Below are positions 1-64,000 of a stretch of DNA of 64,000 bases, one piece after another. The notes below the pieces were generated by a model that was given only the letters and a program-made list of their open reading frames with translations, had not been told where the DNA came from and did no database searches. The stretch comes from an uncultured Candidatus Saccharibacteria bacterium. Its GTDB lineage: Bacteria > Patescibacteriota > Saccharimonadia > Saccharimonadales > Saccharimonadaceae. Position numbers and translations under genes: made by a program. The stretch covers positions 45,518 to 109,517 of the forward strand of contig CAYLKD010000002.1 of the NCBI GenBank assembly GCA_964384345.1, written 5' to 3'. Position 1 is the stretch's first letter. Each line of letters begins with the position of its first letter.

Positions 1-47
1 ATGCGAGCAACTCCTATAAGAGTTGAGAGCCTTATATGTCAAAGAAC

Positions 48-72
48 CGCCCTTTTAGTAGGGCGTTTTTTT
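48..72 (+). terminator. Rho-independent terminator-like hairpin
   Basis: CGCCC (48-52), 8-nt loop, GGGCG (61-65), followed by T7 (66-72). It probably ends a plus-strand gene lying upstream of the window. Confidence 0.55.
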
Positions 73-192
73 GTGGGCAATAATAGCTAAAGAAATAGGC
101 TCGCCTTTGGAGCTCTGAAGTTCGTCAATGTTGACGAGCCTAGATCTCCCGGCGAGCCGGATATGCCTGAAACATTCAGGCGGATGGCGTAG

Positions 193-381
193 CTACGACT
201 TGAAATCATCAAGCTCCACGATGAGTCGCTCAAGTCGACGTTCGAGGCGAGGAACGGTGACATTTCGGCGCCACCAGCTCCTGCGCCTGTTCGCCTTGGC
301 AATCATCGCCTTGCACTCACGGATGCGATCCTCGATTGCATCCTCAGGAAAAATCCTAGCCACGATTGTTTCTCCGATCAT
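193..381 (-). CDS. Hypothetical small protein (62 aa), Arg/Glu-rich and coiled-coil-like, with atypical codon usage
   Basis: This ORF is the only non-low-complexity frame in a locally GC-rich patch. My hand count gives GC3 of 38/62 codons. No SD was seen and there is no recognisable family. Confidence 0.3.
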   Translation of the reverse strand: MIGETIVARIFPEDAIEDRIRECKAMIAKANRRRSWWRRNVTVPRLERRLERLIVELDDFKS

Positions 382-452
382 GTAGAAGGGTAAAACTGAC
401 TATATTATATCAAATATATACAATAAAGTCAATATATGAGATACTATAATGA

Positions 453-1106
453 ATGAGAGAATTTCAAGTGATTACCCTTTTTCCAGAAATGTTTGTGGGT
501 GTTTTTGGAAACTCAATGATGTGGAAGGCCCAGAATAATAGTATCGTCGAGCTAACGACGGTGAATTTGCGTGATTTTGGCCTCGGCCCACGTAAGCAAG
601 TTGATGACACGCCATACGGGGGTGGTGATGGGATGCTGTTGATGATCGAACCACTGTGGAAAGCAGTGCAGGCTGCGAAAGAAGTTGATCCTACCGCAAA
701 AGTAATTCTTATGACACCCAAAGGACAGCGCTGGAAGCAATCGCTTGCACAGGAATGGTCACAGGCAGATAACGGCTATATATTTATCTGTGGACGTTAT
801 GAAGGCTATGACGAACGTATATTGGAGCTGGTTGACGAAGAAGTCAGTGTCGGTGACTATGTTTTGACTGGTGGTGAATTACCAGCGATGACTATTATTG
901 ATAGTATCGTTCGTCTCATACCTGGCGTACTTGGGGGTGAGAAGAGTGCGGAAATCGAGAGTTTTTCCGATGGAGAAACACTGGAGTTTCCGCAGTATAC
1001 GCGTCCAGAAGAATATGAAGGCATGCGAGTGCCGGACGTGCTGCTCAGTGGTCACCACGCGCAAATCGCAAAATGGCGCGAATCTAATAGCAACACGGCA
1101 AAATAA
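453..1106 (+). CDS. trmD: tRNA (guanine37-N1)-methyltransferase TrmD
   Basis: The N-terminus FQVITLFPEMF, the motif DDTPYGGGDGMLL and the CGRYEGYDERI block are typical of TrmD. Length is 217 aa. Confidence 0.95.
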   Translation: MREFQVITLFPEMFVGVFGNSMMWKAQNNSIVELTTVNLRDFGLGPRKQVDDTPYGGGDGMLLMIEPLWKAVQAAKEVDPTAKVILMTPKGQRWKQSLAQEWSQADNGYIFICGRYEGYDERILELVDEEVSVGDYVLTGGELPAMTIIDSIVRLIPGVLGGEKSAEIESFSDGETLEFPQYTRPEEYEGMRVPDVLLSGHHAQIAKWRESNSNTAK

Positions 1107-1149
1107 AATACACCTCCAATGAGGTGAAAAATCACTGAGAGACCAAATC

Positions 1150-1173
1150 AGGAGGGGCAAGCCCCTCCTTTAT
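1150..1173 (+). terminator. Intrinsic terminator after trmD
   Basis: AGGAGGGGC (1150-1158) pairs with GCCCCTCCT (1161-1169), followed by TTTAT. Confidence 0.55.
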
Positions 1174-1241
1174 CAATCTGGAGTTGTGGTGGATATCGTA
1201 GAGCGAACGATCACATTTTTTACGGTGTTTTTGTTTTTGCA

Positions 1242-1811
1242 ATGTCGCTACGAATGATAATACCCTATGAAGTATTGATTCGACAAGCATCTTTTCAAAA
1301 AGCACAACATAAGCAGTATTTGACTACTGTTATGAGCGTGTATACTGAGTGTATGAAGCGAATAATTCCTACAGTTTTCCATCGTAATGGGCTCCACCTA
1401 TATTTGTCTCTGGCACTGGGCGGTGTCATGTTAGTGTTAACACTGCTACAGCTCTTTAGTTATGAGGATATGCCCTCAGTACTTAGTGTTTTGTTGCCAA
1501 ATGACTGGATAAGTAATGCCAGTATAGTAATGGCATGTATCGTCACAATAGAAGTTTTTGCAATCCCATATTTTTTGCCGTTGGCTCTCAGTCCTTTGGC
1601 TCGCTTATGTTCAGCGGTTTTTGCATTATTTGTGCCATTAGTATGGGCAATGGTGAATGCGTACGCCGTTGCTGTCGGTCAAGATGGTAATGCGGGATTC
1701 ACGAGTCCTAAATTGCCACTGCATGCTTCGTTTGTTAGTGTCTCGGCGAAGATAGTGTTGTTTTGTGCGGTGGTCGGTCTCATGATCGTCGATCAACGCC
1801 GCTCATCTTGA
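1242..1811 (+). CDS. Hypothetical polytopic membrane protein
   Basis: The ORF has about 4 hydrophobic helices. The real start may be an internal Met (about 1332 or 1353), because the first 30 aa are hydrophilic. Confidence 0.55.
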   Translation: MSLRMIIPYEVLIRQASFQKAQHKQYLTTVMSVYTECMKRIIPTVFHRNGLHLYLSLALGGVMLVLTLLQLFSYEDMPSVLSVLLPNDWISNASIVMACIVTIEVFAIPYFLPLALSPLARLCSAVFALFVPLVWAMVNAYAVAVGQDGNAGFTSPKLPLHASFVSVSAKIVLFCAVVGLMIVDQRRSS

Positions 1812-1849
1812 GTATCAAGCGCTAAAATGCTACCATGATAAAGCACTAT

Positions 1850-1924
1850 TGGGGTGTCGCCAAGTGGTAAGGCACTGGTTTCTGGTACCAGCATTCAGGG
1901 GTTCGAATCCCTTCACCCCAGCCA
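1850..1924 (+). tRNA. tRNA-Gln (anticodon CUG), CCA encoded
   Basis: Acceptor TGGGGTG pairs with CACCCCA. The anticodon stem CTGGT/ACCAG carries loop TTCTGGT. The T-arm is GGGGTTCGAATCCC, followed by G-CCA. The sequence is close to E. coli tRNA-Gln. Confidence 0.92.
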
Positions 1925-1930
1925 CGAAAA

Positions 1931-1958
1931 ACGCCAGACCATTCGGTCTGGCGTTTTT
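1931..1958 (+). terminator. Intrinsic terminator after tRNA-Gln
   Basis: ACGCCAGACC, loop ATTC, GGTCTGGCGT (10-bp stem), then T-run 1955-1958. An A-run precedes it, so it may act in both directions. Confidence 0.8.
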
Positions 1959-2148
1959 CGTCTCATGCAGTCGGAATTAGAGCATATGCTAGGCTTTCGT
2001 CTTATTTGTAAATTCGGCTTATTCACATGAACATAAAAATTGTCTGGTAAAAATCCGACACGATCAAAATGAATACTTGATCAACTTTTAAGGAATGTAT
2101 TTCAGTATCAATGATTCTTAAAATAGGGGAACTATTAGTAAGAACATA

Positions 2149-2179
2149 TTAACAGAGAGCCATTAAAGCTCTCTGTTAA
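2149..2179. repeat. Perfect 12-bp inverted repeat (possible terminator of the minus-strand stress gene, or a protein-binding site)
   Basis: TTAACAGAGAGC (2149-2160), 7-nt loop, GCTCTCTGTTAA (2168-2179). There is no clear U-tract on either side. Confidence 0.45.
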
Positions 2180-2197
2180 TATGACGAAGTTTAATTG

Positions 2198-2416
2198 TTA
2201 GTTGTCATTGTCGTGGCTGTGCTCACCACCTTCAACTTTTGCTTCGTGCGGCTGAGCCTCTGCACCCATTTTTCCTAGCTCTGACATATCTTGTTCATCA
2301 CTACTGTGCTCTCCGCCTTCACGCTTAGCTTCAGTTGACTGAGCCTGACCGCCCATACTAGCAATTTCTTTTTGTTCGTCTTCGTCCATACTGGCAAATC
2401 CTTGATCATCTGACAT
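2198..2416 (-). CDS. Small acidic stress-protein-like protein with two KGG/GGxHS-type repeats
   Basis: An internal duplication reads MGGQAQSTEAKREGGEHS / MGAEAQPHEAKVEGGEHS. An SD (AAAGGAGAG) lies upstream. It resembles the YciG/general-stress KGG repeat family. Confidence 0.55.
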   Translation of the reverse strand: MSDDQGFASMDEDEQKEIASMGGQAQSTEAKREGGEHSSDEQDMSELGKMGAEAQPHEAKVEGGEHSHDNDN

Positions 2417-2514
2417 AGTAGCTCTCCTTTTATTTGGTTGCTATTGCATTATGTATTGTAGGTCCTAAGGCAATACCTAACCATGATGCATGTCCGGATG
2501 AGCTGTTAATTTTC

Positions 2515-3160
2515 TTACACGACATCATTGTCAAGGATCGTACGTAATCCATGAATGTTAATGATGGCCAAACTGTTTGTCGTGCGTTTGATATATTTCT
2601 TCGCAATAAATTCGAGTATTACTCGATTGACCGTTTCTCTCGTCAAGCTTATTGAGTCTGCGATATCTTGGTACGTTGTAGGAACAACTATAGTGACTAT
2701 GCCATCTCGCTCCTTGCCGTAATACTTTGCTAAAAATAGTAATCGGTAAGCGATGCGCTCGTGTGCAGATTTTAATTCAAGATTTATGATCCGCTGATTT
2801 GAATAGTCGAACGCGTCAAGTGCCATAGATAACGCCTGACGTATGAGCGCAGGATCGTTTTCGATGTGCTTTTGAAAGTGGTGCTTAGATATAATACTCA
2901 CTTCAATGGGAGTAATGGATTCAAAAAAAAAGTTGTTGGGCGCCACTATGGAATGCCCATAAAAATGGAAAAATACTGCCCGGCCCGGACAGTACAACTA
3001 TTTGAGTTTCACCGACTTTATTAATGGTATACGCCTTAATATATCCTGATTTCAAAAAGTAAACCCCACGTGGTTCTTCATCGGGGCTCAACAAGATTTC
3101 ACCCTTATGAAAACGGTGTGTCTTCAAATCTTCAAATAGCGCCTTGAGTGGATTATACAT
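2515..3160 (-). pseudogene. Crp/Fnr-family transcriptional regulator, frameshifted at a T9 homopolymer
   Basis: ORF 2921..3160 encodes the cNMP-binding beta-roll N-terminus. ORF 2515..2997 encodes the C-helix plus the HTH (SLTRETVNRVI). The two frames join if the T run at 2923-2931 (minus strand) is 8 rather than 9 nt, giving ...AQQLFFESITPIEV... Confidence 0.8.
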
Positions 3161-3280
3161 AAGTGTGATTTACTATTATCGAGCTATATATTCTTTTTTA
3201 GTATACGGGAGAGATAACTTGATGAGAGATAAATGTTTAGTACTATATTACTAGACTACATAAAAGAGGAGATGATTGAT

Positions 3281-3712
3281 ATGGCGAGTATTAACCCTTA
3301 TATAAATTTCAACGGGAACGCTGAAGAAGCATTCAACTTTTACAAATCGGTGTTTGGTGGTGAGTTCGAAACCGTAGTTCGTTTTAAAGATCTTGAGAGT
3401 TCAGAGTTTACCGTGCCAGAAAACGAAGCCAATAAGATTATGAGAATAGTGCTTCCAATCGGTGCAAATGTATTGATCGCCAACGATGTACCAGAAGCCA
3501 TGGGTCCAGTAAGCGAGCGTGAGAATCGATCAAAAATCGCGATCAACACAGAAAGTCGTGCTGAAGCCGACCAGATCTTTACTAGACTTAGCGAGAATGG
3601 GGAAATTGAAATGCCAATGAGTAGTAGCCCATGGGCTACATACTTCGGTATGTTTCGAGATAAGTACGGCATCGAGTGGACTATAGAGTGTAACAATAGC
3701 GCTAACAACTAG
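3281..3712 (+). CDS. VOC/glyoxalase-family protein (PhnB-like)
   Basis: The pattern INPYINFNGNAEEAFNFYKSVFGG ... FRDKYGIEW is typical of PhnB/3-demethylubiquinone methyltransferase-like VOC proteins. SD AAGAGGAG lies 9 nt upstream of ATG 3281. The ORF stays open upstream to 3233. Confidence 0.75.
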   Translation: MASINPYINFNGNAEEAFNFYKSVFGGEFETVVRFKDLESSEFTVPENEANKIMRIVLPIGANVLIANDVPEAMGPVSERENRSKIAINTESRAEADQIFTRLSENGEIEMPMSSSPWATYFGMFRDKYGIEWTIECNNSANN

Positions 3713-3786
3713 CAGTGTATAGTGCTTTTGTTTGTCTGAGTAATACGCTATAGTATTGATAAATCATTTTAACAAAAGGCTATTTA

Positions 3787-4506
3787 ATGGCGACTCCACG
3801 GCTTCCAGTTCCCGGTCAAGACGATGGCAAATGGGGTGAGATTCTCAATGACTTTCTTTCACAGTCACATAACACCGATGGCAGCTTAAAACAGGGTGCA
3901 GTTTCAACGGCTGGTGCAGCCCAAGATGCAAATGTCGTCCATACCTCTGGTGCCGAGACAATAGCAGGAACAAAAACATTTCAAGCTCCGGTCATCGTCC
4001 CTTCTCCAACACAGAATACGCACGCTGCAACAAAGGCGTACGTTGATGCTGCAGCAAACGCAGGTGCGTCAGATGCTACTACGACTAGCAAAGGCCTCAT
4101 ACAACTTGCCGGCGATCTTGGCGGTACGGCTGCCGTACCCACTGTGCCTGGTTTAGCAGGTAAGGCAAATGTTTCACATACCCATACTGCATCGCAAATC
4201 TCAGATGCATCTATTATTGGTCGAGATGTTTTGATAGCAAGTAATGCTGCAGCAGCTCGCGCTGTAATTGGTGCTGGAACTGGAAGTAGTAATCTGACTC
4301 TTGGAACAACGAGCACGACTGCAAAAGCAGGAGACTACACACCATCAAAGGTTGATGTCGGTCTAGCGAATGTTGATAATACAAGTGATACAGATAAGCC
4401 AATTTCAACTGCAATGCAAAGCGCGCTCGATACTAAAGTCAATGCTGCTGATCTCTCAGCCGTAGCAACTTCAGGGAGTTATACCGATCTTACAAATAAC
4501 CTGTGA
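3787..4506 (+). CDS. Phage tail-fibre-like repeat protein (N-terminal part of a fibre/spike)
   Basis: The N-terminus LPVPGQDDGKWGEILNDFL, the motifs KGLIQLAGDLGGTAAVPTVPGL and GLANVDNTSDTDKPIS, and the C-terminal SGSYTDLTNN are motifs I associate with phage tail fibres. The composition is Ala/Thr/Gly-rich. Confidence 0.7.
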   Translation: MATPRLPVPGQDDGKWGEILNDFLSQSHNTDGSLKQGAVSTAGAAQDANVVHTSGAETIAGTKTFQAPVIVPSPTQNTHAATKAYVDAAANAGASDATTTSKGLIQLAGDLGGTAAVPTVPGLAGKANVSHTHTASQISDASIIGRDVLIASNAAAARAVIGAGTGSSNLTLGTTSTTAKAGDYTPSKVDVGLANVDNTSDTDKPISTAMQSALDTKVNAADLSAVATSGSYTDLTNNL

Positions 4507-6227
4507 TTCCTGCAAGTGCAACTGATGCTACGTCATCCACAAAAGGTGTCATACAACTCGCTGGCGATCTTGGCGGTACAGCTGCCTTGCCTACTGTGCC
4601 TGGTTTGGCAGGTAAAGAGCCTACCGTAACGGCTGGTACTACTGCTCAGTATTACCGCGGAGACAAGACGTGGCAGACATTTAGCAAAGGAGCGCTCGGG
4701 TTAGCAAATGTCGATAACACCAGTGACGCGAATAAGCCAATCTCTACAGCTACGCAAACGGCGCTTGATACAAAGCTTACCGCCTCGGCCACCGACGCCA
4801 CTATTGCTGCGCTGGTTCAAAACTATGCGAGCTCGACCGGATCAACGCTTTCCAAAACGTATGCGCGGGGCGTCAGCATTAAAGAGTATGGAGCAACCAC
4901 AGGCTCTGCGGATAATGCTGCTGCTATACAGTCGGCTATTGATGCTGTCGCAACAGACGGCGGCGGCGTCATATTCATACCACGCGGGACATGGATAACC
5001 GGTCCAATCGTTATGAAAACTGGTGTGACTGTAGCAGGTGAAGGTTACAATAGCATTCTTAAGCTTAAGAATGGCTCAAACGCTCACATGTTCACGTTGG
5101 CAACGGCCAGTGAAAAATGGACAGGTTTTCGCGATGTGCGTCTAGATGGAAATAAGGCAAATCAAACCTCTGGTGATATCATTCACTACGATCAAACTGG
5201 CTATACATCATCTGACACTACGACACTACTCGTCGCAGATCCAAATCATTATTTGCATCGTGTTGTTTTGATCAACGCAAAGGGGCATGGGTTTTATCAC
5301 TACTCGGACTCAAATGGTGCATGTCAGCTGATTGATGTAGTATCGTACGGCAATGATAACACGGCATTTTATATAGCATCACCAGATAACCAACTCGATC
5401 ACTGTATTGGAGCTGGCTCTGGACAGCAAGGCTTCAATATTTCGGGCAATCAAAATCGATTACTTGGTTGTAAAGCATTCATCAATGGGCAAATCACCGC
5501 TTCAAACGGAGTTGGATTTTTGGTAAGTGGTGGCCGTAACGACTTGATCCACTGTGAGGCGCAGGATAATCGAAACCATGGATTTAGCTTGGTTGCCTTG
5601 GCGGACGCAATTGTTATCGTAAAGTCTGAGCGAAATGGACTTGGAGCTGGCGGTAACCCTACTGGAGGGGTTGGAGATGGTATGTATGCTCAAGCAGTCA
5701 CTAATTCTCATATCGTACTCAATGCAACTGACCGGCTAGTATCAAGTACCGCAATGCAGCGATGGGGTTATAACCTCGGAGCTGGCAATGACGGAAATAT
5801 AGTACAAATTACCGGAGGAGCAAATTCAACCGGTACAGCGGGAATTGGTTCGTGGGGCCCTAATAGCATTGTTACCGAAGTTTTCCAGGGTAAAATGGTT
5901 GCACGACCGATTGCTCCGTCTGCAGCAACATCACAATCCGGTACAACGTATACAGCGGTAATGGCTGATGCGGGTACCGTCGTTGAAATGAATAATGCCG
6001 CAGCTTCGACATTTACTATCCCGCCAAATTCTTCGGTCGCTTTCCCAATCGGTACGGTAATTGAAGTCGACCAAATGGGTGCTGGACAAGTGACGCTAGC
6101 AGCTGGTGCTGGCGTGACGCTGAGATCACGCGGCGGTGCTTATAAGCTCACTGCACAATATTCGGTAGCATCTTTACGTAAACGTGCGGATGACGAATGG
6201 GTTGTTGTAGGAGATTTGACACCGTGA
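4503..6227 (+). CDS. Pectate-lyase-superfamily (right-handed beta-helix) tailspike/depolymerase-like protein
   Basis: The GTG start overlaps the upstream TGA (GTGA). The N-terminus repeats the fibre motifs. SIKEYGATTGSADNAAAIQSAIDAV..GGGVIFIPRGTW is the Pectate_lyase_3-type entry into a beta-helix. Length is 574 aa. Confidence 0.75.
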   Translation: MIPASATDATSSTKGVIQLAGDLGGTAALPTVPGLAGKEPTVTAGTTAQYYRGDKTWQTFSKGALGLANVDNTSDANKPISTATQTALDTKLTASATDATIAALVQNYASSTGSTLSKTYARGVSIKEYGATTGSADNAAAIQSAIDAVATDGGGVIFIPRGTWITGPIVMKTGVTVAGEGYNSILKLKNGSNAHMFTLATASEKWTGFRDVRLDGNKANQTSGDIIHYDQTGYTSSDTTTLLVADPNHYLHRVVLINAKGHGFYHYSDSNGACQLIDVVSYGNDNTAFYIASPDNQLDHCIGAGSGQQGFNISGNQNRLLGCKAFINGQITASNGVGFLVSGGRNDLIHCEAQDNRNHGFSLVALADAIVIVKSERNGLGAGGNPTGGVGDGMYAQAVTNSHIVLNATDRLVSSTAMQRWGYNLGAGNDGNIVQITGGANSTGTAGIGSWGPNSIVTEVFQGKMVARPIAPSAATSQSGTTYTAVMADAGTVVEMNNAAASTFTIPPNSSVAFPIGTVIEVDQMGAGQVTLAAGAGVTLRSRGGAYKLTAQYSVASLRKRADDEWVVVGDLTP

Positions 6228-6817
6228 GAGGTGGCGTCATAGCATCGTCACAACGACGAGGAGCTATAATCACTAACCCTCCTATTTCAGATACGTTTTC
6301 AACGACATTCTCAACAACGAACTGGGCAGGAAATTCGTATGGGGTCTCTACTGTTAGTGGGCGTCTGCGGATTCCATGTACATCCAGCTATCCCCAAGCA
6401 GAAACCGCTGCGGTATTTGATATAAACTTGTACGCACTGTGGATTGAATTACCAACTGTACCGGTTGCGGGTAATGGTACGACGCAGACTCATTTCGCGA
6501 TTGAAAATAGTGGGCGTTCTAGTTTAGCCTCATTTAATTTATCTGGTGCGCCACTATCAATAGCTATGCAACTTACCGGTTCCTCCACGACGTTCTTAAC
6601 GTATAATGCAACTAATCATCGTTGGTTACGTTTTCGGTTACTGAGTGGTAATTTACTGTGGGAAGTGTCACCTGACAAAATTACATGGACACAGATTCGC
6701 ACGATTGCAGCTCCCGCGTGGGCCACTGCTGGTTCACTGAGGGTTCTGGTTGACAGTAGTTATTATGGAACAGAGACTGCACCTGGCAATGCAGAATTTG
6801 ATAATTTTAACGTTTGA
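6224..6817 (+). CDS. Hypothetical protein, jelly-roll/carbohydrate-binding-like
   Basis: In-frame GTG 6224 overlaps the stop of the previous gene (GTGA again). The ORF is open from 6197. The pattern HRWLRFRLLSGNLLWEVSPDKITWTQI resembles LamG/CBM-type domains. Confidence 0.55.
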   Translation: MRGGVIASSQRRGAIITNPPISDTFSTTFSTTNWAGNSYGVSTVSGRLRIPCTSSYPQAETAAVFDINLYALWIELPTVPVAGNGTTQTHFAIENSGRSSLASFNLSGAPLSIAMQLTGSSTTFLTYNATNHRWLRFRLLSGNLLWEVSPDKITWTQIRTIAAPAWATAGSLRVLVDSSYYGTETAPGNAEFDNFNV

Positions 6818-6855
6818 TCCATTAATCTGCATACCAAACAGGTATACTTAGTAGA

Positions 6856-8133
6856 ATGATACAATCAATCACCGAAGAGCTTAGTTTAGAAAAAATTGTT
6901 GGCGGCGGGCAAGCGCTCGGTGTGTTGGCCGATGGGCGCAAAGCGTTCGTGTGGGGAGGTCTTCCTGGTGAAACGGTTGTGGCAACCTTCAACAAGCAAA
7001 AAAAACGTTTCGTAGATGGCGTCGTGGATCGTGTGGTGCAGCCGAGTCCTGCACGTATCCAAGCTAAGGACCCAGACAGTTATCTTAGTACGTCGCCGTG
7101 GCAAATCATGGATTTTGCAAGTGAGCAACGCTATAAGGCAGAGTTAGTACGCGAAGCATATGCGCTGCACAATATCGAATTGCCAGATACGATTGATATT
7201 TATACAGACAACAATGAGTATGGTTATCGCAACAAAATCGAATGTAGCTTTATGTGGGACGATAAAACGCAGCAGCTTGATCTAGCATTTTTTAAACGTG
7301 GCTCACACGAGAAAATTGCCATTTCAGGAACAGCAATAGCACATCCGAGCCTCAATTCCTTAGCTGTCCAAATTCGTGACGTATTTCGACAGAAGCCCAC
7401 GACTATGCAGTCGTTAGTATCGTTACTCATTCGCTGTGATCAAATGGGAAACTGCGTCTTCCAACTCTTTACAACAAATAAAGATGCATTTGCGCTGACG
7501 AGTGATGAATTCGAGGCGCTAACATCGTCTGGTGGTGAACTCATCTATGTCGATCCCGTGACCCGGGCAACGAAAGTATTGGTTACCTATGGCACGACAA
7601 CGCTAACGGATACAATACTTGGTACTTCGTTTCAGTACAAATGTGACAGTTTTTTCCAAGGAAATGTTCCACTCTATGAGCAGGCTCTGACAGATATGAA
7701 ACAATGGGTTGGTGAAGGTCCGGTAGTTGATATGTATAGCGGCGTCGGTACAATTGGCTTTACGGTCGGCGGCGACAATCTTACTCTTATAGAATCCAAC
7801 AAATCAGCAATTGATGAAATGAAGCGTAATCGTTATGAGCTTGGAAAAAAAGCAACAATAATCGAAGCAACCTCGGAAGCATCTTTAGAATATATCGTGC
7901 CTGAGGCAACTATTATAGTTGATCCACCACGTGCAGGGCTACATGAAGCTGTCGTTGATCAGCTGCTAGCAAAAAAGCCCTCACGAATAATCTATCTAAG
8001 TTGCAATCCCGTCACGCAAGCTCGTGATATAAAATACCTCAGTGCAAGCTATAAAATTATATATCAAAGAGGTTATAACTTTTTCCCACGCACACCGCAC
8101 ATCGAGTATCTCGTCGTCTTGGACCTGCAGTAG
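6856..8133 (+). CDS. RNA (uracil-5)-methyltransferase, TrmA/RumA (RlmD) family
   Basis: There is a TRAM-like N-terminus. The SAM-MTase motifs are VDMYSGVGTIG, VDPPRAGL and YLSCNP, with a C-terminal FPRTPHIEYLVVL. Confidence 0.85.
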   Translation: MIQSITEELSLEKIVGGGQALGVLADGRKAFVWGGLPGETVVATFNKQKKRFVDGVVDRVVQPSPARIQAKDPDSYLSTSPWQIMDFASEQRYKAELVREAYALHNIELPDTIDIYTDNNEYGYRNKIECSFMWDDKTQQLDLAFFKRGSHEKIAISGTAIAHPSLNSLAVQIRDVFRQKPTTMQSLVSLLIRCDQMGNCVFQLFTTNKDAFALTSDEFEALTSSGGELIYVDPVTRATKVLVTYGTTTLTDTILGTSFQYKCDSFFQGNVPLYEQALTDMKQWVGEGPVVDMYSGVGTIGFTVGGDNLTLIESNKSAIDEMKRNRYELGKKATIIEATSEASLEYIVPEATIIVDPPRAGLHEAVVDQLLAKKPSRIIYLSCNPVTQARDIKYLSASYKIIYQRGYNFFPRTPHIEYLVVLDLQ

Positions 8134-8246
8134 CAACGCGTAGTATCATTTACTACTAAATAACCATTTGTATGTAATGCAACATATTGTATAATTGGAA
8201 ATGGTGAGGGGCTGGCTCTCATCATCACACCTCTCTTGGAGGAACG

Positions 8247-8846
8247 ATGAAATACCGCTTGAAAGAAATCAGGCGCAAGACCGTGCGTCCGGTCTTGGCG
8301 ATGATCCTCGCGCTCATGCTCGGCTGCAGCATCACCACGCCGTCCATCGCGAGCGCCTCGGCGCCTAGTACCCAGCAGACCACCGTGTCTGTTTCGGCAT
8401 CGAATGCCGCTGCACCAACCGTTCAGGCGTCTGTCACAAGCACCATCCGTGCCTGCTGGCGGAGCTACCAGTTCTTCGGCGGTCGCGACCACCAGTCCGT
8501 CTCCTACAACCTGTACCTCTACGAGGACCACGGGACAGGACTGGATGTCTACCGCGCTGAAGCGACGGTGATCTCGCACAACTTCGACTCCGGTGCGCCC
8601 TACGAGGTGCTACGGAACCAGATCAACGTGCTCAACCTCGGGTACGGTGATCGGGTACTGGAGACATCGGGCGCTCCGATCAACTACGGCGAGCCGCGCG
8701 TCGATGCGATGACGGGTCACTGGCCCAGTGTCGTCGCGTACCCGAGCGCGCTCAGGGTCCGGCTGCACGGCTCCACGAGATGGAGCGACGGCAAGGTCGT
8801 CAACTGGCAGACCGGCCTCCTGGTGTGGGGTCAGACCAACTGCTGA
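8247..8846 (+). CDS. Hypothetical secreted lipoprotein on a high-GC island
   Basis: A signal peptide with the lipobox-like LMLGC is present, and SD GGAGGA lies upstream. Codon usage is strongly G/C-ending. I recognised no family. Confidence 0.65.
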   Translation: MKYRLKEIRRKTVRPVLAMILALMLGCSITTPSIASASAPSTQQTTVSVSASNAAAPTVQASVTSTIRACWRSYQFFGGRDHQSVSYNLYLYEDHGTGLDVYRAEATVISHNFDSGAPYEVLRNQINVLNLGYGDRVLETSGAPINYGEPRVDAMTGHWPSVVAYPSALRVRLHGSTRWSDGKVVNWQTGLLVWGQTNC

Positions 8847-8889
8847 CCCACCCACGCCACTACCCCTACTAGAGGAAGGAGTGCTCATG

Positions 8890-8923
8890 AAGCACCCCTC
8901 AAGTAGGGGTGCTTTCATGTTTT
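8890..8923 (+). terminator. Intrinsic terminator after the island gene
   Basis: AAGCACCCCT (8890-8899), loop CAAGT, AGGGGTGCTT (8905-8914), followed by a T-rich tail. Confidence 0.6.
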
Positions 8924-8968
8924 GCTGAAATTATAGATACATCACTATTCATGACATACTAGTAAAAG

Positions 8969-10015
8969 ATGAAAACACTACAAATGTATGGCTGGACACA
9001 TCACGATCAGACTAGTTGGGACAGCTTAGGCCTACACAGCTTGAAGCCAGCACGAGTGATAGCTGATTTCGGTACTTCGCTCACAATTGCGTATCCTGAG
9101 ACTGCAACTGCTGAGCTCACCGGTAAATTAGCGCATCATACAAACAGGGAGGTATCACCAAAAGTAGGCGATTGGGTTGCGGCGCGTATCCTCGATGACA
9201 GTAGTGCAGTGATCGAATCTGTCGTGTGTCGGCGAAATGCTATTGCGCGAAAAGTTGTAGGTAAACGAACATCGAAGCAGATCATCGCAGCCAATGTCGA
9301 TGTTGCATTTGTGCTACTTGCGCTCGATAACGATTTTAGTATTGAACGATTGCAGCGCTTTTTGTTTCAGCTTGTGAGGGAGAACATAAGCCCAGTGATT
9401 GTTCTGAATAAAGCCGATAAAACGAATGACGTACCGTCGTATCTGGAGCAACTACGTACGATAGAGCATCCCATCGTCGTGACGACTGCAGTCGAAGGGG
9501 TCGGAATAGACAAGGTACTCGAATTCATCGCGCCTGGTCGGACGGCGATGCTACTTGGCTCGTCAGGTGTGGGCAAATCGACACTGACCAATCGGCTGCT
9601 TCAGCGCGACGAGCAAGCAACTCAAGCCGTCAGAACGTCAGATGCTACAGGAAAGCATACGACTGTGCACCGCGAGTTGTTTGTACTGCCAAACGGTGGG
9701 CTCCTTATCGATAACCCAGGAGTACGAGAATTTGCTCTCTGGGGAATAGAAGACGACGTCGATCTACTGTACGCCGATATTGTAGCGCTCAGTCGTCTCT
9801 GTAGATTTGATGATTGTCGGCATGAAAAAGAATCTGGATGCGCTATAAAAAAAGCGTTGCAAAACGGTCTGCTTGATAAAAACCACTATGCAAATTATTG
9901 CAAAATGCGCAGCGAGTTAGTTGGTTTGAATAAGAGGACTGTCGTCGCACGCGCAAAGGCGAATCAGCGGCCACCAAGAAATTCGAATTGGAACGACGAG
10001 GAATGGTACGGCTAG
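8969..10015 (+). CDS. rsgA: Ribosome small-subunit-dependent GTPase A
   Basis: The motifs are NKAD (G4), GSSGVGKSTL (G1) and DNPGVREF, plus the C-terminal zinc knuckle CRFDDCRHEKESGC. Confidence 0.9.
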   Translation: MKTLQMYGWTHHDQTSWDSLGLHSLKPARVIADFGTSLTIAYPETATAELTGKLAHHTNREVSPKVGDWVAARILDDSSAVIESVVCRRNAIARKVVGKRTSKQIIAANVDVAFVLLALDNDFSIERLQRFLFQLVRENISPVIVLNKADKTNDVPSYLEQLRTIEHPIVVTTAVEGVGIDKVLEFIAPGRTAMLLGSSGVGKSTLTNRLLQRDEQATQAVRTSDATGKHTTVHRELFVLPNGGLLIDNPGVREFALWGIEDDVDLLYADIVALSRLCRFDDCRHEKESGCAIKKALQNGLLDKNHYANYCKMRSELVGLNKRTVVARAKANQRPPRNSNWNDEEWYG

Positions 10016-10158
10016 AGAGGGAGCTTAGGCTTTTTGTCTTTTTTTGGTTTTTTAACGTTCTTTTTTTGATCAGTGCCTTTAGACATAATGTATTCCTTGT
10101 TTAATGAATGTAGTATAGCAGTAAAACAAAACTGATACAGCGAGTTTTATATGAATAT

Positions 10159-10193
10159 AAAAATAGACAGGAGTTTCTTACGCTACTGTCTAT
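10159..10193 (-). terminator. Intrinsic terminator of the small basic ORF
   Basis: On the minus strand ATAGACAG, a 15-nt loop and CTGTCTAT are followed by TTTTT (plus-strand A-run 10159-10163). Confidence 0.6.
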
Positions 10194-10214
10194 CTATTCG
10201 CATATAAAAAAATA

Positions 10215-10301
10215 CTACGCGTTGCGCTGGTTATTGCCGCCGAGTTTTTTCTTGAGTGCGCGTTTTCGAGAAGCGCTGTGTCGATTCTTTTGTTTGGCCA
10301 T
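10215..10301 (-). CDS. Unannotated 28-aa highly basic peptide (MAKQKNRHSASRKRALKKKLGGNNQRNA)
   Basis: It is below the 60-aa ORF-track cutoff. SD GGAAGGA lies 5 nt upstream of the ATG, and it has its own hairpin plus T-run terminator. The composition is ribosomal-protein-like. Confidence 0.45.
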   Translation of the reverse strand: MAKQKNRHSASRKRALKKKLGGNNQRNA

Positions 10302-10363
10302 ATGTTCCTTCCGTATGTATTATGCCTATGGTAGCACGAAACTCCTCAGATTTACAGGTTTTG

Positions 10364-10372
10364 TGGTATAAT
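10364..10372 (+). promoter_or_regulatory. Extended -10 promoter element (TGgTATAAT)
   Basis: It is an exact TGnTATAAT about 50 nt upstream of ATG 10425, and that gene has an SD. Confidence 0.5.
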
Positions 10373-10424
10373 CATAAACAGTTAAGTATAGAATACTTAC
10401 GCAATCCAGAAAGAGGAAGTCGCC

Positions 10425-10658
10425 ATGAAGACAAGTACCAAAGCATTTTTTGAATCAGAAATAGGGTTGTCACTTCGTCAGCAACTTCTCGATATGGTAG
10501 CGAATGAGCAATATAGTACCGTTACTATGTACTCTACTCAAGATAAAGACGGACTCACTTTTGTGCAAAAGCACATGAACTATATGGGTCAGTTTGCTGG
10601 TCTTAACCACCAACAATACATCTCAAACTTGAAACTGATGACTAGAAAAAGTAGCTAA
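10425..10658 (+). CDS. Hypothetical small protein (77 aa)
   Basis: SD AAGAGGAAG lies 6 nt upstream and an extended -10 lies further upstream. I recognised no family. Confidence 0.5.
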   Translation: MKTSTKAFFESEIGLSLRQQLLDMVANEQYSTVTMYSTQDKDGLTFVQKHMNYMGQFAGLNHQQYISNLKLMTRKSS

Positions 10659-10723
10659 AGCATTTTTCTCAGTTTGTGAGCCAGATTTTGGGCTTTCACG
10701 CCCACATTGATCACGCTGGCTCT

Positions 10724-11566
10724 TCAGTGCATATTCATTGTTGCAGGATCTGGACCTTGTCGGGTACCATTTTCAAGTTCATTTATAACTTGCATGTCAT
10801 CTGAGTTTAGCTCAAAATCAAACACATCAATATTTTGCTCGATTCGCTCTTTGTGCACTGACTTAGGTATAACGATGAGGTTATTTTGAATATGCCATCT
10901 GATGACCACTTGTGCAGGTGATTTGCCATACTGCTTGGCAATTGAAGCAAGGGATTCTTCTTGTAAGAGGTTGCCTCTACTACCACCTATCGGGCTCCAT
11001 GACTCAACGTGGATATTGTTTGATGCACAAAAATCACGTAACTCTTGCTGTGGTAAGTATGGATGTAGCTCAATTTGATTAACGACTGGTGGAACTGTAG
11101 CGACTGCGAGAAGTTCACGTAGCTCTTTAACGGGGAAGTTGCAAACGCCAATTGAGCGTATTTTGCCTTCTTTTTGAAGTGCTTCAAATACGTTCCAGGT
11201 TTGAATGAATAAGCCTACATCGGGCATGGGCCAATGGATGAGATAGAGATCAATATAATCTACACCTAGCTTTTGTAAACTAGCTTCAAATGCTGAGCGG
11301 ACTTTATCGGCACTGCCTTGGTCGGCATTCCATAATTTTGTAGTAACAAACAGTTCTTCTCGTGGAACAGTGCTTGCAGCAATCGCGCGACCAACGCCGG
11401 CTTCATTTTGGTAAACGGCAGCAGTGTCTAATAGTCGGTAACCTGCATCGATTGCCCACGATACAGCATGCTCGACTTCTTTGTCACTGGCTTGCCAAAC
11501 GCCGAGGCCTAGCTGTGGCATCGTATTGCCGTCATTCAATTTTACGGATGGTAATTCTGTATACAT
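10724..11566 (-). CDS. Aldo/keto reductase (DkgA-like)
   Basis: The motifs LGLGVW, LLDTAAVYQNE, LYLIHWP and IPKS..ERI..N are present. Length is 280 aa. Confidence 0.9.
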   Translation of the reverse strand: MYTELPSVKLNDGNTMPQLGLGVWQASDKEVEHAVSWAIDAGYRLLDTAAVYQNEAGVGRAIAASTVPREELFVTTKLWNADQGSADKVRSAFEASLQKLGVDYIDLYLIHWPMPDVGLFIQTWNVFEALQKEGKIRSIGVCNFPVKELRELLAVATVPPVVNQIELHPYLPQQELRDFCASNNIHVESWSPIGGSRGNLLQEESLASIAKQYGKSPAQVVIRWHIQNNLIVIPKSVHKERIEQNIDVFDFELNSDDMQVINELENGTRQGPDPATMNMH

Positions 11567-11661
11567 GATGATACCTCCTATATCTGTTTCTAGTATACAA
11601 GATGAAGGTAGAGCATGTAAAAAAGTATCCTTTTTGGATCAACTCTTTACTATTTTCTGCG

Positions 11662-11670
11662 TGGTATACT
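11662..11670 (+). promoter_or_regulatory. Extended -10 element (TGgTATACT) of the metK leader
   Basis: It is a TGnTATACT directly upstream of the riboswitch. Confidence 0.5.
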
Positions 11671-11689
11671 TGACTGGTAACAACAATTA

Positions 11690-11852
11690 ATCACGTATTG
11701 AGAGTGCAGCGAGAGAACTAGCTCTATGACCTGCCGGCAACCGATCAAATTCGGTGCCCCTTCTAGCCCTATCTGGGAAAGATAACAAGCTACCTCCTTT
11801 TGTCATCTTTCCTGCGACTTGCGGCCGAGAAAGATACGTAAAAAAGGAGTTT
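11690..11852 (+). promoter_or_regulatory. SAM riboswitch (SAM-I clan, SAM-IV / SAM-I-IV-like core) with a translational expression platform
   Basis: GAGAGUGCAGCG...CUGCCGGCAACC-(CCGA UCAAAU UCGG)-UGCCCC matches the SAM-IV-type core. Anti-SD CUCCUUUU (11794-11801) is complementary to the SD AAAAGGAG (11842-11849). AUCUUUC (11805-11811) can pair with either copy of GAAAGAU (11777-11783 or 11829-11835). The element sits upstream of metK. Confidence 0.65.
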
Positions 11853-11856
11853 TTTT

Positions 11857-12834
11857 ATGGCAATGTATCGTAGCGCAGAAAGCGTGAGTCCGAAGCATCC
11901 AGATAAACTGTGTGATCAAATATCAGATGCGATTTTGGATGCCTATCTCAAAGTTGATCCAGATGCACGGGTCGCGGTTGAGACAGTCGGGGGTCATGGC
12001 AAAGTATTTATCACTGGAGAAGTAACTGCTCGCATGCATATAGCTGTAGCTCCCATCGTCAATCGTCTCGCGGGTGATGTGCAACTCGAAGTTCATTTGG
12101 TGACTCAAAGTCCGGAGATCGCTTCGGGCGTTGATACCGGCGGCGCTGGTGACCAAGGTATTATGGTTGGCTACGCCTGTGATGAAACCGATGAACTCTT
12201 GCCGCTTGAAGTAGTTCTCTCGCGCACGCTCAACCAAGCGTTATATGAACGATGGCCATATGATGGCAAAACACAGATCACTCTCAAAAACGACAAAATC
12301 ACGGCCGTTGTTGCCAGCTTTCAGCATGCTCCACGAGAAGAACTCGAAACGCAGGTATTATCATGGATTAAAAAAGATTCACGAGCAAAAGTAGATTCCT
12401 CTTCATTCGAGTTGCATGCGAATCCGGCCGGGGACTGGAAGCAGGGCGGATTTGACGCGGATGCTGGACTCACCGGACGAAAACTAGTTGTCGACAACTA
12501 TGGTCCACGAATACCTATCGGCGGCGGCTGTTTTAGTGGCAAAGATGCCAGCAAAGTAGACCGATCGGCGGCATACATGGCCCGTAAAATTGCTCGAGAT
12601 TACCTACGGAGCCGAAAAGCACATGAAGTCTATTGTCATTTGGCATATGCAATTGGTTATGATCAACCGCTAGAGGCGTCAGTAACAATCGATGGCAAGC
12701 AAGAGCTCGTGCGAGGGTATGACATAACTCCACGAGGCATCATACAGCATCTTGACCTAAGAACACCGATATATGAAGCAACAGCGCGGTACGGACATTT
12801 TGGACATCCTTCGTTTAACTGGGAAAAAGATTGA
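11857..12834 (+). CDS. metK: S-adenosylmethionine synthetase (short form, 325 aa)
   Basis: The motifs are SPKHPDKLCDQISD, GGAGDQGIMVGYA and GGGCFSGKDASKVDRSAAY. Confidence 0.9.
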   Translation: MAMYRSAESVSPKHPDKLCDQISDAILDAYLKVDPDARVAVETVGGHGKVFITGEVTARMHIAVAPIVNRLAGDVQLEVHLVTQSPEIASGVDTGGAGDQGIMVGYACDETDELLPLEVVLSRTLNQALYERWPYDGKTQITLKNDKITAVVASFQHAPREELETQVLSWIKKDSRAKVDSSSFELHANPAGDWKQGGFDADAGLTGRKLVVDNYGPRIPIGGGCFSGKDASKVDRSAAYMARKIARDYLRSRKAHEVYCHLAYAIGYDQPLEASVTIDGKQELVRGYDITPRGIIQHLDLRTPIYEATARYGHFGHPSFNWEKD

Positions 12835-12850
12835 AATATTTAAATATTTC
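12833..12850. promoter_or_regulatory. Perfect 18-bp palindrome, candidate ArsR-family operator
   Basis: GAAATATTTAAATATTTC lies immediately upstream of TATAAT (12853-12858) of the arsR-family gene. Confidence 0.4.
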
Positions 12851-12864
12851 GATATAATTAGGTT

Positions 12865-13146
12865 ATGGAACATCAAAAAACCACTGAAATTTTCAAGGCG
12901 CTCGGTGACGAGATACGACTTGGGATAGTGCGCAAGCTTGTCAGTGAGAACGATGCTGTTGCTAGCTGTGATATCATTTCTTCGTGCGCGAGCCGGACAA
13001 ACCTATCACAACCGGCAATGAGTCACCATTTCAATAAATTAGTGGCAGCAGGAGTTTTATCTGAGCAAAAATGCGGTACGCAGAAAAAATACCAGCTGGA
13101 AACAGACTATCTGCTTTCACTTGGTATCGATGTTTCAAAACTATAA
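12865..13146 (+). CDS. ArsR/SmtB-family transcriptional regulator
   Basis: The winged HTH reads FKALGDEIRLGIVRKL...LSQPAMSHHFNKLVAAGVL. Length is 93 aa. Confidence 0.85.
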   Translation: MEHQKTTEIFKALGDEIRLGIVRKLVSENDAVASCDIISSCASRTNLSQPAMSHHFNKLVAAGVLSEQKCGTQKKYQLETDYLLSLGIDVSKL

Positions 13147-13169
13147 ATAGTATCAAAATGGGGGAATCA

Positions 13170-13715
13170 ATGTCATACATATTAGTTGTAACTGGAAGTG
13201 CACGTCCAAACAGTGTCAATGAAAAAATGGTACCAGAAGTGGTGTCAGTGCTGGAGAAAAAAGGTGCAGAAGTAAAAGTTGCTGACTTAAAACAAATCAA
13301 TCTACCGTTTTTTGATGCACCGTACGCTCCAACGAGCCCTGACTACACTCCATCAAACGAAGTAGCTAAAGAATGGACGCAGATGGTTGCCGATGCGAAT
13401 GGCGTCGTATTTGTGACTCCAGAATATAATCACACACTCAGTGCAATACAGCTCAATGCAATCGATTGGATCGGCAAAGAATGGGAGCACAAACCTATCG
13501 CACTTGTCGGTTATGGCTGGAGCGGCGCAATCCAAGCTCACGCAGCTGCTCGCGAAGCATTATCAGTCAACCTCAAAGCAAACGTTGGTGATGCGCAAGC
13601 TAATCTTCACTTCATGAAGGACATCAATCCAGATGGTACTGCAATTGATGCTGATGTTGTGCAGCAAAAAATCACTGCATCTGTCGAGGAGCTTTTGCAG
13701 ACAATTGCAAAATAA
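13170..13715 (+). CDS. NAD(P)H-dependent FMN reductase-family oxidoreductase
   Basis: The flavodoxin-like fold motifs ILVVTGSARPNSVN and VFVTPEYNHTLS are present. ATG 13170 is preceded by GGGGGA. The ORF stays open upstream to 13071, overlapping arsR. Confidence 0.8.
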   Translation: MSYILVVTGSARPNSVNEKMVPEVVSVLEKKGAEVKVADLKQINLPFFDAPYAPTSPDYTPSNEVAKEWTQMVADANGVVFVTPEYNHTLSAIQLNAIDWIGKEWEHKPIALVGYGWSGAIQAHAAAREALSVNLKANVGDAQANLHFMKDINPDGTAIDADVVQQKITASVEELLQTIAK

Positions 13716-13734
13716 CATCCTGACACAATAATTA

Positions 13735-13773
13735 TGTGCCACGTTCATCAAAAATGAGTGTGGCACATTTTTT
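13735..13773 (+). terminator. Hairpin plus T6 (terminator of the reductase gene, or an attenuator of the erm-like gene)
   Basis: TGTGCCAC (13735-13742), 17-nt loop, GTGGCACA (13760-13767), then T6 (13768-13773). It abuts ATG 13774. Confidence 0.65.
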
Positions 13774-14511
13774 ATGTATACTACTACTATGGCTAGGTCC
13801 GATCAGTATGCGCAACATTTTCTCCGTTCACCACGGGTTGTTGCTGAGCTTGTTGGCCATAGCAATATACGCAAGAATGATGTGGTGTACGATCTCGGAG
13901 CAGGTAGTGGAGTGATAGCAAGCGTGCTCGCACGGCGTGCCAAGCAAGTCATTGCAGTGGAGATTGAACCAGAAGCAGTAAAAAAACTGCGTTCTAATGT
14001 AGGGTTGGTCGAAAACGTGACCATCATTACGCAAGATATACTCGATATTATACCTGAGACTCGGTACAAAATATTTGCGAATATACCGTTTTCATTAAGC
14101 TCAGACGTTGTGAGACATTTTACTTCAGTCCCATTACAACCCACCAGTATGTATGTAATCGTCCAAAAACAGTTTGCAATGAAATTGACGCCGAGCGATG
14201 CACATTTTAATTCTGAGCTAGGCGCAGAATTATGGCCGTGGTTTAGTGTGCGCATTCGTAGGCCATTAAAGCGAACGGACTTTACTCCACCGCCTGCAGT
14301 TGATACGGTACTTCTCGAAATCAAACCGCTTGAAACGCCGTTGTTGCCATTGCAAGACCAAGAGAAATATAAGAGATTTGTCGCTAAGTGTTTTGCTGAG
14401 CAACTATACTTCGCGAAACAGCCAAAGGCACAAGCTGGAATTGACGCAGCGAGAAAACCCTCAGAAGTACGCGCTGAACAATGGGTACGGCTTTACAGTC
14501 TTAGCCGATAG
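13774..14511 (+). CDS. Erm-like rRNA adenine N6-methyltransferase
   Basis: The motifs are QHFL, DLGAGSGVI and YKIFANIPFSLSSDVV, with an Erm-like C-terminal domain. At 245 aa it is close to ErmC (244 aa) and shorter than KsgA. Confidence 0.7.
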   Translation: MYTTTMARSDQYAQHFLRSPRVVAELVGHSNIRKNDVVYDLGAGSGVIASVLARRAKQVIAVEIEPEAVKKLRSNVGLVENVTIITQDILDIIPETRYKIFANIPFSLSSDVVRHFTSVPLQPTSMYVIVQKQFAMKLTPSDAHFNSELGAELWPWFSVRIRRPLKRTDFTPPPAVDTVLLEIKPLETPLLPLQDQEKYKRFVAKCFAEQLYFAKQPKAQAGIDAARKPSEVRAEQWVRLYSLSR

Positions 14512-15040
14512 CGCCGCCAAATAAGGTGCCTATATAATAGGTGACACCCATGGCGATCAGGCCACCGATAACAACGCGGGTGATTGCGCGAGGCACAGAA
14601 GCGCCTCCTACTTTCGCACTCGAATAACCTGTGATAAATAACGCGATAAGCACAGCAATAACTGTCGCTTGAATTTTAATTGCAGTCGGTGCAAGTATAA
14701 CCATTAAGAAAGGAATGACGCCTCCTATGGTAAATGCAATTAGCGACGCAAGCGCTGCCTGAGTCGGACTGGTAAACTCAGTGTCTTTCGCATTTTTAGC
14801 AGCATGGACCTTTTCTACGTCTTTTTGACTAGCGACTGAAACATATTCTCCCACTGCCATAGACAGCGCTCCAGCGACAAGTGCAGCTAAACCAGCGGTA
14901 AAAATAGCGCCATTGGTTGCGCCTGCACCCGCAACGCCCATCACCACACTCGAAGTCGACACAATTCCATCATTTGCGCCAAGGACGGCAGCGCGTAAGC
15001 GATTGAGCATACGTGTATCTGGTTTTTTAGCAGTGGTCAT
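14501..15040 (-). CDS. VIT1/CCC1-family iron/manganese transporter
   Basis: LRAAVLGANDGIVSTSSVVMGVAGA is present and the C-terminal half is hydrophobic. Confidence 0.8.
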   Translation of the reverse strand: MTTAKKPDTRMLNRLRAAVLGANDGIVSTSSVVMGVAGAGATNGAIFTAGLAALVAGALSMAVGEYVSVASQKDVEKVHAAKNAKDTEFTSPTQAALASLIAFTIGGVIPFLMVILAPTAIKIQATVIAVLIALFITGYSSAKVGGASVPRAITRVVIGGLIAMGVTYYIGTLFGGAIG

Positions 15041-15093
15041 TTACTTCTATTATACTATATAAGTTAAAACGTAAGGAGTATACTGACAGTAAT

Positions 15094-15597
15094 ATGTATG
15101 ACATTCTCGTAAGAATACTCGCAGACGGACTTGTCGCCCCGATCGTACTGCTTGGAGCATGGGCACTCGTGGTATGTGTTCCAAAAAAAGGGAAATTGCA
15201 GTCATATTCACGCGTGCTAATGGCAGGACTAACGGCGTATCTTGTCGCAAAACTAATTGCTTCTATATATCAGCCCGATGCCGCGCGACCGTTTCAAGAG
15301 ATGGGCGTGCAAGCCGGTGCACTTTACTTGAATAATCCGGGCTTTCCTTCTGACCATTTATTGTTTTGTACCGCCATTAGCTTGGCAGTATGGTTTGAGA
15401 CACGCCAAAAGAAACTTGCTGCAATGCTTGGTGTCCTGACTATTCTAGTAGCAATTGGAAGAGTGGTTGCGCTCGTACACACGCCGCTCGACGTAATTGG
15501 GGGCATAGTTTTTGCTCTAGTCGGCATCCCATGGTACCTTCAGAAAGATACATCAGTATCAGGTACTCGCGAAAAACGCAATAAACGTGTAGAATAA
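15094..15597 (+). CDS. PAP2-family phosphatase (BcrC/undecaprenyl-diphosphatase-like)
   Basis: The PAP2 motifs are PDAARPF, PSDH and GRVVALVHTPLDV. It is a membrane protein. Confidence 0.75.
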   Translation: MYDILVRILADGLVAPIVLLGAWALVVCVPKKGKLQSYSRVLMAGLTAYLVAKLIASIYQPDAARPFQEMGVQAGALYLNNPGFPSDHLLFCTAISLAVWFETRQKKLAAMLGVLTILVAIGRVVALVHTPLDVIGGIVFALVGIPWYLQKDTSVSGTREKRNKRVE

Positions 15598-15626
15598 CCT
15601 ATAATAATTCATAAATAGGAGAATCT

Positions 15627-16115
15627 ATGGTTAAGCAACCAGTGCAATCACAGCAGCCTGCTGTGTCAATCATGCCGTGGCTAGAATTGATAAGTGTTTT
15701 AGTGGTAGGAGCTGTAACTGGACTGCTTACGTATGCCCTTTATTTTGTGTTTGAGCATTATATATTTACTCCAACGCTTTGTGCGAATACTGCAACAAAC
15801 CTTGGAAAATGCGAGAATGTCGCTGCACTTTCAACTGGATTTTCGTCGATCATAGCGGGATTTGTTGCACTATTTGCCTTAGTGCGCCAGCGAACCTTTC
15901 GCCCACTGTTGATCGTTCTTGCGGTTACGATAGGTTTATGGAATGTTGTTAGTCTAGTTGTAGGTCTGCAGTGGCTAATCGCTGCTGCTGTAATGACAGT
16001 TTTGTTTGCCGTAGCGTACGCGGCGTTTGCATGGCTTTCACAGATCCGTAGTTTCGTTGTTTCTTTAGTGCTTGTTATTGTAGTCGTAATAGCACTTCGT
16101 GTTGTCGTTAATTAG
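15627..16115 (+). CDS. Hypothetical membrane protein
   Basis: SD AGGAG is present and there are 4 predicted TM helices. Confidence 0.55.
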   Translation: MVKQPVQSQQPAVSIMPWLELISVLVVGAVTGLLTYALYFVFEHYIFTPTLCANTATNLGKCENVAALSTGFSSIIAGFVALFALVRQRTFRPLLIVLAVTIGLWNVVSLVVGLQWLIAAAVMTVLFAVAYAAFAWLSQIRSFVVSLVLVIVVVIALRVVVN

Positions 16116-16155
16116 ATAGAAGTCGTGCTTATGGTTTGCGTAGTATACTAATACT

Positions 16156-17220
16156 ATGCAAGAACTTCTTATTATTTTTGTGCTAGCCGTAGTCGTTACT
16201 GGTTTTGGCGTTGCACTGTACCTCATGAATCGGCGCCTGAAAGATTTGACAGCATCGTCGGCAGTTGAATTGATGAAGTCGGATGTTACTGAGTTATCAC
16301 GAACGATGACTCAGCTGCAGCAGGCGATGGGTGACAAGCTTGAGCGCAACAATATCGCAATGCAAACATCGATGCAGCGGCAATTATCGCAGAGCGCAAA
16401 ATTGGTAAGTGATGTAACGCAACGTTTAGCAAAACTAGATGAAACAAATCGTCGAGTAGTAGATGTTGCAGATGAGCTCAAGTCGCTACAGAATGTACTC
16501 GCGAACCCGAAACAACGCGGCGTACTCGGAGAATTTTATCTCAAGCAAATTCTTGAAAATGTATTGCCTCCAGGAACGTTTGAACTGCAATATAAACTAG
16601 GGGAAGGAATGATCGTGGATGCGATTATTCATCTTGATGACAAACTATTGCCGATCGACAGTAAATTTAGTTTGGAAAATTATAACCGGCTCGTTGAAGC
16701 AAAATCTGAAGACAGGCCCGCCCTTGAAAAAGCTTTCAAGGATGACTTAAAAAAACGTATCGATGAAACCGCAAAATACATAAATGCGCGAAACGGTACA
16801 TTAGCGCAAGCGCTGATGTTTATTCCCTCAGAGGCAATTTACTATGACTTACTTGCAAACAAAGTTGGTTCTGGTGGTGTAAATGGCCGTGACCTTATGC
16901 AGTACGCTGCAGTTGATAAACGAGTCACTATTGTTGGGCCGAGTACGCTTTCAGCAATGCTGCAAATAATTTCTCAAGGCTTAAATAGCCTCGAAATCCA
17001 AAAGGATACTGAAATTATCCGAAAAAATGTCGAGCAGCTCGGGACACACATGCGCGGGTTTGATCAATATATGCAAAAACTTGGTGCGAGCTTGGGTACG
17101 ACAGTCGGGCATTTTAATAATGCACATAAGCAACTTGCTCGCGTTGATAAAGACGTCATAAAAATTGCCGGTGGCAGCGGAGAAATAGATCCACTGCAGC
17201 TGGACAAACCATCCGAATAA
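16156..17220 (+). CDS. rmuC: DNA recombination protein RmuC
   Basis: There is an N-terminal TM helix and a coiled coil. The core GVLGEFYLKQILE...PIDSKFSLENY is RmuC-like. Confidence 0.85.
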   Translation: MQELLIIFVLAVVVTGFGVALYLMNRRLKDLTASSAVELMKSDVTELSRTMTQLQQAMGDKLERNNIAMQTSMQRQLSQSAKLVSDVTQRLAKLDETNRRVVDVADELKSLQNVLANPKQRGVLGEFYLKQILENVLPPGTFELQYKLGEGMIVDAIIHLDDKLLPIDSKFSLENYNRLVEAKSEDRPALEKAFKDDLKKRIDETAKYINARNGTLAQALMFIPSEAIYYDLLANKVGSGGVNGRDLMQYAAVDKRVTIVGPSTLSAMLQIISQGLNSLEIQKDTEIIRKNVEQLGTHMRGFDQYMQKLGASLGTTVGHFNNAHKQLARVDKDVIKIAGGSGEIDPLQLDKPSE

Positions 17221-17240
17221 GAATAATTATATGCATCAAA

Positions 17241-17276
17241 AAAATACCTCCGCTGCTTCGATGGCGGAGGTATTTT
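17241..17276. terminator. Bidirectional intrinsic terminator (rmuC / aquaporin)
   Basis: AAAATACCTCCGC, a loop and GCGGAGGTATTTT form a 13-bp stem flanked by an A-run and a T-run between convergent genes. Confidence 0.8.
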
Positions 17277-17295
17277 GTACTGATCCGAATAGTGG

Positions 17296-18126
17296 TTAGG
17301 CTTCGGCTTCTGCTGAGACAAGATCTCGCAGCGCAAATCCAATAACCGCACCGACAATAGGCGCAACGATGTAAATAAAGATTGGCCATAGGCTCCAGCT
17401 CAATGCTTGGACGGAACCAGCGATTGCTGGATTCAGTACTGCACCATTGACACCTACAGCGCTTACACAGTAACCAGCAATAGCGAGACCGAGGAAAAGA
17501 CCTCCACCGATACCAAATGCTGAGGTAAGACGACTACGGTCTCGATACACTGCTGCAAATGCGTACGCAAATATAGCGGTACCGAGAAGTTCAGCTGCGA
17601 GCACAACCCAATCTTTACCATCAGGTACTGCAGTCAATTTAAATACAGATGCGGTTGTTTGACCCATCATCTGTGCTTGCTGTGACACAGCAGGTGCGGA
17701 ACTTACGAATGCGTTCAATACAACGAGTGCAAGAAGCGCACCGAGTACTTGCGCGACAATATAACTAGCAGCTCGAGCTGCTGAAATACGACGTGTTGCC
17801 CATGCACCAATTGTGAGTGCTGGGTTGAAATATGTTCCCGATACGATGCCAATCATTAACACGATTGAAACAAGTGCAAAGAATACGACAATCGCTGAGC
17901 CTGATGCGGCGAGCACGACTGAAGCAAGCACAAACGTGCCGATAAATTCGGCAATTGATGCTGCAAGTAGGGGTGAACGACTGAAGCTAAATCTATCACT
18001 TTTCCTATTATTGCTAACAGCAGCGGCTTTGACTGTCGTTACTTTAGTTGTAGTTTTTGCGACTGCAGGTGAAGCTTTCTTGATAGTAGTCTTCTTTGCA
18101 GCAGCAGTGGTTTTTTTGGTTGCCAT
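17296..18126 (-). CDS. MIP/aquaporin-family channel with a Lys/Thr/Ala-rich N-terminal tail
   Basis: Two NPA boxes are present (FNPALTIG and LNPAIAGS). SD AAGGAGGG lies 7 nt before ATG 18126. The ORF stays open to 18174. Confidence 0.85.
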   Translation of the reverse strand: MATKKTTAAAKKTTIKKASPAVAKTTTKVTTVKAAAVSNNRKSDRFSFSRSPLLAASIAEFIGTFVLASVVLAASGSAIVVFFALVSIVLMIGIVSGTYFNPALTIGAWATRRISAARAASYIVAQVLGALLALVVLNAFVSSAPAVSQQAQMMGQTTASVFKLTAVPDGKDWVVLAAELLGTAIFAYAFAAVYRDRSRLTSAFGIGGGLFLGLAIAGYCVSAVGVNGAVLNPAIAGSVQALSWSLWPIFIYIVAPIVGAVIGFALRDLVSAEAEA

Positions 18127-18181
18127 TGCTATTCCCTCCTTTAAAAAGAATATGGCTAAAGTATAGCACATCAATCTTGGG

Positions 18182-18190
18182 TGATATACT
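18182..18190 (+). promoter_or_regulatory. Extended -10 (TGaTATACT) 9 nt upstream of ATG 18200
   Basis: Exact motif, with no SD between it and the start codon. Confidence 0.45.
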
Positions 18191-18199
18191 AAAAGAGTT

Positions 18200-18439
18200 A
18201 TGTCATTATTTATGAATCAAGAAACTACTCGCTCAAAGTTTCAGCAAAAGATTGCAGCAGACCTTGCTGAAAAATCCAAAAAAAAGCTAACTGACATTGA
18301 TACCGAACGTCCTGACGGCGTCGAGGATTCCGCATATTTACGTCATACCAAACGCACGACGAGTCTAGCGTGGATATGGATACTACTGGCAATAATTGCA
18401 CTTGGTATCCTTATCTGGCTTGTGGTGGTTCCGCGCTAA
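18200..18439 (+). CDS. Hypothetical small protein with a C-terminal TM anchor
   Basis: The ORF has one TM helix (LAWIWILLAIIALGILIWLVVV). Confidence 0.5.
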   Translation: MSLFMNQETTRSKFQQKIAADLAEKSKKKLTDIDTERPDGVEDSAYLRHTKRTTSLAWIWILLAIIALGILIWLVVVPR

Positions 18440-18457
18440 CGCTATACTAACGTATAG

Positions 18458-19498
18458 ATGAGTAACTATCCTGCAATCGATACCGTACGCACTGCGCTAA
18501 TCGAACGTTTTGCGACGCTTGAAACGAAAAGCGACATTCTAAAAGCCGTAGAACTTAAGCAATTATTTGCTGCAATAAAAGACCAACCGAGCGATACGCG
18601 TGCTGACTATGGACAAGCAGTTAACGCGCTTAAGGTTGAGCTACAAAACATGATAAATGAGTCGCACGATTCTGTAGAATCACTTGCTGCTATCGATGTA
18701 ACTGCGCCGATGGACGTCAATAGCCAGAAGCCTTCGTTATTGCCCACGGCAAAGGGAACTGTGCATCCAATTTCACAAGAAATCGCTTATATGAGAAACA
18801 TACTCGCGAGAATGGGATTTGTTGTCTATGAATCACGTGAAATTGATGATCAGTATCACATGTTTGAAGCTTTGAATTTTCCTAAAGGTCATCCTGCACG
18901 TGATGATTATGATACGTTTATGACTGCCGAAAAAGACAGTGACGGCGAATCATTTATCGCACCTGCTCATACGAGTACCATGCAAAACCGAATTTTACGG
19001 GAGTTAAAGCCGCAACTAGAAAACGGTGAGCCGATCGCTGCAGCTGCGATCGATCGTTGCTTTCGCAATGAAGATCTTGATGCGCGCCACGAACATACGT
19101 TTTATCAGCATGAAGGGATTTATGTCGCTCAAAATGTCCATGCAGGAATGCTGGTTGCGTCACTCAAATCATTCCTGGAATCGTATTTCGAGAAAGAGAT
19201 CGACGTTCGTGTTAATCCATTTTATTTTCCATTTACCGAACCAAGTTTTGAGTTTTCTCTGAGTTGTCCTTTTTGTGATGGTCAAGGCTGCAAGGTTTGC
19301 TCACACGAAGGATGGATAGAATTACTTGGTTGCGGTATGATTCATCCAAATGTGCTGCGAGCTGCCGATATTGATCCTGATGTGTACACTGGCTATGCGT
19401 GGGGTGGTGGTGTTGAACGTTTGATAATGATGAAGCATAACGTTGAAGATATCAGGCATTTTGAAAGTGCAAAATTAGATTTTTTGAGGCAATTTTAG
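18458..19498 (+). CDS. pheS: Phenylalanine--tRNA ligase alpha subunit
   Basis: Class II motifs are present: FPKGHPARD, FRNEDLDARHEHTFYQHEG and GWGGGVERL. Confidence 0.95.
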   Translation: MSNYPAIDTVRTALIERFATLETKSDILKAVELKQLFAAIKDQPSDTRADYGQAVNALKVELQNMINESHDSVESLAAIDVTAPMDVNSQKPSLLPTAKGTVHPISQEIAYMRNILARMGFVVYESREIDDQYHMFEALNFPKGHPARDDYDTFMTAEKDSDGESFIAPAHTSTMQNRILRELKPQLENGEPIAAAAIDRCFRNEDLDARHEHTFYQHEGIYVAQNVHAGMLVASLKSFLESYFEKEIDVRVNPFYFPFTEPSFEFSLSCPFCDGQGCKVCSHEGWIELLGCGMIHPNVLRAADIDPDVYTGYAWGGGVERLIMMKHNVEDIRHFESAKLDFLRQF

Positions 19499-22018
19499 AT
19501 GAAAGTCAGTTTGAATACCGTCAAGCAATACATTAGCTTCGAGCTCCCACCGACAACGGAGCTTATCGAACGGATTAACGAACAACTCGGTAAAGTCGAA
19601 ACAGTCAACGATCTTGTGGATACGTATAAAGACGCAGTCGTTGTCCAGCTAAAATCTTGCGAAAAACACCCATCGGCCGATAGGCTAAACATATGTTTTG
19701 TCGATGATGGAGGTTTCGTGCAAGACGTCCCGCGTACCGACGAAGGATTGGTGCAAGTCGTATGTGGCGCGCCGAATGTCCGGGAAGGAATGTACGCTGT
19801 ATGGTTACCGCCTCGGTCAGTCGTGCCAGCTACGTATGGAGATGAAGAACCATTTGTTCTTGGCGCTCGAGAGCTTCGCGGCGTAGTCAGCCAAGGCATG
19901 CTTGCGGCTGCAGACGAGCTCGCAGTGGGAAATGATCATGACGGTATTTTAGAATTATCATTAGATGAATGGCGTCCTTCAGATCAGTTGCTGCAGGCTG
20001 GTGCAAGTTTTGCGAAGCTCTACGGACTAGACGATACGATTATCGACATTGAAAATAAAATGTTCACCCACCGACCGGATTGTTTCGGGCAGATTGGTGT
20101 AGCGCGAGAGCTAGCGGGTATTTTAGGTCAGGAATTTGTCGACCCTGAATGGTACTGGAAGATTCCAGAATTTGTTGTAACTGAAGGACTTGATATCGAG
20201 ATTATAAATGAGGCTGGCGAGAATGTGCCGCGCTTCATGGCTGTCGCCCTCAAAAACGTTGAAATCAAACCAAGCCCTTTGTGGCTCCAGTGTTCACTGA
20301 TAGCACTGGGCAGTAAACCTATAAACAATGTCGTTGATATTACAAACTACGTTATGCTATTGACGGCGCAGCCAACGCATGCCTATGATTATGATAAACT
20401 CCGTGGTCACAAGCTTGGTGTTCGTATGGCAAAGGCTGGTGAAAGCGTTAAGCTGCTCAATGACAAAACATATCAACTTACTGACGATGATATCGTCATT
20501 ATAGATGGTGAAGGGCCAGTTGGTCTTGCGGGGATTATGGGTGGCGCCAATAGTGAAATAAGCGAGTCAACAAAAAATGTCGTCCTTGAAGTTGCGACAT
20601 TTGATATGTATGTCCTGCGTAAAACGAGCATGCGACATGGCGTGTTTACTGACGCGCTTACACGGTTCAATAAAGGCCAGTCACCGCTGCAAAACGATCG
20701 AGTACTTCAAACATTGCTTATGTCGATCAAAGACATTAGTATGACCGAGCAAGCAAGTCCTGTCATCGACCTGCAGCAAGATAGCGTAAAACAGATCTAC
20801 GACCAACAGACTGTGCATGAACCACTCTTTATTGAGAGGTCATTCATTAACGACCGGCTAGGACTGGAATTTACAAACGAAGCCATTATGACACTTCTTA
20901 GTAATGTACATTTTGACTGTACTAGTGTTGAATCTACTGACGCGCTGACTATCACCGCACCATTTTGGCGCACAGACATCGAGCTTCGCGAAGATATAGT
21001 TGAGGAAGTGGGCAGACTCTACGGATTCGATAAATTGCCACGCGAACTGCCGATGCGCACGATGAAGCCGACAGCGCTTCGCCCGCAAATTCAGCTCAAA
21101 GCTGACGTACGGAATGCGCTCAGCAAGGCTGGCGCAAATGAAATACTAACGTATAGTTTCGTTCATGAAAACGTTATGACTCGTGCCGGTCAAAATTCTG
21201 AATTTGCCTATCGACTATCAAATGCGCTGAGCCCGGACCTTCAGTATTATCGTCTTAGTTTGACGCCGAGTTTACTCGACAAGATTAATGCCAATATTCG
21301 TGCAGGGTACGATGAATTTGCGCTTTTTGAAATAGGAAAAGGACACTCGAAGCAAGTGGCAGTCGATGATGATTCATTGCCACTCGAAACTCATCGAGTA
21401 GGCCTCGTCTATTCTGCAAAACATGCTACAAAGGGCGCTAGTTTCTACCAAGCAAAAAGTATTCTCGAATTTCTTGCCACGTCCCTGAAACTTGAACTCG
21501 ACTACGAACCGCTCACCGAAGCATCAACTGATCAGACGTACGTTGCATTTGACTACCAACGATCGGCTCTTGTTGTGAGTAGACGCACGAATACTGTATT
21601 GGGAATAGTCGGTGAGTATACGCAGCAGACAAAACGAGCATTTAAGTTACCGCAGGCAGCAGCAGGATTTGAGCTGTTGTTAGACGAGTTACAGAGTATT
21701 AATAAACAACTCACGACCTATACGCCGCTGAGTAAATATCCATCAATCGATCGCGATGTTACCTTTGTCTGCGAGACATCTATGAGTTACCGCGACATAG
21801 TGTCAAACATCAGCGCACACATACGTGAAATATCTGTGCCAATCACAGTCGCGCTTAAAGACATATACCAAGCAAACTCAAGTAGCAACAAGCATATGAG
21901 TTTTGTCTTTACAATCAAGCCAGAGCTGCAAACGATGACGAGCGATCAAGCTTCAGCAGTTATGAATGATATCATCGCTATTGTCGAGCAAAATACGACT
22001 GCTCGCGCCATGCGATAA
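19499..22018 (+). CDS. pheT: Phenylalanine--tRNA ligase beta subunit
   Basis: It abuts pheS and has a tRNA-binding N-domain, B3/B4 and B5 regions and a C-terminal FDX-ACB-like domain. Length is 839 aa. Confidence 0.93.
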   Translation: MKVSLNTVKQYISFELPPTTELIERINEQLGKVETVNDLVDTYKDAVVVQLKSCEKHPSADRLNICFVDDGGFVQDVPRTDEGLVQVVCGAPNVREGMYAVWLPPRSVVPATYGDEEPFVLGARELRGVVSQGMLAAADELAVGNDHDGILELSLDEWRPSDQLLQAGASFAKLYGLDDTIIDIENKMFTHRPDCFGQIGVARELAGILGQEFVDPEWYWKIPEFVVTEGLDIEIINEAGENVPRFMAVALKNVEIKPSPLWLQCSLIALGSKPINNVVDITNYVMLLTAQPTHAYDYDKLRGHKLGVRMAKAGESVKLLNDKTYQLTDDDIVIIDGEGPVGLAGIMGGANSEISESTKNVVLEVATFDMYVLRKTSMRHGVFTDALTRFNKGQSPLQNDRVLQTLLMSIKDISMTEQASPVIDLQQDSVKQIYDQQTVHEPLFIERSFINDRLGLEFTNEAIMTLLSNVHFDCTSVESTDALTITAPFWRTDIELREDIVEEVGRLYGFDKLPRELPMRTMKPTALRPQIQLKADVRNALSKAGANEILTYSFVHENVMTRAGQNSEFAYRLSNALSPDLQYYRLSLTPSLLDKINANIRAGYDEFALFEIGKGHSKQVAVDDDSLPLETHRVGLVYSAKHATKGASFYQAKSILEFLATSLKLELDYEPLTEASTDQTYVAFDYQRSALVVSRRTNTVLGIVGEYTQQTKRAFKLPQAAAGFELLLDELQSINKQLTTYTPLSKYPSIDRDVTFVCETSMSYRDIVSNISAHIREISVPITVALKDIYQANSSSNKHMSFVFTIKPELQTMTSDQASAVMNDIIAIVEQNTTARAMR

Positions 22019-22073
22019 GCAAACCAAAAACCACAATTGCTCAACCAAATCATAAGAGGTATGATTGAAGTAA

Positions 22074-22988
22074 ATGAAACGAAAAATGCTGGTAGTCGCT
22101 ATTGTGGTTGTTATCGCTGCGCTCGTAGCGCTAGGGTATCGGTTGGTGCATGGAGTAACGTTTGATGTATTGCAGCCTACAGGCGTGATTGGTTTGAAAG
22201 AGCGTAATTTGCTACTATTCACGCTTGGTCTAAGCCTCATAGTCGTAGTACCAGTGTTTACGATGTTGGCGGTATTTGCATGGAAATACCATGAGTCGAA
22301 TACAGAGGCTACATACAAACCAAATTGGACGAAAAACACTACACTCGAAACCATTTGGTGGGGTATACCGATCGTTATTATAGCGATATTATCTCTTGTT
22401 ACGTTCATTACTAGTCATACGTTAGATCCGTATAAGCCAATAGCATCTAACAACCGGACGATAGAGGTGCAAGTCGTCGCTCTGCAATGGAAGTGGCTTT
22501 TTATATATCCTGATTATGGTATTGCAACGGTCAATGAATTACCAATAGCGGTGAATACACCGATACATTTTTCACTGACAGGGGATGCTCCAATGAACGG
22601 TTTCTGGATACCAAGTTTGGGGACACAAATATATGCGATGAATGGCATGCAATCAGAGTTAAACCTTATGGCTAATAAAGTTGGCGTATACAAAGGTCAC
22701 GCAACAAACATTAACGGTAAAGGTTATGCGGACATGAACTTTACCGTCAAAGCGCTTTCGAGTGGTGATTTTGATACATGGCAAAAGTCCGCCCACGATT
22801 CTCCTGATCAATTAACAAAAGCAACGTACGATAAGCTAGCGGAGCCAAATACGATGGGTGTACGTACATTATTGCTCGCTGACCGTACGTTATACGATAC
22901 AATAATGATGAAATATATGACAAAACAAACCACTAAGAATAATACAACGAAATCAACTATGGACCACCATAGCATGGACGCTATGTAA
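22074..22988 (+). CDS. cyoA: Cytochrome bo3-type quinol oxidase subunit II
   Basis: It has two N-terminal TM helices and a cupredoxin domain (ALQWKWLF, PMNGFWIPSLG). The protein has no cysteine at all, so there is no CuA site. This marks it as a quinol oxidase rather than a cytochrome c oxidase. Confidence 0.88.
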   Translation: MKRKMLVVAIVVVIAALVALGYRLVHGVTFDVLQPTGVIGLKERNLLLFTLGLSLIVVVPVFTMLAVFAWKYHESNTEATYKPNWTKNTTLETIWWGIPIVIIAILSLVTFITSHTLDPYKPIASNNRTIEVQVVALQWKWLFIYPDYGIATVNELPIAVNTPIHFSLTGDAPMNGFWIPSLGTQIYAMNGMQSELNLMANKVGVYKGHATNINGKGYADMNFTVKALSSGDFDTWQKSAHDSPDQLTKATYDKLAEPNTMGVRTLLLADRTLYDTIMMKYMTKQTTKNNTTKSTMDHHSMDAM

Positions 22989-24949
22989 TGGAATTATTTG
23001 CAAACCTACTCGGAAGAATGTCACTGGAATATTTTCCGAAAGAACCAGCAACGATCGGTGCCGCAATTGGTATGCCACTAGCGGTTTTTGGTGTTGTTGG
23101 CCTCTTGACCTATTTCAAAAAATGGCGATGGCTATGGGACAACTATTTGACGTCACTCGATGCAAAAAAAATCGGTGTCATGTATATTGCCGTAGGTCTA
23201 ATCATGCTAATTCGTGGACTCGCTGATACGCTGATGCTCCGTTTACAAACCGCTGTGGCCGTGGGTGATCAAGCGGGTCCGTTTAGCACCGATACATTTC
23301 AGCAAGTATTCACGGCACATGGCACAATTATGATTTTCTTTGTCGCCATGGGTCTAATGTTTGGGCTTATCAATGTGGCCCTACCGTTGATGCTGGGGAC
23401 TCGAGATGTAGCTTTTCCGCTTCTAAACTCAATTAGCTTTTGGTTATTTGCAGCCGGCATGATACTGATCAATTTTTCTCTGATCTACGGCGGTTTCAGT
23501 AACGGGGGATGGCTCGGATATCCGCCGCTGACGGAACTACAATATAATCCAGGACCAGGAGTTGATTACTGGATATGGAGTTTGCAGATTGCCGGAGTAG
23601 GAAGTTTGCTTTCGGGCATCAATTTCTTTGTCACCATTATCAAAAATCGCGCACCAGGTATGACATTTATGAAGATGCCTATATTCGCATGGAGCGTTCT
23701 CGTGACAACAGTTCTAATAATGTTGGCTTTTCCGATACTGACAGCGACGCTCGCCATGCTCTCGCTCGATCGAACCCTTGGAATGCATTTTTTCACCTCG
23801 CTTGCTGGCGGGAACCCTATGATGTACATCAACCTCATATGGGCTTGGGGTCATCCAGAAGTATATATTCTGGTACTACCAGCATTTGGTATTTTTTCAG
23901 AAATAGTGGCAACATTTAGTCGTAAAGCGTTGTTTGGCTACAAATCTATGGTCATAGCGCTGTGTGCGATCATGGTTTTATCATTTATCGTCTGGCAGCA
24001 CCATTTCTTCACCATGGGTGCGGGAGCCAATGTCAACGCATTCTTTGGTATCATGACGATGATCATTGCAATCCCTACAGGAGTAAAGATATTCAACTGG
24101 CTGTTTACGATGTATCGAGGTAAGATTTTGTTTGCTAGTCCGATGTGGTGGTTTATGACATTTGTCGTCACATTTACACTAGGTGGAGTTACCGGTGTAT
24201 TGATGGCAGTTCCGGCTATTGATTATCAAGTGCACAATACGTTGTTTCTCGTAGCGCACTTCCATAATGTGATAATTGGTGGGGTAGTATTCGGCTATCT
24301 TGCCGGGGTCGCCTACTGGTTTCCAAAGATGTTCGGCTTCACGCTTATCGAACGCCTCGGCAAATTATCGGCAGCATTATGGCAGCTCGGCTTTATCCTT
24401 GCGTTTATGCCACTATATGCACTTGGACTCATGGGTGCAGTTCGCCGCCTTGATCATTACACTGACCCGGCTTGGACACCGTTCTTCATAGTTTCAGGGA
24501 TCGGGGTCGTGATCATTTGTGGCGGTGTGTTTGTACTCGTATTGCAAATAGCACTCAGTATATGGAAACGAAAGTCACTCAAAGCAGGCGGCGATCCATG
24601 GAACGGCCGTACGCTTGAATGGTCAGTGCCGTCGCCGGCGCCTAGCTATAACTTTGCAGTCATCCCACATGTCTCAGAGCGTGATGAGTGGTGGCACCGA
24701 AAGCAGCACAAATTAGCGCATGCTATCGATCACTACCAGGATATTATGCTACCAAAGAATTCTTCAATTGGTCTCATAATTGGTGGCCTTGCCGGTATAG
24801 CAGGTTTTGGGATCATTTGGCACATATGGTGGCTGTCAGCTATCGCTGTTGTGGCTATCATCAGTACGGTCATTATTCGATCAAATGTTGAAGAAACTGA
24901 ATTTACCATTACTGCTGCAGAACTAAAGAATGCTGAGGCAAAATTATGA
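22988..24949 (+). CDS. cyoB: Quinol oxidase subunit I (heme-copper oxidase)
   Basis: WAWGHPEVYILVLPAFGIFSE and HHFFTMG are present, with about 14 TM helices. Length is 653 aa. Confidence 0.95.
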   Translation: MELFANLLGRMSLEYFPKEPATIGAAIGMPLAVFGVVGLLTYFKKWRWLWDNYLTSLDAKKIGVMYIAVGLIMLIRGLADTLMLRLQTAVAVGDQAGPFSTDTFQQVFTAHGTIMIFFVAMGLMFGLINVALPLMLGTRDVAFPLLNSISFWLFAAGMILINFSLIYGGFSNGGWLGYPPLTELQYNPGPGVDYWIWSLQIAGVGSLLSGINFFVTIIKNRAPGMTFMKMPIFAWSVLVTTVLIMLAFPILTATLAMLSLDRTLGMHFFTSLAGGNPMMYINLIWAWGHPEVYILVLPAFGIFSEIVATFSRKALFGYKSMVIALCAIMVLSFIVWQHHFFTMGAGANVNAFFGIMTMIIAIPTGVKIFNWLFTMYRGKILFASPMWWFMTFVVTFTLGGVTGVLMAVPAIDYQVHNTLFLVAHFHNVIIGGVVFGYLAGVAYWFPKMFGFTLIERLGKLSAALWQLGFILAFMPLYALGLMGAVRRLDHYTDPAWTPFFIVSGIGVVIICGGVFVLVLQIALSIWKRKSLKAGGDPWNGRTLEWSVPSPAPSYNFAVIPHVSERDEWWHRKQHKLAHAIDHYQDIMLPKNSSIGLIIGGLAGIAGFGIIWHIWWLSAIAVVAIISTVIIRSNVEETEFTITAAELKNAEAKL

Positions 24950-25530
24950 GTACGCTCCACGAAACACAGCTAGCGAACCAAAAAACCGAATTAGGTTTTT
25001 GGCTCTACCTGATGACCGATTTAATGTTATTTGCGAGTCTATTCGCGGCGTTCATGGTGCTGCGTGTTGGAACAAACGGTGGATCAAGCGGTGTAGATAT
25101 ATTTAATCCTCAGTACGCACTTCTTGAAACATTTGTACTACTCGCAAGCAGCCTTAGCTGCGGCATTGCACTTATATCAGCCCGGTTTGGCAAACTAAAG
25201 CCAGCTGTTATTTACCTAGTCATAACGATGCTGCTAGGCGCTTCATTTTTGTTTTTAGAAATACGGGAGTTTGCCTTACTCGTACTAGAAGGTAACAGTG
25301 CTGCGAGTAGTGCTTTCTTATCAGCATTTTTCACACTTGTTGCTACGCATGGTCTACATATTTTGATCGGACTGGTATGGGCGGGAGCTTTGCTTTATTC
25401 AATCACGAAAAAAGGTTTGCAGCCTCGTGTTTTGCATAAATTTGGACTGTTTGCGCTCTTTTGGCACTTTTTAGATATTGTCTGGATCTTTATATTTAGT
25501 GTCGTCTATTTGATCGGAGGCTTATCGTGA
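24946..25530 (+). CDS. cyoC: Quinol oxidase subunit III
   Basis: It is coupled by an ATGA overlap, has 5 TM helices, and carries LFALFWHFLDIVWIF. Confidence 0.9.
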   Translation: MSTLHETQLANQKTELGFWLYLMTDLMLFASLFAAFMVLRVGTNGGSSGVDIFNPQYALLETFVLLASSLSCGIALISARFGKLKPAVIYLVITMLLGASFLFLEIREFALLVLEGNSAASSAFLSAFFTLVATHGLHILIGLVWAGALLYSITKKGLQPRVLHKFGLFALFWHFLDIVWIFIFSVVYLIGGLS

Positions 25531-25892
25531 ACCATACATCCTATCGTGCAGCAGTGAAGCAATATATAATCGGCGCAGTACTCGCAAGTATCTTGACGCT
25601 ACTCGCATATTTTTTCGTCACACAGCGAATCACAAGCTCGGTAACACTTCTTTCAGCGCTCGTTCTTGTACTAGCGGTTATTCAACTCACAGTGCAAATC
25701 ACATATTTCTTACACTTTGGTGCAGATAAAAAGCCCCGCTGGAGATCATATAGTCTGTTGTTTACGACTCTTATGATAGTGGTGGTTGTTGTCGGGTCGA
25801 TATGGATCATGCGTAACCTTAACTATCGAATGAACATGTCACCTGATAGCATGAACATGTATATGATTGATCAGAATAAAAAAGGTTTTTAG
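25527..25892 (+). CDS. cyoD: Quinol oxidase subunit IV
   Basis: It has a GTG start overlapping the cyoC stop and 3 TM helices. Its position and size fit CyoD. Confidence 0.8.
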   Translation: MNHTSYRAAVKQYIIGAVLASILTLLAYFFVTQRITSSVTLLSALVLVLAVIQLTVQITYFLHFGADKKPRWRSYSLLFTTLMIVVVVVGSIWIMRNLNYRMNMSPDSMNMYMIDQNKKGF

Positions 25893-26758
25893 TGCATAGA
25901 GTCAAAAACTACATTCGCTTAGCAAAGCCTGGTGTGCTGATGGGTAATGTCCTGACTGCGATTGCAGGCTACCTGCTTTCAGCGGCACAGTATGGCTATG
26001 ACCTTGTGTCGTTCCTCGCGATGCTTATAGGTATGACGTTTGTTGTCGGCGGCGCGTGTGCGTTGAATAATTATTTAGACCGTGACATTGATAGTAAAAT
26101 GGAGCGGACCAAAAAACGGCCAAGTGTCAGTGGTGAAATGAGTCCAATTGGTATGCAAATATACGCTTGGACATTATTAGTGGTAGGGGTTGGTGTGCTA
26201 TATCTGTGGACGAATTTGCTAGTAGTTGGTATTGGAGTTATTGGTTTCATTACGTACGTATGGCTATACGGCGCTTGGTCAAAGCGAACATCGATTCATG
26301 GTACAGCTGTTGGTGCGATTTCTGGTGCTCTGCCAATTGCTGGAGGGTATGCTGCTGCGTCGGGTATGTTCGATGTTGGTCTCGGCATAGCATTCTTGAT
26401 TCTATTTTTCTGGCAGTTTCCAGAATTCTTTTCAATCGCAATCTACCGCAAGAAAGAATATGCAGCAGCTGGCATTCCACTGATGAGCATCGTAGAAGGC
26501 GTTCGTTCTACAACTGTGCAAATAGTTGTATTCACGATAGCGTATGTGATCGCGACGTTGACCTTGTCATTTTTTGGCTACACAGGCATCGTCTACCTGC
26601 TAGTGATGCTGGCGAGTGGTATCTACTGGATACACTATGGGTTTAAAGGTTTACGAACAAAGAATAGCGAAACATGGTCGCGTTCAATGTTCCGTTTATC
26701 GATGTACAATATTTTATTATTATGTTTGATGCTTTCAATTGGTCCGCTTTTACCCTAG
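25892..26758 (+). CDS. cyoE: Protoheme IX farnesyltransferase (heme O synthase)
   Basis: UbiA-family motifs are present (NNYLDRDIDSKMERTKKRP) and the gene follows cyoD. Confidence 0.9.
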   Translation: MHRVKNYIRLAKPGVLMGNVLTAIAGYLLSAAQYGYDLVSFLAMLIGMTFVVGGACALNNYLDRDIDSKMERTKKRPSVSGEMSPIGMQIYAWTLLVVGVGVLYLWTNLLVVGIGVIGFITYVWLYGAWSKRTSIHGTAVGAISGALPIAGGYAAASGMFDVGLGIAFLILFFWQFPEFFSIAIYRKKEYAAAGIPLMSIVEGVRSTTVQIVVFTIAYVIATLTLSFFGYTGIVYLLVMLASGIYWIHYGFKGLRTKNSETWSRSMFRLSMYNILLLCLMLSIGPLLP

Positions 26759-26791
26759 CGCTCGATCGATATACAATGTATAGTAGACAAC

Positions 26792-28573
26792 ATGTATGAA
26801 ATAAAACGACTCCTTGGGTATGGCACAGCGCTCAAGCGCTACTTCGGTATAATCATTGCCTCATCTGTGCTTCTAGCTGGCCTGAGCCTAGCTACGCCGT
26901 ACATTATGAAATTTGCTACCGATTGGGTAGTGTCAATCACTGCAGGAAAAGAAATTTTCTCATGGAGTACGTTAATTTTGCTGGTTGGCATGCAACTTAC
27001 AGTTGCATTACTATCTGTTATTATCGGTGATGTTGGCGGTTGGTATGGTGATATGATGGCAGTAAAGCTTCGACATCAACTCTCTACGACATACTATGAG
27101 CATTTGTTAACACTGCCTCAAAAGTACTATGACGGCGAAGTGACCGGAAAAGTAATCAACCGATTAAGTCGGGCGATCACCGATATTAGTAATTTTTTGC
27201 AGTTCTTTTCAAATAATTTGTTACAGATGTTGATAACCATGGTAATCACCGTTATCGTACTATTCGCGTATAGTTGGCCATTAGCAGTGTTATTTTTGCT
27301 TCTAATACCAGCTAATCTAGCGCTGACTGCTAAAACGAGTAAGAGATGGCAGAAGCTAGAAGCTAAAAAAAATACTCATTTTGATATTGCCAGTGGACGG
27401 TTCGCAGAAGTAATTGCCCAGATGCGTTTAGTCAAAAGCTTTGGCTCACAAAAGCGCGAGCTCAAATCATTTGATACGCGTATTAATAAAATGGTCGGGT
27501 TAACGCGCGAGCAATCAGCCTATTGGCACAGGATGAATGCACTGCGTGGTGTTGTCTTTGGCATCATATTTGCGACGATCTACGGCATTATTTTTTATCA
27601 AACTGCAAATCGTTCGATAAGTGTTGGTGACATGGTGCTGCTTGTTACACTCGTTCAACAAGTGGCCTTTCCTTTACGCAATATTAGCTTCTTTGTTGAT
27701 AGCTATCAGCGCGCGGTAGCAAATAGCAAAGACTTTGTCATTGCTATGAATGAGATACCAGAGGTGAACGATGCCGCAACTCAAGCACTAACTATTAGTA
27801 AAGGTCGGGTAGAATATCGCGATATTACGTTTGCCTACGACGATAGTAAAGAGGTACTTTCGAACGTTTCATTTGCCATAGAGCCTGGACAAAAAGTTGC
27901 ACTTGTTGGTGAAAGTGGTAGTGGCAAAACAACTCTTTCAAACTTGTTAATGCGTCTCTATGAGCCAACGTCAGGTCAGGTGCTTGTGGATGAACAAAAC
28001 ATTGTTGAGGTTACCCAGAAAAGTATCCGCACTGCAGTGGCGACGGTCTTTCAGGAAGCAACGTTATTTTCGGGCACAATTCGAGAGAATATTGCCTACG
28101 CATTGCCGAGCGCATCAGATGAGCAGATTGTACGCGCTGCCAAAGCGGCAAACGCTTTTGAGTTTATTCAGGAGCTGCAAAACGGGTTTGATACAGAAAT
28201 TGGCGAACGTGGAATCAAGCTTTCAGGCGGACAACGCCAACGTATCGCTATTGCCCGTGCTTTACTCAAAGACGCTCCAATCTTAATTCTTGATGAAGCA
28301 ACATCCAGCTTAGATAGTCGTAGTGAAGCAGAAGTACAAGACGCTCTCGATCGTCTTATGAAGGGGCGAAGTGTGCTGATCATCGCGCATCGACTGAGTA
28401 CGATTGCACACGTTGATCAGATTGTCACGATGAGCCACGGCAAGGTTGACGAAATAGGCGCACCAGCAGAGCTTGCAAAAACTGGCGGCATTTATTCGCA
28501 GCTTCTTGAGCTGCAGCTTGGATCAACCAAAAAGGCTCGCGAGAGGCTCAAAGAGTTCGAAATATCTGCTTGA
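26792..28573 (+). CDS. ABC exporter, fused permease/ATPase (MsbA-like)
   Basis: A 6-TM domain is followed by Walker A GESGSGKTT, signature LSGGQRQR and Walker B ILILDEATS. Confidence 0.9.
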   Translation: MYEIKRLLGYGTALKRYFGIIIASSVLLAGLSLATPYIMKFATDWVVSITAGKEIFSWSTLILLVGMQLTVALLSVIIGDVGGWYGDMMAVKLRHQLSTTYYEHLLTLPQKYYDGEVTGKVINRLSRAITDISNFLQFFSNNLLQMLITMVITVIVLFAYSWPLAVLFLLLIPANLALTAKTSKRWQKLEAKKNTHFDIASGRFAEVIAQMRLVKSFGSQKRELKSFDTRINKMVGLTREQSAYWHRMNALRGVVFGIIFATIYGIIFYQTANRSISVGDMVLLVTLVQQVAFPLRNISFFVDSYQRAVANSKDFVIAMNEIPEVNDAATQALTISKGRVEYRDITFAYDDSKEVLSNVSFAIEPGQKVALVGESGSGKTTLSNLLMRLYEPTSGQVLVDEQNIVEVTQKSIRTAVATVFQEATLFSGTIRENIAYALPSASDEQIVRAAKAANAFEFIQELQNGFDTEIGERGIKLSGGQRQRIAIARALLKDAPILILDEATSSLDSRSEAEVQDALDRLMKGRSVLIIAHRLSTIAHVDQIVTMSHGKVDEIGAPAELAKTGGIYSQLLELQLGSTKKARERLKEFEISA

Positions 28574-28615
28574 GCTTGATATACTGAAAGTAACGTAAGT
28601 CTAAAGAGGTACAAA

Positions 28616-29284
28616 ATGGCAACGAGCACAGCACAGCGTGTCGGCATCTGGATCATTGCAGTAGCAATGATAGTCGGAACAGTCGTCGGATTTTTAGTAA
28701 TGATTTTATCAACAAAAAATAATGCTTCGACGCAAGACGCGCTCGCAAAATACCAATCAGCATATACAGAGTACTCGACCAAGACACAGAAGCAACAAAC
28801 AGACCTGACTGCGCGAACCGATGAGCTATCGAATACGTACAAGGATTCGTTTGTGCCGCAAAAGCAAAAAGTTGCGAAATATGACGGCGCAAAGGTAACA
28901 GCACTCTCGTCAGAAACAATCAAACCAGGAGATGGCAAGGCGATCACAAATGAATACACGTACGCTGCCTACTATATAGGCTTTAATCCTGACGGCACTA
29001 TTTTTGATAGTTCGCTTAACGGTAGCGCGCTCAAGACGCCACTCATTGTACGTCCAGGCGGTGTTATTGCTGGATGGGCAAAGGGAATGGAAGGCAAGCA
29101 AATCGGTGGTATTTACGAGTTAACTATACCGAGTGATCAAGCATATGGTGCAACGGGCAGTGGTGACACCATCAAACCTAATACGCCGCTAAAATTCATA
29201 GTAATGCCTGTCGAACTATTAACGACCTACAAAGAGCCGCAAGTTACTAAAGAAGTTATGGAGGCATATGGAAGTGCAAACTAA
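28616..29284 (+). CDS. Membrane-anchored FKBP-type peptidyl-prolyl isomerase
   Basis: It has an N-terminal TM helix. The C-terminal FKBP domain carries YIGFNPDGTIFDSS, VIAGWAKGMEG and PLKFIV. Confidence 0.85.
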   Translation: MATSTAQRVGIWIIAVAMIVGTVVGFLVMILSTKNNASTQDALAKYQSAYTEYSTKTQKQQTDLTARTDELSNTYKDSFVPQKQKVAKYDGAKVTALSSETIKPGDGKAITNEYTYAAYYIGFNPDGTIFDSSLNGSALKTPLIVRPGGVIAGWAKGMEGKQIGGIYELTIPSDQAYGATGSGDTIKPNTPLKFIVMPVELLTTYKEPQVTKEVMEAYGSAN

Positions 29285-30218
29285 GATTCATGATGTCGTG
29301 ATGGTTGGTGCTGGACCAAGCGCACTAACAGCTTCTATTTACACCACACGTGAAAACATCGAAACAATTCTGTATGAAAAATCGACGATTGGCGGTATGG
29401 CTGCGATCACCGACATGGTAGATAATTATCCTGGTTTTCCTGATGGCATCGAAGGCATGACGCTTGCATCGAAATTACAGGCACAAGCCGAACGATTCGG
29501 TGCAGTAATAGATTTTGGCGAGATCTCCGAAATTCGCGATAATGGTCCGACTAAAACGCTGATTGTAGATGGCGCTGAGGTGCAGGCAAAATCTGTTCTT
29601 ATAGCTACCGGAAGCGATTACAAGCGTGTCGGCGTCCCCGGTGAGGCCGAGCTATTTGGCCGTGGCGTGCACTACTGTGCAACCTGTGACGGCGCCTTCT
29701 ACAAACAGAAGCGACTCGTCGTCATCGGTGGTGGCAACTCAGCGTTTCAAGAAACGTTGTTTTTGACTCGCTTTGCGAGGCACATCGATTTGCTTGTCAG
29801 AAGTGAGATTCGGGCAAGTGACGTGATCGTGAAAGATTTACAGCCGTTCGTTGACAGCGGCCAAGTGACGATACATATGCCCACACAAACCAAAGAAATA
29901 GTTGCAGTTGACGGAAAAGTCACGGGAGTACGTGTGTCGGTTAATGGTGGAGACGACACGATCATCGAGACAGATGGTGTATTTGTGTTCGTCGGACTTT
30001 TGCCAAATACCGGTTTTCTCAAAAGCTCAGCTATTGAGCTCGATGAAATCGGACTGATTAAAACGAACGAACATCTAGAAACATCGATGAAAGGTGTCTT
30101 TGCAAGCGGCGACGTCCGTAGTGGGGCAACGCTCCAAATTGCAAGCGCGGTCGGTGAAGGTGCATCAGCTGCCTTATCGATTCGTGAATATCTCGATAAT
30201 TTGAACAAAATTTCTTAG
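29268..30218 (+). CDS. trxB: Thioredoxin-disulfide reductase
   Basis: The motifs are VGAGPSALTASIY (FAD), redox CATCDG and GGGNSA (NADPH). Confidence 0.92.
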   Translation: MEVQTKIHDVVMVGAGPSALTASIYTTRENIETILYEKSTIGGMAAITDMVDNYPGFPDGIEGMTLASKLQAQAERFGAVIDFGEISEIRDNGPTKTLIVDGAEVQAKSVLIATGSDYKRVGVPGEAELFGRGVHYCATCDGAFYKQKRLVVIGGGNSAFQETLFLTRFARHIDLLVRSEIRASDVIVKDLQPFVDSGQVTIHMPTQTKEIVAVDGKVTGVRVSVNGGDDTIIETDGVFVFVGLLPNTGFLKSSAIELDEIGLIKTNEHLETSMKGVFASGDVRSGATLQIASAVGEGASAALSIREYLDNLNKIS

Positions 30219-30230
30219 CTCATCGAAGAA

Positions 30231-31217
30231 TTATTTCACGTAGTGCTTGAAGAACGATTCGAGTTGCTTGATAATGCGTGAGTCATGAGTTTCGAGAGCT
30301 ATTTCTCGAGTACCAAACACCACACTACCTGGCATAAAGTTGTGTGAACCAGTAATGGCGATTTTGTTGCCACCTGGCATGGTGAAAATCATAAACTTCG
30401 CATGAAGGTAATTATCACGTTCATACAGCGTGGTGTGCCCGCTTAGAAACATATTCGTTTTGATGATTGTCTTGTTCCAAAACGTCGCATTCGATGGCTT
30501 GTTAAAATACAGCGTCGCATCTTTATCTTTTAGGATACGGCCAAGTTTCCCGCTCGGGCAGTATTGGGACACAAATAAAATGTGAGATGCTTCACGCGCT
30601 AAACGACATGCGTGTCGATAGATAATCGAATCACCCTGGAACCCGCCGTCGAGCATGATACGGTCATTTTTTCCATGACTAAAATCATGGCTGCGATAGG
30701 CAAAATGTTTGCGATCGGCAGCGATCACCCGACTAATGTAGTCATTAATTTCCATCGCTAGTTGCTGGTCCTTAATACGAAACATGTAGTCGGTATTATT
30801 GATGCTCACGCCGTCGAGATTCACACCCCCGAACGAGTAAACGGTGTCATCAACTACGAGGCATTTACTGTGTGTGCGACCAGTAAATGGCATTGTGCTA
30901 AAACGACCAAGCCAGGTGAATTTGACGCCCGCTTTCGTCAGTGTCTTTGCCATGCTCGTTGTCGCTCGAGATTGCTTGGTATAATATCGATACGGAATAA
31001 AATGTCCGCCGAGCTCGCCAAACGTAAAAACATCAGCTGCAACGGTTACTTCTACGCCACGCCGAGCCGCGTCGGCTAATGATTCAATCAGTCCGTCTGT
31101 GCTGAGGTCTTCGGTCATCATCATGCACAGAAATGACACGCTCTGTTTCGCGCGGTTAATGTGTTTTGTTGCTTCGGCGATGTATTCTTCTGGCAAAAGT
31201 AACGTTGGTGCAGTCAT
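30231..31217 (-). CDS. Phospholipase D-family protein (two HKD motifs)
   Basis: The HKD motifs are HSKCLVVDD..GGVN and HAKFMIF...GSHNF. There is no TM segment. Confidence 0.8.
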   Translation of the reverse strand: MTAPTLLLPEEYIAEATKHINRAKQSVSFLCMMMTEDLSTDGLIESLADAARRGVEVTVAADVFTFGELGGHFIPYRYYTKQSRATTSMAKTLTKAGVKFTWLGRFSTMPFTGRTHSKCLVVDDTVYSFGGVNLDGVSINNTDYMFRIKDQQLAMEINDYISRVIAADRKHFAYRSHDFSHGKNDRIMLDGGFQGDSIIYRHACRLAREASHILFVSQYCPSGKLGRILKDKDATLYFNKPSNATFWNKTIIKTNMFLSGHTTLYERDNYLHAKFMIFTMPGGNKIAITGSHNFMPGSVVFGTREIALETHDSRIIKQLESFFKHYVK

Positions 31218-31302
31218 GAAGCAACTCGCGCAAGATTATAAGTCGACATACTTGCACTTAGTATACCATTACTGACAACTGCTAGATGCCGATACCTAAA
31301 TT

Positions 31303-31311
31303 TGGTACAAT
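31303..31311 (+). promoter_or_regulatory. Extended -10 (TGgTACAAT) upstream of ppa
   Basis: The motif lies about 34 nt upstream of ATG 31345, and the leader carries SD AGAGGAA. Confidence 0.45.
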
Positions 31312-31344
31312 GAACCAAAAGCATAACGAAAGAGGAAATAGTAT

Positions 31345-31872
31345 ATGGCTGACTTCAATGTAGTTTTAGCTCCTGGTGACATCGAAAATGGGTATGTAAA
31401 CACGGTCGTCGAAATCCCTGAGGGATCTCGATTAAAAGTAGAATGGGACCGAGAGCACGCGGCCTTTATGCTTGACCGCGTCGAACCAGCTATCTTTGCA
31501 AAACCATGTAACTATGGATTTATTCCTGGCACACTTGATGAAGACGGCGATGAGCTCGACACTTTGATCATATGTCCTGAGCCACTTGCAACTGGCGTGT
31601 GGTTAAAAGCAAAAATAATCGGCGTTATGCGATTTGAAGATGACGGGGAAGTAGATGACAAAGTAGTCGTAGTTCCTGCTGATAATCGAGACGACGGTGA
31701 TGCAATCAATTCGCTCGAAGACATTCCGCAGCTTGTCAAAAAACTCGAACACCACTTTTCGCATTACAAAGACCTCAAAAAACCAGGCTCTACAATTGTC
31801 AAAGGTTGGGGAGATGTAGCTGAAGCCAAAACAATCATTAATAGTTGTATTGAACGCTGGAACAACAAATAG
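31345..31872 (+). CDS. ppa: Inorganic pyrophosphatase (family I)
   Basis: VVEIPEGSRLKVEWD, DGDELDTLII and DDKVVVVP are present. Length is 175 aa. Confidence 0.92.
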   Translation: MADFNVVLAPGDIENGYVNTVVEIPEGSRLKVEWDREHAAFMLDRVEPAIFAKPCNYGFIPGTLDEDGDELDTLIICPEPLATGVWLKAKIIGVMRFEDDGEVDDKVVVVPADNRDDGDAINSLEDIPQLVKKLEHHFSHYKDLKKPGSTIVKGWGDVAEAKTIINSCIERWNNK

Positions 31873-31892
31873 TCTCTGCTTGTGATGCAGAG

Positions 31893-33428
31893 TTACCGTT
31901 TGCGACGAGTGCTACTGCGAAGTTTTTTCGCGGCATACGTCACCGTATCAAAAAGTGAACGATTTTGTTTTGAAAGTTGCAACCGTAATTTTTCCTTAGC
32001 ATGATTTGTCGCTAAATATTCCTTCCAGGTTGCTTTTGGTCCAGCTGTCTTACTCGTCAACACTTCAACATGATCCCCGTGCTGCAGTACATAGCTGAAT
32101 GGTTTCATCACACCGTTTACTTTAAAACCACTGGCACGGGCGGCAATATCAGAGTGTATTCGGTAGGCAAAGTCGAGTACAAATGCGCCGCGCGGCAGAT
32201 CCCAGATATCGCCCTTCGGAGAATAGACAAAGATTCGATCGTGAAACAAATTCATGCGAAATTTTTCTGAGTCAAATTTATTACCCTTACCAGTGCGGGC
32301 TGCTGTGAGTTGCAAATCTTTGATCCATGACAGGTGTGCTGGTAATTCTCCGATACGTCCTTTTTTGTAATCTTCGGTGAGTTTTTGTTCGTTGTAGTGA
32401 AAACTAGCGGCAAGTCCGCGTTCGGCATAATCATGCATTTGCTGAGTCCGGACCTGGAACTCAACGATTTGACCATTGGTTGTTTGTACGGTCGTATGTA
32501 AACTTTGGTAGCCGTTCAACTTCGGCTGCGCAACATAATCTTTGATGCGTTCAAAAATTGGCGTGTAAAGTTCATGCAATACCCCGAGCACTAAGTAGCA
32601 TGTCGACAAATCATCAACGATTATTCGTAGCGCAATCAAATCATGTATCTGGTCTATATCGCCACCGACACGGTCGAGCTTTTTGTATAAACTGTAGGCG
32701 CTTTTCACGCGTCCATCCATTTCAAATACAATTTTTTCTTCGTGTAATTTCCTCGTCACTTCTCGTTTAACCGATTGGAGTTTACGGTTGCTTCGTTTGA
32801 GGCGTGAATCCATGAGCGATTTTGTACGAACGAAATCTTTCGGGGTCATAAAGCGAAAACTAAGCTCTTCGAGTTGCACGCGTGCCCGTCCCATGTTGAG
32901 TCGGTCAGCAAGTGGCGCAAATACTTCCATCGTTTCACGCGCAATTTTCTTTTGCTTGTCGCGTGGCATGTGCTCAAGTGTGCGCATGTTGTGCAATCGA
33001 TCGGCAAGTTTGATAATTAAAACTCTCACATCTTCACCAACAGCAATCATTAGCTTAGTCAGATTGTCTTTTGTCGCAGGGAGATAACTATCAAGGTCTC
33101 GCATTCCGCTGCGCGCTTTAGAAACTTTTGTCACTCCGTCAACGAGAAAGGCAATGTCGGCACCAAATAAGGTCTCAATTGTAGGAAGGGTAAGTTCCGT
33201 ATCCTCAACAACGTCGTGCAGCACGCCTGCAATTACAGAATCTATATCAAGTTCCCACTCTATGAGGATAGCGGCTACACTCAGAGGATGAATGATAAAT
33301 GGTTCGCCGCTTTTTCGAAACTGTCCGCTATGTGCCTCCGTCGCGACATCGATAGCATGCTCAAGCTCAAGAATGTCGGTCTCGGTGTAATGCTTCGATG
33401 CGGAGAGTAGTAGCGACTGCTTATCCAT
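31893..33428 (-). CDS. rel: Bifunctional (p)ppGpp synthetase/hydrolase, RelA/SpoT family, C-terminally short
   Basis: It has an HD domain (HPLSVA...HDVVEDT), a synthetase domain (YQSLHTTV) and a TGS domain. At 511 aa it lacks the usual ACT/RRM end. Confidence 0.9.
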   Translation of the reverse strand: MDKQSLLLSASKHYTETDILELEHAIDVATEAHSGQFRKSGEPFIIHPLSVAAILIEWELDIDSVIAGVLHDVVEDTELTLPTIETLFGADIAFLVDGVTKVSKARSGMRDLDSYLPATKDNLTKLMIAVGEDVRVLIIKLADRLHNMRTLEHMPRDKQKKIARETMEVFAPLADRLNMGRARVQLEELSFRFMTPKDFVRTKSLMDSRLKRSNRKLQSVKREVTRKLHEEKIVFEMDGRVKSAYSLYKKLDRVGGDIDQIHDLIALRIIVDDLSTCYLVLGVLHELYTPIFERIKDYVAQPKLNGYQSLHTTVQTTNGQIVEFQVRTQQMHDYAERGLAASFHYNEQKLTEDYKKGRIGELPAHLSWIKDLQLTAARTGKGNKFDSEKFRMNLFHDRIFVYSPKGDIWDLPRGAFVLDFAYRIHSDIAARASGFKVNGVMKPFSYVLQHGDHVEVLTSKTAGPKATWKEYLATNHAKEKLRLQLSKQNRSLFDTVTYAAKKLRSSTRRKR

Positions 33429-33511
33429 GACTTAATTATAGCGAATTTTTATGAACTACTTGTATACTGTAGGTATAAGCGTAAGAATAATGTCTTATAA
33501 AGGAGATATGA

Positions 33512-34528
33512 ATGGCACAAACTAACATTGCGATTAACGGGTTTGGACGAATCGGACGAAATGCATTTAAACTTGCATTTGAACGATCTGACCTCAACAT
33601 CGTTGCAATCAATGACCTGACTGACAACAAAACGCTCGCCTACTTGCTCAAGCACGATAGCAACTACGGTACGTACGACAAAGATGTGAGCTTTGATGAC
33701 AACGGTCTCGTAGTTGCAGGTAAAAGTATCAAAGTGCTAGCAGAAAAAGATCCAGCGGCGTTGCCATGGGCTGATCTCGGCGTTGACCTTGTCATTGAGT
33801 CAACCGGTTTTTTTACCGATGAAGAAGGCGCCTCAAAGCACATTACGGCAGGTGCAAAGCGTGTGGTTATTTCTGGTCCAAGCAAATCTGAAGGCGTTGA
33901 TACGCTTGTGCTTGGTGCAAACGACGACAAAGTAGCTGGTTCGTCAGCAGTTGTGTCAAACGCGAGCTGTACAACAAATAGCCTCGGCGCAGTCATGGCG
34001 GTACTTGATAGTGAATTTGGTGTTGAAAAGTCACTCCTGACAACTGTACATAGCTATACGGCTAGTCAAGCTCTTCAAGACGCACCAAAAAAAGATCCTC
34101 GAGAAGGTCGTAATGCTGCAGAAAACATCGTGCCAACCAGCACGGGTGCAGCTATCGCTGTTACTAAAGCGCTGCCAGGTCTTGCCGGAAAATTCGATGG
34201 TATCTCTATGCGAGTTCCAACACCTGTCGTCTCGATATCAGACGTTACTGCTCTGCTCAGTAAAGACGTTACTGTCGAAGAGCTCAATGCAGCATTTGTC
34301 AAAGCTGCCGGTCAGCCATATTTCCAGGGCATTCTCGGTGTTTCAGATGAACCACTAGTGTCTCGTGACTATATTGGCAACAGCTTCTCTGGAACTGTCG
34401 ATCTCGCCTTGACTCGCGTGGTCGGAGGCAACCTTGTCAAGGTATGCGTCTGGTACGACAACGAATGGGGCTACTCAAACCGCCTTGTCGAACTTGCTGC
34501 AGACGTCGCAAAAACTATCTCATCGTAA
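33512..34528 (+). CDS. gap: Type I glyceraldehyde-3-phosphate dehydrogenase
   Basis: INGFGRIGR, SNASCTTN and WYDNEWGYS are present, with SD AAAGGAG. Confidence 0.95.
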   Translation: MAQTNIAINGFGRIGRNAFKLAFERSDLNIVAINDLTDNKTLAYLLKHDSNYGTYDKDVSFDDNGLVVAGKSIKVLAEKDPAALPWADLGVDLVIESTGFFTDEEGASKHITAGAKRVVISGPSKSEGVDTLVLGANDDKVAGSSAVVSNASCTTNSLGAVMAVLDSEFGVEKSLLTTVHSYTASQALQDAPKKDPREGRNAAENIVPTSTGAAIAVTKALPGLAGKFDGISMRVPTPVVSISDVTALLSKDVTVEELNAAFVKAAGQPYFQGILGVSDEPLVSRDYIGNSFSGTVDLALTRVVGGNLVKVCVWYDNEWGYSNRLVELAADVAKTISS

Positions 34529-34636
34529 TAAGTTTTACCGAGTAACGAAAATAGCCCCCCGAAAGAGCTCAAGCTGCAAGAGATTAAACTCTCGCGGCAA
34601 GCTATTTTCGGAGGGCTTGTTGCCTCGATGCTGGGG

Positions 34637-34930
34637 TTACTTTGCGATCTTGACCCACTCATCACCAAGGAACTTTCCTCGGTAGGCGACAACCTGTGGT
34701 GTGCCAGTGATGAGGCTCACCTCGAGATACTCGAAGCACGGGTGACCACTGAGGTACAGGACCACAGTTCCACTCTTCATGAAGTACATCACTTGTGCAT
34801 CGACGGCGTTGTCATCGACCTTGATGGCGAACGCGTCGTCTGCAGTGGTCGGAGAAAGCAGACGTCTCGTGACGTTTTCCATGTACCTGGCAGCGTCGAT
34901 GATGAAGTTTGGGTGGCTCGGCTCGGTCAT
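34637..34930 (-). CDS. Orphan hypothetical protein (97 aa) with foreign codon usage
   Basis: SD GGAGA lies 6 nt upstream and a near-consensus promoter lies further upstream. My hand count gives GC3 of 68/97, with Phe, Ile and Lys always encoded by TTC, ATC and AAG. I recognised no family. Confidence 0.6.
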   Translation of the reverse strand: MTEPSHPNFIIDAARYMENVTRRLLSPTTADDAFAIKVDDNAVDAQVMYFMKSGTVVLYLSGHPCFEYLEVSLITGTPQVVAYRGKFLGDEWVKIAK

Positions 34931-34991
34931 GACGTATCTCCATTACTCGAAGGGCTATCTAGTCAGGAAATCCCTGCGTAGATTAAATAAT

Positions 34992-35020
34992 ATATTACTA
35001 CAAAAATCATAATTTGTCAA
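34992..35020 (-). promoter_or_regulatory. Near-consensus sigma70-type promoter for the orphan gene
   Basis: On the minus strand TTGACA (35020-35015), a 17-nt spacer and TAATAT (34997-34992). Confidence 0.55.
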
Positions 35021-35084
35021 CGATATCTTTACGTCCAACAACTCTTTACAGTTAGCTTCATCCCGCTTATACTTTAGTTTATAT

Positions 35085-35540
35085 ATGAATATTTACTTGG
35101 GTGCGGACCATCAAGGCTATTACTTAAAGGAAAAGTTGTTTGCCTATTTGGCGAAGCACAACTATAACGTCGAAGACGTAAGTGGCAAGGTACTTGACCC
35201 TATCGATGATTTCCCGGAGTTTGCTCAGCTAGCTGCAACGCGCGTGATTGGTGACGATAGCGAAGACCCTCGTGCAATCTTGATATGCGGTGGTGGTCAA
35301 GGCATGGCGATGGCGGCGAATCGATTTCGCGGCATTCGTGCAGCAGTAATTTGGGACGCGTACGAGGCAAAGATGACGCGCTATGACAATGACTGTAACG
35401 TACTGTGTCTCCCGGCTCGTGTGTTCGACGAAATGGATGATTCCGGCTGGCAAGGCGTCGTCGAAACCTGGCTTAACACCGAGTTTGCTAAAGCCCCACG
35501 TTTTATACGGCGTAACGCGCAGATTGATGAGATGGCCTAA
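35085..35540 (+). CDS. rpiB: Ribose-5-phosphate isomerase B
   Basis: It belongs to the RpiB/LacAB family, with GADHQGY, ILICGGGQGMAMAANR and NVLCLPARV. Confidence 0.9.
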   Translation: MNIYLGADHQGYYLKEKLFAYLAKHNYNVEDVSGKVLDPIDDFPEFAQLAATRVIGDDSEDPRAILICGGGQGMAMAANRFRGIRAAVIWDAYEAKMTRYDNDCNVLCLPARVFDEMDDSGWQGVVETWLNTEFAKAPRFIRRNAQIDEMA

Positions 35541-36184
35541 TGAGTTTCATCGCTCCTGCAATTCTGGCCGAAAACGCCGATCAGTACAAAGAAAAAATCG
35601 AGGCAATGCAGGGCTTTGCGACACGGATTCATATTGATCTTTCAGATGGTGAATTTGCACCGACGTTTACCATTACCGATAACGAACTGTGGTGGCTTCC
35701 AGAGATGCAAGCAGATATACATGCTATGGTCGCTCGTCCAAGTGAACACGTACAGGCGCTGGTCGCAAAAAAGCCACATATGATAATTTTTCACGCCGAA
35801 GTTCAAGAGGATTTGTCGCAGATTTTTCAGTATGTTCGTCAAGCAGGAATCAAGGCTGGATTAGCATTGCAGCGGCCAACAGTGCCGACAGAAATCCGAC
35901 CCCTGATCGAAATGGCTGATCATGTCATGATTTTTAGTGGTGACCTCGGCCATCATGGGGGCACCGCAAGCTTAATGCAACTTGAAAAAGTACGACTTAT
36001 CAAAGCGATTCGTCCGACAGTCGAAATCGGTTGGGACGGTGGCGTCACTCTTGAAAACGCGTTTAGTCTGAGTCAAGGCGGAGTTGATGTACTTGATGTT
36101 GGAGGTACTATAGCTAAGAGCGCAGATCCAGCGGAAACATACGCAAAATTAGTAAGTGAAATCAATAAGCATGGGGTGATATAG
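35540..36184 (+). CDS. rpe: Ribulose-phosphate 3-epimerase-family protein
   Basis: IAPAILAEN...IHIDLSDGEFAPTFT is present, with a TIM barrel-like C-terminus G.DGGV. It has a TAATG junction with rpiB. Confidence 0.75.
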   Translation: MSFIAPAILAENADQYKEKIEAMQGFATRIHIDLSDGEFAPTFTITDNELWWLPEMQADIHAMVARPSEHVQALVAKKPHMIIFHAEVQEDLSQIFQYVRQAGIKAGLALQRPTVPTEIRPLIEMADHVMIFSGDLGHHGGTASLMQLEKVRLIKAIRPTVEIGWDGGVTLENAFSLSQGGVDVLDVGGTIAKSADPAETYAKLVSEINKHGVI

Positions 36185-36185
36185 G

Positions 36186-37049
36186 ATGGGTGATTTGACA
36201 CGAACAGAATTAAAACACAAGGTGAGTGCTGTCCGCGAGGATATAATTCGCATGCTTGAAGCTGCTGGTTCCGGACATAGTGCTGGTCCGCTCGGCTTGG
36301 CTGAAGTCGTGACAACGCTGTATTTCGATATTATGAATTTGCGACCGAGCCAGCCTAATTGGAGTGACCGTGACCTATTCTTTCTAAGTAATGGCCACTG
36401 TGTACCAGTACAATATGCAGCTATGGCTGAACGTGGGTATTTTGATAAAGAAGAGCTAATGACCTTACGAAAATTTGGCTCACGCTTGCAAGGACATCCA
36501 GAACGTACGAAGCTCCCTGGTCTCGAAAACACCAGTGGCCCACTCGGCAGTGGACTGAGCCAAGCTGCCGGCGTCGCTTATACGCTGCAGTATATCGACG
36601 CGCAGCCGCATCGTTTTGTTTATGTCGTCACTGGAGATGGAGAACTAAACGAGGGCAACATCTGGGAAGCAGCCATGTTTGCGGGGAAGTACAAACTATC
36701 CCAACTCGTCGTTTTCATCGATCGAAATAATATCCAGATCGATGGTAATACCGAAGATGTTATGCCGCTCGAGGATCTTGCTGGCAAATGGAAGAGTTTC
36801 GGGTGGCACGTCCAAGAGATTGATGGCCACAACATCGAAAGCATTCAAGATGCCGCGAGCCAAGCGCGCGCGACTACGAATCGTCCAAGCGTCATAATTG
36901 CTCACACGATTCCCGGTAAAGGCGTTGATTTTATGGAATACGATTACCACTGGCACGGCGTTGCACCAAATCACGAGCAAGCAAAAAATGCGCTGCGAAA
37001 ACTACGTACGCTTGATGGTAAGATTCGACATGAAGGAGAAGGTGTATGA
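36186..37049 (+). CDS. Transketolase, N-terminal (TPP-binding) subunit
   Basis: GSGHSAGPLGLAEVVTTLYF and GDGELNEGNIWEA are present. The split-gene arrangement is seen directly. Confidence 0.9.
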   Translation: MGDLTRTELKHKVSAVREDIIRMLEAAGSGHSAGPLGLAEVVTTLYFDIMNLRPSQPNWSDRDLFFLSNGHCVPVQYAAMAERGYFDKEELMTLRKFGSRLQGHPERTKLPGLENTSGPLGSGLSQAAGVAYTLQYIDAQPHRFVYVVTGDGELNEGNIWEAAMFAGKYKLSQLVVFIDRNNIQIDGNTEDVMPLEDLAGKWKSFGWHVQEIDGHNIESIQDAASQARATTNRPSVIIAHTIPGKGVDFMEYDYHWHGVAPNHEQAKNALRKLRTLDGKIRHEGEGV

Positions 37050-38044
37050 GTGATTACGCATTAAACCCACATTACGCAGCAGATGATGTGGCAAAGGAAC
37101 CTATCCGCGCAGGATTTGGTAGAGGCCTGCGTGCTGCAGGTGAAGTAAATGATCAAATCGTTGCATTATGTGCTGACCTAACAGACAGTACCCAAATGAG
37201 CTTATTTAAAGAAAAGTTTCCGAATCGCTTTGTTGAAATAGGTGTTGCTGAGCAAAATCTTGTCACCGTAGCGAGTGGAATGGCGCGCATGGGTAAGATT
37301 CCTTTCACATCGAGCTATGCGGCTTTTAGCCCTGGCCGAAATTGGGAACAAATTCGCACGACTATATGCCTTAACGATCAACCAGTGAAAATCGTTGGCT
37401 CGCATGCAGGAACATCTGTCGGTCCAGACGGTGCAACACATCAGATGCTCGAAGATATTGCTTTGATGCGCGTGCTACCAAATATGGTGGTGATCGCTCC
37501 TGGTGACGCTATTGAGGCTGAAAAGGTAACTCGCGCTATTGCTGAAAATGGCAAACCGACCTATTTGCGACTTGCACGCGAGAAAACCCCAATCTACAGC
37601 ACTGAACATTCACCATTTGAAATTGGTAAAGCATATATACTGCGTTCCGGCAGCGATGTCAGTTTACTCGGAACGGGTGCTATGACATATCAACTGCTCA
37701 TGCTATCGCGCATCCTGGAAGAAAAAGGGATCAGCGCAGAGGTTGTCCATGTGCCGACCATTAAGCCAATCGATGAGCAAACCATACTCGATAGCGTACG
37801 TCGAACTGGTCGAGTCGTTACGGCCGAGGAAGCGCAAATAGCTGGTGGTTTCGGTGGTGCTATCGCCGAATTATTATCAGAAAAATTGCCAGCTCCACTC
37901 AAACGTCTCGGCATTCATGACCGCTTTGGTGAATCAGGGACACCAGATGAGCTTGCTGACTTCTTCAAACTCACCGCAATAACGATGCAAGACGAAGTTG
38001 AACAATTTATCAATCACGTGCCGCAATACCGACCGGGATATTAA
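37046..38044 (+). CDS. Transketolase, C-terminal (pyrimidine-binding) subunit
   Basis: It has an ATGA overlap with the N-terminal subunit. EIGVAEQNLV and GPDGATHQMLEDIA are present. Confidence 0.9.
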   Translation: MSDYALNPHYAADDVAKEPIRAGFGRGLRAAGEVNDQIVALCADLTDSTQMSLFKEKFPNRFVEIGVAEQNLVTVASGMARMGKIPFTSSYAAFSPGRNWEQIRTTICLNDQPVKIVGSHAGTSVGPDGATHQMLEDIALMRVLPNMVVIAPGDAIEAEKVTRAIAENGKPTYLRLAREKTPIYSTEHSPFEIGKAYILRSGSDVSLLGTGAMTYQLLMLSRILEEKGISAEVVHVPTIKPIDEQTILDSVRRTGRVVTAEEAQIAGGFGGAIAELLSEKLPAPLKRLGIHDRFGESGTPDELADFFKLTAITMQDEVEQFINHVPQYRPGY

Positions 38045-38055
38045 AAAGGAGAACT

Positions 38056-38967
38056 ATGGGACTTACAATTTCACAAATACGAGACAATACTACCCGAGCG
38101 CGTCATCTCATGCAGCGATCGCGAGCACAAGGGTTTGCTGTTGGTGCTTTTAATATTGACAACCAAGAGACGCTGATTGCGGTATGTAAGGCAGCAAAGA
38201 ATCTTAATTCTCCAGTGCTCGTCGAAGTCAGTGACGGCGAAGTTTCCGCAATGGGTCTTGAGAATATTCGAGATCTCGTGGATAACTACAAAGCGCAGTA
38301 TGGCATCGAGATGTACATCAATCTAGATCATAGCCCGTCAGTCGATGACTGTAAGCGAGCGATCGATGCTGGTTACGAATTTATTCACATCGATATTTCA
38401 CAGGCCAATCACGAAGCAACCGAAGAAGAGATCATCGAAAAGACAAAAGAAGTCGTCGAATATGCAAAATTTACCGGGGCACTCGTTGAGAGCGAGCCGC
38501 ACTACTTCGGCGGTAGCTCAAATCTCCACGAAGAAGCTATCGACTACGACGAAATTAAAAAAACGTTTTCGACGCCAAACGGTGCAAAATCATTTATTGA
38601 TGCTACGGGTATCGATACGTTTGCAGCTGCAATCGGTAACTTGCACGGGAAGTATCCTGTACCGAAAGAGCTAGATCTTGAGCTTTTGCAGCAAATTCGT
38701 GACGCCATCGAATGCCAAATTAGCCTGCATGGTGGCTCCGGTACGCCGCTTCATTTCTTTGAAGATGCAGCTAGGATTGGGGTGAGCAAAATCAATATTA
38801 ATAGTGATATGCGGTTCGTCTTTCGAAAGACTCTCGAAAGCGTGCTACACGATAATCCGGACGAATACGCTGTGGTTAAACTGATGCCAACGGTATTTGA
38901 GGCAGTGCAAGTCGTTGTTGAAGAAAAAATCTTAGCATTTGGCAGTAAGGACAAGGCGGTTGTCTAA
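38056..38967 (+). CDS. fba: Class II fructose/ketose-bisphosphate aldolase
   Basis: FNIDN, LDHS, NLHG and SLHGGSG are present, with SD AAAAGGAG. Confidence 0.85.
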   Translation: MGLTISQIRDNTTRARHLMQRSRAQGFAVGAFNIDNQETLIAVCKAAKNLNSPVLVEVSDGEVSAMGLENIRDLVDNYKAQYGIEMYINLDHSPSVDDCKRAIDAGYEFIHIDISQANHEATEEEIIEKTKEVVEYAKFTGALVESEPHYFGGSSNLHEEAIDYDEIKKTFSTPNGAKSFIDATGIDTFAAAIGNLHGKYPVPKELDLELLQQIRDAIECQISLHGGSGTPLHFFEDAARIGVSKININSDMRFVFRKTLESVLHDNPDEYAVVKLMPTVFEAVQVVVEEKILAFGSKDKAVV

Positions 38968-39956
38968 TGTCCGTGCATGAGAATATTAATACTCCTAAGA
39001 TTTTAGCTATAGGTGCTGCCGTTCAAGATGTATTTTTGAGTAATAGTGATGAATTTAAACCCGTAACTGACAAGTCTCTGCATGAACAAGTTATGCAGCT
39101 TGAAATGGGCGGTAAAGCAGATGTTAATAAGATTACCTTCAGTACTGGTGGCGGTGCGACGAATGCTGCCGTAACTTTTGCTCGACAGGGTATCCACGCG
39201 CTCTTTATGGGGACAATAGGCGACGATCCAGCTGGGCGAGCAGTTCTAGATGATCTCGATAAAGAAGGCGTTGATACGACCCATGTTAGTTATTCTGAAA
39301 AATTAAATACTGGTTATTCGGTACTGCTGCTTGCGCCAAATGGTGAACGCACGATCCTGACGTACCGCGGAGCCTCGACACATTACCACCAATTAAACTT
39401 TGACATCGCAGATGTTGATGCGGACTGGCTGTATGTTTCAAGTGTGGCAGGTCAAATGGCTGTGCTCGATAAAATATTCCACCAAGCACGCGAAAAAGGC
39501 ATAAAGATATTCTTTAATCCTGGAAAAGGCGAGCTCAAGGAGACGGCTAAGCTCAAAGCGCTTCTTGAGGATGTCAGCGTGCTATCAGTCAACAAGGAAG
39601 AAATGCAGAGTATCGTCGAGGGACAAAGTATCGAAGAGTTGATCCACCATGGACTCAATTTAGTTGATACGGTTATCGTCAGTGACGGACCAAATGGTGT
39701 GGCTGCTAGTGATGGCAAAACGATCGTCAAAGCCGGCATGTACGAAGACGTCAAAGTTATAGACAGGACCGGAGCTGGTGACGCATTTGGCTCTGGCTTC
39801 TTGTCACAATGGGCGACAGGCAAAAGCTTGAAAGAGTCGATAATATTCGCAAGCGCGAATTCGACATCAGTGGTCGCCAAGATCGGCGCAAAAACTGGCA
39901 TTCTTCATAAAGGTACGAGATTACACGACATGCCGCTGAGCGAAGAGGCACTCTAA
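38967..39956 (+). CDS. PfkB-family carbohydrate kinase
   Basis: GGGATNAAV and the C-terminal signature DRTGAGDAFGSGF are present. It has a TAATG junction with fba. Confidence 0.8.
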   Translation: MSVHENINTPKILAIGAAVQDVFLSNSDEFKPVTDKSLHEQVMQLEMGGKADVNKITFSTGGGATNAAVTFARQGIHALFMGTIGDDPAGRAVLDDLDKEGVDTTHVSYSEKLNTGYSVLLLAPNGERTILTYRGASTHYHQLNFDIADVDADWLYVSSVAGQMAVLDKIFHQAREKGIKIFFNPGKGELKETAKLKALLEDVSVLSVNKEEMQSIVEGQSIEELIHHGLNLVDTVIVSDGPNGVAASDGKTIVKAGMYEDVKVIDRTGAGDAFGSGFLSQWATGKSLKESIIFASANSTSVVAKIGAKTGILHKGTRLHDMPLSEEAL

Positions 39957-41479
39957 TGTCCCATTCGCTCGCTCGACTCCTTGCCAATGATCATCCACTG
40001 TTTACATTTAATCTTCATCAGTTGGAAATCGCCGTTGGTGGTGATGCGGTTGATGTCAAACTACTCGGTGATATCATGCAAAAAGCCCACGCGGTCATGC
40101 GAGATCTCGGTATCGATACAGCTGACACAACGGCAGAAGAGCTCTACCATAGCCTAAACGCACTAGTGCAGTCGGGGAGCGTTGAAGAGATGCTGTCAGA
40201 CACACATTACGTGCTTCTCGAGGTAGCGGGCGAAGTAATTTCATTTTGTGTGTACGACGTTATCGAAAATGCGCATCACAATCTACCATTCGCAGATCGT
40301 AAGCTGGATCACGGGCAGCGGCATCTGCGTGCGGAGATTATTCAGCGGTATGCAGCGCACGATCGAACTGATCACAAAATAGTACATGAGCTCGCCGAGC
40401 AAGCGGGCTTTCATATAAAAGAAGACGGAGATTATAACTATATGGATGACTCAGCACACATAAATCAGCAAGCTGTCGCTACGGATACACAGCCTACAAT
40501 ACTGATGATCGGCGATATTTTTACCGATGCATTTATCGAACTCGATGATTCTTCTGCGCGCGTCGACACTGATGAAGATGGTTCTAAGCGCTTGAGCTTA
40601 CCATTTGGAACCAAACCACCGTATAAAGGAGTAGAAGTTGTCAACAGCGTCGGACCTTCACCGAATGCTGCGGTTTCGACTGCACGTCTCGGTGTTAAAA
40701 CAAGTCTGATGGCTTGGCTCGGTGATGATCAGACTGCGGGAGAAAGCCTCGCATATCTTGCTAATGAAAGTATTGACTCAACCCTGGTCTCACAAAAATC
40801 AGATACAAAGTCAAACTATTACTACGTATTACGACTTGGTGCCGAACGAACAATTCTCGTGAAGAACGAGTCGTATGATTATTCCTGGATTGCTCCGGAG
40901 CAAGCTCCTGACTGGGTATATTTATCCTTAATCAGTGACGCATCGTGGCAGTTGCATGAAGACCTAGTGGCATATCTTGATGCCAATCCTACAACGAAGC
41001 TTGTCTTTCAACCTGGTACGTTTCATTTCAAATGGGGGACCGAAAAGCTTAAGCCTATTTACCAGCACGCCCACCTTGTCGTTATAAATCGGGAAGAAGC
41101 GGTGGATATTACGGGCGGTAGTTACGACGACGTTCCGGGATTGATGGACATGCTTCATGAACTAGGACCAAAAGTAGTTGTCGTAACCGATGGACCTAAT
41201 GGTTCATATGCGTCATATGATGACAAAAAAGTAATCATTCCGAACTACCCTGATCCTGCAAGTCCACTGGATAGAACTGGTGCTGGCGATGCGTTTGCAT
41301 CAACAATCACTGCCGCACTCGCACTCGGTAAGTCTGTCGAAGAAGCATTGACCTGGGCACCCGTCAACAGCGCAAGCGTCGTTCAGCAGCTTGGAGCACA
41401 AGCTGGGTTGTTACGACAAGATGAGCTCAATGAATGGCTATCGCGCGCTCCTGAAGATTACCATACTCGCGATCTCTAG
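39956..41479 (+). CDS. PfkB-family carbohydrate kinase with an unrecognised N-terminal domain of about 175 aa
   Basis: The C-terminal 330 aa form a ribokinase-like fold (ILMIGDIF..., DRTGAGDAFASTI). The N-terminal part has no motif I recognise. It has a TAATG junction with the upstream pfkB. Confidence 0.75.
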   Translation: MSHSLARLLANDHPLFTFNLHQLEIAVGGDAVDVKLLGDIMQKAHAVMRDLGIDTADTTAEELYHSLNALVQSGSVEEMLSDTHYVLLEVAGEVISFCVYDVIENAHHNLPFADRKLDHGQRHLRAEIIQRYAAHDRTDHKIVHELAEQAGFHIKEDGDYNYMDDSAHINQQAVATDTQPTILMIGDIFTDAFIELDDSSARVDTDEDGSKRLSLPFGTKPPYKGVEVVNSVGPSPNAAVSTARLGVKTSLMAWLGDDQTAGESLAYLANESIDSTLVSQKSDTKSNYYYVLRLGAERTILVKNESYDYSWIAPEQAPDWVYLSLISDASWQLHEDLVAYLDANPTTKLVFQPGTFHFKWGTEKLKPIYQHAHLVVINREEAVDITGGSYDDVPGLMDMLHELGPKVVVVTDGPNGSYASYDDKKVIIPNYPDPASPLDRTGAGDAFASTITAALALGKSVEEALTWAPVNSASVVQQLGAQAGLLRQDELNEWLSRAPEDYHTRDL

Positions 41480-42162
41480 TGGTCGCAGTAGGTTTTGTTC
41501 GATTTTACGATACTGACAGCTTCATCGATGCTGTCAGTTATCGTATACAAACTTAAATCGACTTCCGCAATAGTCTTGTGGAGTAGCAAATCATTACGTG
41601 AGAGTTCATCAAAAGCATTCCAAAAATCACTACCAAATAAAATAACTGGTGCTTTATTGGTTTTGCCTGTTTGAATTAACGTCAAAATTTCTGTGAGTTC
41701 ATCCATAGTACCAAAACCACCGGGAAAATAAATATATGCATCAGCATAAAGTGTCATGACAATTTTACGTGGAGCAAAATGAGCAAATGCATAACTCTCG
41801 GTCGTGTAAGGATTCAGTGCCTGCTCATGTGGCAACGCAATATTAAAACCTATAGATGGTCCACCGGCTTCAAGTGCACCTTGATTAGCAGCTTTCATGA
41901 TGCCATTACCGCCGCCGGTCACGACGGTGTAGTCATTTTCGCCTAACCGTTTCGCCAGCATGCGTGCTTGATCATATACTGGACTATCTTCTGGAGTTCG
42001 GGCTGAGCCAAAAATGGTCACTGTTTTGTGATACTTACGCAAAATATTGTAGCCATGCTGGACTTCTTTGTTAATATTCCCTAGCCGTAGCATCGCAGCC
42101 TGAAGCACGATGTCACGAGGGATACACACATTAGGATAGGATTCGTCAGGTTTTGGTTTCAT
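41476..42162 (-). CDS. LOG-family (TIGR00730) nucleotide phosphoribohydrolase
   Basis: VTIFGSAR, VVTGGGNGIM and PGGFGTMDEL are present. Confidence 0.85.
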   Translation of the reverse strand: MKPKPDESYPNVCIPRDIVLQAAMLRLGNINKEVQHGYNILRKYHKTVTIFGSARTPEDSPVYDQARMLAKRLGENDYTVVTGGGNGIMKAANQGALEAGGPSIGFNIALPHEQALNPYTTESYAFAHFAPRKIVMTLYADAYIYFPGGFGTMDELTEILTLIQTGKTNKAPVILFGSDFWNAFDELSRNDLLLHKTIAEVDLSLYTITDSIDEAVSIVKSNKTYCDH

Positions 42163-42312
42163 ACAATATTACTAAAAGTAGTGTAGCAGAAATGACCCGA
42201 AAATGCTTATGATTTAGTAGCTTTGTCGGATTTGAAAGGCATACGACATCACCGTCTTAAAGCCACTACTGCTCGGTACTAGATAAACTATCAATCTTGT
42301 ATACTAGTAAGA

Positions 42313-44286
42313 GTGGATAAATTCAAACTCGCAACACCGTACAAGCCCATGGGAGATCAACCCGCAGCAATTGCACAACTCATTGAGGGGTTAGATAACA
42401 ATGTCCGTGAACAAACGCTGCTCGGTGTGACAGGATCCGGTAAGACATTTACGATGGCGAATATCATTGCCAATCGGAATGTACCGACGCTTGTTTTAGC
42501 TCATAATAAGACGCTGGCTGCACAGTTATATTCAGAATTTAAAGCGTATTTCCCAGATAATGAAGTACACTACTTTGTAAGTTATTTTGATTATTATCAG
42601 CCTGAAGCGTATATCGCATCAAGTGACACATACATCGAAAAAGATTCAGCGATCAATGACGAAATTGATCGTTTGAGACATGCTGCAACGAGTGCCCTAT
42701 TGACACGGCGAGATGTTATTATCGTCGCCTCAGTTAGCTGTATTTATGGAATAGGGTCTCCTGATGCATATTCCGAAATGTCAATCCTTGTCAAAAAAGG
42801 CGAGCGACGACTCGAAGATAAGTTCATTCGGCTCTTAACAGATATTCAGTATCAACGAAATGATATTGATTTTCACCGCGGAACCTTCAGAGTAAAAGGC
42901 GATGTTGTCGATGTCTTTCCGGCCGGTAGTGATGTGGCGTACAGAATAGAGTTTTTCGGTGACGAAGTCGACCGTATAACTCGTATTGATCCATTGACCG
43001 GTGAAATTTTGGGAGAGCCTGATCAAATAACAATTTTCCCTAGTTCTCACTATGCAACACCAAAACAGCAAATGACGGTTGCCATTGAGAAAATAAAACA
43101 AGAGTTTGACGAACGAATGGAATGGTTTGAGAAGCATGACAAACTGCTGGAAGCGCAGCGCCTGGCGCAGCGAACAAAATACGATATTGAGATGCTCGAA
43201 GAAACTGGTTTTGTTAAAGGAATCGAAAATTATTCGAGATATTTAACGAACCGCGAACCCGGCGAACAACCTGCAACACTCATAGATTATTATCCTGACG
43301 ATTGGTTATTACTTGTCGATGAGAGTCACATGACCTTACCGCAAGTACGGGGCATGTATAACGGTGACCGTGCGCGCAAAGAAGTACTGGTCGACCACGG
43401 GTTTCGTATGCCGAGTGCACTCGATAACCGTCCCCTCCGTTTTGAAGAATTTGATCGCCATATCCATAAAGCAATTTATGTATCAGCCACGCCTGGCGAC
43501 TATGAAACGACGCACACGCCAGAGCCGGCTCAACAGGTCATTCGCCCTACCGGTCTACTTGATCCAGTCATTGAAGTACGACCAAGTGAAGGACAAGTTG
43601 ATGATTTGATCGCAGAAATTCGTGATCGCACAGCAAAAAAGCAACGCGTTTTGGTGACAACGCTGACGAAGCGTATGGCTGAAGATCTGAGCCAACATTT
43701 ATTAGATCTGGGAATGAAGACGGCATATATTCACTCAGAAGTCGATACCTTAGAACGAGGTGACATTCTTAGGGATTTGCGTATCGGTATCTACGATGTG
43801 TTGATCGGTATCAATTTACTACGAGAAGGTCTCGATCTTCCCGAAGTGAGTTTAGTGGCAATTATCGACGCCGATAAAGAAGGTTTTTTACGTAGTGAAA
43901 GTGCTCTGATACAAACAATTGGCCGCGCAGCACGCCACGTTGAGGGACGAGTTATAATGTACGGCGATCATGTCACGCGTTCCATGCAGGCGGCTATGGA
44001 TGAAACAAACCGCCGTCGTAGCATTCAAGAAGCCTATAACACCGAGCATGGCATTACACCAACGAGCATCGATAAGGCGATCGGCGAGGGTCTGCGTGCT
44101 ATCATCCCGATGAAAGATGATGACAAAAAGAAGGGCAAAATCGATCTCAAGAAAATTCCAAAAGACGAATACAGTAAATTAGCTAAAGAACTCACGGCTC
44201 AAATGGAACTCGCTAGTGCGAATCTTGAATTTGAAAAAGCCGCAGAACTTCGCGATCTTATTGCCGAGATACGCTCAAAAGGCTAA
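42313..44286 (+). CDS. uvrB: Excinuclease ABC subunit B
   Basis: It has a GTG start. [21 protein letters not shown], helicase motifs and a C-terminal UVR domain are present. Confidence 0.95.
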
Positions 44287-44295
44287 GATAGATAT

Positions 44296-44583
44296 ATGAC
44301 ACAGTTATCTCGTGAGGACGTGCGAGGTTTAGCTCGTCTCAGTGGCCTCGTAGTATCAGACGATGAAGTAGAACGACTTCGAACTGACATCGGTGCGATT
44401 TTGACCTACGTTAAACAACTTGATGAGCTCGATACCTCAGGCGTGGAGCCAACCTATCAAGTAAATAACCCAACAACTGTCTGGCGATCAGACGTTGTCG
44501 AGGCATCATTATCCGGCGATGCACTTGTTAAAATGGCGCCTGATTCTACACAAAACCAAATTAAAGTACCGAAAGTTTTGTAA
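44296..44583 (+). CDS. gatC: Asp/Glu-tRNA amidotransferase subunit C
   Basis: It is 95 aa, carries LARLSGLVVSDDEVE...IL.YV..L, and precedes gatA. Confidence 0.9.
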   Translation: MTQLSREDVRGLARLSGLVVSDDEVERLRTDIGAILTYVKQLDELDTSGVEPTYQVNNPTTVWRSDVVEASLSGDALVKMAPDSTQNQIKVPKVL

Positions 44584-44586
44584 TTT

Positions 44587-45960
44587 ATGAGTACGATTAG
44601 CGACTACCAAAATAATTCTGCCGTCGAAAATGTTACGCAAGCGATCATGGCTGCAAAATCACATGAGTCTTACAACATACTTATTTCACTTACTGAGGAA
44701 CGCGCATTGGCTAAAGCTAGAGAAATTGATGCCAATCCAAAAAAAGGTAAGCTTGCTGGTATCCCGTTTATTGCTAAAGATAATTTTTTAGCGTTCGGCG
44801 CGTCAACTACAGCAGCCGCAAAATTACTCGAGACATTTGAAGCGCCTTTGCAAGCAGCGGCAATCGAAAAGCTTGAAGCGGAAGGTGCAATTTGCATTGG
44901 AAAATCAAACCTTGACGCGTTTGCACATGGCGGGAGTACTGAAAACTCTTACTTTGGACCAACAAAAAATGCGTACGATCAATCGAAAGTTGCGGGTGGC
45001 AGTAGCGGCGGATCTGCCGTGGCAACGGCTCTTGGCATAGTGCCATTTGCCCTGGGAACTGATACTGGAGGCTCGATACGACAACCAGCAAGCTTCAATG
45101 GTGTGATCGGAGTGAAGCCGACCTATGGTATGGTGAGTCGATTTGGTGTTGTTGCTATGGCAAGCGGAACCGATTGTATCGGTTGTTTTACGTCTACTGC
45201 TGAGGACGCCGAGTTGGTTTGCTCGATCATAGCCGGTAAGGATGCCAAAGACATGACGACGCTTGAAGATTATTTCGTTCCTACAACGATTGAACAGTCG
45301 CTCAAAATCGGTATTATCAAAGAACTTATGACCGACGATGTTGATCAATCTGTGAGAGATGCGGTTGCGGCTTATGCCGATCGTATGCGAGCTGCTGGTC
45401 ATACGGTAGAAGAAGTTAGTTTGCCTATTATAAAGTACAGCTTGGCCATGTATTACATCATTGTTCCGGCCGAAATCAGTAGTAACCTCGCACGCTATGA
45501 TGCCGTTCGCTACGGTACTCGTGCTAAAAATACAAAGACATTGACAGAGCTGTATGGAAAATCCCGTCATGAAGGCTTTATGCCCGAGAATAAACGGCGC
45601 ATCATGATCGGTAGTTATGTACTCTCGAGCGGCTACTACGACGCATATTATGTGCAGGCACAAAAAGCACGTACATTATTGATCAAGGCTTTTAACGAAC
45701 AATTTTCGTCATTTGATGTATTACTCTCTCCAGTGGCACCAACTCCAGCATTTTCACTAGGCAAAAATACCACGGATCCAATAAAAATGTATCTTGAAGA
45801 TGCTATGACTGTACCAGCCAGTCTTGCGGGGCTACCAGCTATCAGCGTCCCAGTCGGTGCAACATCAGAGGGACTTCCAATAGGCGTTCAGCTCATCGCT
45901 AAAGCAAAAAATGATGCGCTACTACTTGCAGTAGCAAAATCACTCGAGGAAAAACTTTAA
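44587..45960 (+). CDS. gatA: Asp/Glu-tRNA amidotransferase subunit A
   Basis: It carries the amidase signature GGSSGGSAVA...GTDTGGSIRQPA. Confidence 0.95.
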   Translation: MSTISDYQNNSAVENVTQAIMAAKSHESYNILISLTEERALAKAREIDANPKKGKLAGIPFIAKDNFLAFGASTTAAAKLLETFEAPLQAAAIEKLEAEGAICIGKSNLDAFAHGGSTENSYFGPTKNAYDQSKVAGGSSGGSAVATALGIVPFALGTDTGGSIRQPASFNGVIGVKPTYGMVSRFGVVAMASGTDCIGCFTSTAEDAELVCSIIAGKDAKDMTTLEDYFVPTTIEQSLKIGIIKELMTDDVDQSVRDAVAAYADRMRAAGHTVEEVSLPIIKYSLAMYYIIVPAEISSNLARYDAVRYGTRAKNTKTLTELYGKSRHEGFMPENKRRIMIGSYVLSSGYYDAYYVQAQKARTLLIKAFNEQFSSFDVLLSPVAPTPAFSLGKNTTDPIKMYLEDAMTVPASLAGLPAISVPVGATSEGLPIGVQLIAKAKNDALLLAVAKSLEEKL

Positions 45961-46379
45961 TGAATATTATTATGCTAGCATTTCTTGTAGCAATATTGCT
46001 CTTCGGGGTAGTTATCATGGTATGCGTGTTGGCTCGAGGAAAAACTACCTCAGTACTCGACGTGCAAAAATTTCGGACCAACTGGATGACGATTGAGCAA
46101 CAACTGCAAAAAGGCAACGAAGCGAGTTATCAATTGTGTGTTTTGAATGCCGATAAGCTGCTCGATTCTGCATTACGCAAACGGGGGTTTAAAGGAGAGA
46201 CAATGGGTGAACGAATGAAATCAGCGTCAAAATCGTGGCAGGATGCAAATGTTGTCTGGGCTTCACACAAGCTGCGTAATCAAATTGCTCATGAAGCTCA
46301 AATAACAATCACATACGATCAGTCACGACGAGCACTCGCAGGTTTTAAGCAAGGGCTGAAAGATCTGGGAGCTATCTAA
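45960..46379 (+). CDS. Hypothetical membrane-anchored protein inserted between gatA and gatB
   Basis: It has an N-terminal TM helix and TAATG overlaps at both ends (45958-45962 and 46377-46381). Confidence 0.6.
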   Translation: MNIIMLAFLVAILLFGVVIMVCVLARGKTTSVLDVQKFRTNWMTIEQQLQKGNEASYQLCVLNADKLLDSALRKRGFKGETMGERMKSASKSWQDANVVWASHKLRNQIAHEAQITITYDQSRRALAGFKQGLKDLGAI

Positions 46380-47809
46380 TGAATGAGTATGAAATGACAA
46401 TCGGTATCGAATGCCACGTACAACTTGCTACGGCAACAAAACTATTTAGTCCAGCCGACAACAATGCGCGGTCGGCCGAACCAAATACAAAAGTCCATGA
46501 AATAGATTTTGGACTACCGGGTATGTTGCCCGTGCTGAATAAAGAAGCTGTCACGCTCGCTGTGAAAGCGGGCAAAGCGCTGAATGCTGAGATCGCAGAA
46601 GTGAGCCGATTTGATCGGAAACATTATTTTTATCCCGACTTACCAAAAGGCTATCAGACGACGCAGCTGTACCAGCCAATTATTATCGGTGGGTATGTGG
46701 AGGCACCACTGGACGATGGAACAGAGGCGAAAATCCGAATTCATCATGCCCACCTCGAAGAGGATGCCGGCAAACTTACTCACTACGGTGATTATTCTCT
46801 GATTGATCTTAACCGAGCTGGCACACCGCTCATTGAAATCGTGTCTGAGCCTGATATTCATTCTGCTGAAGCGGCTCGTGCTTATGCGACCGAGCTGTAT
46901 AGGCTGATGACGTATGCGGGCGTAACATTTGGCGATTTATCTCAAGGAAATATGCGCTTTGACGTCAATCTCTCAGTTGCAAAAAAAGGATCGTCTACGC
47001 TTGGTACCAGAGCTGAAGTTAAGAATCTCAACAGCTTCCGCAGTGTCGAAAAAGCAGCTGAGTACGAATTTTCCCGTCAAGTTGCACTACTCGAGAAAGG
47101 CGAGACTGTCGTTCAGGAAACGCGTGGTTGGAATGATGATACGCAGGTTACAACCAGTCAACGAAGTAAGGAAGATGCACAGGACTATCGCTATATGCCT
47201 GATCCTGACATTCCTCCGATTCTTTTGACTTACGAGGATATAGATGCGATTCAACGATCTGTTCCAAAATTGCCGCATGAATACCGAAGTGAATTTGTCG
47301 ATTTGCATGTCGATAAATCGGTAGTCAACAAATTACTTGCAGTGCAAGACTATGCCCAACTTGTATCATCATTGCTTGTTAGTGGTGAAATGAATGCTGC
47401 GCGTCGTACTGCAAACTGGCTTGCCAGCAATTTAACAACCGAAGAGACTACGGCCAATGCATCGCATCGAGTCGCCAGTGAACGCGATTTGATAGAGCTA
47501 TCTGCTATGACAGATAACGCTGAAATTTCATCGAATGCCGCGAGTGATCTCTTTAACGAGCTTATGAATGGCGGAGCGAACCCGAGGGAATTAGCGTTGC
47601 AAAAGAATCTTTTGCAAGTAAGCGACGAAGGAGCAATTGGCGCAATCGTTGATGAAGTTCTCGCTGATCCTGCAAGTCAAAAAGCTATCAAGGATATTCG
47701 ATCCGGCAACGACAAAGCAATCGGCTTTTTGGTGGGACAGATCATGAAAAAGTCTCAAGGAAAAGCAAATCCTGGCCTTGCTCAAAAATTGATCAGAGAT
47801 CGACTATAA
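46379..47809 (+). CDS. gatB: Asp/Glu-tRNA amidotransferase subunit B
   Basis: IGIECHVQL, DRKHYFYPDLPKGYQ and a C-terminal GatB/YqeY domain are present. Confidence 0.95.
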   Translation: MNEYEMTIGIECHVQLATATKLFSPADNNARSAEPNTKVHEIDFGLPGMLPVLNKEAVTLAVKAGKALNAEIAEVSRFDRKHYFYPDLPKGYQTTQLYQPIIIGGYVEAPLDDGTEAKIRIHHAHLEEDAGKLTHYGDYSLIDLNRAGTPLIEIVSEPDIHSAEAARAYATELYRLMTYAGVTFGDLSQGNMRFDVNLSVAKKGSSTLGTRAEVKNLNSFRSVEKAAEYEFSRQVALLEKGETVVQETRGWNDDTQVTTSQRSKEDAQDYRYMPDPDIPPILLTYEDIDAIQRSVPKLPHEYRSEFVDLHVDKSVVNKLLAVQDYAQLVSSLLVSGEMNAARRTANWLASNLTTEETTANASHRVASERDLIELSAMTDNAEISSNAASDLFNELMNGGANPRELALQKNLLQVSDEGAIGAIVDEVLADPASQKAIKDIRSGNDKAIGFLVGQIMKKSQGKANPGLAQKLIRDRL

Positions 47810-47854
47810 CTAGCACCTGAACATTTTAACTATAAGCTAACGAAGGAGCTCATC

Positions 47855-48748
47855 ATGCGACGACCAACTAAAGCAATAATTCCAGCAGCAGGATTTGGTA
47901 CCCGTTTTTTGCCGCAAACTAAAGCAATGCCAAAAGAAATGATGCCCATTGTCGACAAGCCTATAATTCAATATGTTGTTGAAGAGTTAGTAGCCGCAGG
48001 TATAAAAGATATTATTATTGTCGGAAGCAGCAATAAGCGTGCAATAGAAGATCATTTTGATATTCCAAACGAAGATTTGTTAACAAACCTTCGTGCGGGT
48101 GGGATAAAAAAACAGCCCTATATCGAATTAGTCGAATCAATATCCAATCTCGCAAATTTTGTGTATGTTAGACAAAAAGGTCCATATGGCAACGCGACAC
48201 CACTTCTCAGTGCAGCGCATTTAATTGGCGACGATGAATCATTTATCTACAAGTGGGCTGATGACTTTTTTACCCCTGAGGCAAATTCTACCATGCAGCT
48301 TATCGAGACATACGATACATATGAAGGCGGCGTATTTGCATGTAAACGCGTGGAGCAAGAGGCAGAATACAGCAAGTACGGCATTGCAGCAGGCGAACAA
48401 GTTGATAAGCTATCACTAAAGATGTCTCACATCGCCGAGAAGCCTGGAAAAGAAAATGCTCCTACTGATTTAGCGAGTGTTAGTAACTACCTTTTGCCAT
48501 CAGCGCTTTTAAAATATATTGAAGATGGAGCAAAGTCGCACACAGATGGAGAATTCACATTTCAGCCATTTGTCCAGATGATGATCGATGATGGACATGC
48601 TTTTTATGCACGCGAAATTGAAGGTGGAAAATTTTATGACACGGGTGACAAACTTGAATATCTTAAGACAACAATCGACTTTGGACTCATGCACGAAGAC
48701 CTTGGGCCTACTCTTCGTGCGTACATGGAAGAACGTCTTGGATTATAG
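47855..48748 (+). CDS. galU: UTP--glucose-1-phosphate uridylyltransferase
   Basis: AIIPAAGFGTRFLPQTKAMPKEM and VEE...AGI are present, with SD GAAGGAG. Confidence 0.9.
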   Translation: MRRPTKAIIPAAGFGTRFLPQTKAMPKEMMPIVDKPIIQYVVEELVAAGIKDIIIVGSSNKRAIEDHFDIPNEDLLTNLRAGGIKKQPYIELVESISNLANFVYVRQKGPYGNATPLLSAAHLIGDDESFIYKWADDFFTPEANSTMQLIETYDTYEGGVFACKRVEQEAEYSKYGIAAGEQVDKLSLKMSHIAEKPGKENAPTDLASVSNYLLPSALLKYIEDGAKSHTDGEFTFQPFVQMMIDDGHAFYAREIEGGKFYDTGDKLEYLKTTIDFGLMHEDLGPTLRAYMEERLGL

Positions 48749-48762
48749 ACGTACCTTTTACG

Positions 48763-48771
48763 TGATATACT
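48763..48771 (+). promoter_or_regulatory. Extended -10 (TGaTATACT) 6 nt upstream of ATG 48778
   Basis: Exact motif with no SD. The spacing implies a leaderless transcript. Confidence 0.45.
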
Positions 48772-48777
48772 AAGACA

Positions 48778-49026
48778 ATGAACGCAACAGAAATTCTAGT
48801 TATCATTTTATCAATCGCGCTAGCTGTTTTTCTTGTCGTTGCAATTGCCCTAGTTATTTTATTGATAAAGGTGACGTTACAAATCAAACGAGTTGCAGCA
48901 ACTGCTGAGCACACTGCCCAAGCTATTGATACTGCAGTCGGGAGCGTCGCTAGTACCGGCTCAAAGATGGCAGCTGGTAAAATGCTATTTAAAGTAGTTA
49001 AGACTGTTTTACGAAAAAAGAAGTAA
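48778..49026 (+). CDS. Small membrane protein (DUF948-like)
   Basis: It has an N-terminal TM helix followed by an amphipathic Ala-rich helix. Confidence 0.55.
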   Translation: MNATEILVIILSIALAVFLVVAIALVILLIKVTLQIKRVAATAEHTAQAIDTAVGSVASTGSKMAAGKMLFKVVKTVLRKKK

Positions 49027-49040
49027 GGAGAATATAGTAT

Positions 49041-49286
49041 ATGGCAAATTCACTTAAATTAGCACTCGGAGCAATCGTTGGGGCAGCAATCGGTGTCGCA
49101 GCAGGTGTCTTGACAGCACCAAAAAGTGGCAAAGAGACTCGTGCTGACCTCAAAGCAAAAGCACTCGATATTAAAGACAAAGCAGACGAAGCTACTCAAT
49201 CTGCAAAAGATAAAGCTACATCAATGACAAACAAAGCTAAACAATCTGTTTCTGACAAAATCGAAGGCAATCGAAGTGATTCATAA
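49041..49286 (+). CDS. YtxH-like protein
   Basis: GAIVGAAIGVAAGVLTAPKSGKETRADLK is the YtxH signature. Confidence 0.7.
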   Translation: MANSLKLALGAIVGAAIGVAAGVLTAPKSGKETRADLKAKALDIKDKADEATQSAKDKATSMTNKAKQSVSDKIEGNRSDS

Positions 49287-49292
49287 CTAGAT

Positions 49293-49598
49293 ATGTCTGA
49301 TAACAAAAAAGAATCACCGGTAAAAAAAGTCGTCAACAAATTTAAGCAGAATACTGAAAAAGGCGCCCGACGTGCTGTACTAGAGGATTTGTTTTACGAT
49401 TTTAATAGGAGTCGCGTACAAGTTTACAAAATGAATTTTGTTCGTGGCATCATGCTTGGTGCTGGGACAGTCATTGGTGGTACGTTAGTGATTGCATTGA
49501 TCATTTGGATCTTATCGCTACTCTCTCACGTCTTTCCGCCGCTCGGTAGTTTTTTCGAAGGCATTTCTCATACACTCCAAGCGCGCCCTACTAAATAA
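49293..49598 (+). CDS. Hypothetical small membrane protein
   Basis: It has a basic N-terminus and one or two TM helices (GIMLGAGTVIGGTLVIALIIWIL). Confidence 0.5.
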   Translation: MSDNKKESPVKKVVNKFKQNTEKGARRAVLEDLFYDFNRSRVQVYKMNFVRGIMLGAGTVIGGTLVIALIIWILSLLSHVFPPLGSFFEGISHTLQARPTK

Positions 49599-49655
49599 TA
49601 TTTCCATAAGTAAAACCTCACTTTCACGGTCATAAATCCGCTATACTAGGAGTAT

Positions 49656-52600
49656 ATGGATAGGGTGTTACAAGCAGCTGATTATGTTCATTTACATAAT
49701 CATACGCATCATAGCTTGCTCGATGGACTAACTAAGGTTCCAGAGCTCGTTTCGCGTGTCAAAGAACTTGGGATGGAAGCCTGCGCGATTACCGATCATG
49801 GTACGATGAGCGGCATCATTGAGTTTTATAAATCGTCCCAGGAACAGGGCATGAAGCCTATACTTGGGATTGAAACGTACGTTGCTGCGCGTTCACGCTT
49901 TGACCGTGATCCAAGTAAAGATAAAGCCAGATATCACCTGATTTTACTCGCAATGAATCAAGTGGGCTATCAAAACCTCATGATGTTATCAACCAAAGCG
50001 AACCTTGAGGGTATGTATTACAAACCGAGGATCGATCACGAACTACTCGAACAATACAATGAAGGAATCATAGCTCTCAGTGCCTGCGCAAGTGGAGAGC
50101 TTGGAGAAAACCTGCGCTCGGATAACTATGAAGAAGCAAAAGCTATTGCCGCGTGGTATAAGTCAATATTTGGGGACAGGTATTATCTTGAACTGCAAGA
50201 CCATGGTCACCCAGACAACCCACACGCCTGGAATGTACAGGTCAAAATCAACAAACATTTGACAAACATCTCCAAAGAACTTGACATCCCATGTGTTATT
50301 ACGAGTGATGGTCATTATTTGTCGCACGATGATCAAGAAGCTCACGAAATATTGCTCTGTGTTGGGACGGCTGCTTTCTTATCCGATGAAAAGCGAATGA
50401 GTTTGAAAGATTTCGAGCTTCACGTCACTGATCCAATGGAGATTATCGAGCGATGGAGTAAAACAAACCCAGAAGCAATTTTAAATACTAAACGAATTGC
50501 TGAGCGCTGTGATGTGGAAATAGAACTCGGCAAAATTTTGATTCCGAAATACCCAACTCCAAATGGTGAATCAGATAAAGAATATTTGGACATGCTGGTG
50601 TATCAAGGTATGGCGGTTCGCTATCACGCGGTTGATTCTGAAGCAGTCAAAACTATGTCAAATGACGCGATACGTGCACTTCTGACTGAGGCTGAGCGTG
50701 ATAGGCTCGATATGGAATTCGATGTCTTGGATCGAATGGGCTACAACGGCTATTTTCTTATTGTGCAAGATTTTATCAACTGGGGAAAGTCTCAGGGGAT
50801 TATCTTTGGACCTGGTCGTGGATCCGCTGCCGGATCAATTATCGCCTATTCGCTCAGTATCACTGATTTGGATCCGCTCAAATACGATTTGCTCTTTGAA
50901 CGATTTCTTAACCCTGATCGTATCTCAATGCCCGATATTGATATCGACATCCAGGATACTCGCCGTGGTGAGGTCATCGAATACTGTGCACAAAAATACG
51001 GCGAATCACGTGTGGCTAACATTGTGACGTTTGGTAAGATGGCAGCCCGCGCAGCAGTACGGGATGTATCACGAGTCCTACAGGTACCCTATGGTGAAGC
51101 AGATCGATTGTCAAAAATGATACCGCCACCGGTTCAAGGGCGTCACATTCCTTTAGCCGTTAGCATCAAAGATGATGCTGATCTCAAAGCTGAATATGAA
51201 TCAAACCCAACGGCGAAAGAAGTGTTTGATTATGCCATTCGACTTGAAGGTACGATACGATCACACGGGGTTCATGCTGCTGGTGTCGTGATCGCACCAG
51301 ATGATATCGTCAAATACGCACCGCTGGAAATGGCTCAAAAAGGCGTTGTTTCGACGCAATATTCCATGAACCCCGTGGAAGAGCTCGGTCTTTTGAAGAT
51401 GGACTTTCTAGGGTTATCAAACCTCACGATTATCAATAACGCCATGCGTATCATTAAACGTGTCTACGGAGATACGATAGTACTATCTGATATACCACTT
51501 GATGATCCAGAAACATACGCGCTTTTTCAACGTGGAGATACGACCGGCGTCTTTCAGCTTGAATCTGCAGGCATGAAGCGCTATTTACGTGAGCTTAAAC
51601 CGACGGCGTTTGATGACATCATTGCGATGGTTGCGCTCTATCGACCAGGTCCGATGCAGTTTATTGATAGCTTTATTAAGCGTAAACACGGTGAGGAAGA
51701 GATCACGTATTTGCATGATGGCATGAAGAACTCGTTGCAAAGTACGTATGGCATATTGGTTTATCAAGAGCAATTTATGCAGATCAGTAAAGAGTGGTGT
51801 GGTTTCACCGGTGGGCAAGCAGATACTCTCAGGAAAGCAGTTGGTAAAAAGAAAATTGATTTGATGCGCAAGGTCAAAGTTGATTTCGTAAAAGGTGCCG
51901 TAGAGCATGGGGGAGCGACGACTAAAGTAGCCGAAAAGTTCTGGGATCAGCTCGAAGAGTTTGCTAATTATTGTTTTAACAAATCTCATGCGGCGTGTTA
52001 CGGCATGATTTCGTATTGGACAGCGTATCTGAAAGCGCATTATCCAGATGCATTCATGGCTGCACTAATGACAAGCGATCAGGATAACATAGATCGGCTC
52101 GCTATCGAAATAAATGAATGCAAAAAAATGGGCATCACAGTATTGTCGCCAAGTGTAAATGAATCATTTGTCGAGTTCGCCGTGGTCCCGGGCAAATCAG
52201 AAATTCGTTTTGGAATGGCAGCGGTTAAGGGAGTTGGGACGGCTGCAGTTGAGGAAATTTTGCGAGCTCGTGCCGCAGCGAAGTTTGAAAGCATAGAAGA
52301 TTTTGCAACGCGTGTATCAACTTCGAAGTTCAATAAAAAAGCATGGGACGCACTCATTAAATCAGGTGCGTTTGATGAATTTGCAAATCGTTCGGACCTT
52401 CTCTTTAACCTCGAGCAAATCCAAGCCTTTGCAAGCAAAGTTCAAAAAGAAGCTGCCAATGGACAAACTGATTTGTTCGGCAATCTCATTGATGATACGT
52501 CGTTACGCCGAAGCATAACGATGCAGACAGCGCCGGTCAAATATACCGACCGAGAACAGCTTACTTGGGAAAGAGAGCTACTAGGTCTTTATATTAGCGC

Positions 52601-53291
52601 CCATCCCCTCGACAATTATGATCGATATTTTGAAGAGCAAACAATTCCTTTGAATTCTCTTCAATCTGATATGGATGGCAAAAAAGCAACGATAGGAGGC
52701 ATCATAACAACGCTACGATCTATCGTCACAAAGTCTGGTGCGAAAATGGCATTCGTTGCTATTGAAGATAAAACGGGTGAATCGGAAATAATTGTTTTCC
52801 CTGAGCTATATAAACAAGTGGCAAAGGATCTTGCCGTCGACGTCGTCATACGCACCAGCGGCAAGCTAAACGCGCGTGATCGTGACGGCAATATCGTTAG
52901 TGATATAAAGATTATCGCGGATGAGTTTTCAGTCGTTACCGAAAAAGAGCTCCGAGATTATGAGTCGAATGGTAGAGCAATGAAACTACCAAAATCATCT
53001 CCGCAGCAACAAAATGTTACGACGCAGCGGATTGCAGCCGTACCAGAAAAACAGGCCGCCGCAGTCAAGCTGACGACGGTGTATGTTCATATCAAAGACC
53101 CAAATGATCACACTAAACTCGCACTATTGAAGCAAATCTGCGCAAAACACCCAGGCATCAGCGATATTATATTAGTCCTCGGCGACGATCAAAAGTCTGC
53201 TATCAAATTACCATTTAGGGTAGATGATACTGACAGCTTTATTGCTGGTTTAGTGAAAGAACTTGGCGAAGACGCCGTTAAAATTAAATAG
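49656..53291 (+). CDS. dnaE: DNA polymerase III alpha subunit
   Basis: It has a PHP domain (HLHNHTHHSLLDG), a polymerase core (GRGSAAGS, PDIDID), HhH and OB domains. Length is 1211 aa. Confidence 0.95.
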   Translation: MDRVLQAADYVHLHNHTHHSLLDGLTKVPELVSRVKELGMEACAITDHGTMSGIIEFYKSSQEQGMKPILGIETYVAARSRFDRDPSKDKARYHLILLAMNQVGYQNLMMLSTKANLEGMYYKPRIDHELLEQYNEGIIALSACASGELGENLRSDNYEEAKAIAAWYKSIFGDRYYLELQDHGHPDNPHAWNVQVKINKHLTNISKELDIPCVITSDGHYLSHDDQEAHEILLCVGTAAFLSDEKRMSLKDFELHVTDPMEIIERWSKTNPEAILNTKRIAERCDVEIELGKILIPKYPTPNGESDKEYLDMLVYQGMAVRYHAVDSEAVKTMSNDAIRALLTEAERDRLDMEFDVLDRMGYNGYFLIVQDFINWGKSQGIIFGPGRGSAAGSIIAYSLSITDLDPLKYDLLFERFLNPDRISMPDIDIDIQDTRRGEVIEYCAQKYGESRVANIVTFGKMAARAAVRDVSRVLQVPYGEADRLSKMIPPPVQGRHIPLAVSIKDDADLKAEYESNPTAKEVFDYAIRLEGTIRSHGVHAAGVVIAPDDIVKYAPLEMAQKGVVSTQYSMNPVEELGLLKMDFLGLSNLTIINNAMRIIKRVYGDTIVLSDIPLDDPETYALFQRGDTTGVFQLESAGMKRYLRELKPTAFDDIIAMVALYRPGPMQFIDSFIKRKHGEEEITYLHDGMKNSLQSTYGILVYQEQFMQISKEWCGFTGGQADTLRKAVGKKKIDLMRKVKVDFVKGAVEHGGATTKVAEKFWDQLEEFANYCFNKSHAACYGMISYWTAYLKAHYPDAFMAALMTSDQDNIDRLAIEINECKKMGITVLSPSVNESFVEFAVVPGKSEIRFGMAAVKGVGTAAVEEILRARAAAKFESIEDFATRVSTSKFNKKAWDALIKSGAFDEFANRSDLLFNLEQIQAFASKVQKEAANGQTDLFGNLIDDTSLRRSITMQTAPVKYTDREQLTWERELLGLYISAHPLDNYDRYFEEQTIPLNSLQSDMDGKKATIGGIITTLRSIVTKSGAKMAFVAIEDKTGESEIIVFPELYKQVAKDLAVDVVIRTSGKLNARDRDGNIVSDIKIIADEFSVVTEKELRDYESNGRAMKLPKSSPQQQNVTTQRIAAVPEKQAAAVKLTTVYVHIKDPNDHTKLALLKQICAKHPGISDIILVLGDDQKSAIKLPFRVDDTDSFIAGLVKELGEDAVKIK

Positions 53292-53293
53292 AT

Positions 53294-53776
53294 TTAGCGC
53301 GTAAGAGCGTAAAGCGCTATACCAGTTGCAACTGATACGTTGAAGGATTCCTTTTGTCCATACATCGGTATTTCGACGACTGCGTCACAGCGTGACAAAT
53401 AAGCCTTTTCTATGCCGTGCACCTCTTCACCGAGGAGTAAACCAAACGAAGTTGGTGGTGAGAAGGTGTCTATCAGTGTCGCTGATGTTGATTGCTCAAG
53501 TGCGATCAAAGGTTCTGTATTTGTCTTCAGCCACTCATCAAGCGATGTCACATAGCGAAAAGGTACCATCGATTCGGCTCCTAGTGCTGTTTTGTGAATC
53601 TGACTGGTGATCTTATCGCGAATGTGCGGCAGACGGGAATCATTTGACAAAGTTGGATATGGTGTGTAGCCAGTACATATAATCTCTACTACGCCAAATC
53701 CTTCTGCGGTGCGAAAAATTGAACCAACATTGTGTGTCGAGCGAATATTATGCAAAATTAGTCGAATGGCTGACAT
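53294..53776 (-). CDS. TrmH/SpoU-family RNA 2'-O-methyltransferase
   Basis: The SpoU motifs are NVGSIFRTAEGFG, LLLGEEVHGI and IPMYGQKESFNVSVATGIALY. I chose the start at Met47 of the ORF, using the promoter and the divergent neighbour as guides. Confidence 0.8.
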   Translation of the reverse strand: MSAIRLILHNIRSTHNVGSIFRTAEGFGVVEIICTGYTPYPTLSNDSRLPHIRDKITSQIHKTALGAESMVPFRYVTSLDEWLKTNTEPLIALEQSTSATLIDTFSPPTSFGLLLGEEVHGIEKAYLSRCDAVVEIPMYGQKESFNVSVATGIALYALTR

Positions 53777-53783
53777 ATATCGT

Positions 53784-53792
53784 ATTGTACCA
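53784..53792 (-). promoter_or_regulatory. Extended -10 (TGgTACAAT) 7 nt upstream of the trmH-like ATG 53776
   Basis: Minus-strand motif with no SD. Confidence 0.45.
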
Positions 53793-53813
53793 CTATAAAA
53801 ACCATGAGCTTTT

Positions 53814-53822
53814 TGGTATAGT
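53814..53822 (+). promoter_or_regulatory. Extended -10 (TGgTATAGT) 7 nt upstream of pilB ATG 53830
   Basis: Plus-strand motif with no SD. It lies back-to-back with the element at 53784-53792. Confidence 0.45.
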
Positions 53823-53829
53823 ACGGGCA

Positions 53830-55449
53830 ATGGATGAGAATAAAATACAAGCACAGCGTCGTCAGCATGATGAGGAAGCGACAAAGCAGCGCGCGGCCAT
53901 TCTGGGCGTGTCATACCTTGATACGAGGCAGCTGGAAAACGAGCTGCCGCTTGTCAGTGATACGCTGAGTGTTGCTGATATGTACCGGACATACGTCGTG
54001 CCGCTTCGCGGACCTATTGATGGCTCGCCGTACGAATTTGGTATAACCACTCAGACCCCACAATCAGTGCTTCGAGAAATGACTCAAAACTACAATGATA
54101 ATGGCAACAATATCCATTTTTCAATGATCAGTGGCTCTGGCTTTAAAGCTTTCATGCAGCGATACGACCCACCAAAAAAAGTCATTTACGATGATATTAA
54201 AATCGGCGGTGCAGGTGATAGCGACACGATTACGGAGGTAAGTAAGACACTCAACGCTGTTGGCACAGATCAAGTATTTGATTTTCTCATAGATCAAGCA
54301 GACTTACTCGGCGCAAGCGATATTCATATTGAAAATCAGCGGACCTACATTCGTATACGTATGCGTATTGATGGAGCACTTCATCAGGTCGCGGAGCTTG
54401 AAAAAGATCGCTATAGGGTCATCATGGGCGCACTTGGATCTCGTGCAAATATTTCAGTTGCAGCAACAGATCCACAATCGGGACATATGCAAAAGGATAT
54501 TACTCGAGATGGGGCAACACACCTGTTGAACCTTCGTGTTGAAACTGTACCGACCATGTATGGCCAAGACGCGGTGTTACGATTATTTAATTTCGATGAG
54601 AGTCTCTTGCAGCTTGATCATTTATCGCTTTCAGAAAAAGAGCGCACTAAGATCGATGAGATCATCAGTCACCCACGGGGGCTGGTACTTATGGTTGGTC
54701 CAACCGGCTCCGGTAAATCAACAACACTGTATAGTATGCTCAATGCACTCAATACATCTGACAGAAAATTAATCACGCTCGAAGACCCAATTGAGTATGG
54801 CTTGACTGGTATATCTCAAATTCCGATCGACACGACTGGCGGCAAAAGCTTTGCTGATGGTTTGCGCAGTGTGCTGCGTCTCGATCCTGATGTCGTGATG
54901 GTTGGAGAGATTCGCGACGCTGATACCGCGCGAACAGCTATTCAAGCGTCGATTACGGGACACCTCGTCCTCTCGTCGTTTCATGCAAATTCAACAGCCG
55001 CAGCCTTTAGCCGCATGATCGACCTTATTGGTCAAAATCCGATCTTTAGCTCGGCGATTCGACTTGTCATAGCGCAGCGCCTCGTTCGCAAGCTTGTCGA
55101 CGAAACGAAACAAGAGTACGAGCCAGATGAAGCAACGCGTAAATGGGTCAATGACGTACTGCAAGGAATTCCTTCCGAGGAGCTACCAGATCTTGACACG
55201 TTCAAGCTGTGGAAGCCAGTTCCTTCTGAAGCTGCCCCATTCGGCTACAAAGGCCGTATGGTTATCATGGAGCAAATGGTCATCGACGAAGAAATCCAAA
55301 AATTCATCCGTGGTGATGCCGAAGATATTCATACTGAGTCAATAGAAAAAGCAGCCAAGGCTGGCGGAATGCATACACTCCTGCAAGTCGGGGTGCTAGC
55401 AGCACTGCGCGGTGAAACAACGCTCGAGGAAGTGAACCGTGTCATTTAG
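53830..55449 (+). CDS. pilB: Type IV pilus / type II secretion ATPase (PilB/GspE family)
   Basis: It has a T2SSE N-domain, Walker A GPTGSGKSTTLYS, Asp/His boxes and Walker B DPDVVMVGEIRD. The ORF stays open upstream to 53719. Confidence 0.88.
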   Translation: MDENKIQAQRRQHDEEATKQRAAILGVSYLDTRQLENELPLVSDTLSVADMYRTYVVPLRGPIDGSPYEFGITTQTPQSVLREMTQNYNDNGNNIHFSMISGSGFKAFMQRYDPPKKVIYDDIKIGGAGDSDTITEVSKTLNAVGTDQVFDFLIDQADLLGASDIHIENQRTYIRIRMRIDGALHQVAELEKDRYRVIMGALGSRANISVAATDPQSGHMQKDITRDGATHLLNLRVETVPTMYGQDAVLRLFNFDESLLQLDHLSLSEKERTKIDEIISHPRGLVLMVGPTGSGKSTTLYSMLNALNTSDRKLITLEDPIEYGLTGISQIPIDTTGGKSFADGLRSVLRLDPDVVMVGEIRDADTARTAIQASITGHLVLSSFHANSTAAAFSRMIDLIGQNPIFSSAIRLVIAQRLVRKLVDETKQEYEPDEATRKWVNDVLQGIPSEELPDLDTFKLWKPVPSEAAPFGYKGRMVIMEQMVIDEEIQKFIRGDAEDIHTESIEKAAKAGGMHTLLQVGVLAALRGETTLEEVNRVI

Positions 55450-55471
55450 ATTCCCGCAGCTAAGTTAGCTT

Positions 55472-56605
55472 TTAGCAGATAACTTTTGCAATCGCTGGCA
55501 CAAGCCGTTCGTCAAATACACTTGGAATGATGTTGTCGGCAGTCGGCATCTCGACGAAACTTGCAATGACTTTGGCTGCGGCGATTTTGTGTTCGTCAGT
55601 AATGGCAGAAACCTTATTATCAAGCGCGCCTCGAAAGATACCTGGGAATACCAAAGCATTATTAACTTGATTTGCAAAGTCGCTGCGACCTGTTGCTACT
55701 ACCGCTGCTCCAGCAGCTTTCGCTTCATCGGGCATTATTTCTGGTGTTGGATTGGCAAGTGCAAATATGATCGGCTGATTCGCCATTGTTTTGACCATAG
55801 ATTGTGTCAATACTCCTGGTTTTGATACGCCGATGAATATATCTGCATCAACAATCGCATTTTCGAGTGAGCCGGAACCTGATCCGTCTATGAACGGTAA
55901 AAGCGCTTGCTTTTCGCTATTAAGATCATTTCGTGATTCACATATAATGCCCTTTGAATCAACCGCTACAAGTGATCCGACACCGTACTTATGTAGTAGT
56001 TTAATGATTGCAGTTCCAGCAGCGCCTGCCCCAATTGTGACGATTTTGCAATCAGCTAGCTCTTTTTTGGTGACTTTCATGGCATTGATAAGACCTGCAA
56101 GTACGACGACCGCCGTGCCGTGTTGATCATCGTGAAATACCGGGATGTCGAGTTCGGCTTTAAGACGCTCTTCGACATCAAAGCATTTAGGTGCCGATAT
56201 ATCTTCGAGGTTGATGGCGCCAAAACTTGGTGCGATGGCTTTGACAACCGACACGATTTCATCGGCTGTATGGACATCGAGAATAATTGGAATGCTATCT
56301 ATGTCTGCAAAGTGTTTAAAAAGAAGGGATTTTCCTTCCATGACTGGCATGCTGCCTTTAGGACCAATATCACCAAGTCCGAGTACTGCAGAGCCGTCGG
56401 AGATTACGGCTACGAGATTATTTGTCCATGTGTATGTCGGCAGTAGCGTAGGGTCGTCGGCGATTGCTTTTGAAACTGCCGCAACACCTGGCGTATAGTA
56501 CGCACTCAGTTTTTCTCGATCAAGCTGGGAATCATCTCGGAGCTTAGTGGTAATTTTGCCTTTGTACTGTGCGTGGAGTGATAGTGCAAGTTCATCGTAA
56601 TTCAT
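55472..56605 (-). CDS. NAD(P)-dependent malic enzyme (short form, no PTA domain)
   Basis: YTPGVA, VAVISDGSAVLGLGDIG and GAGAAG are present. Length is 377 aa. Confidence 0.88.
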   Translation of the reverse strand: MNYDELALSLHAQYKGKITTKLRDDSQLDREKLSAYYTPGVAAVSKAIADDPTLLPTYTWTNNLVAVISDGSAVLGLGDIGPKGSMPVMEGKSLLFKHFADIDSIPIILDVHTADEIVSVVKAIAPSFGAINLEDISAPKCFDVEERLKAELDIPVFHDDQHGTAVVVLAGLINAMKVTKKELADCKIVTIGAGAAGTAIIKLLHKYGVGSLVAVDSKGIICESRNDLNSEKQALLPFIDGSGSGSLENAIVDADIFIGVSKPGVLTQSMVKTMANQPIIFALANPTPEIMPDEAKAAGAAVVATGRSDFANQVNNALVFPGIFRGALDNKVSAITDEHKIAAAKVIASFVEMPTADNIIPSVFDERLVPAIAKVIC

Positions 56606-56721
56606 AGTAGTAGTATACTACCTGAAGCCTACGATAGATATTGTGGCGACCTCTTTTCAAATCCCTCTATCTCTGCTATAATTTGATACTGACTGTAAAT
56701 AAAATGTAAGAAGAGAGAATT

Positions 56722-57249
56722 ATGAGTTTTGCACTAATTCAAAAAGTTAATGATGAGCAGAAAAAATCAGCCGTCGTTGACGCCCGCAGCGGTGACACAG
56801 TTCGTGTCCACCAACAAATCAAGGAAGGCGCCAAAGAGCGTGTTCAAATTTTTGAAGGCGTCGTGATCCGTACTGACAATAAAAATTCACACACCAGCCG
56901 AATCACGGTTCGTAAAGTAGCCAGCGGTATCGGTGTTGAAAAAAGTTTCTTGGTCCATAGTCCTCTCGTTTTGAAAATTGAAGTAGTTCGACGCGCCAAA
57001 GTTCGCCGTAACTACCTCAGCTTCCTCAGAAATCGAGCTGGTAAGAGCGCCCGCCTTACAGCTGTTAATTTTGACCGTGAAGGTATCAACAACATTCATG
57101 ATGCAGAAGCTGAAGCTGTCGAAGCAAAGCTACATGAAGAGACGGTAAAAGCAGCTGAAGCTGAAGCCGAGAAAAAAGCTGAAGCAGACAAAGAACTTGA
57201 AGCAAAACAAGCAAGTGTCGAAGCAGCGCACAACGCTACAAAAGCATAA
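56722..57249 (+). CDS. rplS: 50S ribosomal protein L19 with an Ala/Glu/Lys-rich C-terminal extension of about 60 aa
   Basis: The L19 core is GDTVRVHQQIKEG.KERVQIFEGVVI...SP.V..IEVVRR..VRR. At 175 aa it is well above the 115 aa of E. coli L19. Confidence 0.9.
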   Translation: MSFALIQKVNDEQKKSAVVDARSGDTVRVHQQIKEGAKERVQIFEGVVIRTDNKNSHTSRITVRKVASGIGVEKSFLVHSPLVLKIEVVRRAKVRRNYLSFLRNRAGKSARLTAVNFDREGINNIHDAEAEAVEAKLHEETVKAAEAEAEKKAEADKELEAKQASVEAAHNATKA

Positions 57250-57272
57250 CATTGCTGCCTAGCACTATTAAT

Positions 57273-57299
57273 CCCGCCACACCTCGTGGCGGGTTTTTT
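57273..57299 (+). terminator. Intrinsic terminator after rplS
   Basis: CCCGCCAC, loop ACCTC, GTGGCGGG, then T6. Confidence 0.85.
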
Positions 57300-57307
57300 G
57301 ATATAGT
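57299..57307 (+). promoter_or_regulatory. Extended -10 (TGaTATAGT) 7 nt upstream of ATG 57315
   Basis: It lies directly after the rplS terminator, with no SD. Confidence 0.45.
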
Positions 57308-57314
57308 AAAGACT

Positions 57315-57791
57315 ATGCATTTGTATTTGCTGAACGCTATCATCGTGCCTTTTTGTGTATTTGCGGCGTCGAAGCGATATCTCTTCTGGCGTCCACTTGA
57401 GCCAAGTGTTCGCTGGCGACTCTATGTGGCGGTAATATTGTTTTTTATATCATGGTTTTTACCCTCTTTTTTAATTGATGGAAAAGATACGTCTTTTACG
57501 ACGCATTTTGTCGGTGGGGGAATGTTTGTCGCATTTTTATGGTGGTATATCGAAGGAAGCTGTGGGCTGCATTGGCTATGGTATTGGCGAATGGCAGCTG
57601 TGTACGCAGTTGTATCTGCACTCGGCAATGTCAATGAATTATTTGAACTTGTACTGGTGCGAGCTCATGTAGCGAGCATTTTAATCACTGATACGAGTTG
57701 GGACATTTTGGCAAATACGCTGGGCTCACTCAGTATGTATGCATTACTGCTGTACGTCGAACACATGCACAGAGCGAAAAAGTTGCAATGA
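57315..57791 (+). CDS. Hypothetical membrane protein
   Basis: It has 4-5 TM helices. I moved the start to Met22 because the ORF track's first 21 codons run through the rplS terminator. Confidence 0.55.
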   Translation: MHLYLLNAIIVPFCVFAASKRYLFWRPLEPSVRWRLYVAVILFFISWFLPSFLIDGKDTSFTTHFVGGGMFVAFLWWYIEGSCGLHWLWYWRMAAVYAVVSALGNVNELFELVLVRAHVASILITDTSWDILANTLGSLSMYALLLYVEHMHRAKKLQ

Positions 57792-58711
57792 TACTTGGAA
57801 TTGATGAAGTCGGACGCGGACCTTGGGCTGGACCACTTGTTGTCGGTGCCGTTGTGCTGAATACTGCCGTCATTGATGGGCTGACAGATAGTAAAAAATT
57901 GTCTGCAAAGCAGCGCACTATTTTAGCGCAGCATATTGTAGAATCAGAAGCAGCAATCGGCCTAGGTTGGGTGCATGCTGATGAACTCGATCGGATAGGG
58001 ATGAGCGCAAGCCTCATTGAGGCCACGAAACGTGCCGTACGCCAAATACATACGCCATATAACGAAATAGTCATTGATGGAACGGTGAATTTTTTATCTG
58101 GAACGCCGCTTGGTAGTTATGTGACGACGCTCAAGAAAGCTGATTTACTTATTCCAGCTGTGAGTGCAGCAAGTATCGTTGCAAAAGTTGCTCGAGACGA
58201 ATATATGTCACAAATGGATACAGTGTTTCCTGGCTACGGTTTCACTGCGCACGCTGGCTATGGCACTCAGAAGCACCGCGACGCTATCACAGAGCTAGGT
58301 CTGACGCCGCTTCATCGACAAAGTTTCAAGCCGCTCCAATCATTAAAGAAGCCTAGCACTACTATTTCTACCAAAGCCCGTGGAGACATGGGAGAAGACG
58401 TGGCGTCGGCTTGGCTGGAGAAGCAGGGCTGTACTATTGTTGATCGTAATTGGAAAACCCGAATGTGTGAAATCGATATTGTTGCTAAAGATACCGGCAA
58501 TACAATCTTGTTCGTAGAAGTAAAACACCGTCAAGAGTCCTCACGTGGAGGAGGCATAGCGGCGATTACAGCCAAGAAGCAACGACAAATGCTGTTTGCC
58601 GCTCGTATGTACTTACATTATCACCATATGGATGATGCGCATGCTCGGCTCGCTGTGCTCACGACCAGTGGAGATCCAAGCACGTATGAATCCTTTTTAC
58701 TGATCGACTAA
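57788..58711 (+). CDS. rnhB: Ribonuclease HII fused to a YraN (UPF0102) endonuclease-like domain
   Basis: The N-terminus GIDEVGRGPWAGPLVV...DSKKL is RNase HII. The C-terminus GEDVASAWLEKQGCTIVDRNWKTRMCEIDIVA...LFVEVKHR is the YraN signature. It has an ATGA overlap with the upstream gene. Confidence 0.85.
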   Translation: MILGIDEVGRGPWAGPLVVGAVVLNTAVIDGLTDSKKLSAKQRTILAQHIVESEAAIGLGWVHADELDRIGMSASLIEATKRAVRQIHTPYNEIVIDGTVNFLSGTPLGSYVTTLKKADLLIPAVSAASIVAKVARDEYMSQMDTVFPGYGFTAHAGYGTQKHRDAITELGLTPLHRQSFKPLQSLKKPSTTISTKARGDMGEDVASAWLEKQGCTIVDRNWKTRMCEIDIVAKDTGNTILFVEVKHRQESSRGGGIAAITAKKQRQMLFAARMYLHYHHMDDAHARLAVLTTSGDPSTYESFLLID

Positions 58712-61204
58712 TGCCGCAACAACAGCTTGTGTATCTCGTTCCAAAAGCGTTATTCGGGCGGTGATCTCGCTGATAGCGAGCGCGATAGTCCGTTGTAATG
58801 CCGGCTCGCTTTGCATAGGCTCAAAGAATGCTGTAAATTCATTCAGCTGCGTGCGACTAGTGATTGCCGCTGCGCCGTAGCGAACGAAGTCATCGTAACT
58901 TTTATCCCCACCGTAGGTACGCTTGACCCAGACCCAATTGTTTTTGAGCCATAGCCACGCGATGTCACGGGTGTATCGATTGCGTGCCAAATAAGCAAAC
59001 CATCTAAACGTATCTTGTTGGCGTATAATCTGTGGATCTTTACAGGCATCCAGCAAACGTTGAGCTACTGTAGTGTCTTGAGTGGCTGTCATAGCTACCG
59101 CAAGATCTTGTTGCAAATCTGAAGATGTCGTTTTGCAGTACAGTGCTAGCATGTCGTCGACGACGGAAGGTTCTCCATATCGGACGGCACTACTCAAAAT
59201 AAGTGAACGTGTTTCTGGCGCAAGACTCGTGACGGAATCTATAGAGTAACGGTTAGACGCTTCTTGCAGTAACGTTTCACGCTCGCTGTAGAGCATAAGA
59301 CCTAAAATCGTTGAACGTAGCTTGGTATCGGTTTCTGTCTCATCACTTGATTCGTCCCAGCCGAGTCTTTCAAATTGCAGCTCTGCGATGGTGCCAGCGA
59401 GCGAACGCAGTGCCGCTTCGGCCGGTTGACTTTTCTCGACAAATTTCTTCAATTCACCGATCGTCAGTCCGATGATATCCCACACGCTTTCAATACTTTC
59501 AAATCGATACGCACTAATGAGCGGCAATAGAGAAGCGCTCGAAATTCGTCCAGCACGCGCAAGCAATGTTCGTTCGTGCAGTATTTGGAGTCGTTGAACA
59601 ACCGATAATTTGTCCAGTTGAGCCAAAATTGCTTCCATATGAAGCTCAGAATATTCGGTAATAAAATGCGCGCTGTCAGTAATGTTAAGTAAAGTTGTTG
59701 ATAGATCGACATCTACTCGCAGGCTAGGTGCATCAAGAAGCGCAGGAACGGCATCATTTGACGCCTCGAGCGGCACTGGCCATACGCGTGTAGCATCGGT
59801 GTGTTCACCTATAAAGAACTGTGTCTGGCTAATAACGCCGTCGTTCATTGTGACCACAGGGTAACCAGGTTGCGATATCCACGCATTCATGAGTGATTTG
59901 ATGTCTTTGCCACTTGCATCAGAAAGCTTCGTCCACAGATCGTCAGCTTCAGTGTTTTTATAGGCGAATTCTGCAAAATATTCTGACAAACCTTTTTGGA
60001 AGGCATCGTTGCCAACATACACCTGAAGCATACGCATGAGGCGCGCTCCCTTTGCATAAACAATAGCACCATCAAATAAGCTACTGATCTCATCCGGATG
60101 CTGTACTTCTACTTGCACGGATTGTACTCCGTCCACAGCGTCCCGCCTCAAGGCCATTACTGACTCATTTGCAGCGAAGTCGAGCCAAACATTCCAGCTA
60201 GGCTCAAGGGCATCGATAGCAATGTATTCCATCAGTGTCGCAAAACTCTCATTAAGCCAAAGATCATTCCACCATTTCATGGTGACAAGGTTGCCAAACC
60301 ACTGATGGGAAAGTTCGTGCGCTATCACTGTCGCGATATAGTGCTTACTTGAGACACTTGATACGTTCGGATCGGCAAGTAGTGCGATTTCACGGTAGGT
60401 AATCAAACCCCAGTTTTCCATTGCTCCAGAAGAAAAGTCTGGAAGAGCGACGTGATCTGACTTTGGTAGAGGATACGGAATGCCAAAAAAATCATCAAAA
60501 AAGTCTATGGTGCGAGTTGCGATATTAAGGGCGAACGACAAGGTTGCTGGAGCTTGGGCGGGCGTCGCCCATATATTCACCTCAACGCCACTAGCAGTGG
60601 TGGCAGATGTACTATGAAGCTCTCCTATGACCCAGGCTAATAGGTAACTGCTCATACGCGGCGTTCGGGCAAATCGAGTCACTAAAACGTCATGTTCATT
60701 CTGCTGAAATTCGATTGGCATATTTGCGAGTACAGTTACAGACTGCTCGGTCGTGAGGGTTACGTCAAAGGTGGCTTTTGCCTCCGGCTCGTCAACGCAC
60801 GGGAAGGCTTCGCGCGCATGATGACTTTCAAACTGCGTGGCTATGAGTTCCTTTTTGGTACCCTCATGTTCGAAATAGCATGGGTAAATGCCATGCATTT
60901 GGTCGGTGATGATACCGCTATAGCTAATCACAGCCGTTATACTTCCACTTGGTATGCCGGCTCCAATAAGGCGTAGTTCATCATTGTCGCCAGCTTCCCA
61001 GCTGACCGATGATCCGTTTACACTGGCGGAAATAATAGTAAGATCTTTGGCATGGAGTGACATCGTGCCGGCTTGATGAGATAATCCCTGGATAGTAATT
61101 ATCCCATGGAACTTCCGAGCTTCTCGCTGAATAGTTAATGATAATTCATACGCTGCTGGCGTAAAGGAGTGAATAAGGCGGGGTACTGTTTGCATATATT
61201 CCAT
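58697..61204 (-). CDS. pepN: Aminopeptidase N (M1 family)
   Basis: SGAMENWG, HELSHQWFGNLVT and WLNESFA are present, with a C-terminal ERAP1-like domain. Length is 835 aa. Confidence 0.93.
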   Translation of the reverse strand: MEYMQTVPRLIHSFTPAAYELSLTIQREARKFHGIITIQGLSHQAGTMSLHAKDLTIISASVNGSSVSWEAGDNDELRLIGAGIPSGSITAVISYSGIITDQMHGIYPCYFEHEGTKKELIATQFESHHAREAFPCVDEPEAKATFDVTLTTEQSVTVLANMPIEFQQNEHDVLVTRFARTPRMSSYLLAWVIGELHSTSATTASGVEVNIWATPAQAPATLSFALNIATRTIDFFDDFFGIPYPLPKSDHVALPDFSSGAMENWGLITYREIALLADPNVSSVSSKHYIATVIAHELSHQWFGNLVTMKWWNDLWLNESFATLMEYIAIDALEPSWNVWLDFAANESVMALRRDAVDGVQSVQVEVQHPDEISSLFDGAIVYAKGARLMRMLQVYVGNDAFQKGLSEYFAEFAYKNTEADDLWTKLSDASGKDIKSLMNAWISQPGYPVVTMNDGVISQTQFFIGEHTDATRVWPVPLEASNDAVPALLDAPSLRVDVDLSTTLLNITDSAHFITEYSELHMEAILAQLDKLSVVQRLQILHERTLLARAGRISSASLLPLISAYRFESIESVWDIIGLTIGELKKFVEKSQPAEAALRSLAGTIAELQFERLGWDESSDETETDTKLRSTILGLMLYSERETLLQEASNRYSIDSVTSLAPETRSLILSSAVRYGEPSVVDDMLALYCKTTSSDLQQDLAVAMTATQDTTVAQRLLDACKDPQIIRQQDTFRWFAYLARNRYTRDIAWLWLKNNWVWVKRTYGGDKSYDDFVRYGAAAITSRTQLNEFTAFFEPMQSEPALQRTIALAISEITARITLLERDTQAVVAALVDQ

Positions 61205-61218
61205 TGTACTATGGGACT

Positions 61219-61887
61219 ATGACTCGTCGATACCGCATTCGTAGCATAGTAGCTTTGCTTATTGCACTTTTTTTGATAGCTATACCGGTCAGTCATCAGT
61301 CAAAACCGACTCTTCCACTAATTTCCCCAACACCTCCAACGTCTACGGATACGACAAGTCTTCAAAAATTAGCCAGTTTAAATGTCAAAGGCCGGGCGCC
61401 AAAAACTGGCTACGCTCGTTCACAATTTGGCGACGGTTGGAGTATACAAAATGGATGCGATACCCGAAACAGTATATTAGCTCGTGATCTAAAAAATGTG
61501 ATCACTAATGATAAATGTCAGGTTGTTTCTGGAGTGCTTCAAGACCCGTATACCGGTAAAACAGTGAAGTTTACTCGTGGTCAATCTACTAGTGACGCGG
61601 TGCAGATCGATCATGTAGTTGCCTTGTCAAATGCATGGCAAACCGGTGCTCAGTCGTTAACCGTTTCCCAAAGAGAAGCGCTGGCTAATGATCCCTTAGA
61701 ACTTCTCGCGGTAGACGGTCCGGCAAATCAGCAGAAATCAGATAAAGATGCCGCAACGTGGCTGCCACCTAATAAACCGTTTCGCTGTCAATATGTGCGT
61801 CGGCAAATAGATGTCAAAATAAAATATCAATTATGGCTTACAGGTGCAGAAAAAGCCGCTATGGAAAAAGTACTGGCAGGTTGCTAA
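61219..61887 (+). CDS. Secreted or membrane-anchored HNH/DUF1524-type nuclease
   Basis: It has a signal anchor (IVALLIALFLIAIPV). GCDTRN, QIDHVVALSNAW and NQQKSDKDAATWLP form the His-Me finger / DUF1524 pattern. A TTG at 61204 is possible, but ATG 61219 is more likely. Confidence 0.7.
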   Translation: MTRRYRIRSIVALLIALFLIAIPVSHQSKPTLPLISPTPPTSTDTTSLQKLASLNVKGRAPKTGYARSQFGDGWSIQNGCDTRNSILARDLKNVITNDKCQVVSGVLQDPYTGKTVKFTRGQSTSDAVQIDHVVALSNAWQTGAQSLTVSQREALANDPLELLAVDGPANQQKSDKDAATWLPPNKPFRCQYVRRQIDVKIKYQLWLTGAEKAAMEKVLAGC

Positions 61888-61937
61888 GCTGTCAGTCCGA
61901 CACATGGTTGCGATTAGTTGCAAACATGTATATTGTT

Positions 61938-61946
61938 TGATATAAT
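61938..61946 (+). promoter_or_regulatory. Extended -10 (TGaTATAAT) of the nusA leader
   Basis: It is an exact TGnTATAAT 64 nt upstream of ATG 62010. Confidence 0.5.
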
Positions 61947-61957
61947 TGCATCAGTAC

Positions 61958-61985
61958 ATTCCGGCCGCTACAGGTCGGAATTTTT
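61958..61985 (+). terminator. Leader hairpin plus T5 between the nusA promoter and the start codon (candidate attenuator)
   Basis: ATTCCGGCC, loop GCTACA, GGTCGGAAT (9 bp with one G-U pair), then TTTTT. Confidence 0.5.
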
Positions 61986-62009
61986 CGTAAAAGAAAGGAT
62001 GAATAGTAC

Positions 62010-63131
62010 ATGGAAGATCTCAATATCAAACAACTCACACTAGCGGTACGCACAATTGCTGAGGAGAAAAATCTCCCTGAAGAAACCGTCATGAGCGTTA
62101 TTGAGCAGGCAATTGCTGCTGCATGGCGACGTGATAATGGAGAGCGCGATCAAGAAGTACGTGCTCAACTCAACGTCAATGACGGCACAGCAAAAGTATT
62201 TGTTGGACGAGAAGTTGTCGAAGAAGTTGGTTCAGATGCGCACGAGATTAGCCTAGATGATGCCAGAAAAATCAAAAAAGATGCCGAGCTGGGTGATTTA
62301 ATCGAAGACGAACATGATGTAACAAGCTTTGGACGTGTTGCGGCCCAGACTGCCAAGCAAGTAGTTTTGCAGCGACTTCGAGAAGCTGAGCGAGAAGTTG
62401 TCTTGGCCGAATACGAAGACAAAATTGGTTCAATTGTATCTGGTACCGTCCAGCGTGTTGAACCCCGAGTGGTTCGAGTAGAACTTGGTAAAGCAATTGG
62501 TATCATTCCTCAGAGCGAGCAAATACAAGGCGAATTTTATAGTATAGGCTCACGCATTAAAGTTTTCATCAAAGACATCGAGCGTGATAATCGTGGTCCT
62601 CAGTTGATACTTTCTCGTGGCAATGAGGCCTTCATCAAGCATCTTTTTATGCAAGAAGTTCCAGAGATGGAATCGGGTGCAGTCGAGATCAAGGCAATTG
62701 CTCGTGAAGCAGGGCGCCGTACGAAGATAGCTGTCGTCTCAACCGTTCCTGGTGTAGATCCAGTTGGTACATTTGTCGGTGGTCACGGTACGCGGGTACA
62801 GGCGGTTATGAATGAAATCGGTGATCAAGAAAAAATTGATATCATTAATTTCAAAGAAGACCCAAAACAATTTATCACCGAAGCTTTGTCTCCAGCAGAA
62901 ATTGCTCGAGTAGAAATTGACGAAAAAACAAAATCTGCGCGCGTTTTTGTCAATGAAGATCAGCAATCTATTGCAATCGGTCGCGGCGGTCAAAACGTTC
63001 GTCTCGCGTCACAGCTGACAGGTTATGAGCTCGATATTGAAGCGACAACAGCGCAAAAAGCTGAGCAAAAACCACGGCGAAATATCGAGGATAGTCTTAT
63101 GACTGCCTTGGGCGAAACTGACGAAAAATAA
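62010..63131 (+). CDS. nusA: Transcription termination/antitermination factor NusA
   Basis: It has an N-terminal domain, S1 (GSIVSGTVQRVE) and KH1/KH2 (GRGGQNVRLASQLTG). Length is 373 aa. Confidence 0.93.
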   Translation: MEDLNIKQLTLAVRTIAEEKNLPEETVMSVIEQAIAAAWRRDNGERDQEVRAQLNVNDGTAKVFVGREVVEEVGSDAHEISLDDARKIKKDAELGDLIEDEHDVTSFGRVAAQTAKQVVLQRLREAEREVVLAEYEDKIGSIVSGTVQRVEPRVVRVELGKAIGIIPQSEQIQGEFYSIGSRIKVFIKDIERDNRGPQLILSRGNEAFIKHLFMQEVPEMESGAVEIKAIAREAGRRTKIAVVSTVPGVDPVGTFVGGHGTRVQAVMNEIGDQEKIDIINFKEDPKQFITEALSPAEIARVEIDEKTKSARVFVNEDQQSIAIGRGGQNVRLASQLTGYELDIEATTAQKAEQKPRRNIEDSLMTALGETDEK

Positions 63132-63153
63132 TACTGACTAGTCCTAAAACAAA

Positions 63154-63180
63154 TTAGCACTCTCTTGACGAGAGTGCTAA
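63154..63180 (+). promoter_or_regulatory. Perfect CIRCE element (HrcA operator), also a hairpin followed by T5
   Basis: TTAGCACTC-N9-GAGTGCTAA matches exactly. T5 follows at 63181-63185 and TATACT at 63189-63194. Confidence 0.8.
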
Positions 63181-63256
63181 TTTTTATGTATACTAAATAG
63201 TGAAATAGCGCAAAATAGCGCTTGCTGTAACTAAGTAGAGGACTGATAATAAAAAT

Positions 63257-64000
63257 ATGGCAGATGATTTTTCAGAATTCGTATCTCACTTAACCGACAA
63301 TGCCCGCATAAGTTTGCAGCAAGCAAATGCCATTGCCCGTGGATACGGAAGTGCCTACATCGGCACCGAGCATCTTTTACTTGGTATATTAGCTCAAGGC
63401 TCGTCAGTCGGTGCCAAAATTTTGGCTGACGTAGATGTTACTCTTGACCGAGCTGAAGTTGCATTAAACTTAAGCCCACGCACTATTCTGATCACAACTG
63501 GTGGAGCAGGACTCAGTGAAACAGCAAAACTCACGTTAAAGCTCGCTTGGGAAATGGCACAAGAATATCACCAAGAATACCTAGGTACCGAGCATATTAT
63601 CTATAGTATAGTTTCGCAAAAAAACGCACGAGCAACAGTGCTACTTAGAGACATGGGTGTAAATTTAGATGAGTTACGAGGAGATCTTGAAGAATTCCTT
63701 GATCGTCAACAAACACAATATGAACATACAGAGACACAGCAGCAAAAAAGAAAAAGCGCAGGCGGCGCTCTTGACACATTCGGTACAGATCTAACGCAAA
63801 AAGCTCGCCAGGGTGAACTCGACCCGGTTATCGGACGTGATGCAGAACTAGAACGAATGATGACAATTCTTATGAGACGTACAAAAAATAACCCAGTGCT
63901 TATCGGTGAGCCTGGCGTTGGTAAAACGGCCATAGTAGAAGGATTAGCCAGACGAATTGTTTCGGAGGATGTCCCAAACTACTTGCTTGATAAACGCGTC
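63257..64000 (+). CDS. clpC: Clp/Hsp100 AAA+ ATPase (ClpC-like; ClpB not excluded), 3' partial
   Basis: It has two Clp_N repeats ([11 protein letters not shown] and [11 protein letters not shown]), LDPVIGRD and Walker [10 protein letters not shown]. It runs off the window end. Confidence 0.85.

Follow-up and report, generated by a model that had tools for sequence, protein, structure and literature searches.

Genes and features of the locus

The window, meaning the whole stretch of 64,000 nucleotides analysed, comes from the chromosome of a Saccharimonadales-like bacterium and holds three genes that together make up a complete receptor-binding cassette of phage type, standing by itself among core chromosomal genes. 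The cassette runs in the order N-terminal adaptor, fibre repeats, beta-helix, distal knob, and lectin-like accessory protein, and its nearest relatives are actinophage tail proteins. In window coordinates the features are:

3233-3712, VOC/glyoxalase protein, neighbour of the cassette
3787-4506, + strand, gene 1 (239 aa, ATG start, from the ORF list)
gene 1 residues 5-38, N-terminal adaptor motif (RLPVPGQDDGKWGEILNDFL...HNTDGSLK)
gene 1 residues 47-66, BppL_N-like segment (Pfam)
gene 1 fibre repeats, a DUF5907 unit at residues 96-121 plus a GLANVDNTSD..KPIS unit
4492..4508, + strand, gene 1/gene 2 junction (ACA AAT AAC CTG TGA, GTG at 4503), putative 1-nt frameshift site
4503-6227, + strand, gene 2 (574 aa, GTG start, from the ORF list)
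4503..4877, + strand, second copy of the fibre repeats, gene 2 residues 1-125
4878..5912, + strand, predicted right-handed parallel beta-helix, gene 2 residues ~126-470 (AF2 and Foldseek)
5913..6227, + strand, small C-terminal beta domain, gene 2 residues ~471-574, as usually seen at the distal end of actinophage minor tail proteins
6224-6817, + strand, gene 3 (197 aa from GTG 6224; the longest form starts at ATG 6197 and has 206 aa)
6856-8133, TrmA/RlmD-type RNA methyltransferase, neighbour of the cassette

The original prediction described three plus-strand reading frames with GTGA overlaps, and the translations and sequence agree, with the overlaps at 4503-4506 (gene 1/gene 2) and 6224-6227 (gene 2/gene 3). 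All of the motifs it quoted also occur in the translations: KGLIQLAGDLGGTAAVPTVPGL and KGVIQLAGDLGGTAALPTVPGL, GLANVDNTSD(T/A)(D/N)KPIS and SGSYTDLTN, NAAAIQSAIDAVATDGGGVIFIPRGTW, and FTIPPNSSVAFPIGTVIEVDQMGAGQVTL with WVVVGDL. The two identical overlaps are not remarkable alone, because start/stop overlaps of 1 nt and 4 nt are routine in this genome, being found in at least six other same-strand pairs (22988, 24946/24949, 35540, 37046/37049, 38967, and 39956). The 6224 start of gene 3 is the one used in the JGI gene call of an identical protein (P0122, 197 aa), and GGAG lies 12 nt upstream of this GTG. The roughly 1000 codons of the three genes are free of internal stops, and their synonymous codon use is host-like (GC3 0.30-0.39 versus 0.41 ± 0.04 in host genes). 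A phage native to the Saccharibacterium, had it been the donor, would leave the same codon pattern.

The VOC protein and RNA methyltransferase are the neighbours named at the outset, and the reported lack of phage genes nearby extends to the whole window, which covers 3.8 kb upstream of the cassette: no capsid, portal, terminase, tape-measure, or integrase gene was found. The scanned ORFs of the window are all cellular (TrmD, RsgA, MetK, PheT, CyoB, RelA, UvrB, DnaE, PilB, PepN, and GatB). Within these 64 kb there are no sheath, tube, baseplate, or capsid genes of a tailocin, eCIS, or gene transfer agent, and the tape measure, Dit, Tal, and baseplate genes of a tail module are not found next door to the cassette. 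The marks of an integrated prophage or its remnant (integrase, att repeats, and other phage genes at the locus) were also not found in the area covered; no att-like direct repeats flank the cassette, and the tRNA-Gln gene 1.9 kb upstream has no partial copy downstream of it. A Crp-like gene 0.6 kb upstream is frameshifted too and pseudogene-like, and 1.4 kb downstream is a foreign gene with high GC; together these suggest a variable, relaxed region.

Architecture of the encoded proteins

Gene 1 and the N-terminus of gene 2 had been assigned to phage fibres or minor tail proteins, and profile searches bear this out. Gene 1 scores above the gathering cut-offs of Pfam BppL_N (PF18338; 33.5 bits, cut-off 25.8) and DUF5907 (PF19264; 28.4 bits, cut-off 27), has 21 PHROG matches, mainly to tail fibre or minor tail families, and is matched in 262 phage records by tblastn. 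Homology to tail fibres and tailspikes extends over the whole cassette, with best PHROG E-values of 1.4e-24 for gene 1, 9e-38 for gene 2 (phrog_8780, "minor tail protein"), and 3.5e-16 for gene 3 (phrog_14065). The N-terminal motif of gene 1 is common to single-gene CPR homologues and a few Streptomyces phage proteins. Gene 2 reaches 26.7 bits against DUF5907, just below the cut-off of 27, and its residues 1-123 are modelled at pLDDT < 50 (AF2, monomer). Direct repeats connect the two genes at 4060-4163/4512-4615 (81%) and 4358-4436/4696-4774 (76%).

The overlap between genes 1 and 2 was originally read as translational coupling, but a gene-splitting frameshift is the better reading. The frame of gene 2 is -1 at the junction and is open only from 4500, no Shine-Dalgarno sequence precedes its GTG, and single-polypeptide homologues of genes 1 and 2 exist. 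When the junction is repaired, the hypothetical fused reading (...SGSYTDLTNNPVIPASATDATSS...) aligns to the unsplit homologue P0009 in one HSP, with 67% identity over 86 aa and one gap; the junction DNA is identical in an independent Logan assembly. Genes 1 and 2 are most simply taken as halves of one ancestral tailspike gene split by a 1-nt frameshift, and in this genome the split may have either weakened the protein or turned it into a separate anchor and enzyme.

The beta-helix proposed for gene 2 is recovered in the AF2 model (pLDDT mostly 70-90 over residues 125-470), and in Foldseek searches of the PDB the model matches AlgE4/AlgE6 (E 1e-11, TM 0.64) as well as the CBA120 TSP2, Sf6, and HK620 tailspikes. 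The sequence profile also matches AlgE-type epimerases in the PDB (E 4e-19, ~255 residues), and the A-modules of AlgE-type mannuronan C5-epimerases/alginate lyases (PDB 2pyg, 5lw3, and 8ja4) are the best match by structure and profile. The AlgE A-module is a relative of gene 2 in fold, not by active site. The catalytic AlgE4 residues Y149, D152, H154, and D178, known from the structure of that enzyme, have H, Y, Y, and A opposite them in gene 2 (KGHGFYHY and FYIA-SPDN in the phmmer alignment); an AlgE-type epimerase was rejected on this count. Tailspike depolymerases (CBA120 TSP2, Sf6, HK620, and phi29 gp12) share with the cassette an N-terminal adaptor followed by a right-handed parallel beta-helix, and match the gene 2 model at Foldseek probability 1.0 and E 3e-8 to 1e-4, with only 12-17% sequence identity. 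Unlike the cassette, they are phage-encoded, while the cassette has adaptor and helix on two polypeptides.

Family models for such helices are less responsive to gene 2 itself: Pfam Pectate_lyase_3 (PF12708) and Beta_helix (PF13229) give no match at E <= 1, and so none at the gathering threshold, and NCBIfam GH28-type models match residues 114-203 only, far under their cut-offs. In precomputed tables, PF12708 is found on homologues P0015 and P0016 and PF13229 on P0002. An alignment of the beta-helix family (A2) has 61 invariant columns, and the motifs LDGN, DPNH, CEAQDN, RNGLG, and QRW were read off it by eye as invariant. From the model and its matches, the beta-helix is probably polysaccharide-binding or polysaccharide-cleaving.

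The C-terminal domain of gene 2 had been tentatively linked to actinophage tail proteins, and the link is correct. Over residues 474-573 it shares 57-62% identity with minor tail proteins of Gordonia phages, residues 477-572 correspond to positions 660-755 of the 755 in phrog_8780, and structures in BFVD match with rmsd 1.3-1.7 Å. By tblastn gene 2 matches 338 cultured phages, including those of Gordonia (230), Mycobacterium (32), and Arthrobacter (26). Actinophage minor tail proteins of PHROG 8780, for example Gordonia phage Nettuno gp26 and Jabberwocky gp38, resemble the cassette in having fibre repeat units and this C-terminal domain of ~100 aa; Nettuno also has a small gene (gp27) directly downstream of the minor tail gene, but with no detectable relation to gene 3. 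Unlike the cassette, the Gordonia phage genes lie within a tail module beside lysins, other tail proteins, and integrase, and the cultured Gordonia proteins do not have the beta-helix, their matches spanning ~31-37% of gene 2. A beta-helix 50% identical to that of gene 2 is found in a real phage contig, L036, together with genes for an endolysin, a portal protein, and a capsid protease; the L036 portal shares 61% identity with portals of Streptomyces phages. Both L036 and another relative, L037, sit in phage tail modules.

Gene 3, predicted to be a carbohydrate-binding jelly-roll, gives an all-beta AF2 model (pLDDT 65, pTM 0.58). All 155 of its Foldseek matches at E <= 1e-3 are lectin, GH16, or CBM structures, among them legume lectins, ERGIC-53, and the Dit CBM2 of phage J-1, with TM ~0.5. 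The model can be assigned with moderate confidence to the concanavalin-A-like beta-sandwiches; the Lactobacillus phage J-1 domain (PDB 5ly8, E 2e-5) is matched by this predicted lectin-like beta-sandwich. The predicted folds are those expected, and the original prediction, which would have fallen had beta-helix or fibre architecture been lacking, stands in this respect. No Pfam family, including Laminin_G_3, matches gene 3, and the sole PDB match by sequence is weak (3o12, E 0.054). Nine Streptomyces phages are matched by tblastn. The gene 3 family comprises 3688 representative clusters, and its domain is often seen in tail proteins of high-GC phages. In IMG/VR, most domains like gene 3 are on contigs of 62-72% GC, and the closest full-length homologues (47-54% identity) are in contigs of 64-70% GC. 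Unlike gene 3, domains of this type in most phages are built into tail proteins of 600-2500 aa, frequently as tandem copies.

The overlap of genes 2 and 3 is a conserved feature of the family: in L125 and L126 the gene 2 C-terminal domain closes the protein encoded just before a gene 3 homologue, and the two reading frames overlap by ATGA. Phage fibres with a downstream accessory or adhesin gene include T4 gp37-gp38 and lambda Stf-Tfa. As in genes 2 and 3, the small gene is translationally linked to the end of the fibre gene, but T4 gp38 and lambda Tfa have no sequence relation to gene 3. Gene 3 is probably a carbohydrate-binding accessory of the fibre tip.

Stand-alone relatives and the question of export

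If homologues occurred only in prophages or virions, the original prediction would not hold; this is not the case. Among species-representative genomes, 22 of the 32 with beta-helix motif matches are CPR and 17 of these 22 are Saccharibacteria, and seven CPR loci have non-phage neighbours (TatC, ClpB, FtsK, RNase J, SSB, EF-P, GluRS, and G6PD). The stand-alone CPR genes (L002, L004, L007, L012, L018, L023, L027, and L031) resemble the cassette in having the N-terminal motif (M-x-R-L-P-x-P-G-x-D-x-G-x-W-G-x-x-L-N-x-F-L) followed by a beta-helix, in their chromosomal non-phage context, and in having no signal peptide. Unlike the cassette, they are single polypeptides of 430-630 aa with neither the C-terminal knob nor gene 3. 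The syntenic orthologue pairs L007/L018 and L027/L031 encode proteins that are 72-74% identical and have pN of 0.17 versus pS of 0.76-0.85, and are therefore under strong purifying selection. The beta-helices of the stand-alone loci are 23-46% identical to gene 2, that of L007/L018 only 23-28%; because these genes belong to a different subfamily, the selection on them is not automatically transferable to the cassette. No description of stand-alone tailspike-like genes in CPR chromosomes was found in the literature.

The exact three-gene cassette was found only in this organism, none of the compared relatives being close: the neighbouring methyltransferase is 62-65% identical in the nearest of them (best match 65%). 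In the contigs inspected from two relatives (62% and 64% identical), the cassette is missing beside the same methyltransferase and there is no shared synteny.

A search for signal or secretion features, proposed as a check, found none in the three proteins. By hydropathy scan genes 1-3 have no signal peptide or transmembrane segment (19-residue maximum <= 1.25, and <= 0.87 near the N-termini), and neither a lipobox nor an LPXTG-type sortase motif is present in their translations. Related beta-helices in giant Saccharibacteria proteins carry N-terminal anchors.

Origin and possible cellular use

The cassette is, in our judgement, a phage-derived receptor-binding/depolymerase module held in the chromosome. 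Its domestication by the cell is plausible, with a probability of roughly 45%, and is ecologically plausible given that TM7x, a Saccharibacterium, is bound by an actinophage that belongs to its host (PMC13578794). Domestication for host attachment appears to be supported at the level of the family, not at the cassette locus. If domesticated, the cassette would belong to a wider class of stand-alone tailspike-like genes retained as cellular genes by Saccharibacteria and other CPR. Its product would bind, and probably cut, actinobacterial-type cell-envelope polysaccharide, with the beta-helix groove as putative binding or catalytic site and the C-terminal knob and gene 3 lectin adding glycan affinity. 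The role may lie at the epibiont-host interface, where the product could help in attachment, reshape the envelope locally, or remove phage receptors. Lacking a signal peptide, it would need a non-classical route of export.

The main rival explanation, which we consider rather unlikely, is that the cassette is a decaying remnant of a prophage or of injected phage DNA, with no cellular role and heading for loss. The remnant would stem either from an actinophage that adsorbs to the epibiont or from a phage of Saccharibacteria whose fibres resemble those of actinophages. Several features point this way and weigh against a cellular use: the ancestral gene is already broken by a frameshift that parts adaptor from enzyme, the GTG of gene 2 has no Shine-Dalgarno sequence, an export signal is absent, and the cassette is restricted to one organism and lies in a variable, relaxed region marked by the pseudogene-like Crp neighbour and the foreign high-GC gene. 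Its absence beside the methyltransferase of the two inspected relatives and the upstream tRNA-Gln gene are also in keeping with a remnant. Saccharibacteria do carry prophages, 120 having been predicted (PMC10746230), and host phages can bind them (PMC13578794). However, apart from the one frameshift, three frames are intact over 3 kb in a streamlined lineage with small genomes, and the window has no integrase, att repeat, or other phage fragment. The cassette is also exactly one functional unit, from adaptor to accessory, rather than a random slice, and related stand-alone Saccharibacteria genes are demonstrably under selection.

It is improbable that the cassette supplies the fibres of a tailocin, gene transfer agent, or prophage whose remaining structural genes are elsewhere in the genome, although in gene transfer agents such as RcGTA the fibre genes have loci of their own and the window covers only 64 kb. 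In that case the proteins would be built into the particle and freed by lysis, needing no signal peptide; the missing export signals fit virion proteins, and the N-terminal adaptor motif is of the baseplate-docking kind common to phage proteins. Structural genes are nevertheless absent from the window, and the single-gene relatives are also alone in seven CPR loci. Tailocins and gene transfer agents are not known to us from CPR, and the literature searched yielded none.

An anti-phage use, in which a free tailspike-like depolymerase/lectin would strip or mask a glycan receptor on the epibiont or actinobacterial host and lower adsorption of actinophages using the same receptor, is very unlikely: the parts of the cassette are closest to actinophage receptor-binding proteins and the CPR relative L027 has a SMODS gene, of the sort usual in defence islands, 2 kb away, but genes 1, 2, and 3 have no match among PADLOC defence-system models, and export is the same problem as for the cellular use proposed above. 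Reports cited in PMC11934309 are in line with such a use, describing free capsule-degrading tail fibres that shield Klebsiella communities from phage and protection of the host from lytic phage by TM7x via cell-wall polysaccharide changes.

Even if only a remnant, the cassette still records gene flow from actinophage-like viruses to a Saccharibacterium, which fits recent evidence of a host prophage binding TM7x. As a domesticated module, it is a concrete, clonable candidate for host recognition or for remodelling of envelope or receptor, its relatives targeting Actinobacteria and its carrier being an epibiont of Actinobacteria. Of the factors by which ultrasmall CPR epibionts choose and hold their hosts, only type IV pili and unnamed adhesins have been described so far (PMC9894109; PMC10633639). 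A broader proposal, on present evidence doubtful, is that Saccharibacteria and other CPR epibionts have repeatedly captured receptor-binding proteins of host phages and kept them in the chromosome under selection, for recognition, grip, or local digestion of the host's envelope glycan, or for receptor stripping. If this were true, the cassette would be the actinophage-type example with distal knob and lectin partner, and could be a genetic determinant of epibiont host range. The result for the family, syntenic and selected stand-alone tailspike-like genes in CPR, may outweigh that for the single locus, and suggests that phage-derived surface tools form a reusable class across a quarter of bacterial diversity.

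The cassette and its chromosomal surroundings

The cassette consists of three consecutive ORFs in which a fibre-like adaptor is followed by a beta-helix protein and a lectin-like accessory:

3787-4506, + strand: gene 1, ORF of 239 aa
4503-6227, + strand: gene 2, ORF of 574 aa with a GTG start
6224-6817, + strand: gene 3, 197 aa from GTG, with a longer form from ATG 6197

The layout in the original prediction is reproduced, including GTGA at 4503-4506 and 6224-6227, all of the quoted peptide motifs in the translations, and the neighbours, a VOC/glyoxalase gene on one side and a TrmA/RlmD-type methyltransferase on the other. The two GTGA overlaps are real but unremarkable, because adjacent genes in the window frequently overlap by 1 or 4 nt at their start and stop codons (at least six further same-strand pairs). 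The claim that phage genes are missing nearby can be widened, as no phage gene was found anywhere in the 64-kb window. The window also has no integrase and no paralogue of the cassette, a repeat search of it found no att-like repeats around the cassette, and promoter and terminator scans at the locus gave chance-level results only.

The window has a GC content of 45% and encodes TrmD, RsgA, MetK, PheT, cytochrome oxidase subunit I, RelA/SpoT, UvrB, DnaE, a PilB-type ATPase, PepN, and GatB. The cytochrome/quinol oxidase subunit I (22988-24949), a component of aerobic respiration, and the type IV pilus ATPase of PilB type (53719-55449), pointing to pili, are of interest for lifestyle in a Saccharimonadales lineage. 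The top non-self homologue of the flanking methyltransferase is only 65% identical, and the nearest informative named match is Candidatus Saccharimonadales (59%); a 64% match lies on a 4.7-kb contig labelled Pedobacter sp., which is taken to be a mislabelled fragment. Two relatives with methyltransferases 62% and 64% identical share no neighbours with the window, a metagenome scan returned only repeat-level matches to the cassette, the species-representative genomes scanned include no close relative, and all window proteins looked up are singletons at 90% clustering. The source lineage is Saccharimonadales-like and lacks close relatives with a sequence. Identical DNA has been assembled independently in one Logan contig and one JGI contig. 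Look-ups of the exact proteins of gene 1, P0121, and P0122, aimed at reaching upstream of the window, gave no match.

The GC content of the cassette (47.8%) is slightly above that of the window, with the excess coming from codon positions 1 and 2. Third-position GC is 0.30-0.39, compared with 0.41 +/- 0.04 in 49 host genes, and synonymous codon usage of genes 1-3 is host-like (z of -0.5, -0.9, and -2.4). Genes 1-3 are therefore not a fresh import from a high-GC donor; host-like codon usage fits long residence and a donor phage with similar usage alike. Genes 1-3 have no signal peptide or transmembrane segment, and naming of the cassette with defence-system and NCBIfam models gave no useful match.

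Several other features lie close to the cassette. A tRNA-Gln(CTG) in the 1850-1961 region is directly followed by a perfect 17-nt hairpin (1924-1961), and a 72-aa acidic protein with a KGG stress repeat is encoded on the - strand at 2198-2416. A Crp/Fnr-type regulator (- strand, 2515-3160), 0.6 kb upstream of the cassette, is present as two overlapping ORFs, cNMP_binding (2921-3160) and HTH_Crp_2 (2515-2997), broken at a run of nine T on the coding strand (~2922-2930); this is a pseudogene or, alternatively, a phase-variable/frameshift site. At 8240-8880 there is a sharply bounded island of ~650 bp with 60-68% GC within the 45% GC genome. It contains an ORF (8247-8846, + strand) for a 199-aa protein with a lipoprotein-like N-terminus (MKYRLKEIRRKTVRPVLAMILALMLGCS), with GC3 of 0.82 and a codon-usage z of -4.9, which is present in the JGI and Logan assemblies too. 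This ORF finds no match in Pfam, NCBIfam, PADLOC, or phages. It resembles a single gene acquired very recently from a high-GC organism, possibly the actinobacterial host.

Domains and junctions of genes 1-3

Residues 5-38 of gene 1 form an N-terminal motif (RLPVPGQDDGKWGEILNDFL..HNTDGSLK), followed by a BppL_N-like segment and DUF5907-type fibre repeats; most of its 21 PHROG matches are tail fibre or minor tail proteins. Gene 2 starts with a second copy of the gene 1 repeat units (76-81% DNA identity between the genes) and continues into a right-handed beta-helix predicted by AF2 at residues ~125-470. The top PDB matches of gene 2 are the A-modules of AlgE4 and AlgE6 epimerases, an alginate epimerase/lyase, and the CBA120, Sf6, and HK620 tailspikes. 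The beta-helix family profile also matches AlgE-type enzymes (E 4e-19); an AlgE-type epimerase function is rejected because the AlgE4 catalytic residues are not conserved in gene 2. The last ~100 residues of gene 2 are a compact beta domain matching the end of phrog_8780 'minor tail protein' (9e-38). This domain is 57-62% identical to Gordonia phage minor tail proteins, and many phage fibre C-termini can be superposed on it at 1.3-1.7 A.

The overlap between genes 1 and 2 had been proposed to reflect translational coupling. Gene 2 uses the -1 frame with respect to gene 1, a frame that opens no earlier than 4500, and many homologues are single polypeptides in which the gene 1 N-terminus is followed by the beta-helix. 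Restoring one base in AAT-AA(N)-CCT-GTG gives a product that reads ...SGSYTDLTNNPVIPASATDATSS..., and the repaired gene 1+2 aligns with P0009, an uninterrupted homologue, as one HSP (86 aa, 67% identity, one gap). There is no Shine-Dalgarno sequence before the gene 2 GTG, and a programmed -1 frameshift at A-AAT-AAC is unlikely, since the heptamer does not fit the slippery X XXY YYZ pattern. Given the P0009 alignment, the missing Shine-Dalgarno sequence, and the non-canonical heptamer, the apparent coupling at 4503-4506 is thus most simply read as the scar of a frameshift that split one gene. Transcriptional slippage is unlikely because the junction has no homopolymer, and assembly error is rejected because the independent Logan contig is identical here and the JGI annotation has the 574-aa product as well.

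The junction between genes 2 and 3 differs from that between genes 1 and 2. A GGAG lies 12 nt upstream of the gene 3 start, and in two other loci (L125 and L126) a gene 3 homologue overlaps, by ATGA, the end of an upstream gene whose protein ends in the gene 2-type C-terminal domain. Gene 3 is predicted with moderate confidence to be a concanavalin-A-like beta-sandwich. This lectin-like family has no Pfam model and includes 3688 representative clusters at E <= 1e-3 (P0251-P0399 among them). The domains are often tandem within proteins of 600-2500 aa, with 2-8 copies common in very long proteins. In IMG/VR they are mostly on contigs of 62-72% GC, and among cultured phages they occur in Streptomyces phages only. 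A separate case is the homologue-bearing contig L003 (47-5365, GC 66%), with a 938-aa homologue containing two tandem gene 2-type beta-helices and the same C-terminal knob, and another beta-helix protein upstream. The Laminin_G_3 gene downstream, with an ATGA-type overlap, has a position like that of gene 3 and belongs to a different family; it was dropped as a gene 3 homologue at only 18% identity.

Homologues in phages and in CPR genomes

Among viral beta-helices, the one most similar to gene 2 (50% identical over 300 aa) is in a tail protein of L036 (IMGVR_UViG_3300013105_000238), a contig of 47.5% GC that also encodes an endolysin, a capsid protease, and a portal 61% identical to those of large (120-134 kb) Streptomyces phages. 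This contig may come from a low-GC actinophage lineage that was a donor, or a sister, of the cassette. In another contig (L037), the homologue directly follows tape measure, Dit, and Tal genes.

Relatives are also found in cellular genomes. In species-representative genomes searched with two beta-helix motifs, 22 of the 32 loci are from CPR bacteria (17 from Saccharibacteria). The single-gene form with the gene 1-type N-terminal motif was found at seven loci, all with cellular neighbours: GluRS and G6PD; TatC and a ComM-like gene; a glycosyltransferase and SSB; NUDIX and ClpB; FtsK, RNase J, and EF-P; RNA ligase and MarR; and SMODS. Two pairs of stand-alone tailspike-like genes are syntenic orthologues in different Saccharibacteria species:

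L007 9587-11050 and L018 9503-10966: RLPxPG..WG..LN motif and beta-helix
L027 9689-10993 and L031 7867-9183: RLPxPG..WG..LN motif and beta-helix

In the first pair, identities are 92% for FtsK, 88% for SSB, and 72% for the tailspike-like gene; in the second, there is upstream synteny (55-79%) and the tailspike-like gene is 74% identical. Both pairs have a pN of 0.17 and a pS of 0.76-0.85, which is saturated. Because of the synteny and pN far below pS, these genes are vertically inherited and maintained by purifying selection. Weaker beta-helix relatives, ~30% identical to the gene 2 segment, are inside giant Saccharibacteria/CPR proteins of 1500-3400 aa (from L006, L011, L013, L014, L016, L019, L021, L022, L024, and L025), several of which have N-terminal membrane or signal anchors.

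Literature searches for tail fibre, tailspike, minor tail protein, or DUF5907 in CPR bacteria or Saccharibacteria found nothing relevant, and no published description of a stand-alone CPR tailspike-like gene class was found. In Southlakia Tn-seq, the sole pectin-lyase-like protein (SEML1_0645) differs in architecture and is dispensable in co-culture. Gene flow from phage is plausible, since a host prophage binds TM7x (PMC13578794) and prophages have been predicted in Saccharibacteria (PMC10746230).

Possible roles in the cell

The locus is securely identified as a receptor-binding and depolymerase cassette of actinophage type that stands by itself in a Saccharimonadales chromosome. The favoured explanation, at a probability of roughly 0.45, is that it has been kept for a cellular role, because the unit is complete and intact but for one frameshift, and because CPR genomes demonstrably keep genes of this class. 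With help from the knob and the lectin of gene 3, the beta-helix would bind and/or cleave a glycan, which would be an envelope polymer of actinobacterial type where epibiont and host meet.

The chief alternative is that the cassette is a decaying remnant. The frameshift between genes 1 and 2, the lack of an export signal in genes 1-3, the occurrence of the cassette in a single organism, and its variable neighbourhood all point that way; set against the completeness of the unit and the maintenance of the class, decay is possible though somewhat doubtful. A dispersed phage-like particle encoded elsewhere in the genome is improbable, and receptor stripping as a phage defence very improbable.

Taken alone, the cassette proteins are unexceptional representatives of known phage families; the unusual part is the chromosomal, phage-free setting together with the family-level pattern of selection. 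The strongest novel reading, and a tentative one, is that captured receptor-binding proteins of host phages may be host-range determinants of epibionts.

Follow-up and report, generated by a model that had tools for sequence, protein, structure and literature searches.

The window analysed here is a 64,000-nucleotide stretch (C2:45518-109517) of the 963.7-kb, 23-contig genome of an uncultured Saccharibacterium (G000; 45.2% GC), which has an estimated completeness of 99.99% and contamination of 0.22% and is probably a metagenome-assembled genome. Between a gene for an RlmD/TrmA-family methyltransferase (PF05958, E 2.7e-17) and one for RsgA (PF03193, E 1.2e-46), positions 8200-8915 of the window form a segment of about 62% G+C, against 45.2% in the genome as a whole. 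From the ORF list, this segment carries a single 199-aa ORF (lipo199, 8247..8846), accompanied by a set of putative expression signals, all read on the forward strand. Ahead of it, in an AT-rich flank, a TG followed by TATAAT (8188..8195) resembles a -10 element 51 nt 5' of the start codon; it has no matching -35, and for that reason was missing from the consensus scan list, and it may serve as the promoter. A GC-enriched leader (8200..8246, about 55% GC; 54.9% over 8196-8246) marks the left border of the block of foreign composition and contains the Shine-Dalgarno (SD) sequence GGAGGA at 8238-8243, 3 nt ahead of the ATG at 8247. Genome-wide, with longest-ORF starts, just 74 of 566 ORFs are preceded by a 5-mer SD, making an SD-led gene a minority type here. 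The GC-rich 3' end of the cassette (8862..8915; 58% GC across 8847-8915) comprises a terminator-like hairpin at 8889-8915, with an 11-bp stem, the loop CAAGT and a T-rich tail (CATGTTTTGC), and an alternative 14-nt inverted repeat (8862-8875 with 8897-8910). The SD, the hairpin terminator and the TATAAT at 8190-8195 in the AT-rich flank, all named in the original prediction, are present.

The borders of this segment are sharp. In 50-nt bins, GC content rises from 24% (8150-8199) to 54% (8200-8249) at the left edge and falls from 58% (8850-8899) to 34% (8900-8949) at the right, steps that delimit a block of foreign composition at about 8200-8915 in which the leader and hairpin are included. Among 600-nt windows taken genome-wide (mean GC 0.452, sd 0.039), the best island window reaches 0.638, some 4.8 sd above the mean. 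The ORF itself has 62.8% GC, distributed over the three codon positions as 0.56, 0.505 and 0.82, as in genuine genes of GC-rich genomes; its GC3 of 0.82 compares with 0.43 ± 0.08 for the genome's ORFs of 150 aa or more (n=830), and with just 5 of those 830 at or above 0.82 it stands within the top five. Both deviations, in 600-nt GC and in GC3, are of the kind by which genomic islets are recognized. The hand counts of G+C on which the prediction had been built (68/100 at 8281-8380, 36/100 at 7801-7900 and 50/100 at 9001-9100) proved exact, and the abrupt GC jump and the predominance of G- or C-ending codons that it had described were borne out by windowed GC and GC3 across the genome. The island is single-copy, both of its junction sequences are unique in the genome, and no junction repeats were found at either edge.

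The product of the ORF is divided into a signal sequence with an LMLGC lipobox (residues 1-27), a linker rich in Ser, Thr, Ala and Gln (residues 28-66), and a β-rich domain (residues 67-199) with Cys70 and a C-terminal Cys199. Profile and sequence searches of Pfam, NCBIfam, PHROGs, PADLOC and the PDB returned no family match, and a k-mer-seeded search of 5.8 billion clusters returned the protein itself and nothing else. An exhaustive phmmer comparison with 1.84 billion representatives recovered, besides the query, one protein (P0002, E 3.9e-5), to which a profile search added a second (P0004). These two, the sole relatives in about 15 billion proteins, are unannotated paralogs of 158 and 160 aa, encoded 2.4 kb apart on one 45-kb contig from a soil/rhizosphere metagenome (ENA ERZ27252479 k141_3059031, which matches JGI Ga0157372_10000381). 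That contig was found in ENA, JGI and Logan, and a scan of metagenome contigs gave it alone. Both proteins align to residues 91-196 of the 199-aa protein at 28-29% identity (pairwise 6e-14) and have in common with it the motifs LRxQIxxxNLG and PxNYGxPxV; homology over this span shows that the ORF at 8247-8846 is truly coding. All three proteins combine a signal peptide with a β-rich domain. The two relatives differ, however, in being of middling GC content, in lacking both the lipobox and the low-complexity linker, and in forming a tandem-like paralog pair in another gene context.

The provenance of these relatives bears directly on the question of origin. Their contig has 48% GC and both genes have a GC3 of 0.40-0.47, which implies that high GC is not a trait of the family. 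An ECF sigma/anti-sigma pair on the same contig shares 56%/43% identity with pairs from a single Saccharimonadales family, and on this ground P0002 and P0004 probably derive from another Saccharibacterium; the comparison, made within Saccharimonadales, is suggestive of that order. No homolog was found among 185,579 species genomes, phages, plasmids (tblastn) or IMG/VR, and across these genomes, the 1.84 billion representatives, the 5.8 billion clusters and IMG/VR there was no match from any high-GC taxon, and none that was actinobacterial or from a phage or plasmid. The original prediction had expected the best matches in high-GC taxa and had named matches elsewhere, in advance, as evidence against it; the only relatives in fact lie on a 48%-GC, probably Saccharimonadales contig. 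AlphaFold models of the full-length protein with P0002 and of the mature domain with P0002 (pLDDT 50.6 and 39) contained β strands only, and a Foldseek search with the better of these low-confidence models returned generic β-sandwiches (best E 0.05), so that no fold was assigned.

The N-terminus (MKYRLKEIRRKTVRPVLAMILALMLG-C27) presents a basic n-region, a hydrophobic h-region and the sequence LMLG-C27. Lipoboxes of the PROSITE type follow a [LVI][ASTVI][GAS]C-like pattern placed at the end of the h-region and preceded by a basic n-region. This arrangement is evident here, as the original prediction had noted, with the Cys at residue 27, and a loose version of the pattern occurs in just 6 ORFs genome-wide. 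The label "lipoprotein" could nevertheless not be sustained: Lgt (PF01790) was found neither in this genome nor in any of 61 Saccharimonadales genomes, and LspA (PF01252) was likewise missing from this genome, although control searches for each were positive in 10 of 14 reference genomes. Lacking both enzymes, the organism cannot process a lipobox, and we infer that the motif is a relic or a coincidence and that the protein would carry no lipid modification. A signal peptidase I, on the other hand, is encoded (TIGR02227, 110 bits, C4:74185-74715), and the N-terminus combines its basic region with a hydrophobic segment (Kyte-Doolittle 13-residue maximum 2.53), as in Sec-exported proteins. An exported β-rich protein, either anchored by its signal sequence or cut by SPase I, is more likely; cleavage might fall at the ASA motifs in residues 35-39. 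The signal peptides of P0002 and P0004 are of the ordinary type I, with no Cys. Of the surface-exposed lipoprotein originally proposed, then, the export signal stands and the lipoprotein route does not. Annotation pipelines that label such Saccharibacterial genes as lipoproteins are probably wrong for this clade.

The two flanking genes had been taken for core genes, a description that did not survive comparison with relatives, since both are missing from congeners. No match to rsgA at E ≤ 1e-20 was obtained in the 10 nearest genomes, and the closest RsgA relatives (55-63% identical) occur in MAGs labelled Candidatus Saccharibacteria, Saccharimonadales or Microsaccharimonas; matches to the rlmD-like gene are confined to other genera, at 52-55% identity. 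The adjacency of rlmD and rsgA was seen in no relative examined, and nothing in the complete congener (G006) corresponds to the entire stretch that runs from crp to rsgA. The presence or absence of the 199-aa gene in sister genomes, a check that the original prediction had called for, revealed no homolog in any of 60 relatives, six of which are congeners, the complete one among them.

These genes lie together in a variable block (1925..14500; Pfam) that begins 3' of a tRNA-Gln gene (1850..1924, forward strand; C2:47367-47441; ARAGORN), its left border, and that fills, here over 12.7 kb, a genus-wide hotspot between o1242/tRNA-Gln and vit1. Its content is heterogeneous: a crp pseudogene, a glyoxalase, a tail-fibre-like module, the rlmD-like gene, the GC-rich cassette and rsgA, followed by an aldo-keto reductase, metK, an FMN reductase and a ksgA/erm-like gene. 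Five congeners (G001, G002, G003, G005 and G006) keep the order trmD-o1242-[variable]-vit1-o167-o162-o354, and in each of them the content of the o1242-vit1 gap is different; all six congeners differ at this spot. As to signatures of insertion, the enclosing block does start at tRNA-Gln, but neither integrase, transposase nor any other mobility gene was detected by Pfam near the cassette, nor were there flanking repeats of note longer than 10-16 nt. A prophage or ICE context was considered and rejected, in view of this lack of mobility genes nearby and the separate location of a 56%-GC block at C5:65.7-73.8 kb.

The original prediction had implied a unique island; in fact the genome contains some 31 segments of at least 57-58% GC, totalling about 22 kb. 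At least 14 convincing GC3-rich ORFs are found in the genome, and all of the GC-rich ORFs tested lack a Pfam family, one of 428 aa (GC3 0.91) likewise being an orphan. N-terminal hydrophobic segments occur in 14 of 27 such ORFs (52%), compared with 29% of native ORFs (Fisher p = 0.018). The complete congener (an 898-kb single contig, 45.8% GC) possesses 15 islands of its own, mostly encoding signal-peptide or membrane orphans, and none of 23 GC-rich ORFs from our genome has a match in it. A native family of paralogs was rejected as an explanation by all-vs-all BLASTP of 37 GC-rich ORFs from the two genomes, in which the sole pair was lipo199 with P0002.

Despite this lack of similarity, at least seven other islands occupy common slots between orthologs in the two genomes, and the strand of the longest GC3-rich ORF is the same in all six shared slots with a callable ORF. 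Hidden relatedness of the cassettes that share a slot was also rejected: for positional pairs, Smith-Waterman alignments tested with shuffles gave Z < 3, and the tblastx matches appeared compositional. The shared slots may be integration hotspots where retention depends on orientation, or may house resident genes that are hyper-divergent, and the conservation of slot and strand among these sister cassettes fits long residence as well as repeated import. For the studied island itself a counterpart is wanting: its flanks are found together in no relative, and rsgA and rlmD loci elsewhere have no adjoining GC island (0 of 27 other Saccharibacterial rsgA loci, and none beside rlmD in three genera).

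Genes of actinobacterial type are present in the genome. Another of its GC-rich genes (C1:169067-169309) encodes a BldC-family regulator that scores 93.7 bits against a cut-off of 77 for NF033787 and is about 70% identical, by manual count over 57 aligned residues, to Streptomyces BldC (PDB 6AMA); BldC exceeds the cut-off in just 2 of 61 relatives, and its plasmid matches are all from Actinomycetota (9/9). A tail-fibre-like gene 3.7 kb upstream of the cassette matches records of which eight of nine are phages of Microbacterium, Gordonia, Tsukamurella and Rhodococcus. In a codon test that is independent of GC level, comparing C- with G-ending codons in eight families against a reference panel of seven records, the pooled GC-rich genes were best accounted for by Leifsonia and Rathayibacter (log-likelihoods -744 and -747), followed by Rhodococcus (-765), whereas Proteobacterial and Deinococcus references gave -781 to -833. 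For lipo199 alone the values were -58 to -61 against -65 to -66, with the native profile at -61.7, a small margin of about 5-8 log units that makes the test weak for this gene alone. Judged from BldC and this Microbacteriaceae-like codon choice, gene flow from actinobacteria into this genome is real. ComEC is also encoded, which makes DNA uptake plausible, and HGT and genomic islands have been described in Patescibacteria (PMC12455944) and in Saccharibacteria (PMC7427843).

The attribution of the cassette to a particular donor is another matter. As first proposed, its simplest reading was a single-gene transfer from a high-GC organism, possibly the organism's own actinobacterial host, with the product displayed at the host interface. 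A recent, one-off event of this kind would account for the GC3 of 0.82, for the CTC- and GTC-rich codons with nearest references in Microbacteriaceae, and for the combination of lipobox, SD and GC-rich terminator, which is typical of SD-using bacteria equipped with Lgt; the actinobacterial-type BldC gene, the actinophage-like tail-fibre genes 1.4 kb upstream and ComEC lend it further plausibility. We nonetheless regard it as unlikely. Actinomycetota have been densely sampled, and yet no actinobacterial homolog appears at any identity; the sole relatives are of middling GC and probably Saccharibacterial; lipoprotein maturation would be impossible in a recipient with neither Lgt nor LspA; and a one-off event leaves the recurrence of such cassettes at conserved slots unexplained. 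The foreign composition and self-contained organization of the unit thus uphold one half of the single-gene proposal, while the failure to find a homolog in any high-GC taxon speaks against the other; no donor was identified, and transfer from the organism's own host therefore stays unproven. Nor can one-off transfer now be called the simplest reading, given that the genome has many such cassettes and that several occupy conserved slots.

The opposite interpretation, that these genes are native and long resident, a hypervariable class of small genes specific to Saccharibacteria whose GC-rich codons are kept by selection or by a local bias of mutation or repair, draws on the following observations: at least seven islands share slots between the two genomes, with the same strand in six of six and proteins that differ beyond recognition; every GC-rich ORF tested is an orphan; and the protein's only relatives are probably in another Saccharimonadales genome. 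Yet the studied gene has no positional counterpart at 27 rsgA loci or beside rlmD in three genera, it sits inside a species-specific mosaic, and P0002 and P0004 are not GC-rich. Moreover, HGT hotspots also yield conserved slots with unrelated content, and no mechanism is known that could keep individual genes of a 45%-GC genome at a GC3 of 0.8-0.9. We regard native residence as unlikely. An artefact of assembly or binning, by which some 0.7 kb of a co-occurring high-GC organism was joined into the contig, might be suspected in a 23-contig draft that is probably a MAG. It is, however, very improbable, as both flanks run on as Saccharibacterial sequence in a 113-kb contig, the edges of the segment match those of an entire promoter-SD-ORF-terminator unit lying between genes, no junction repeats are available to mediate a misjoin, contamination is estimated at 0.22%, and islands of the same kind, in shared slots, are present in an independently assembled, single-contig congener.

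The reading that we favour on balance, if with modest confidence, treats the segment at about 8200-8915 as a real, self-contained single-gene cassette of high-GC composition, acquired horizontally, borne by a hotspot and encoding an exported orphan. Its composition matches a genome of about 62-65% GC, and it sits behind a putative AT-rich resident promoter, within the 12.7-kb species-specific mosaic 3' of tRNA-Gln, as one of a class of GC-rich orphans that these Saccharibacteria carry in recombination hotspots. Its most likely origin would be a high-GC gene pool with Actinomycetota-like codon choice, from which it may have arrived by direct entry of DNA or through exchange of cassettes among Saccharibacteria. 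The family could itself be native to Saccharibacteria, given the middling GC of the relatives (GC3 0.40-0.47). The product would leave the cell by way of Sec, to be anchored by an uncleaved signal sequence or freed by SPase I, and its β-rich domain of about 130 residues may be displayed at the cell surface on the flexible Ser/Thr/Ala linker. Transfer and its direction, as well as expression, localization and any role in host contact, are put forward here as predictions.

A broader proposal, which we offer tentatively, would extend this to the genus. It may maintain fixed slots, each holding a promoter-SD-ORF-terminator cassette of actinobacterial-like composition, whose protein, from one species to the next, is either exchanged or no longer recognizably similar; the result would be a surface repertoire of fast turnover, enriched in exported proteins, taken from the high-GC hosts or adapted to them, by which host range or attachment is set. 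In an organism devoid of Lgt, the lipobox would then be a fossil of the donor, and the studied gene a freshly placed member. How Saccharibacteria recognize and exploit their actinobacterial hosts is, to our knowledge, largely unknown, and genes for exported proteins that differ between close species are natural candidates for these functions. The present case is a clean example of an exported-protein cassette of foreign composition, and the comparison of congeners adds genus-level evidence that such cassettes occupy conserved slots with unrelated contents. If real, a slot system of this sort would provide a testable model for the determination of host range in episymbiotic bacteria, as well as a puzzle for amelioration theory.

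Several known systems invite comparison. Compositionally atypical islets and ORFans at integration hotspots are commonly viewed within the amelioration framework of Lawrence and Ochman and in relation to tRNA-adjacent hotspots of HGT. The cassette resembles them in its sharp deviation of GC and GC3, its orphan content, its absence from relatives, and its location in a region that starts at a tRNA gene and is different in every congener. It differs in being just about 0.7 kb long, with one gene and neither integrase, transposase nor flanking repeats, in that its two distant relatives, on a mid-GC, probably Saccharimonadales contig, leave no donor lineage detectable, and in having sister cassettes that keep slot and strand while their proteins are unrelated. 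With lipoproteins processed by Lgt and LspA the product has in common the basic n-region, the h-region and LMLGC with Cys27, and, with many from actinobacteria, the Ser/Thr/Ala-rich linker that follows the Cys; it departs from them in residing in a genome without either enzyme, in an order where Lgt was found in 0 of 61 genomes, and in having relatives with no such Cys. A further parallel may be drawn with the phage "morons" of Hendrix and colleagues, which are reportedly autonomous promoter-ORF-terminator units of deviant composition set between genes, and whose products are said to be often exported or membrane-bound. Like these, the cassette is a self-contained expression unit of foreign composition between two genes; unlike them, it lies outside any prophage, near tail-fibre-like genes that stand alone, and encodes an ORF with no PHROG or phage match.

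Seven GC-rich islands of the source genome G000 (GCA_964384345.1) occupy slots between orthologous genes that also hold GC-rich islands in G006, a complete genome of the same genus; they are found on contig C1 (147.8-148.6, 163.7-165.2 and 87.5-91.8 kb), C6 (37.8-38.4 and 15.8-16.5 kb), C10 (7.9-10.2 kb) and C8 (13-16.1 kb). The strand of the island ORFs is identical in the two genomes at all six slots with a callable ORF, and no protein similarity between the slot-sharing islands of G000 and G006 was detectable. The main cassette of the window lies in a species-specific mosaic of 12.7 kb (window 1925-14500), which starts after a tRNA-Gln gene (window 1850-1924, forward strand) and falls between the conserved genus genes o1242 and vit1. 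Each of six congeners carries a different gene content in this gap. Two genes that lie inside the mosaic in G000, metK and a ksgA/erm-like gene, are found at other places in G006.

Elsewhere in G000, outside the window, a gene for a BldC-family regulator (C1:169067-169309, reverse strand; GC 59%, GC3 0.71) scored 93.7 bits against a profile cut-off of 77, a threshold passed in just two Saccharimonadales genomes out of 61. Its product shares approximately 70% identity with Streptomyces BldC (PDB 6AMA) across 57 aligned residues, and all nine of its plasmid matches are from Actinomycetota. This gene is clearly an actinobacterial-type import into a Saccharibacterium. A larger GC-rich block of about 8 kb (56-62% GC), located at the end of C5 (65710-73775) and on C20 (1-1150), carries genes for an M23 peptidase/lytic protein (619 aa), large ATPase-like orphans (494 and 526 aa) and a polytopic membrane protein; it resembles a module for conjugation or type-IV secretion. 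Among plasmids, its best full-length match is to one from Ruania and is weak, at 28.5% identity; G006 has no counterpart of the block.

Within the window, a second ORF with raised GC3 (34637-34930, reverse strand; 97 aa, GC3 0.69, overall GC 54%) had no PHROG match. A mini-ORF of 13 codons (window 8880-8921, forward strand; ATG at 8880, TGA at 8919-8921, GAAGGAG upstream) overlaps the terminator hairpin of the main cassette, and is probably a chance occurrence.

None of the 61 Saccharimonadales genomes searched (G000 and 60 relatives) has the prolipoprotein diacylglyceryl transferase Lgt, and a whole-genome search of G000 did not find signal peptidase II (LspA), so that "lipoprotein" labels resting on a lipobox are doubtful in this order. 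A GC-rich secreted protein of G006 (590 aa; 847015-848787, forward strand) has a C-terminus, a hydrophobic segment followed by RRRDGRG, that resembles the C-terminal wall- or membrane-anchoring signals of Gram-positive bacteria, although it differs from these in having no clear LPXTG motif.
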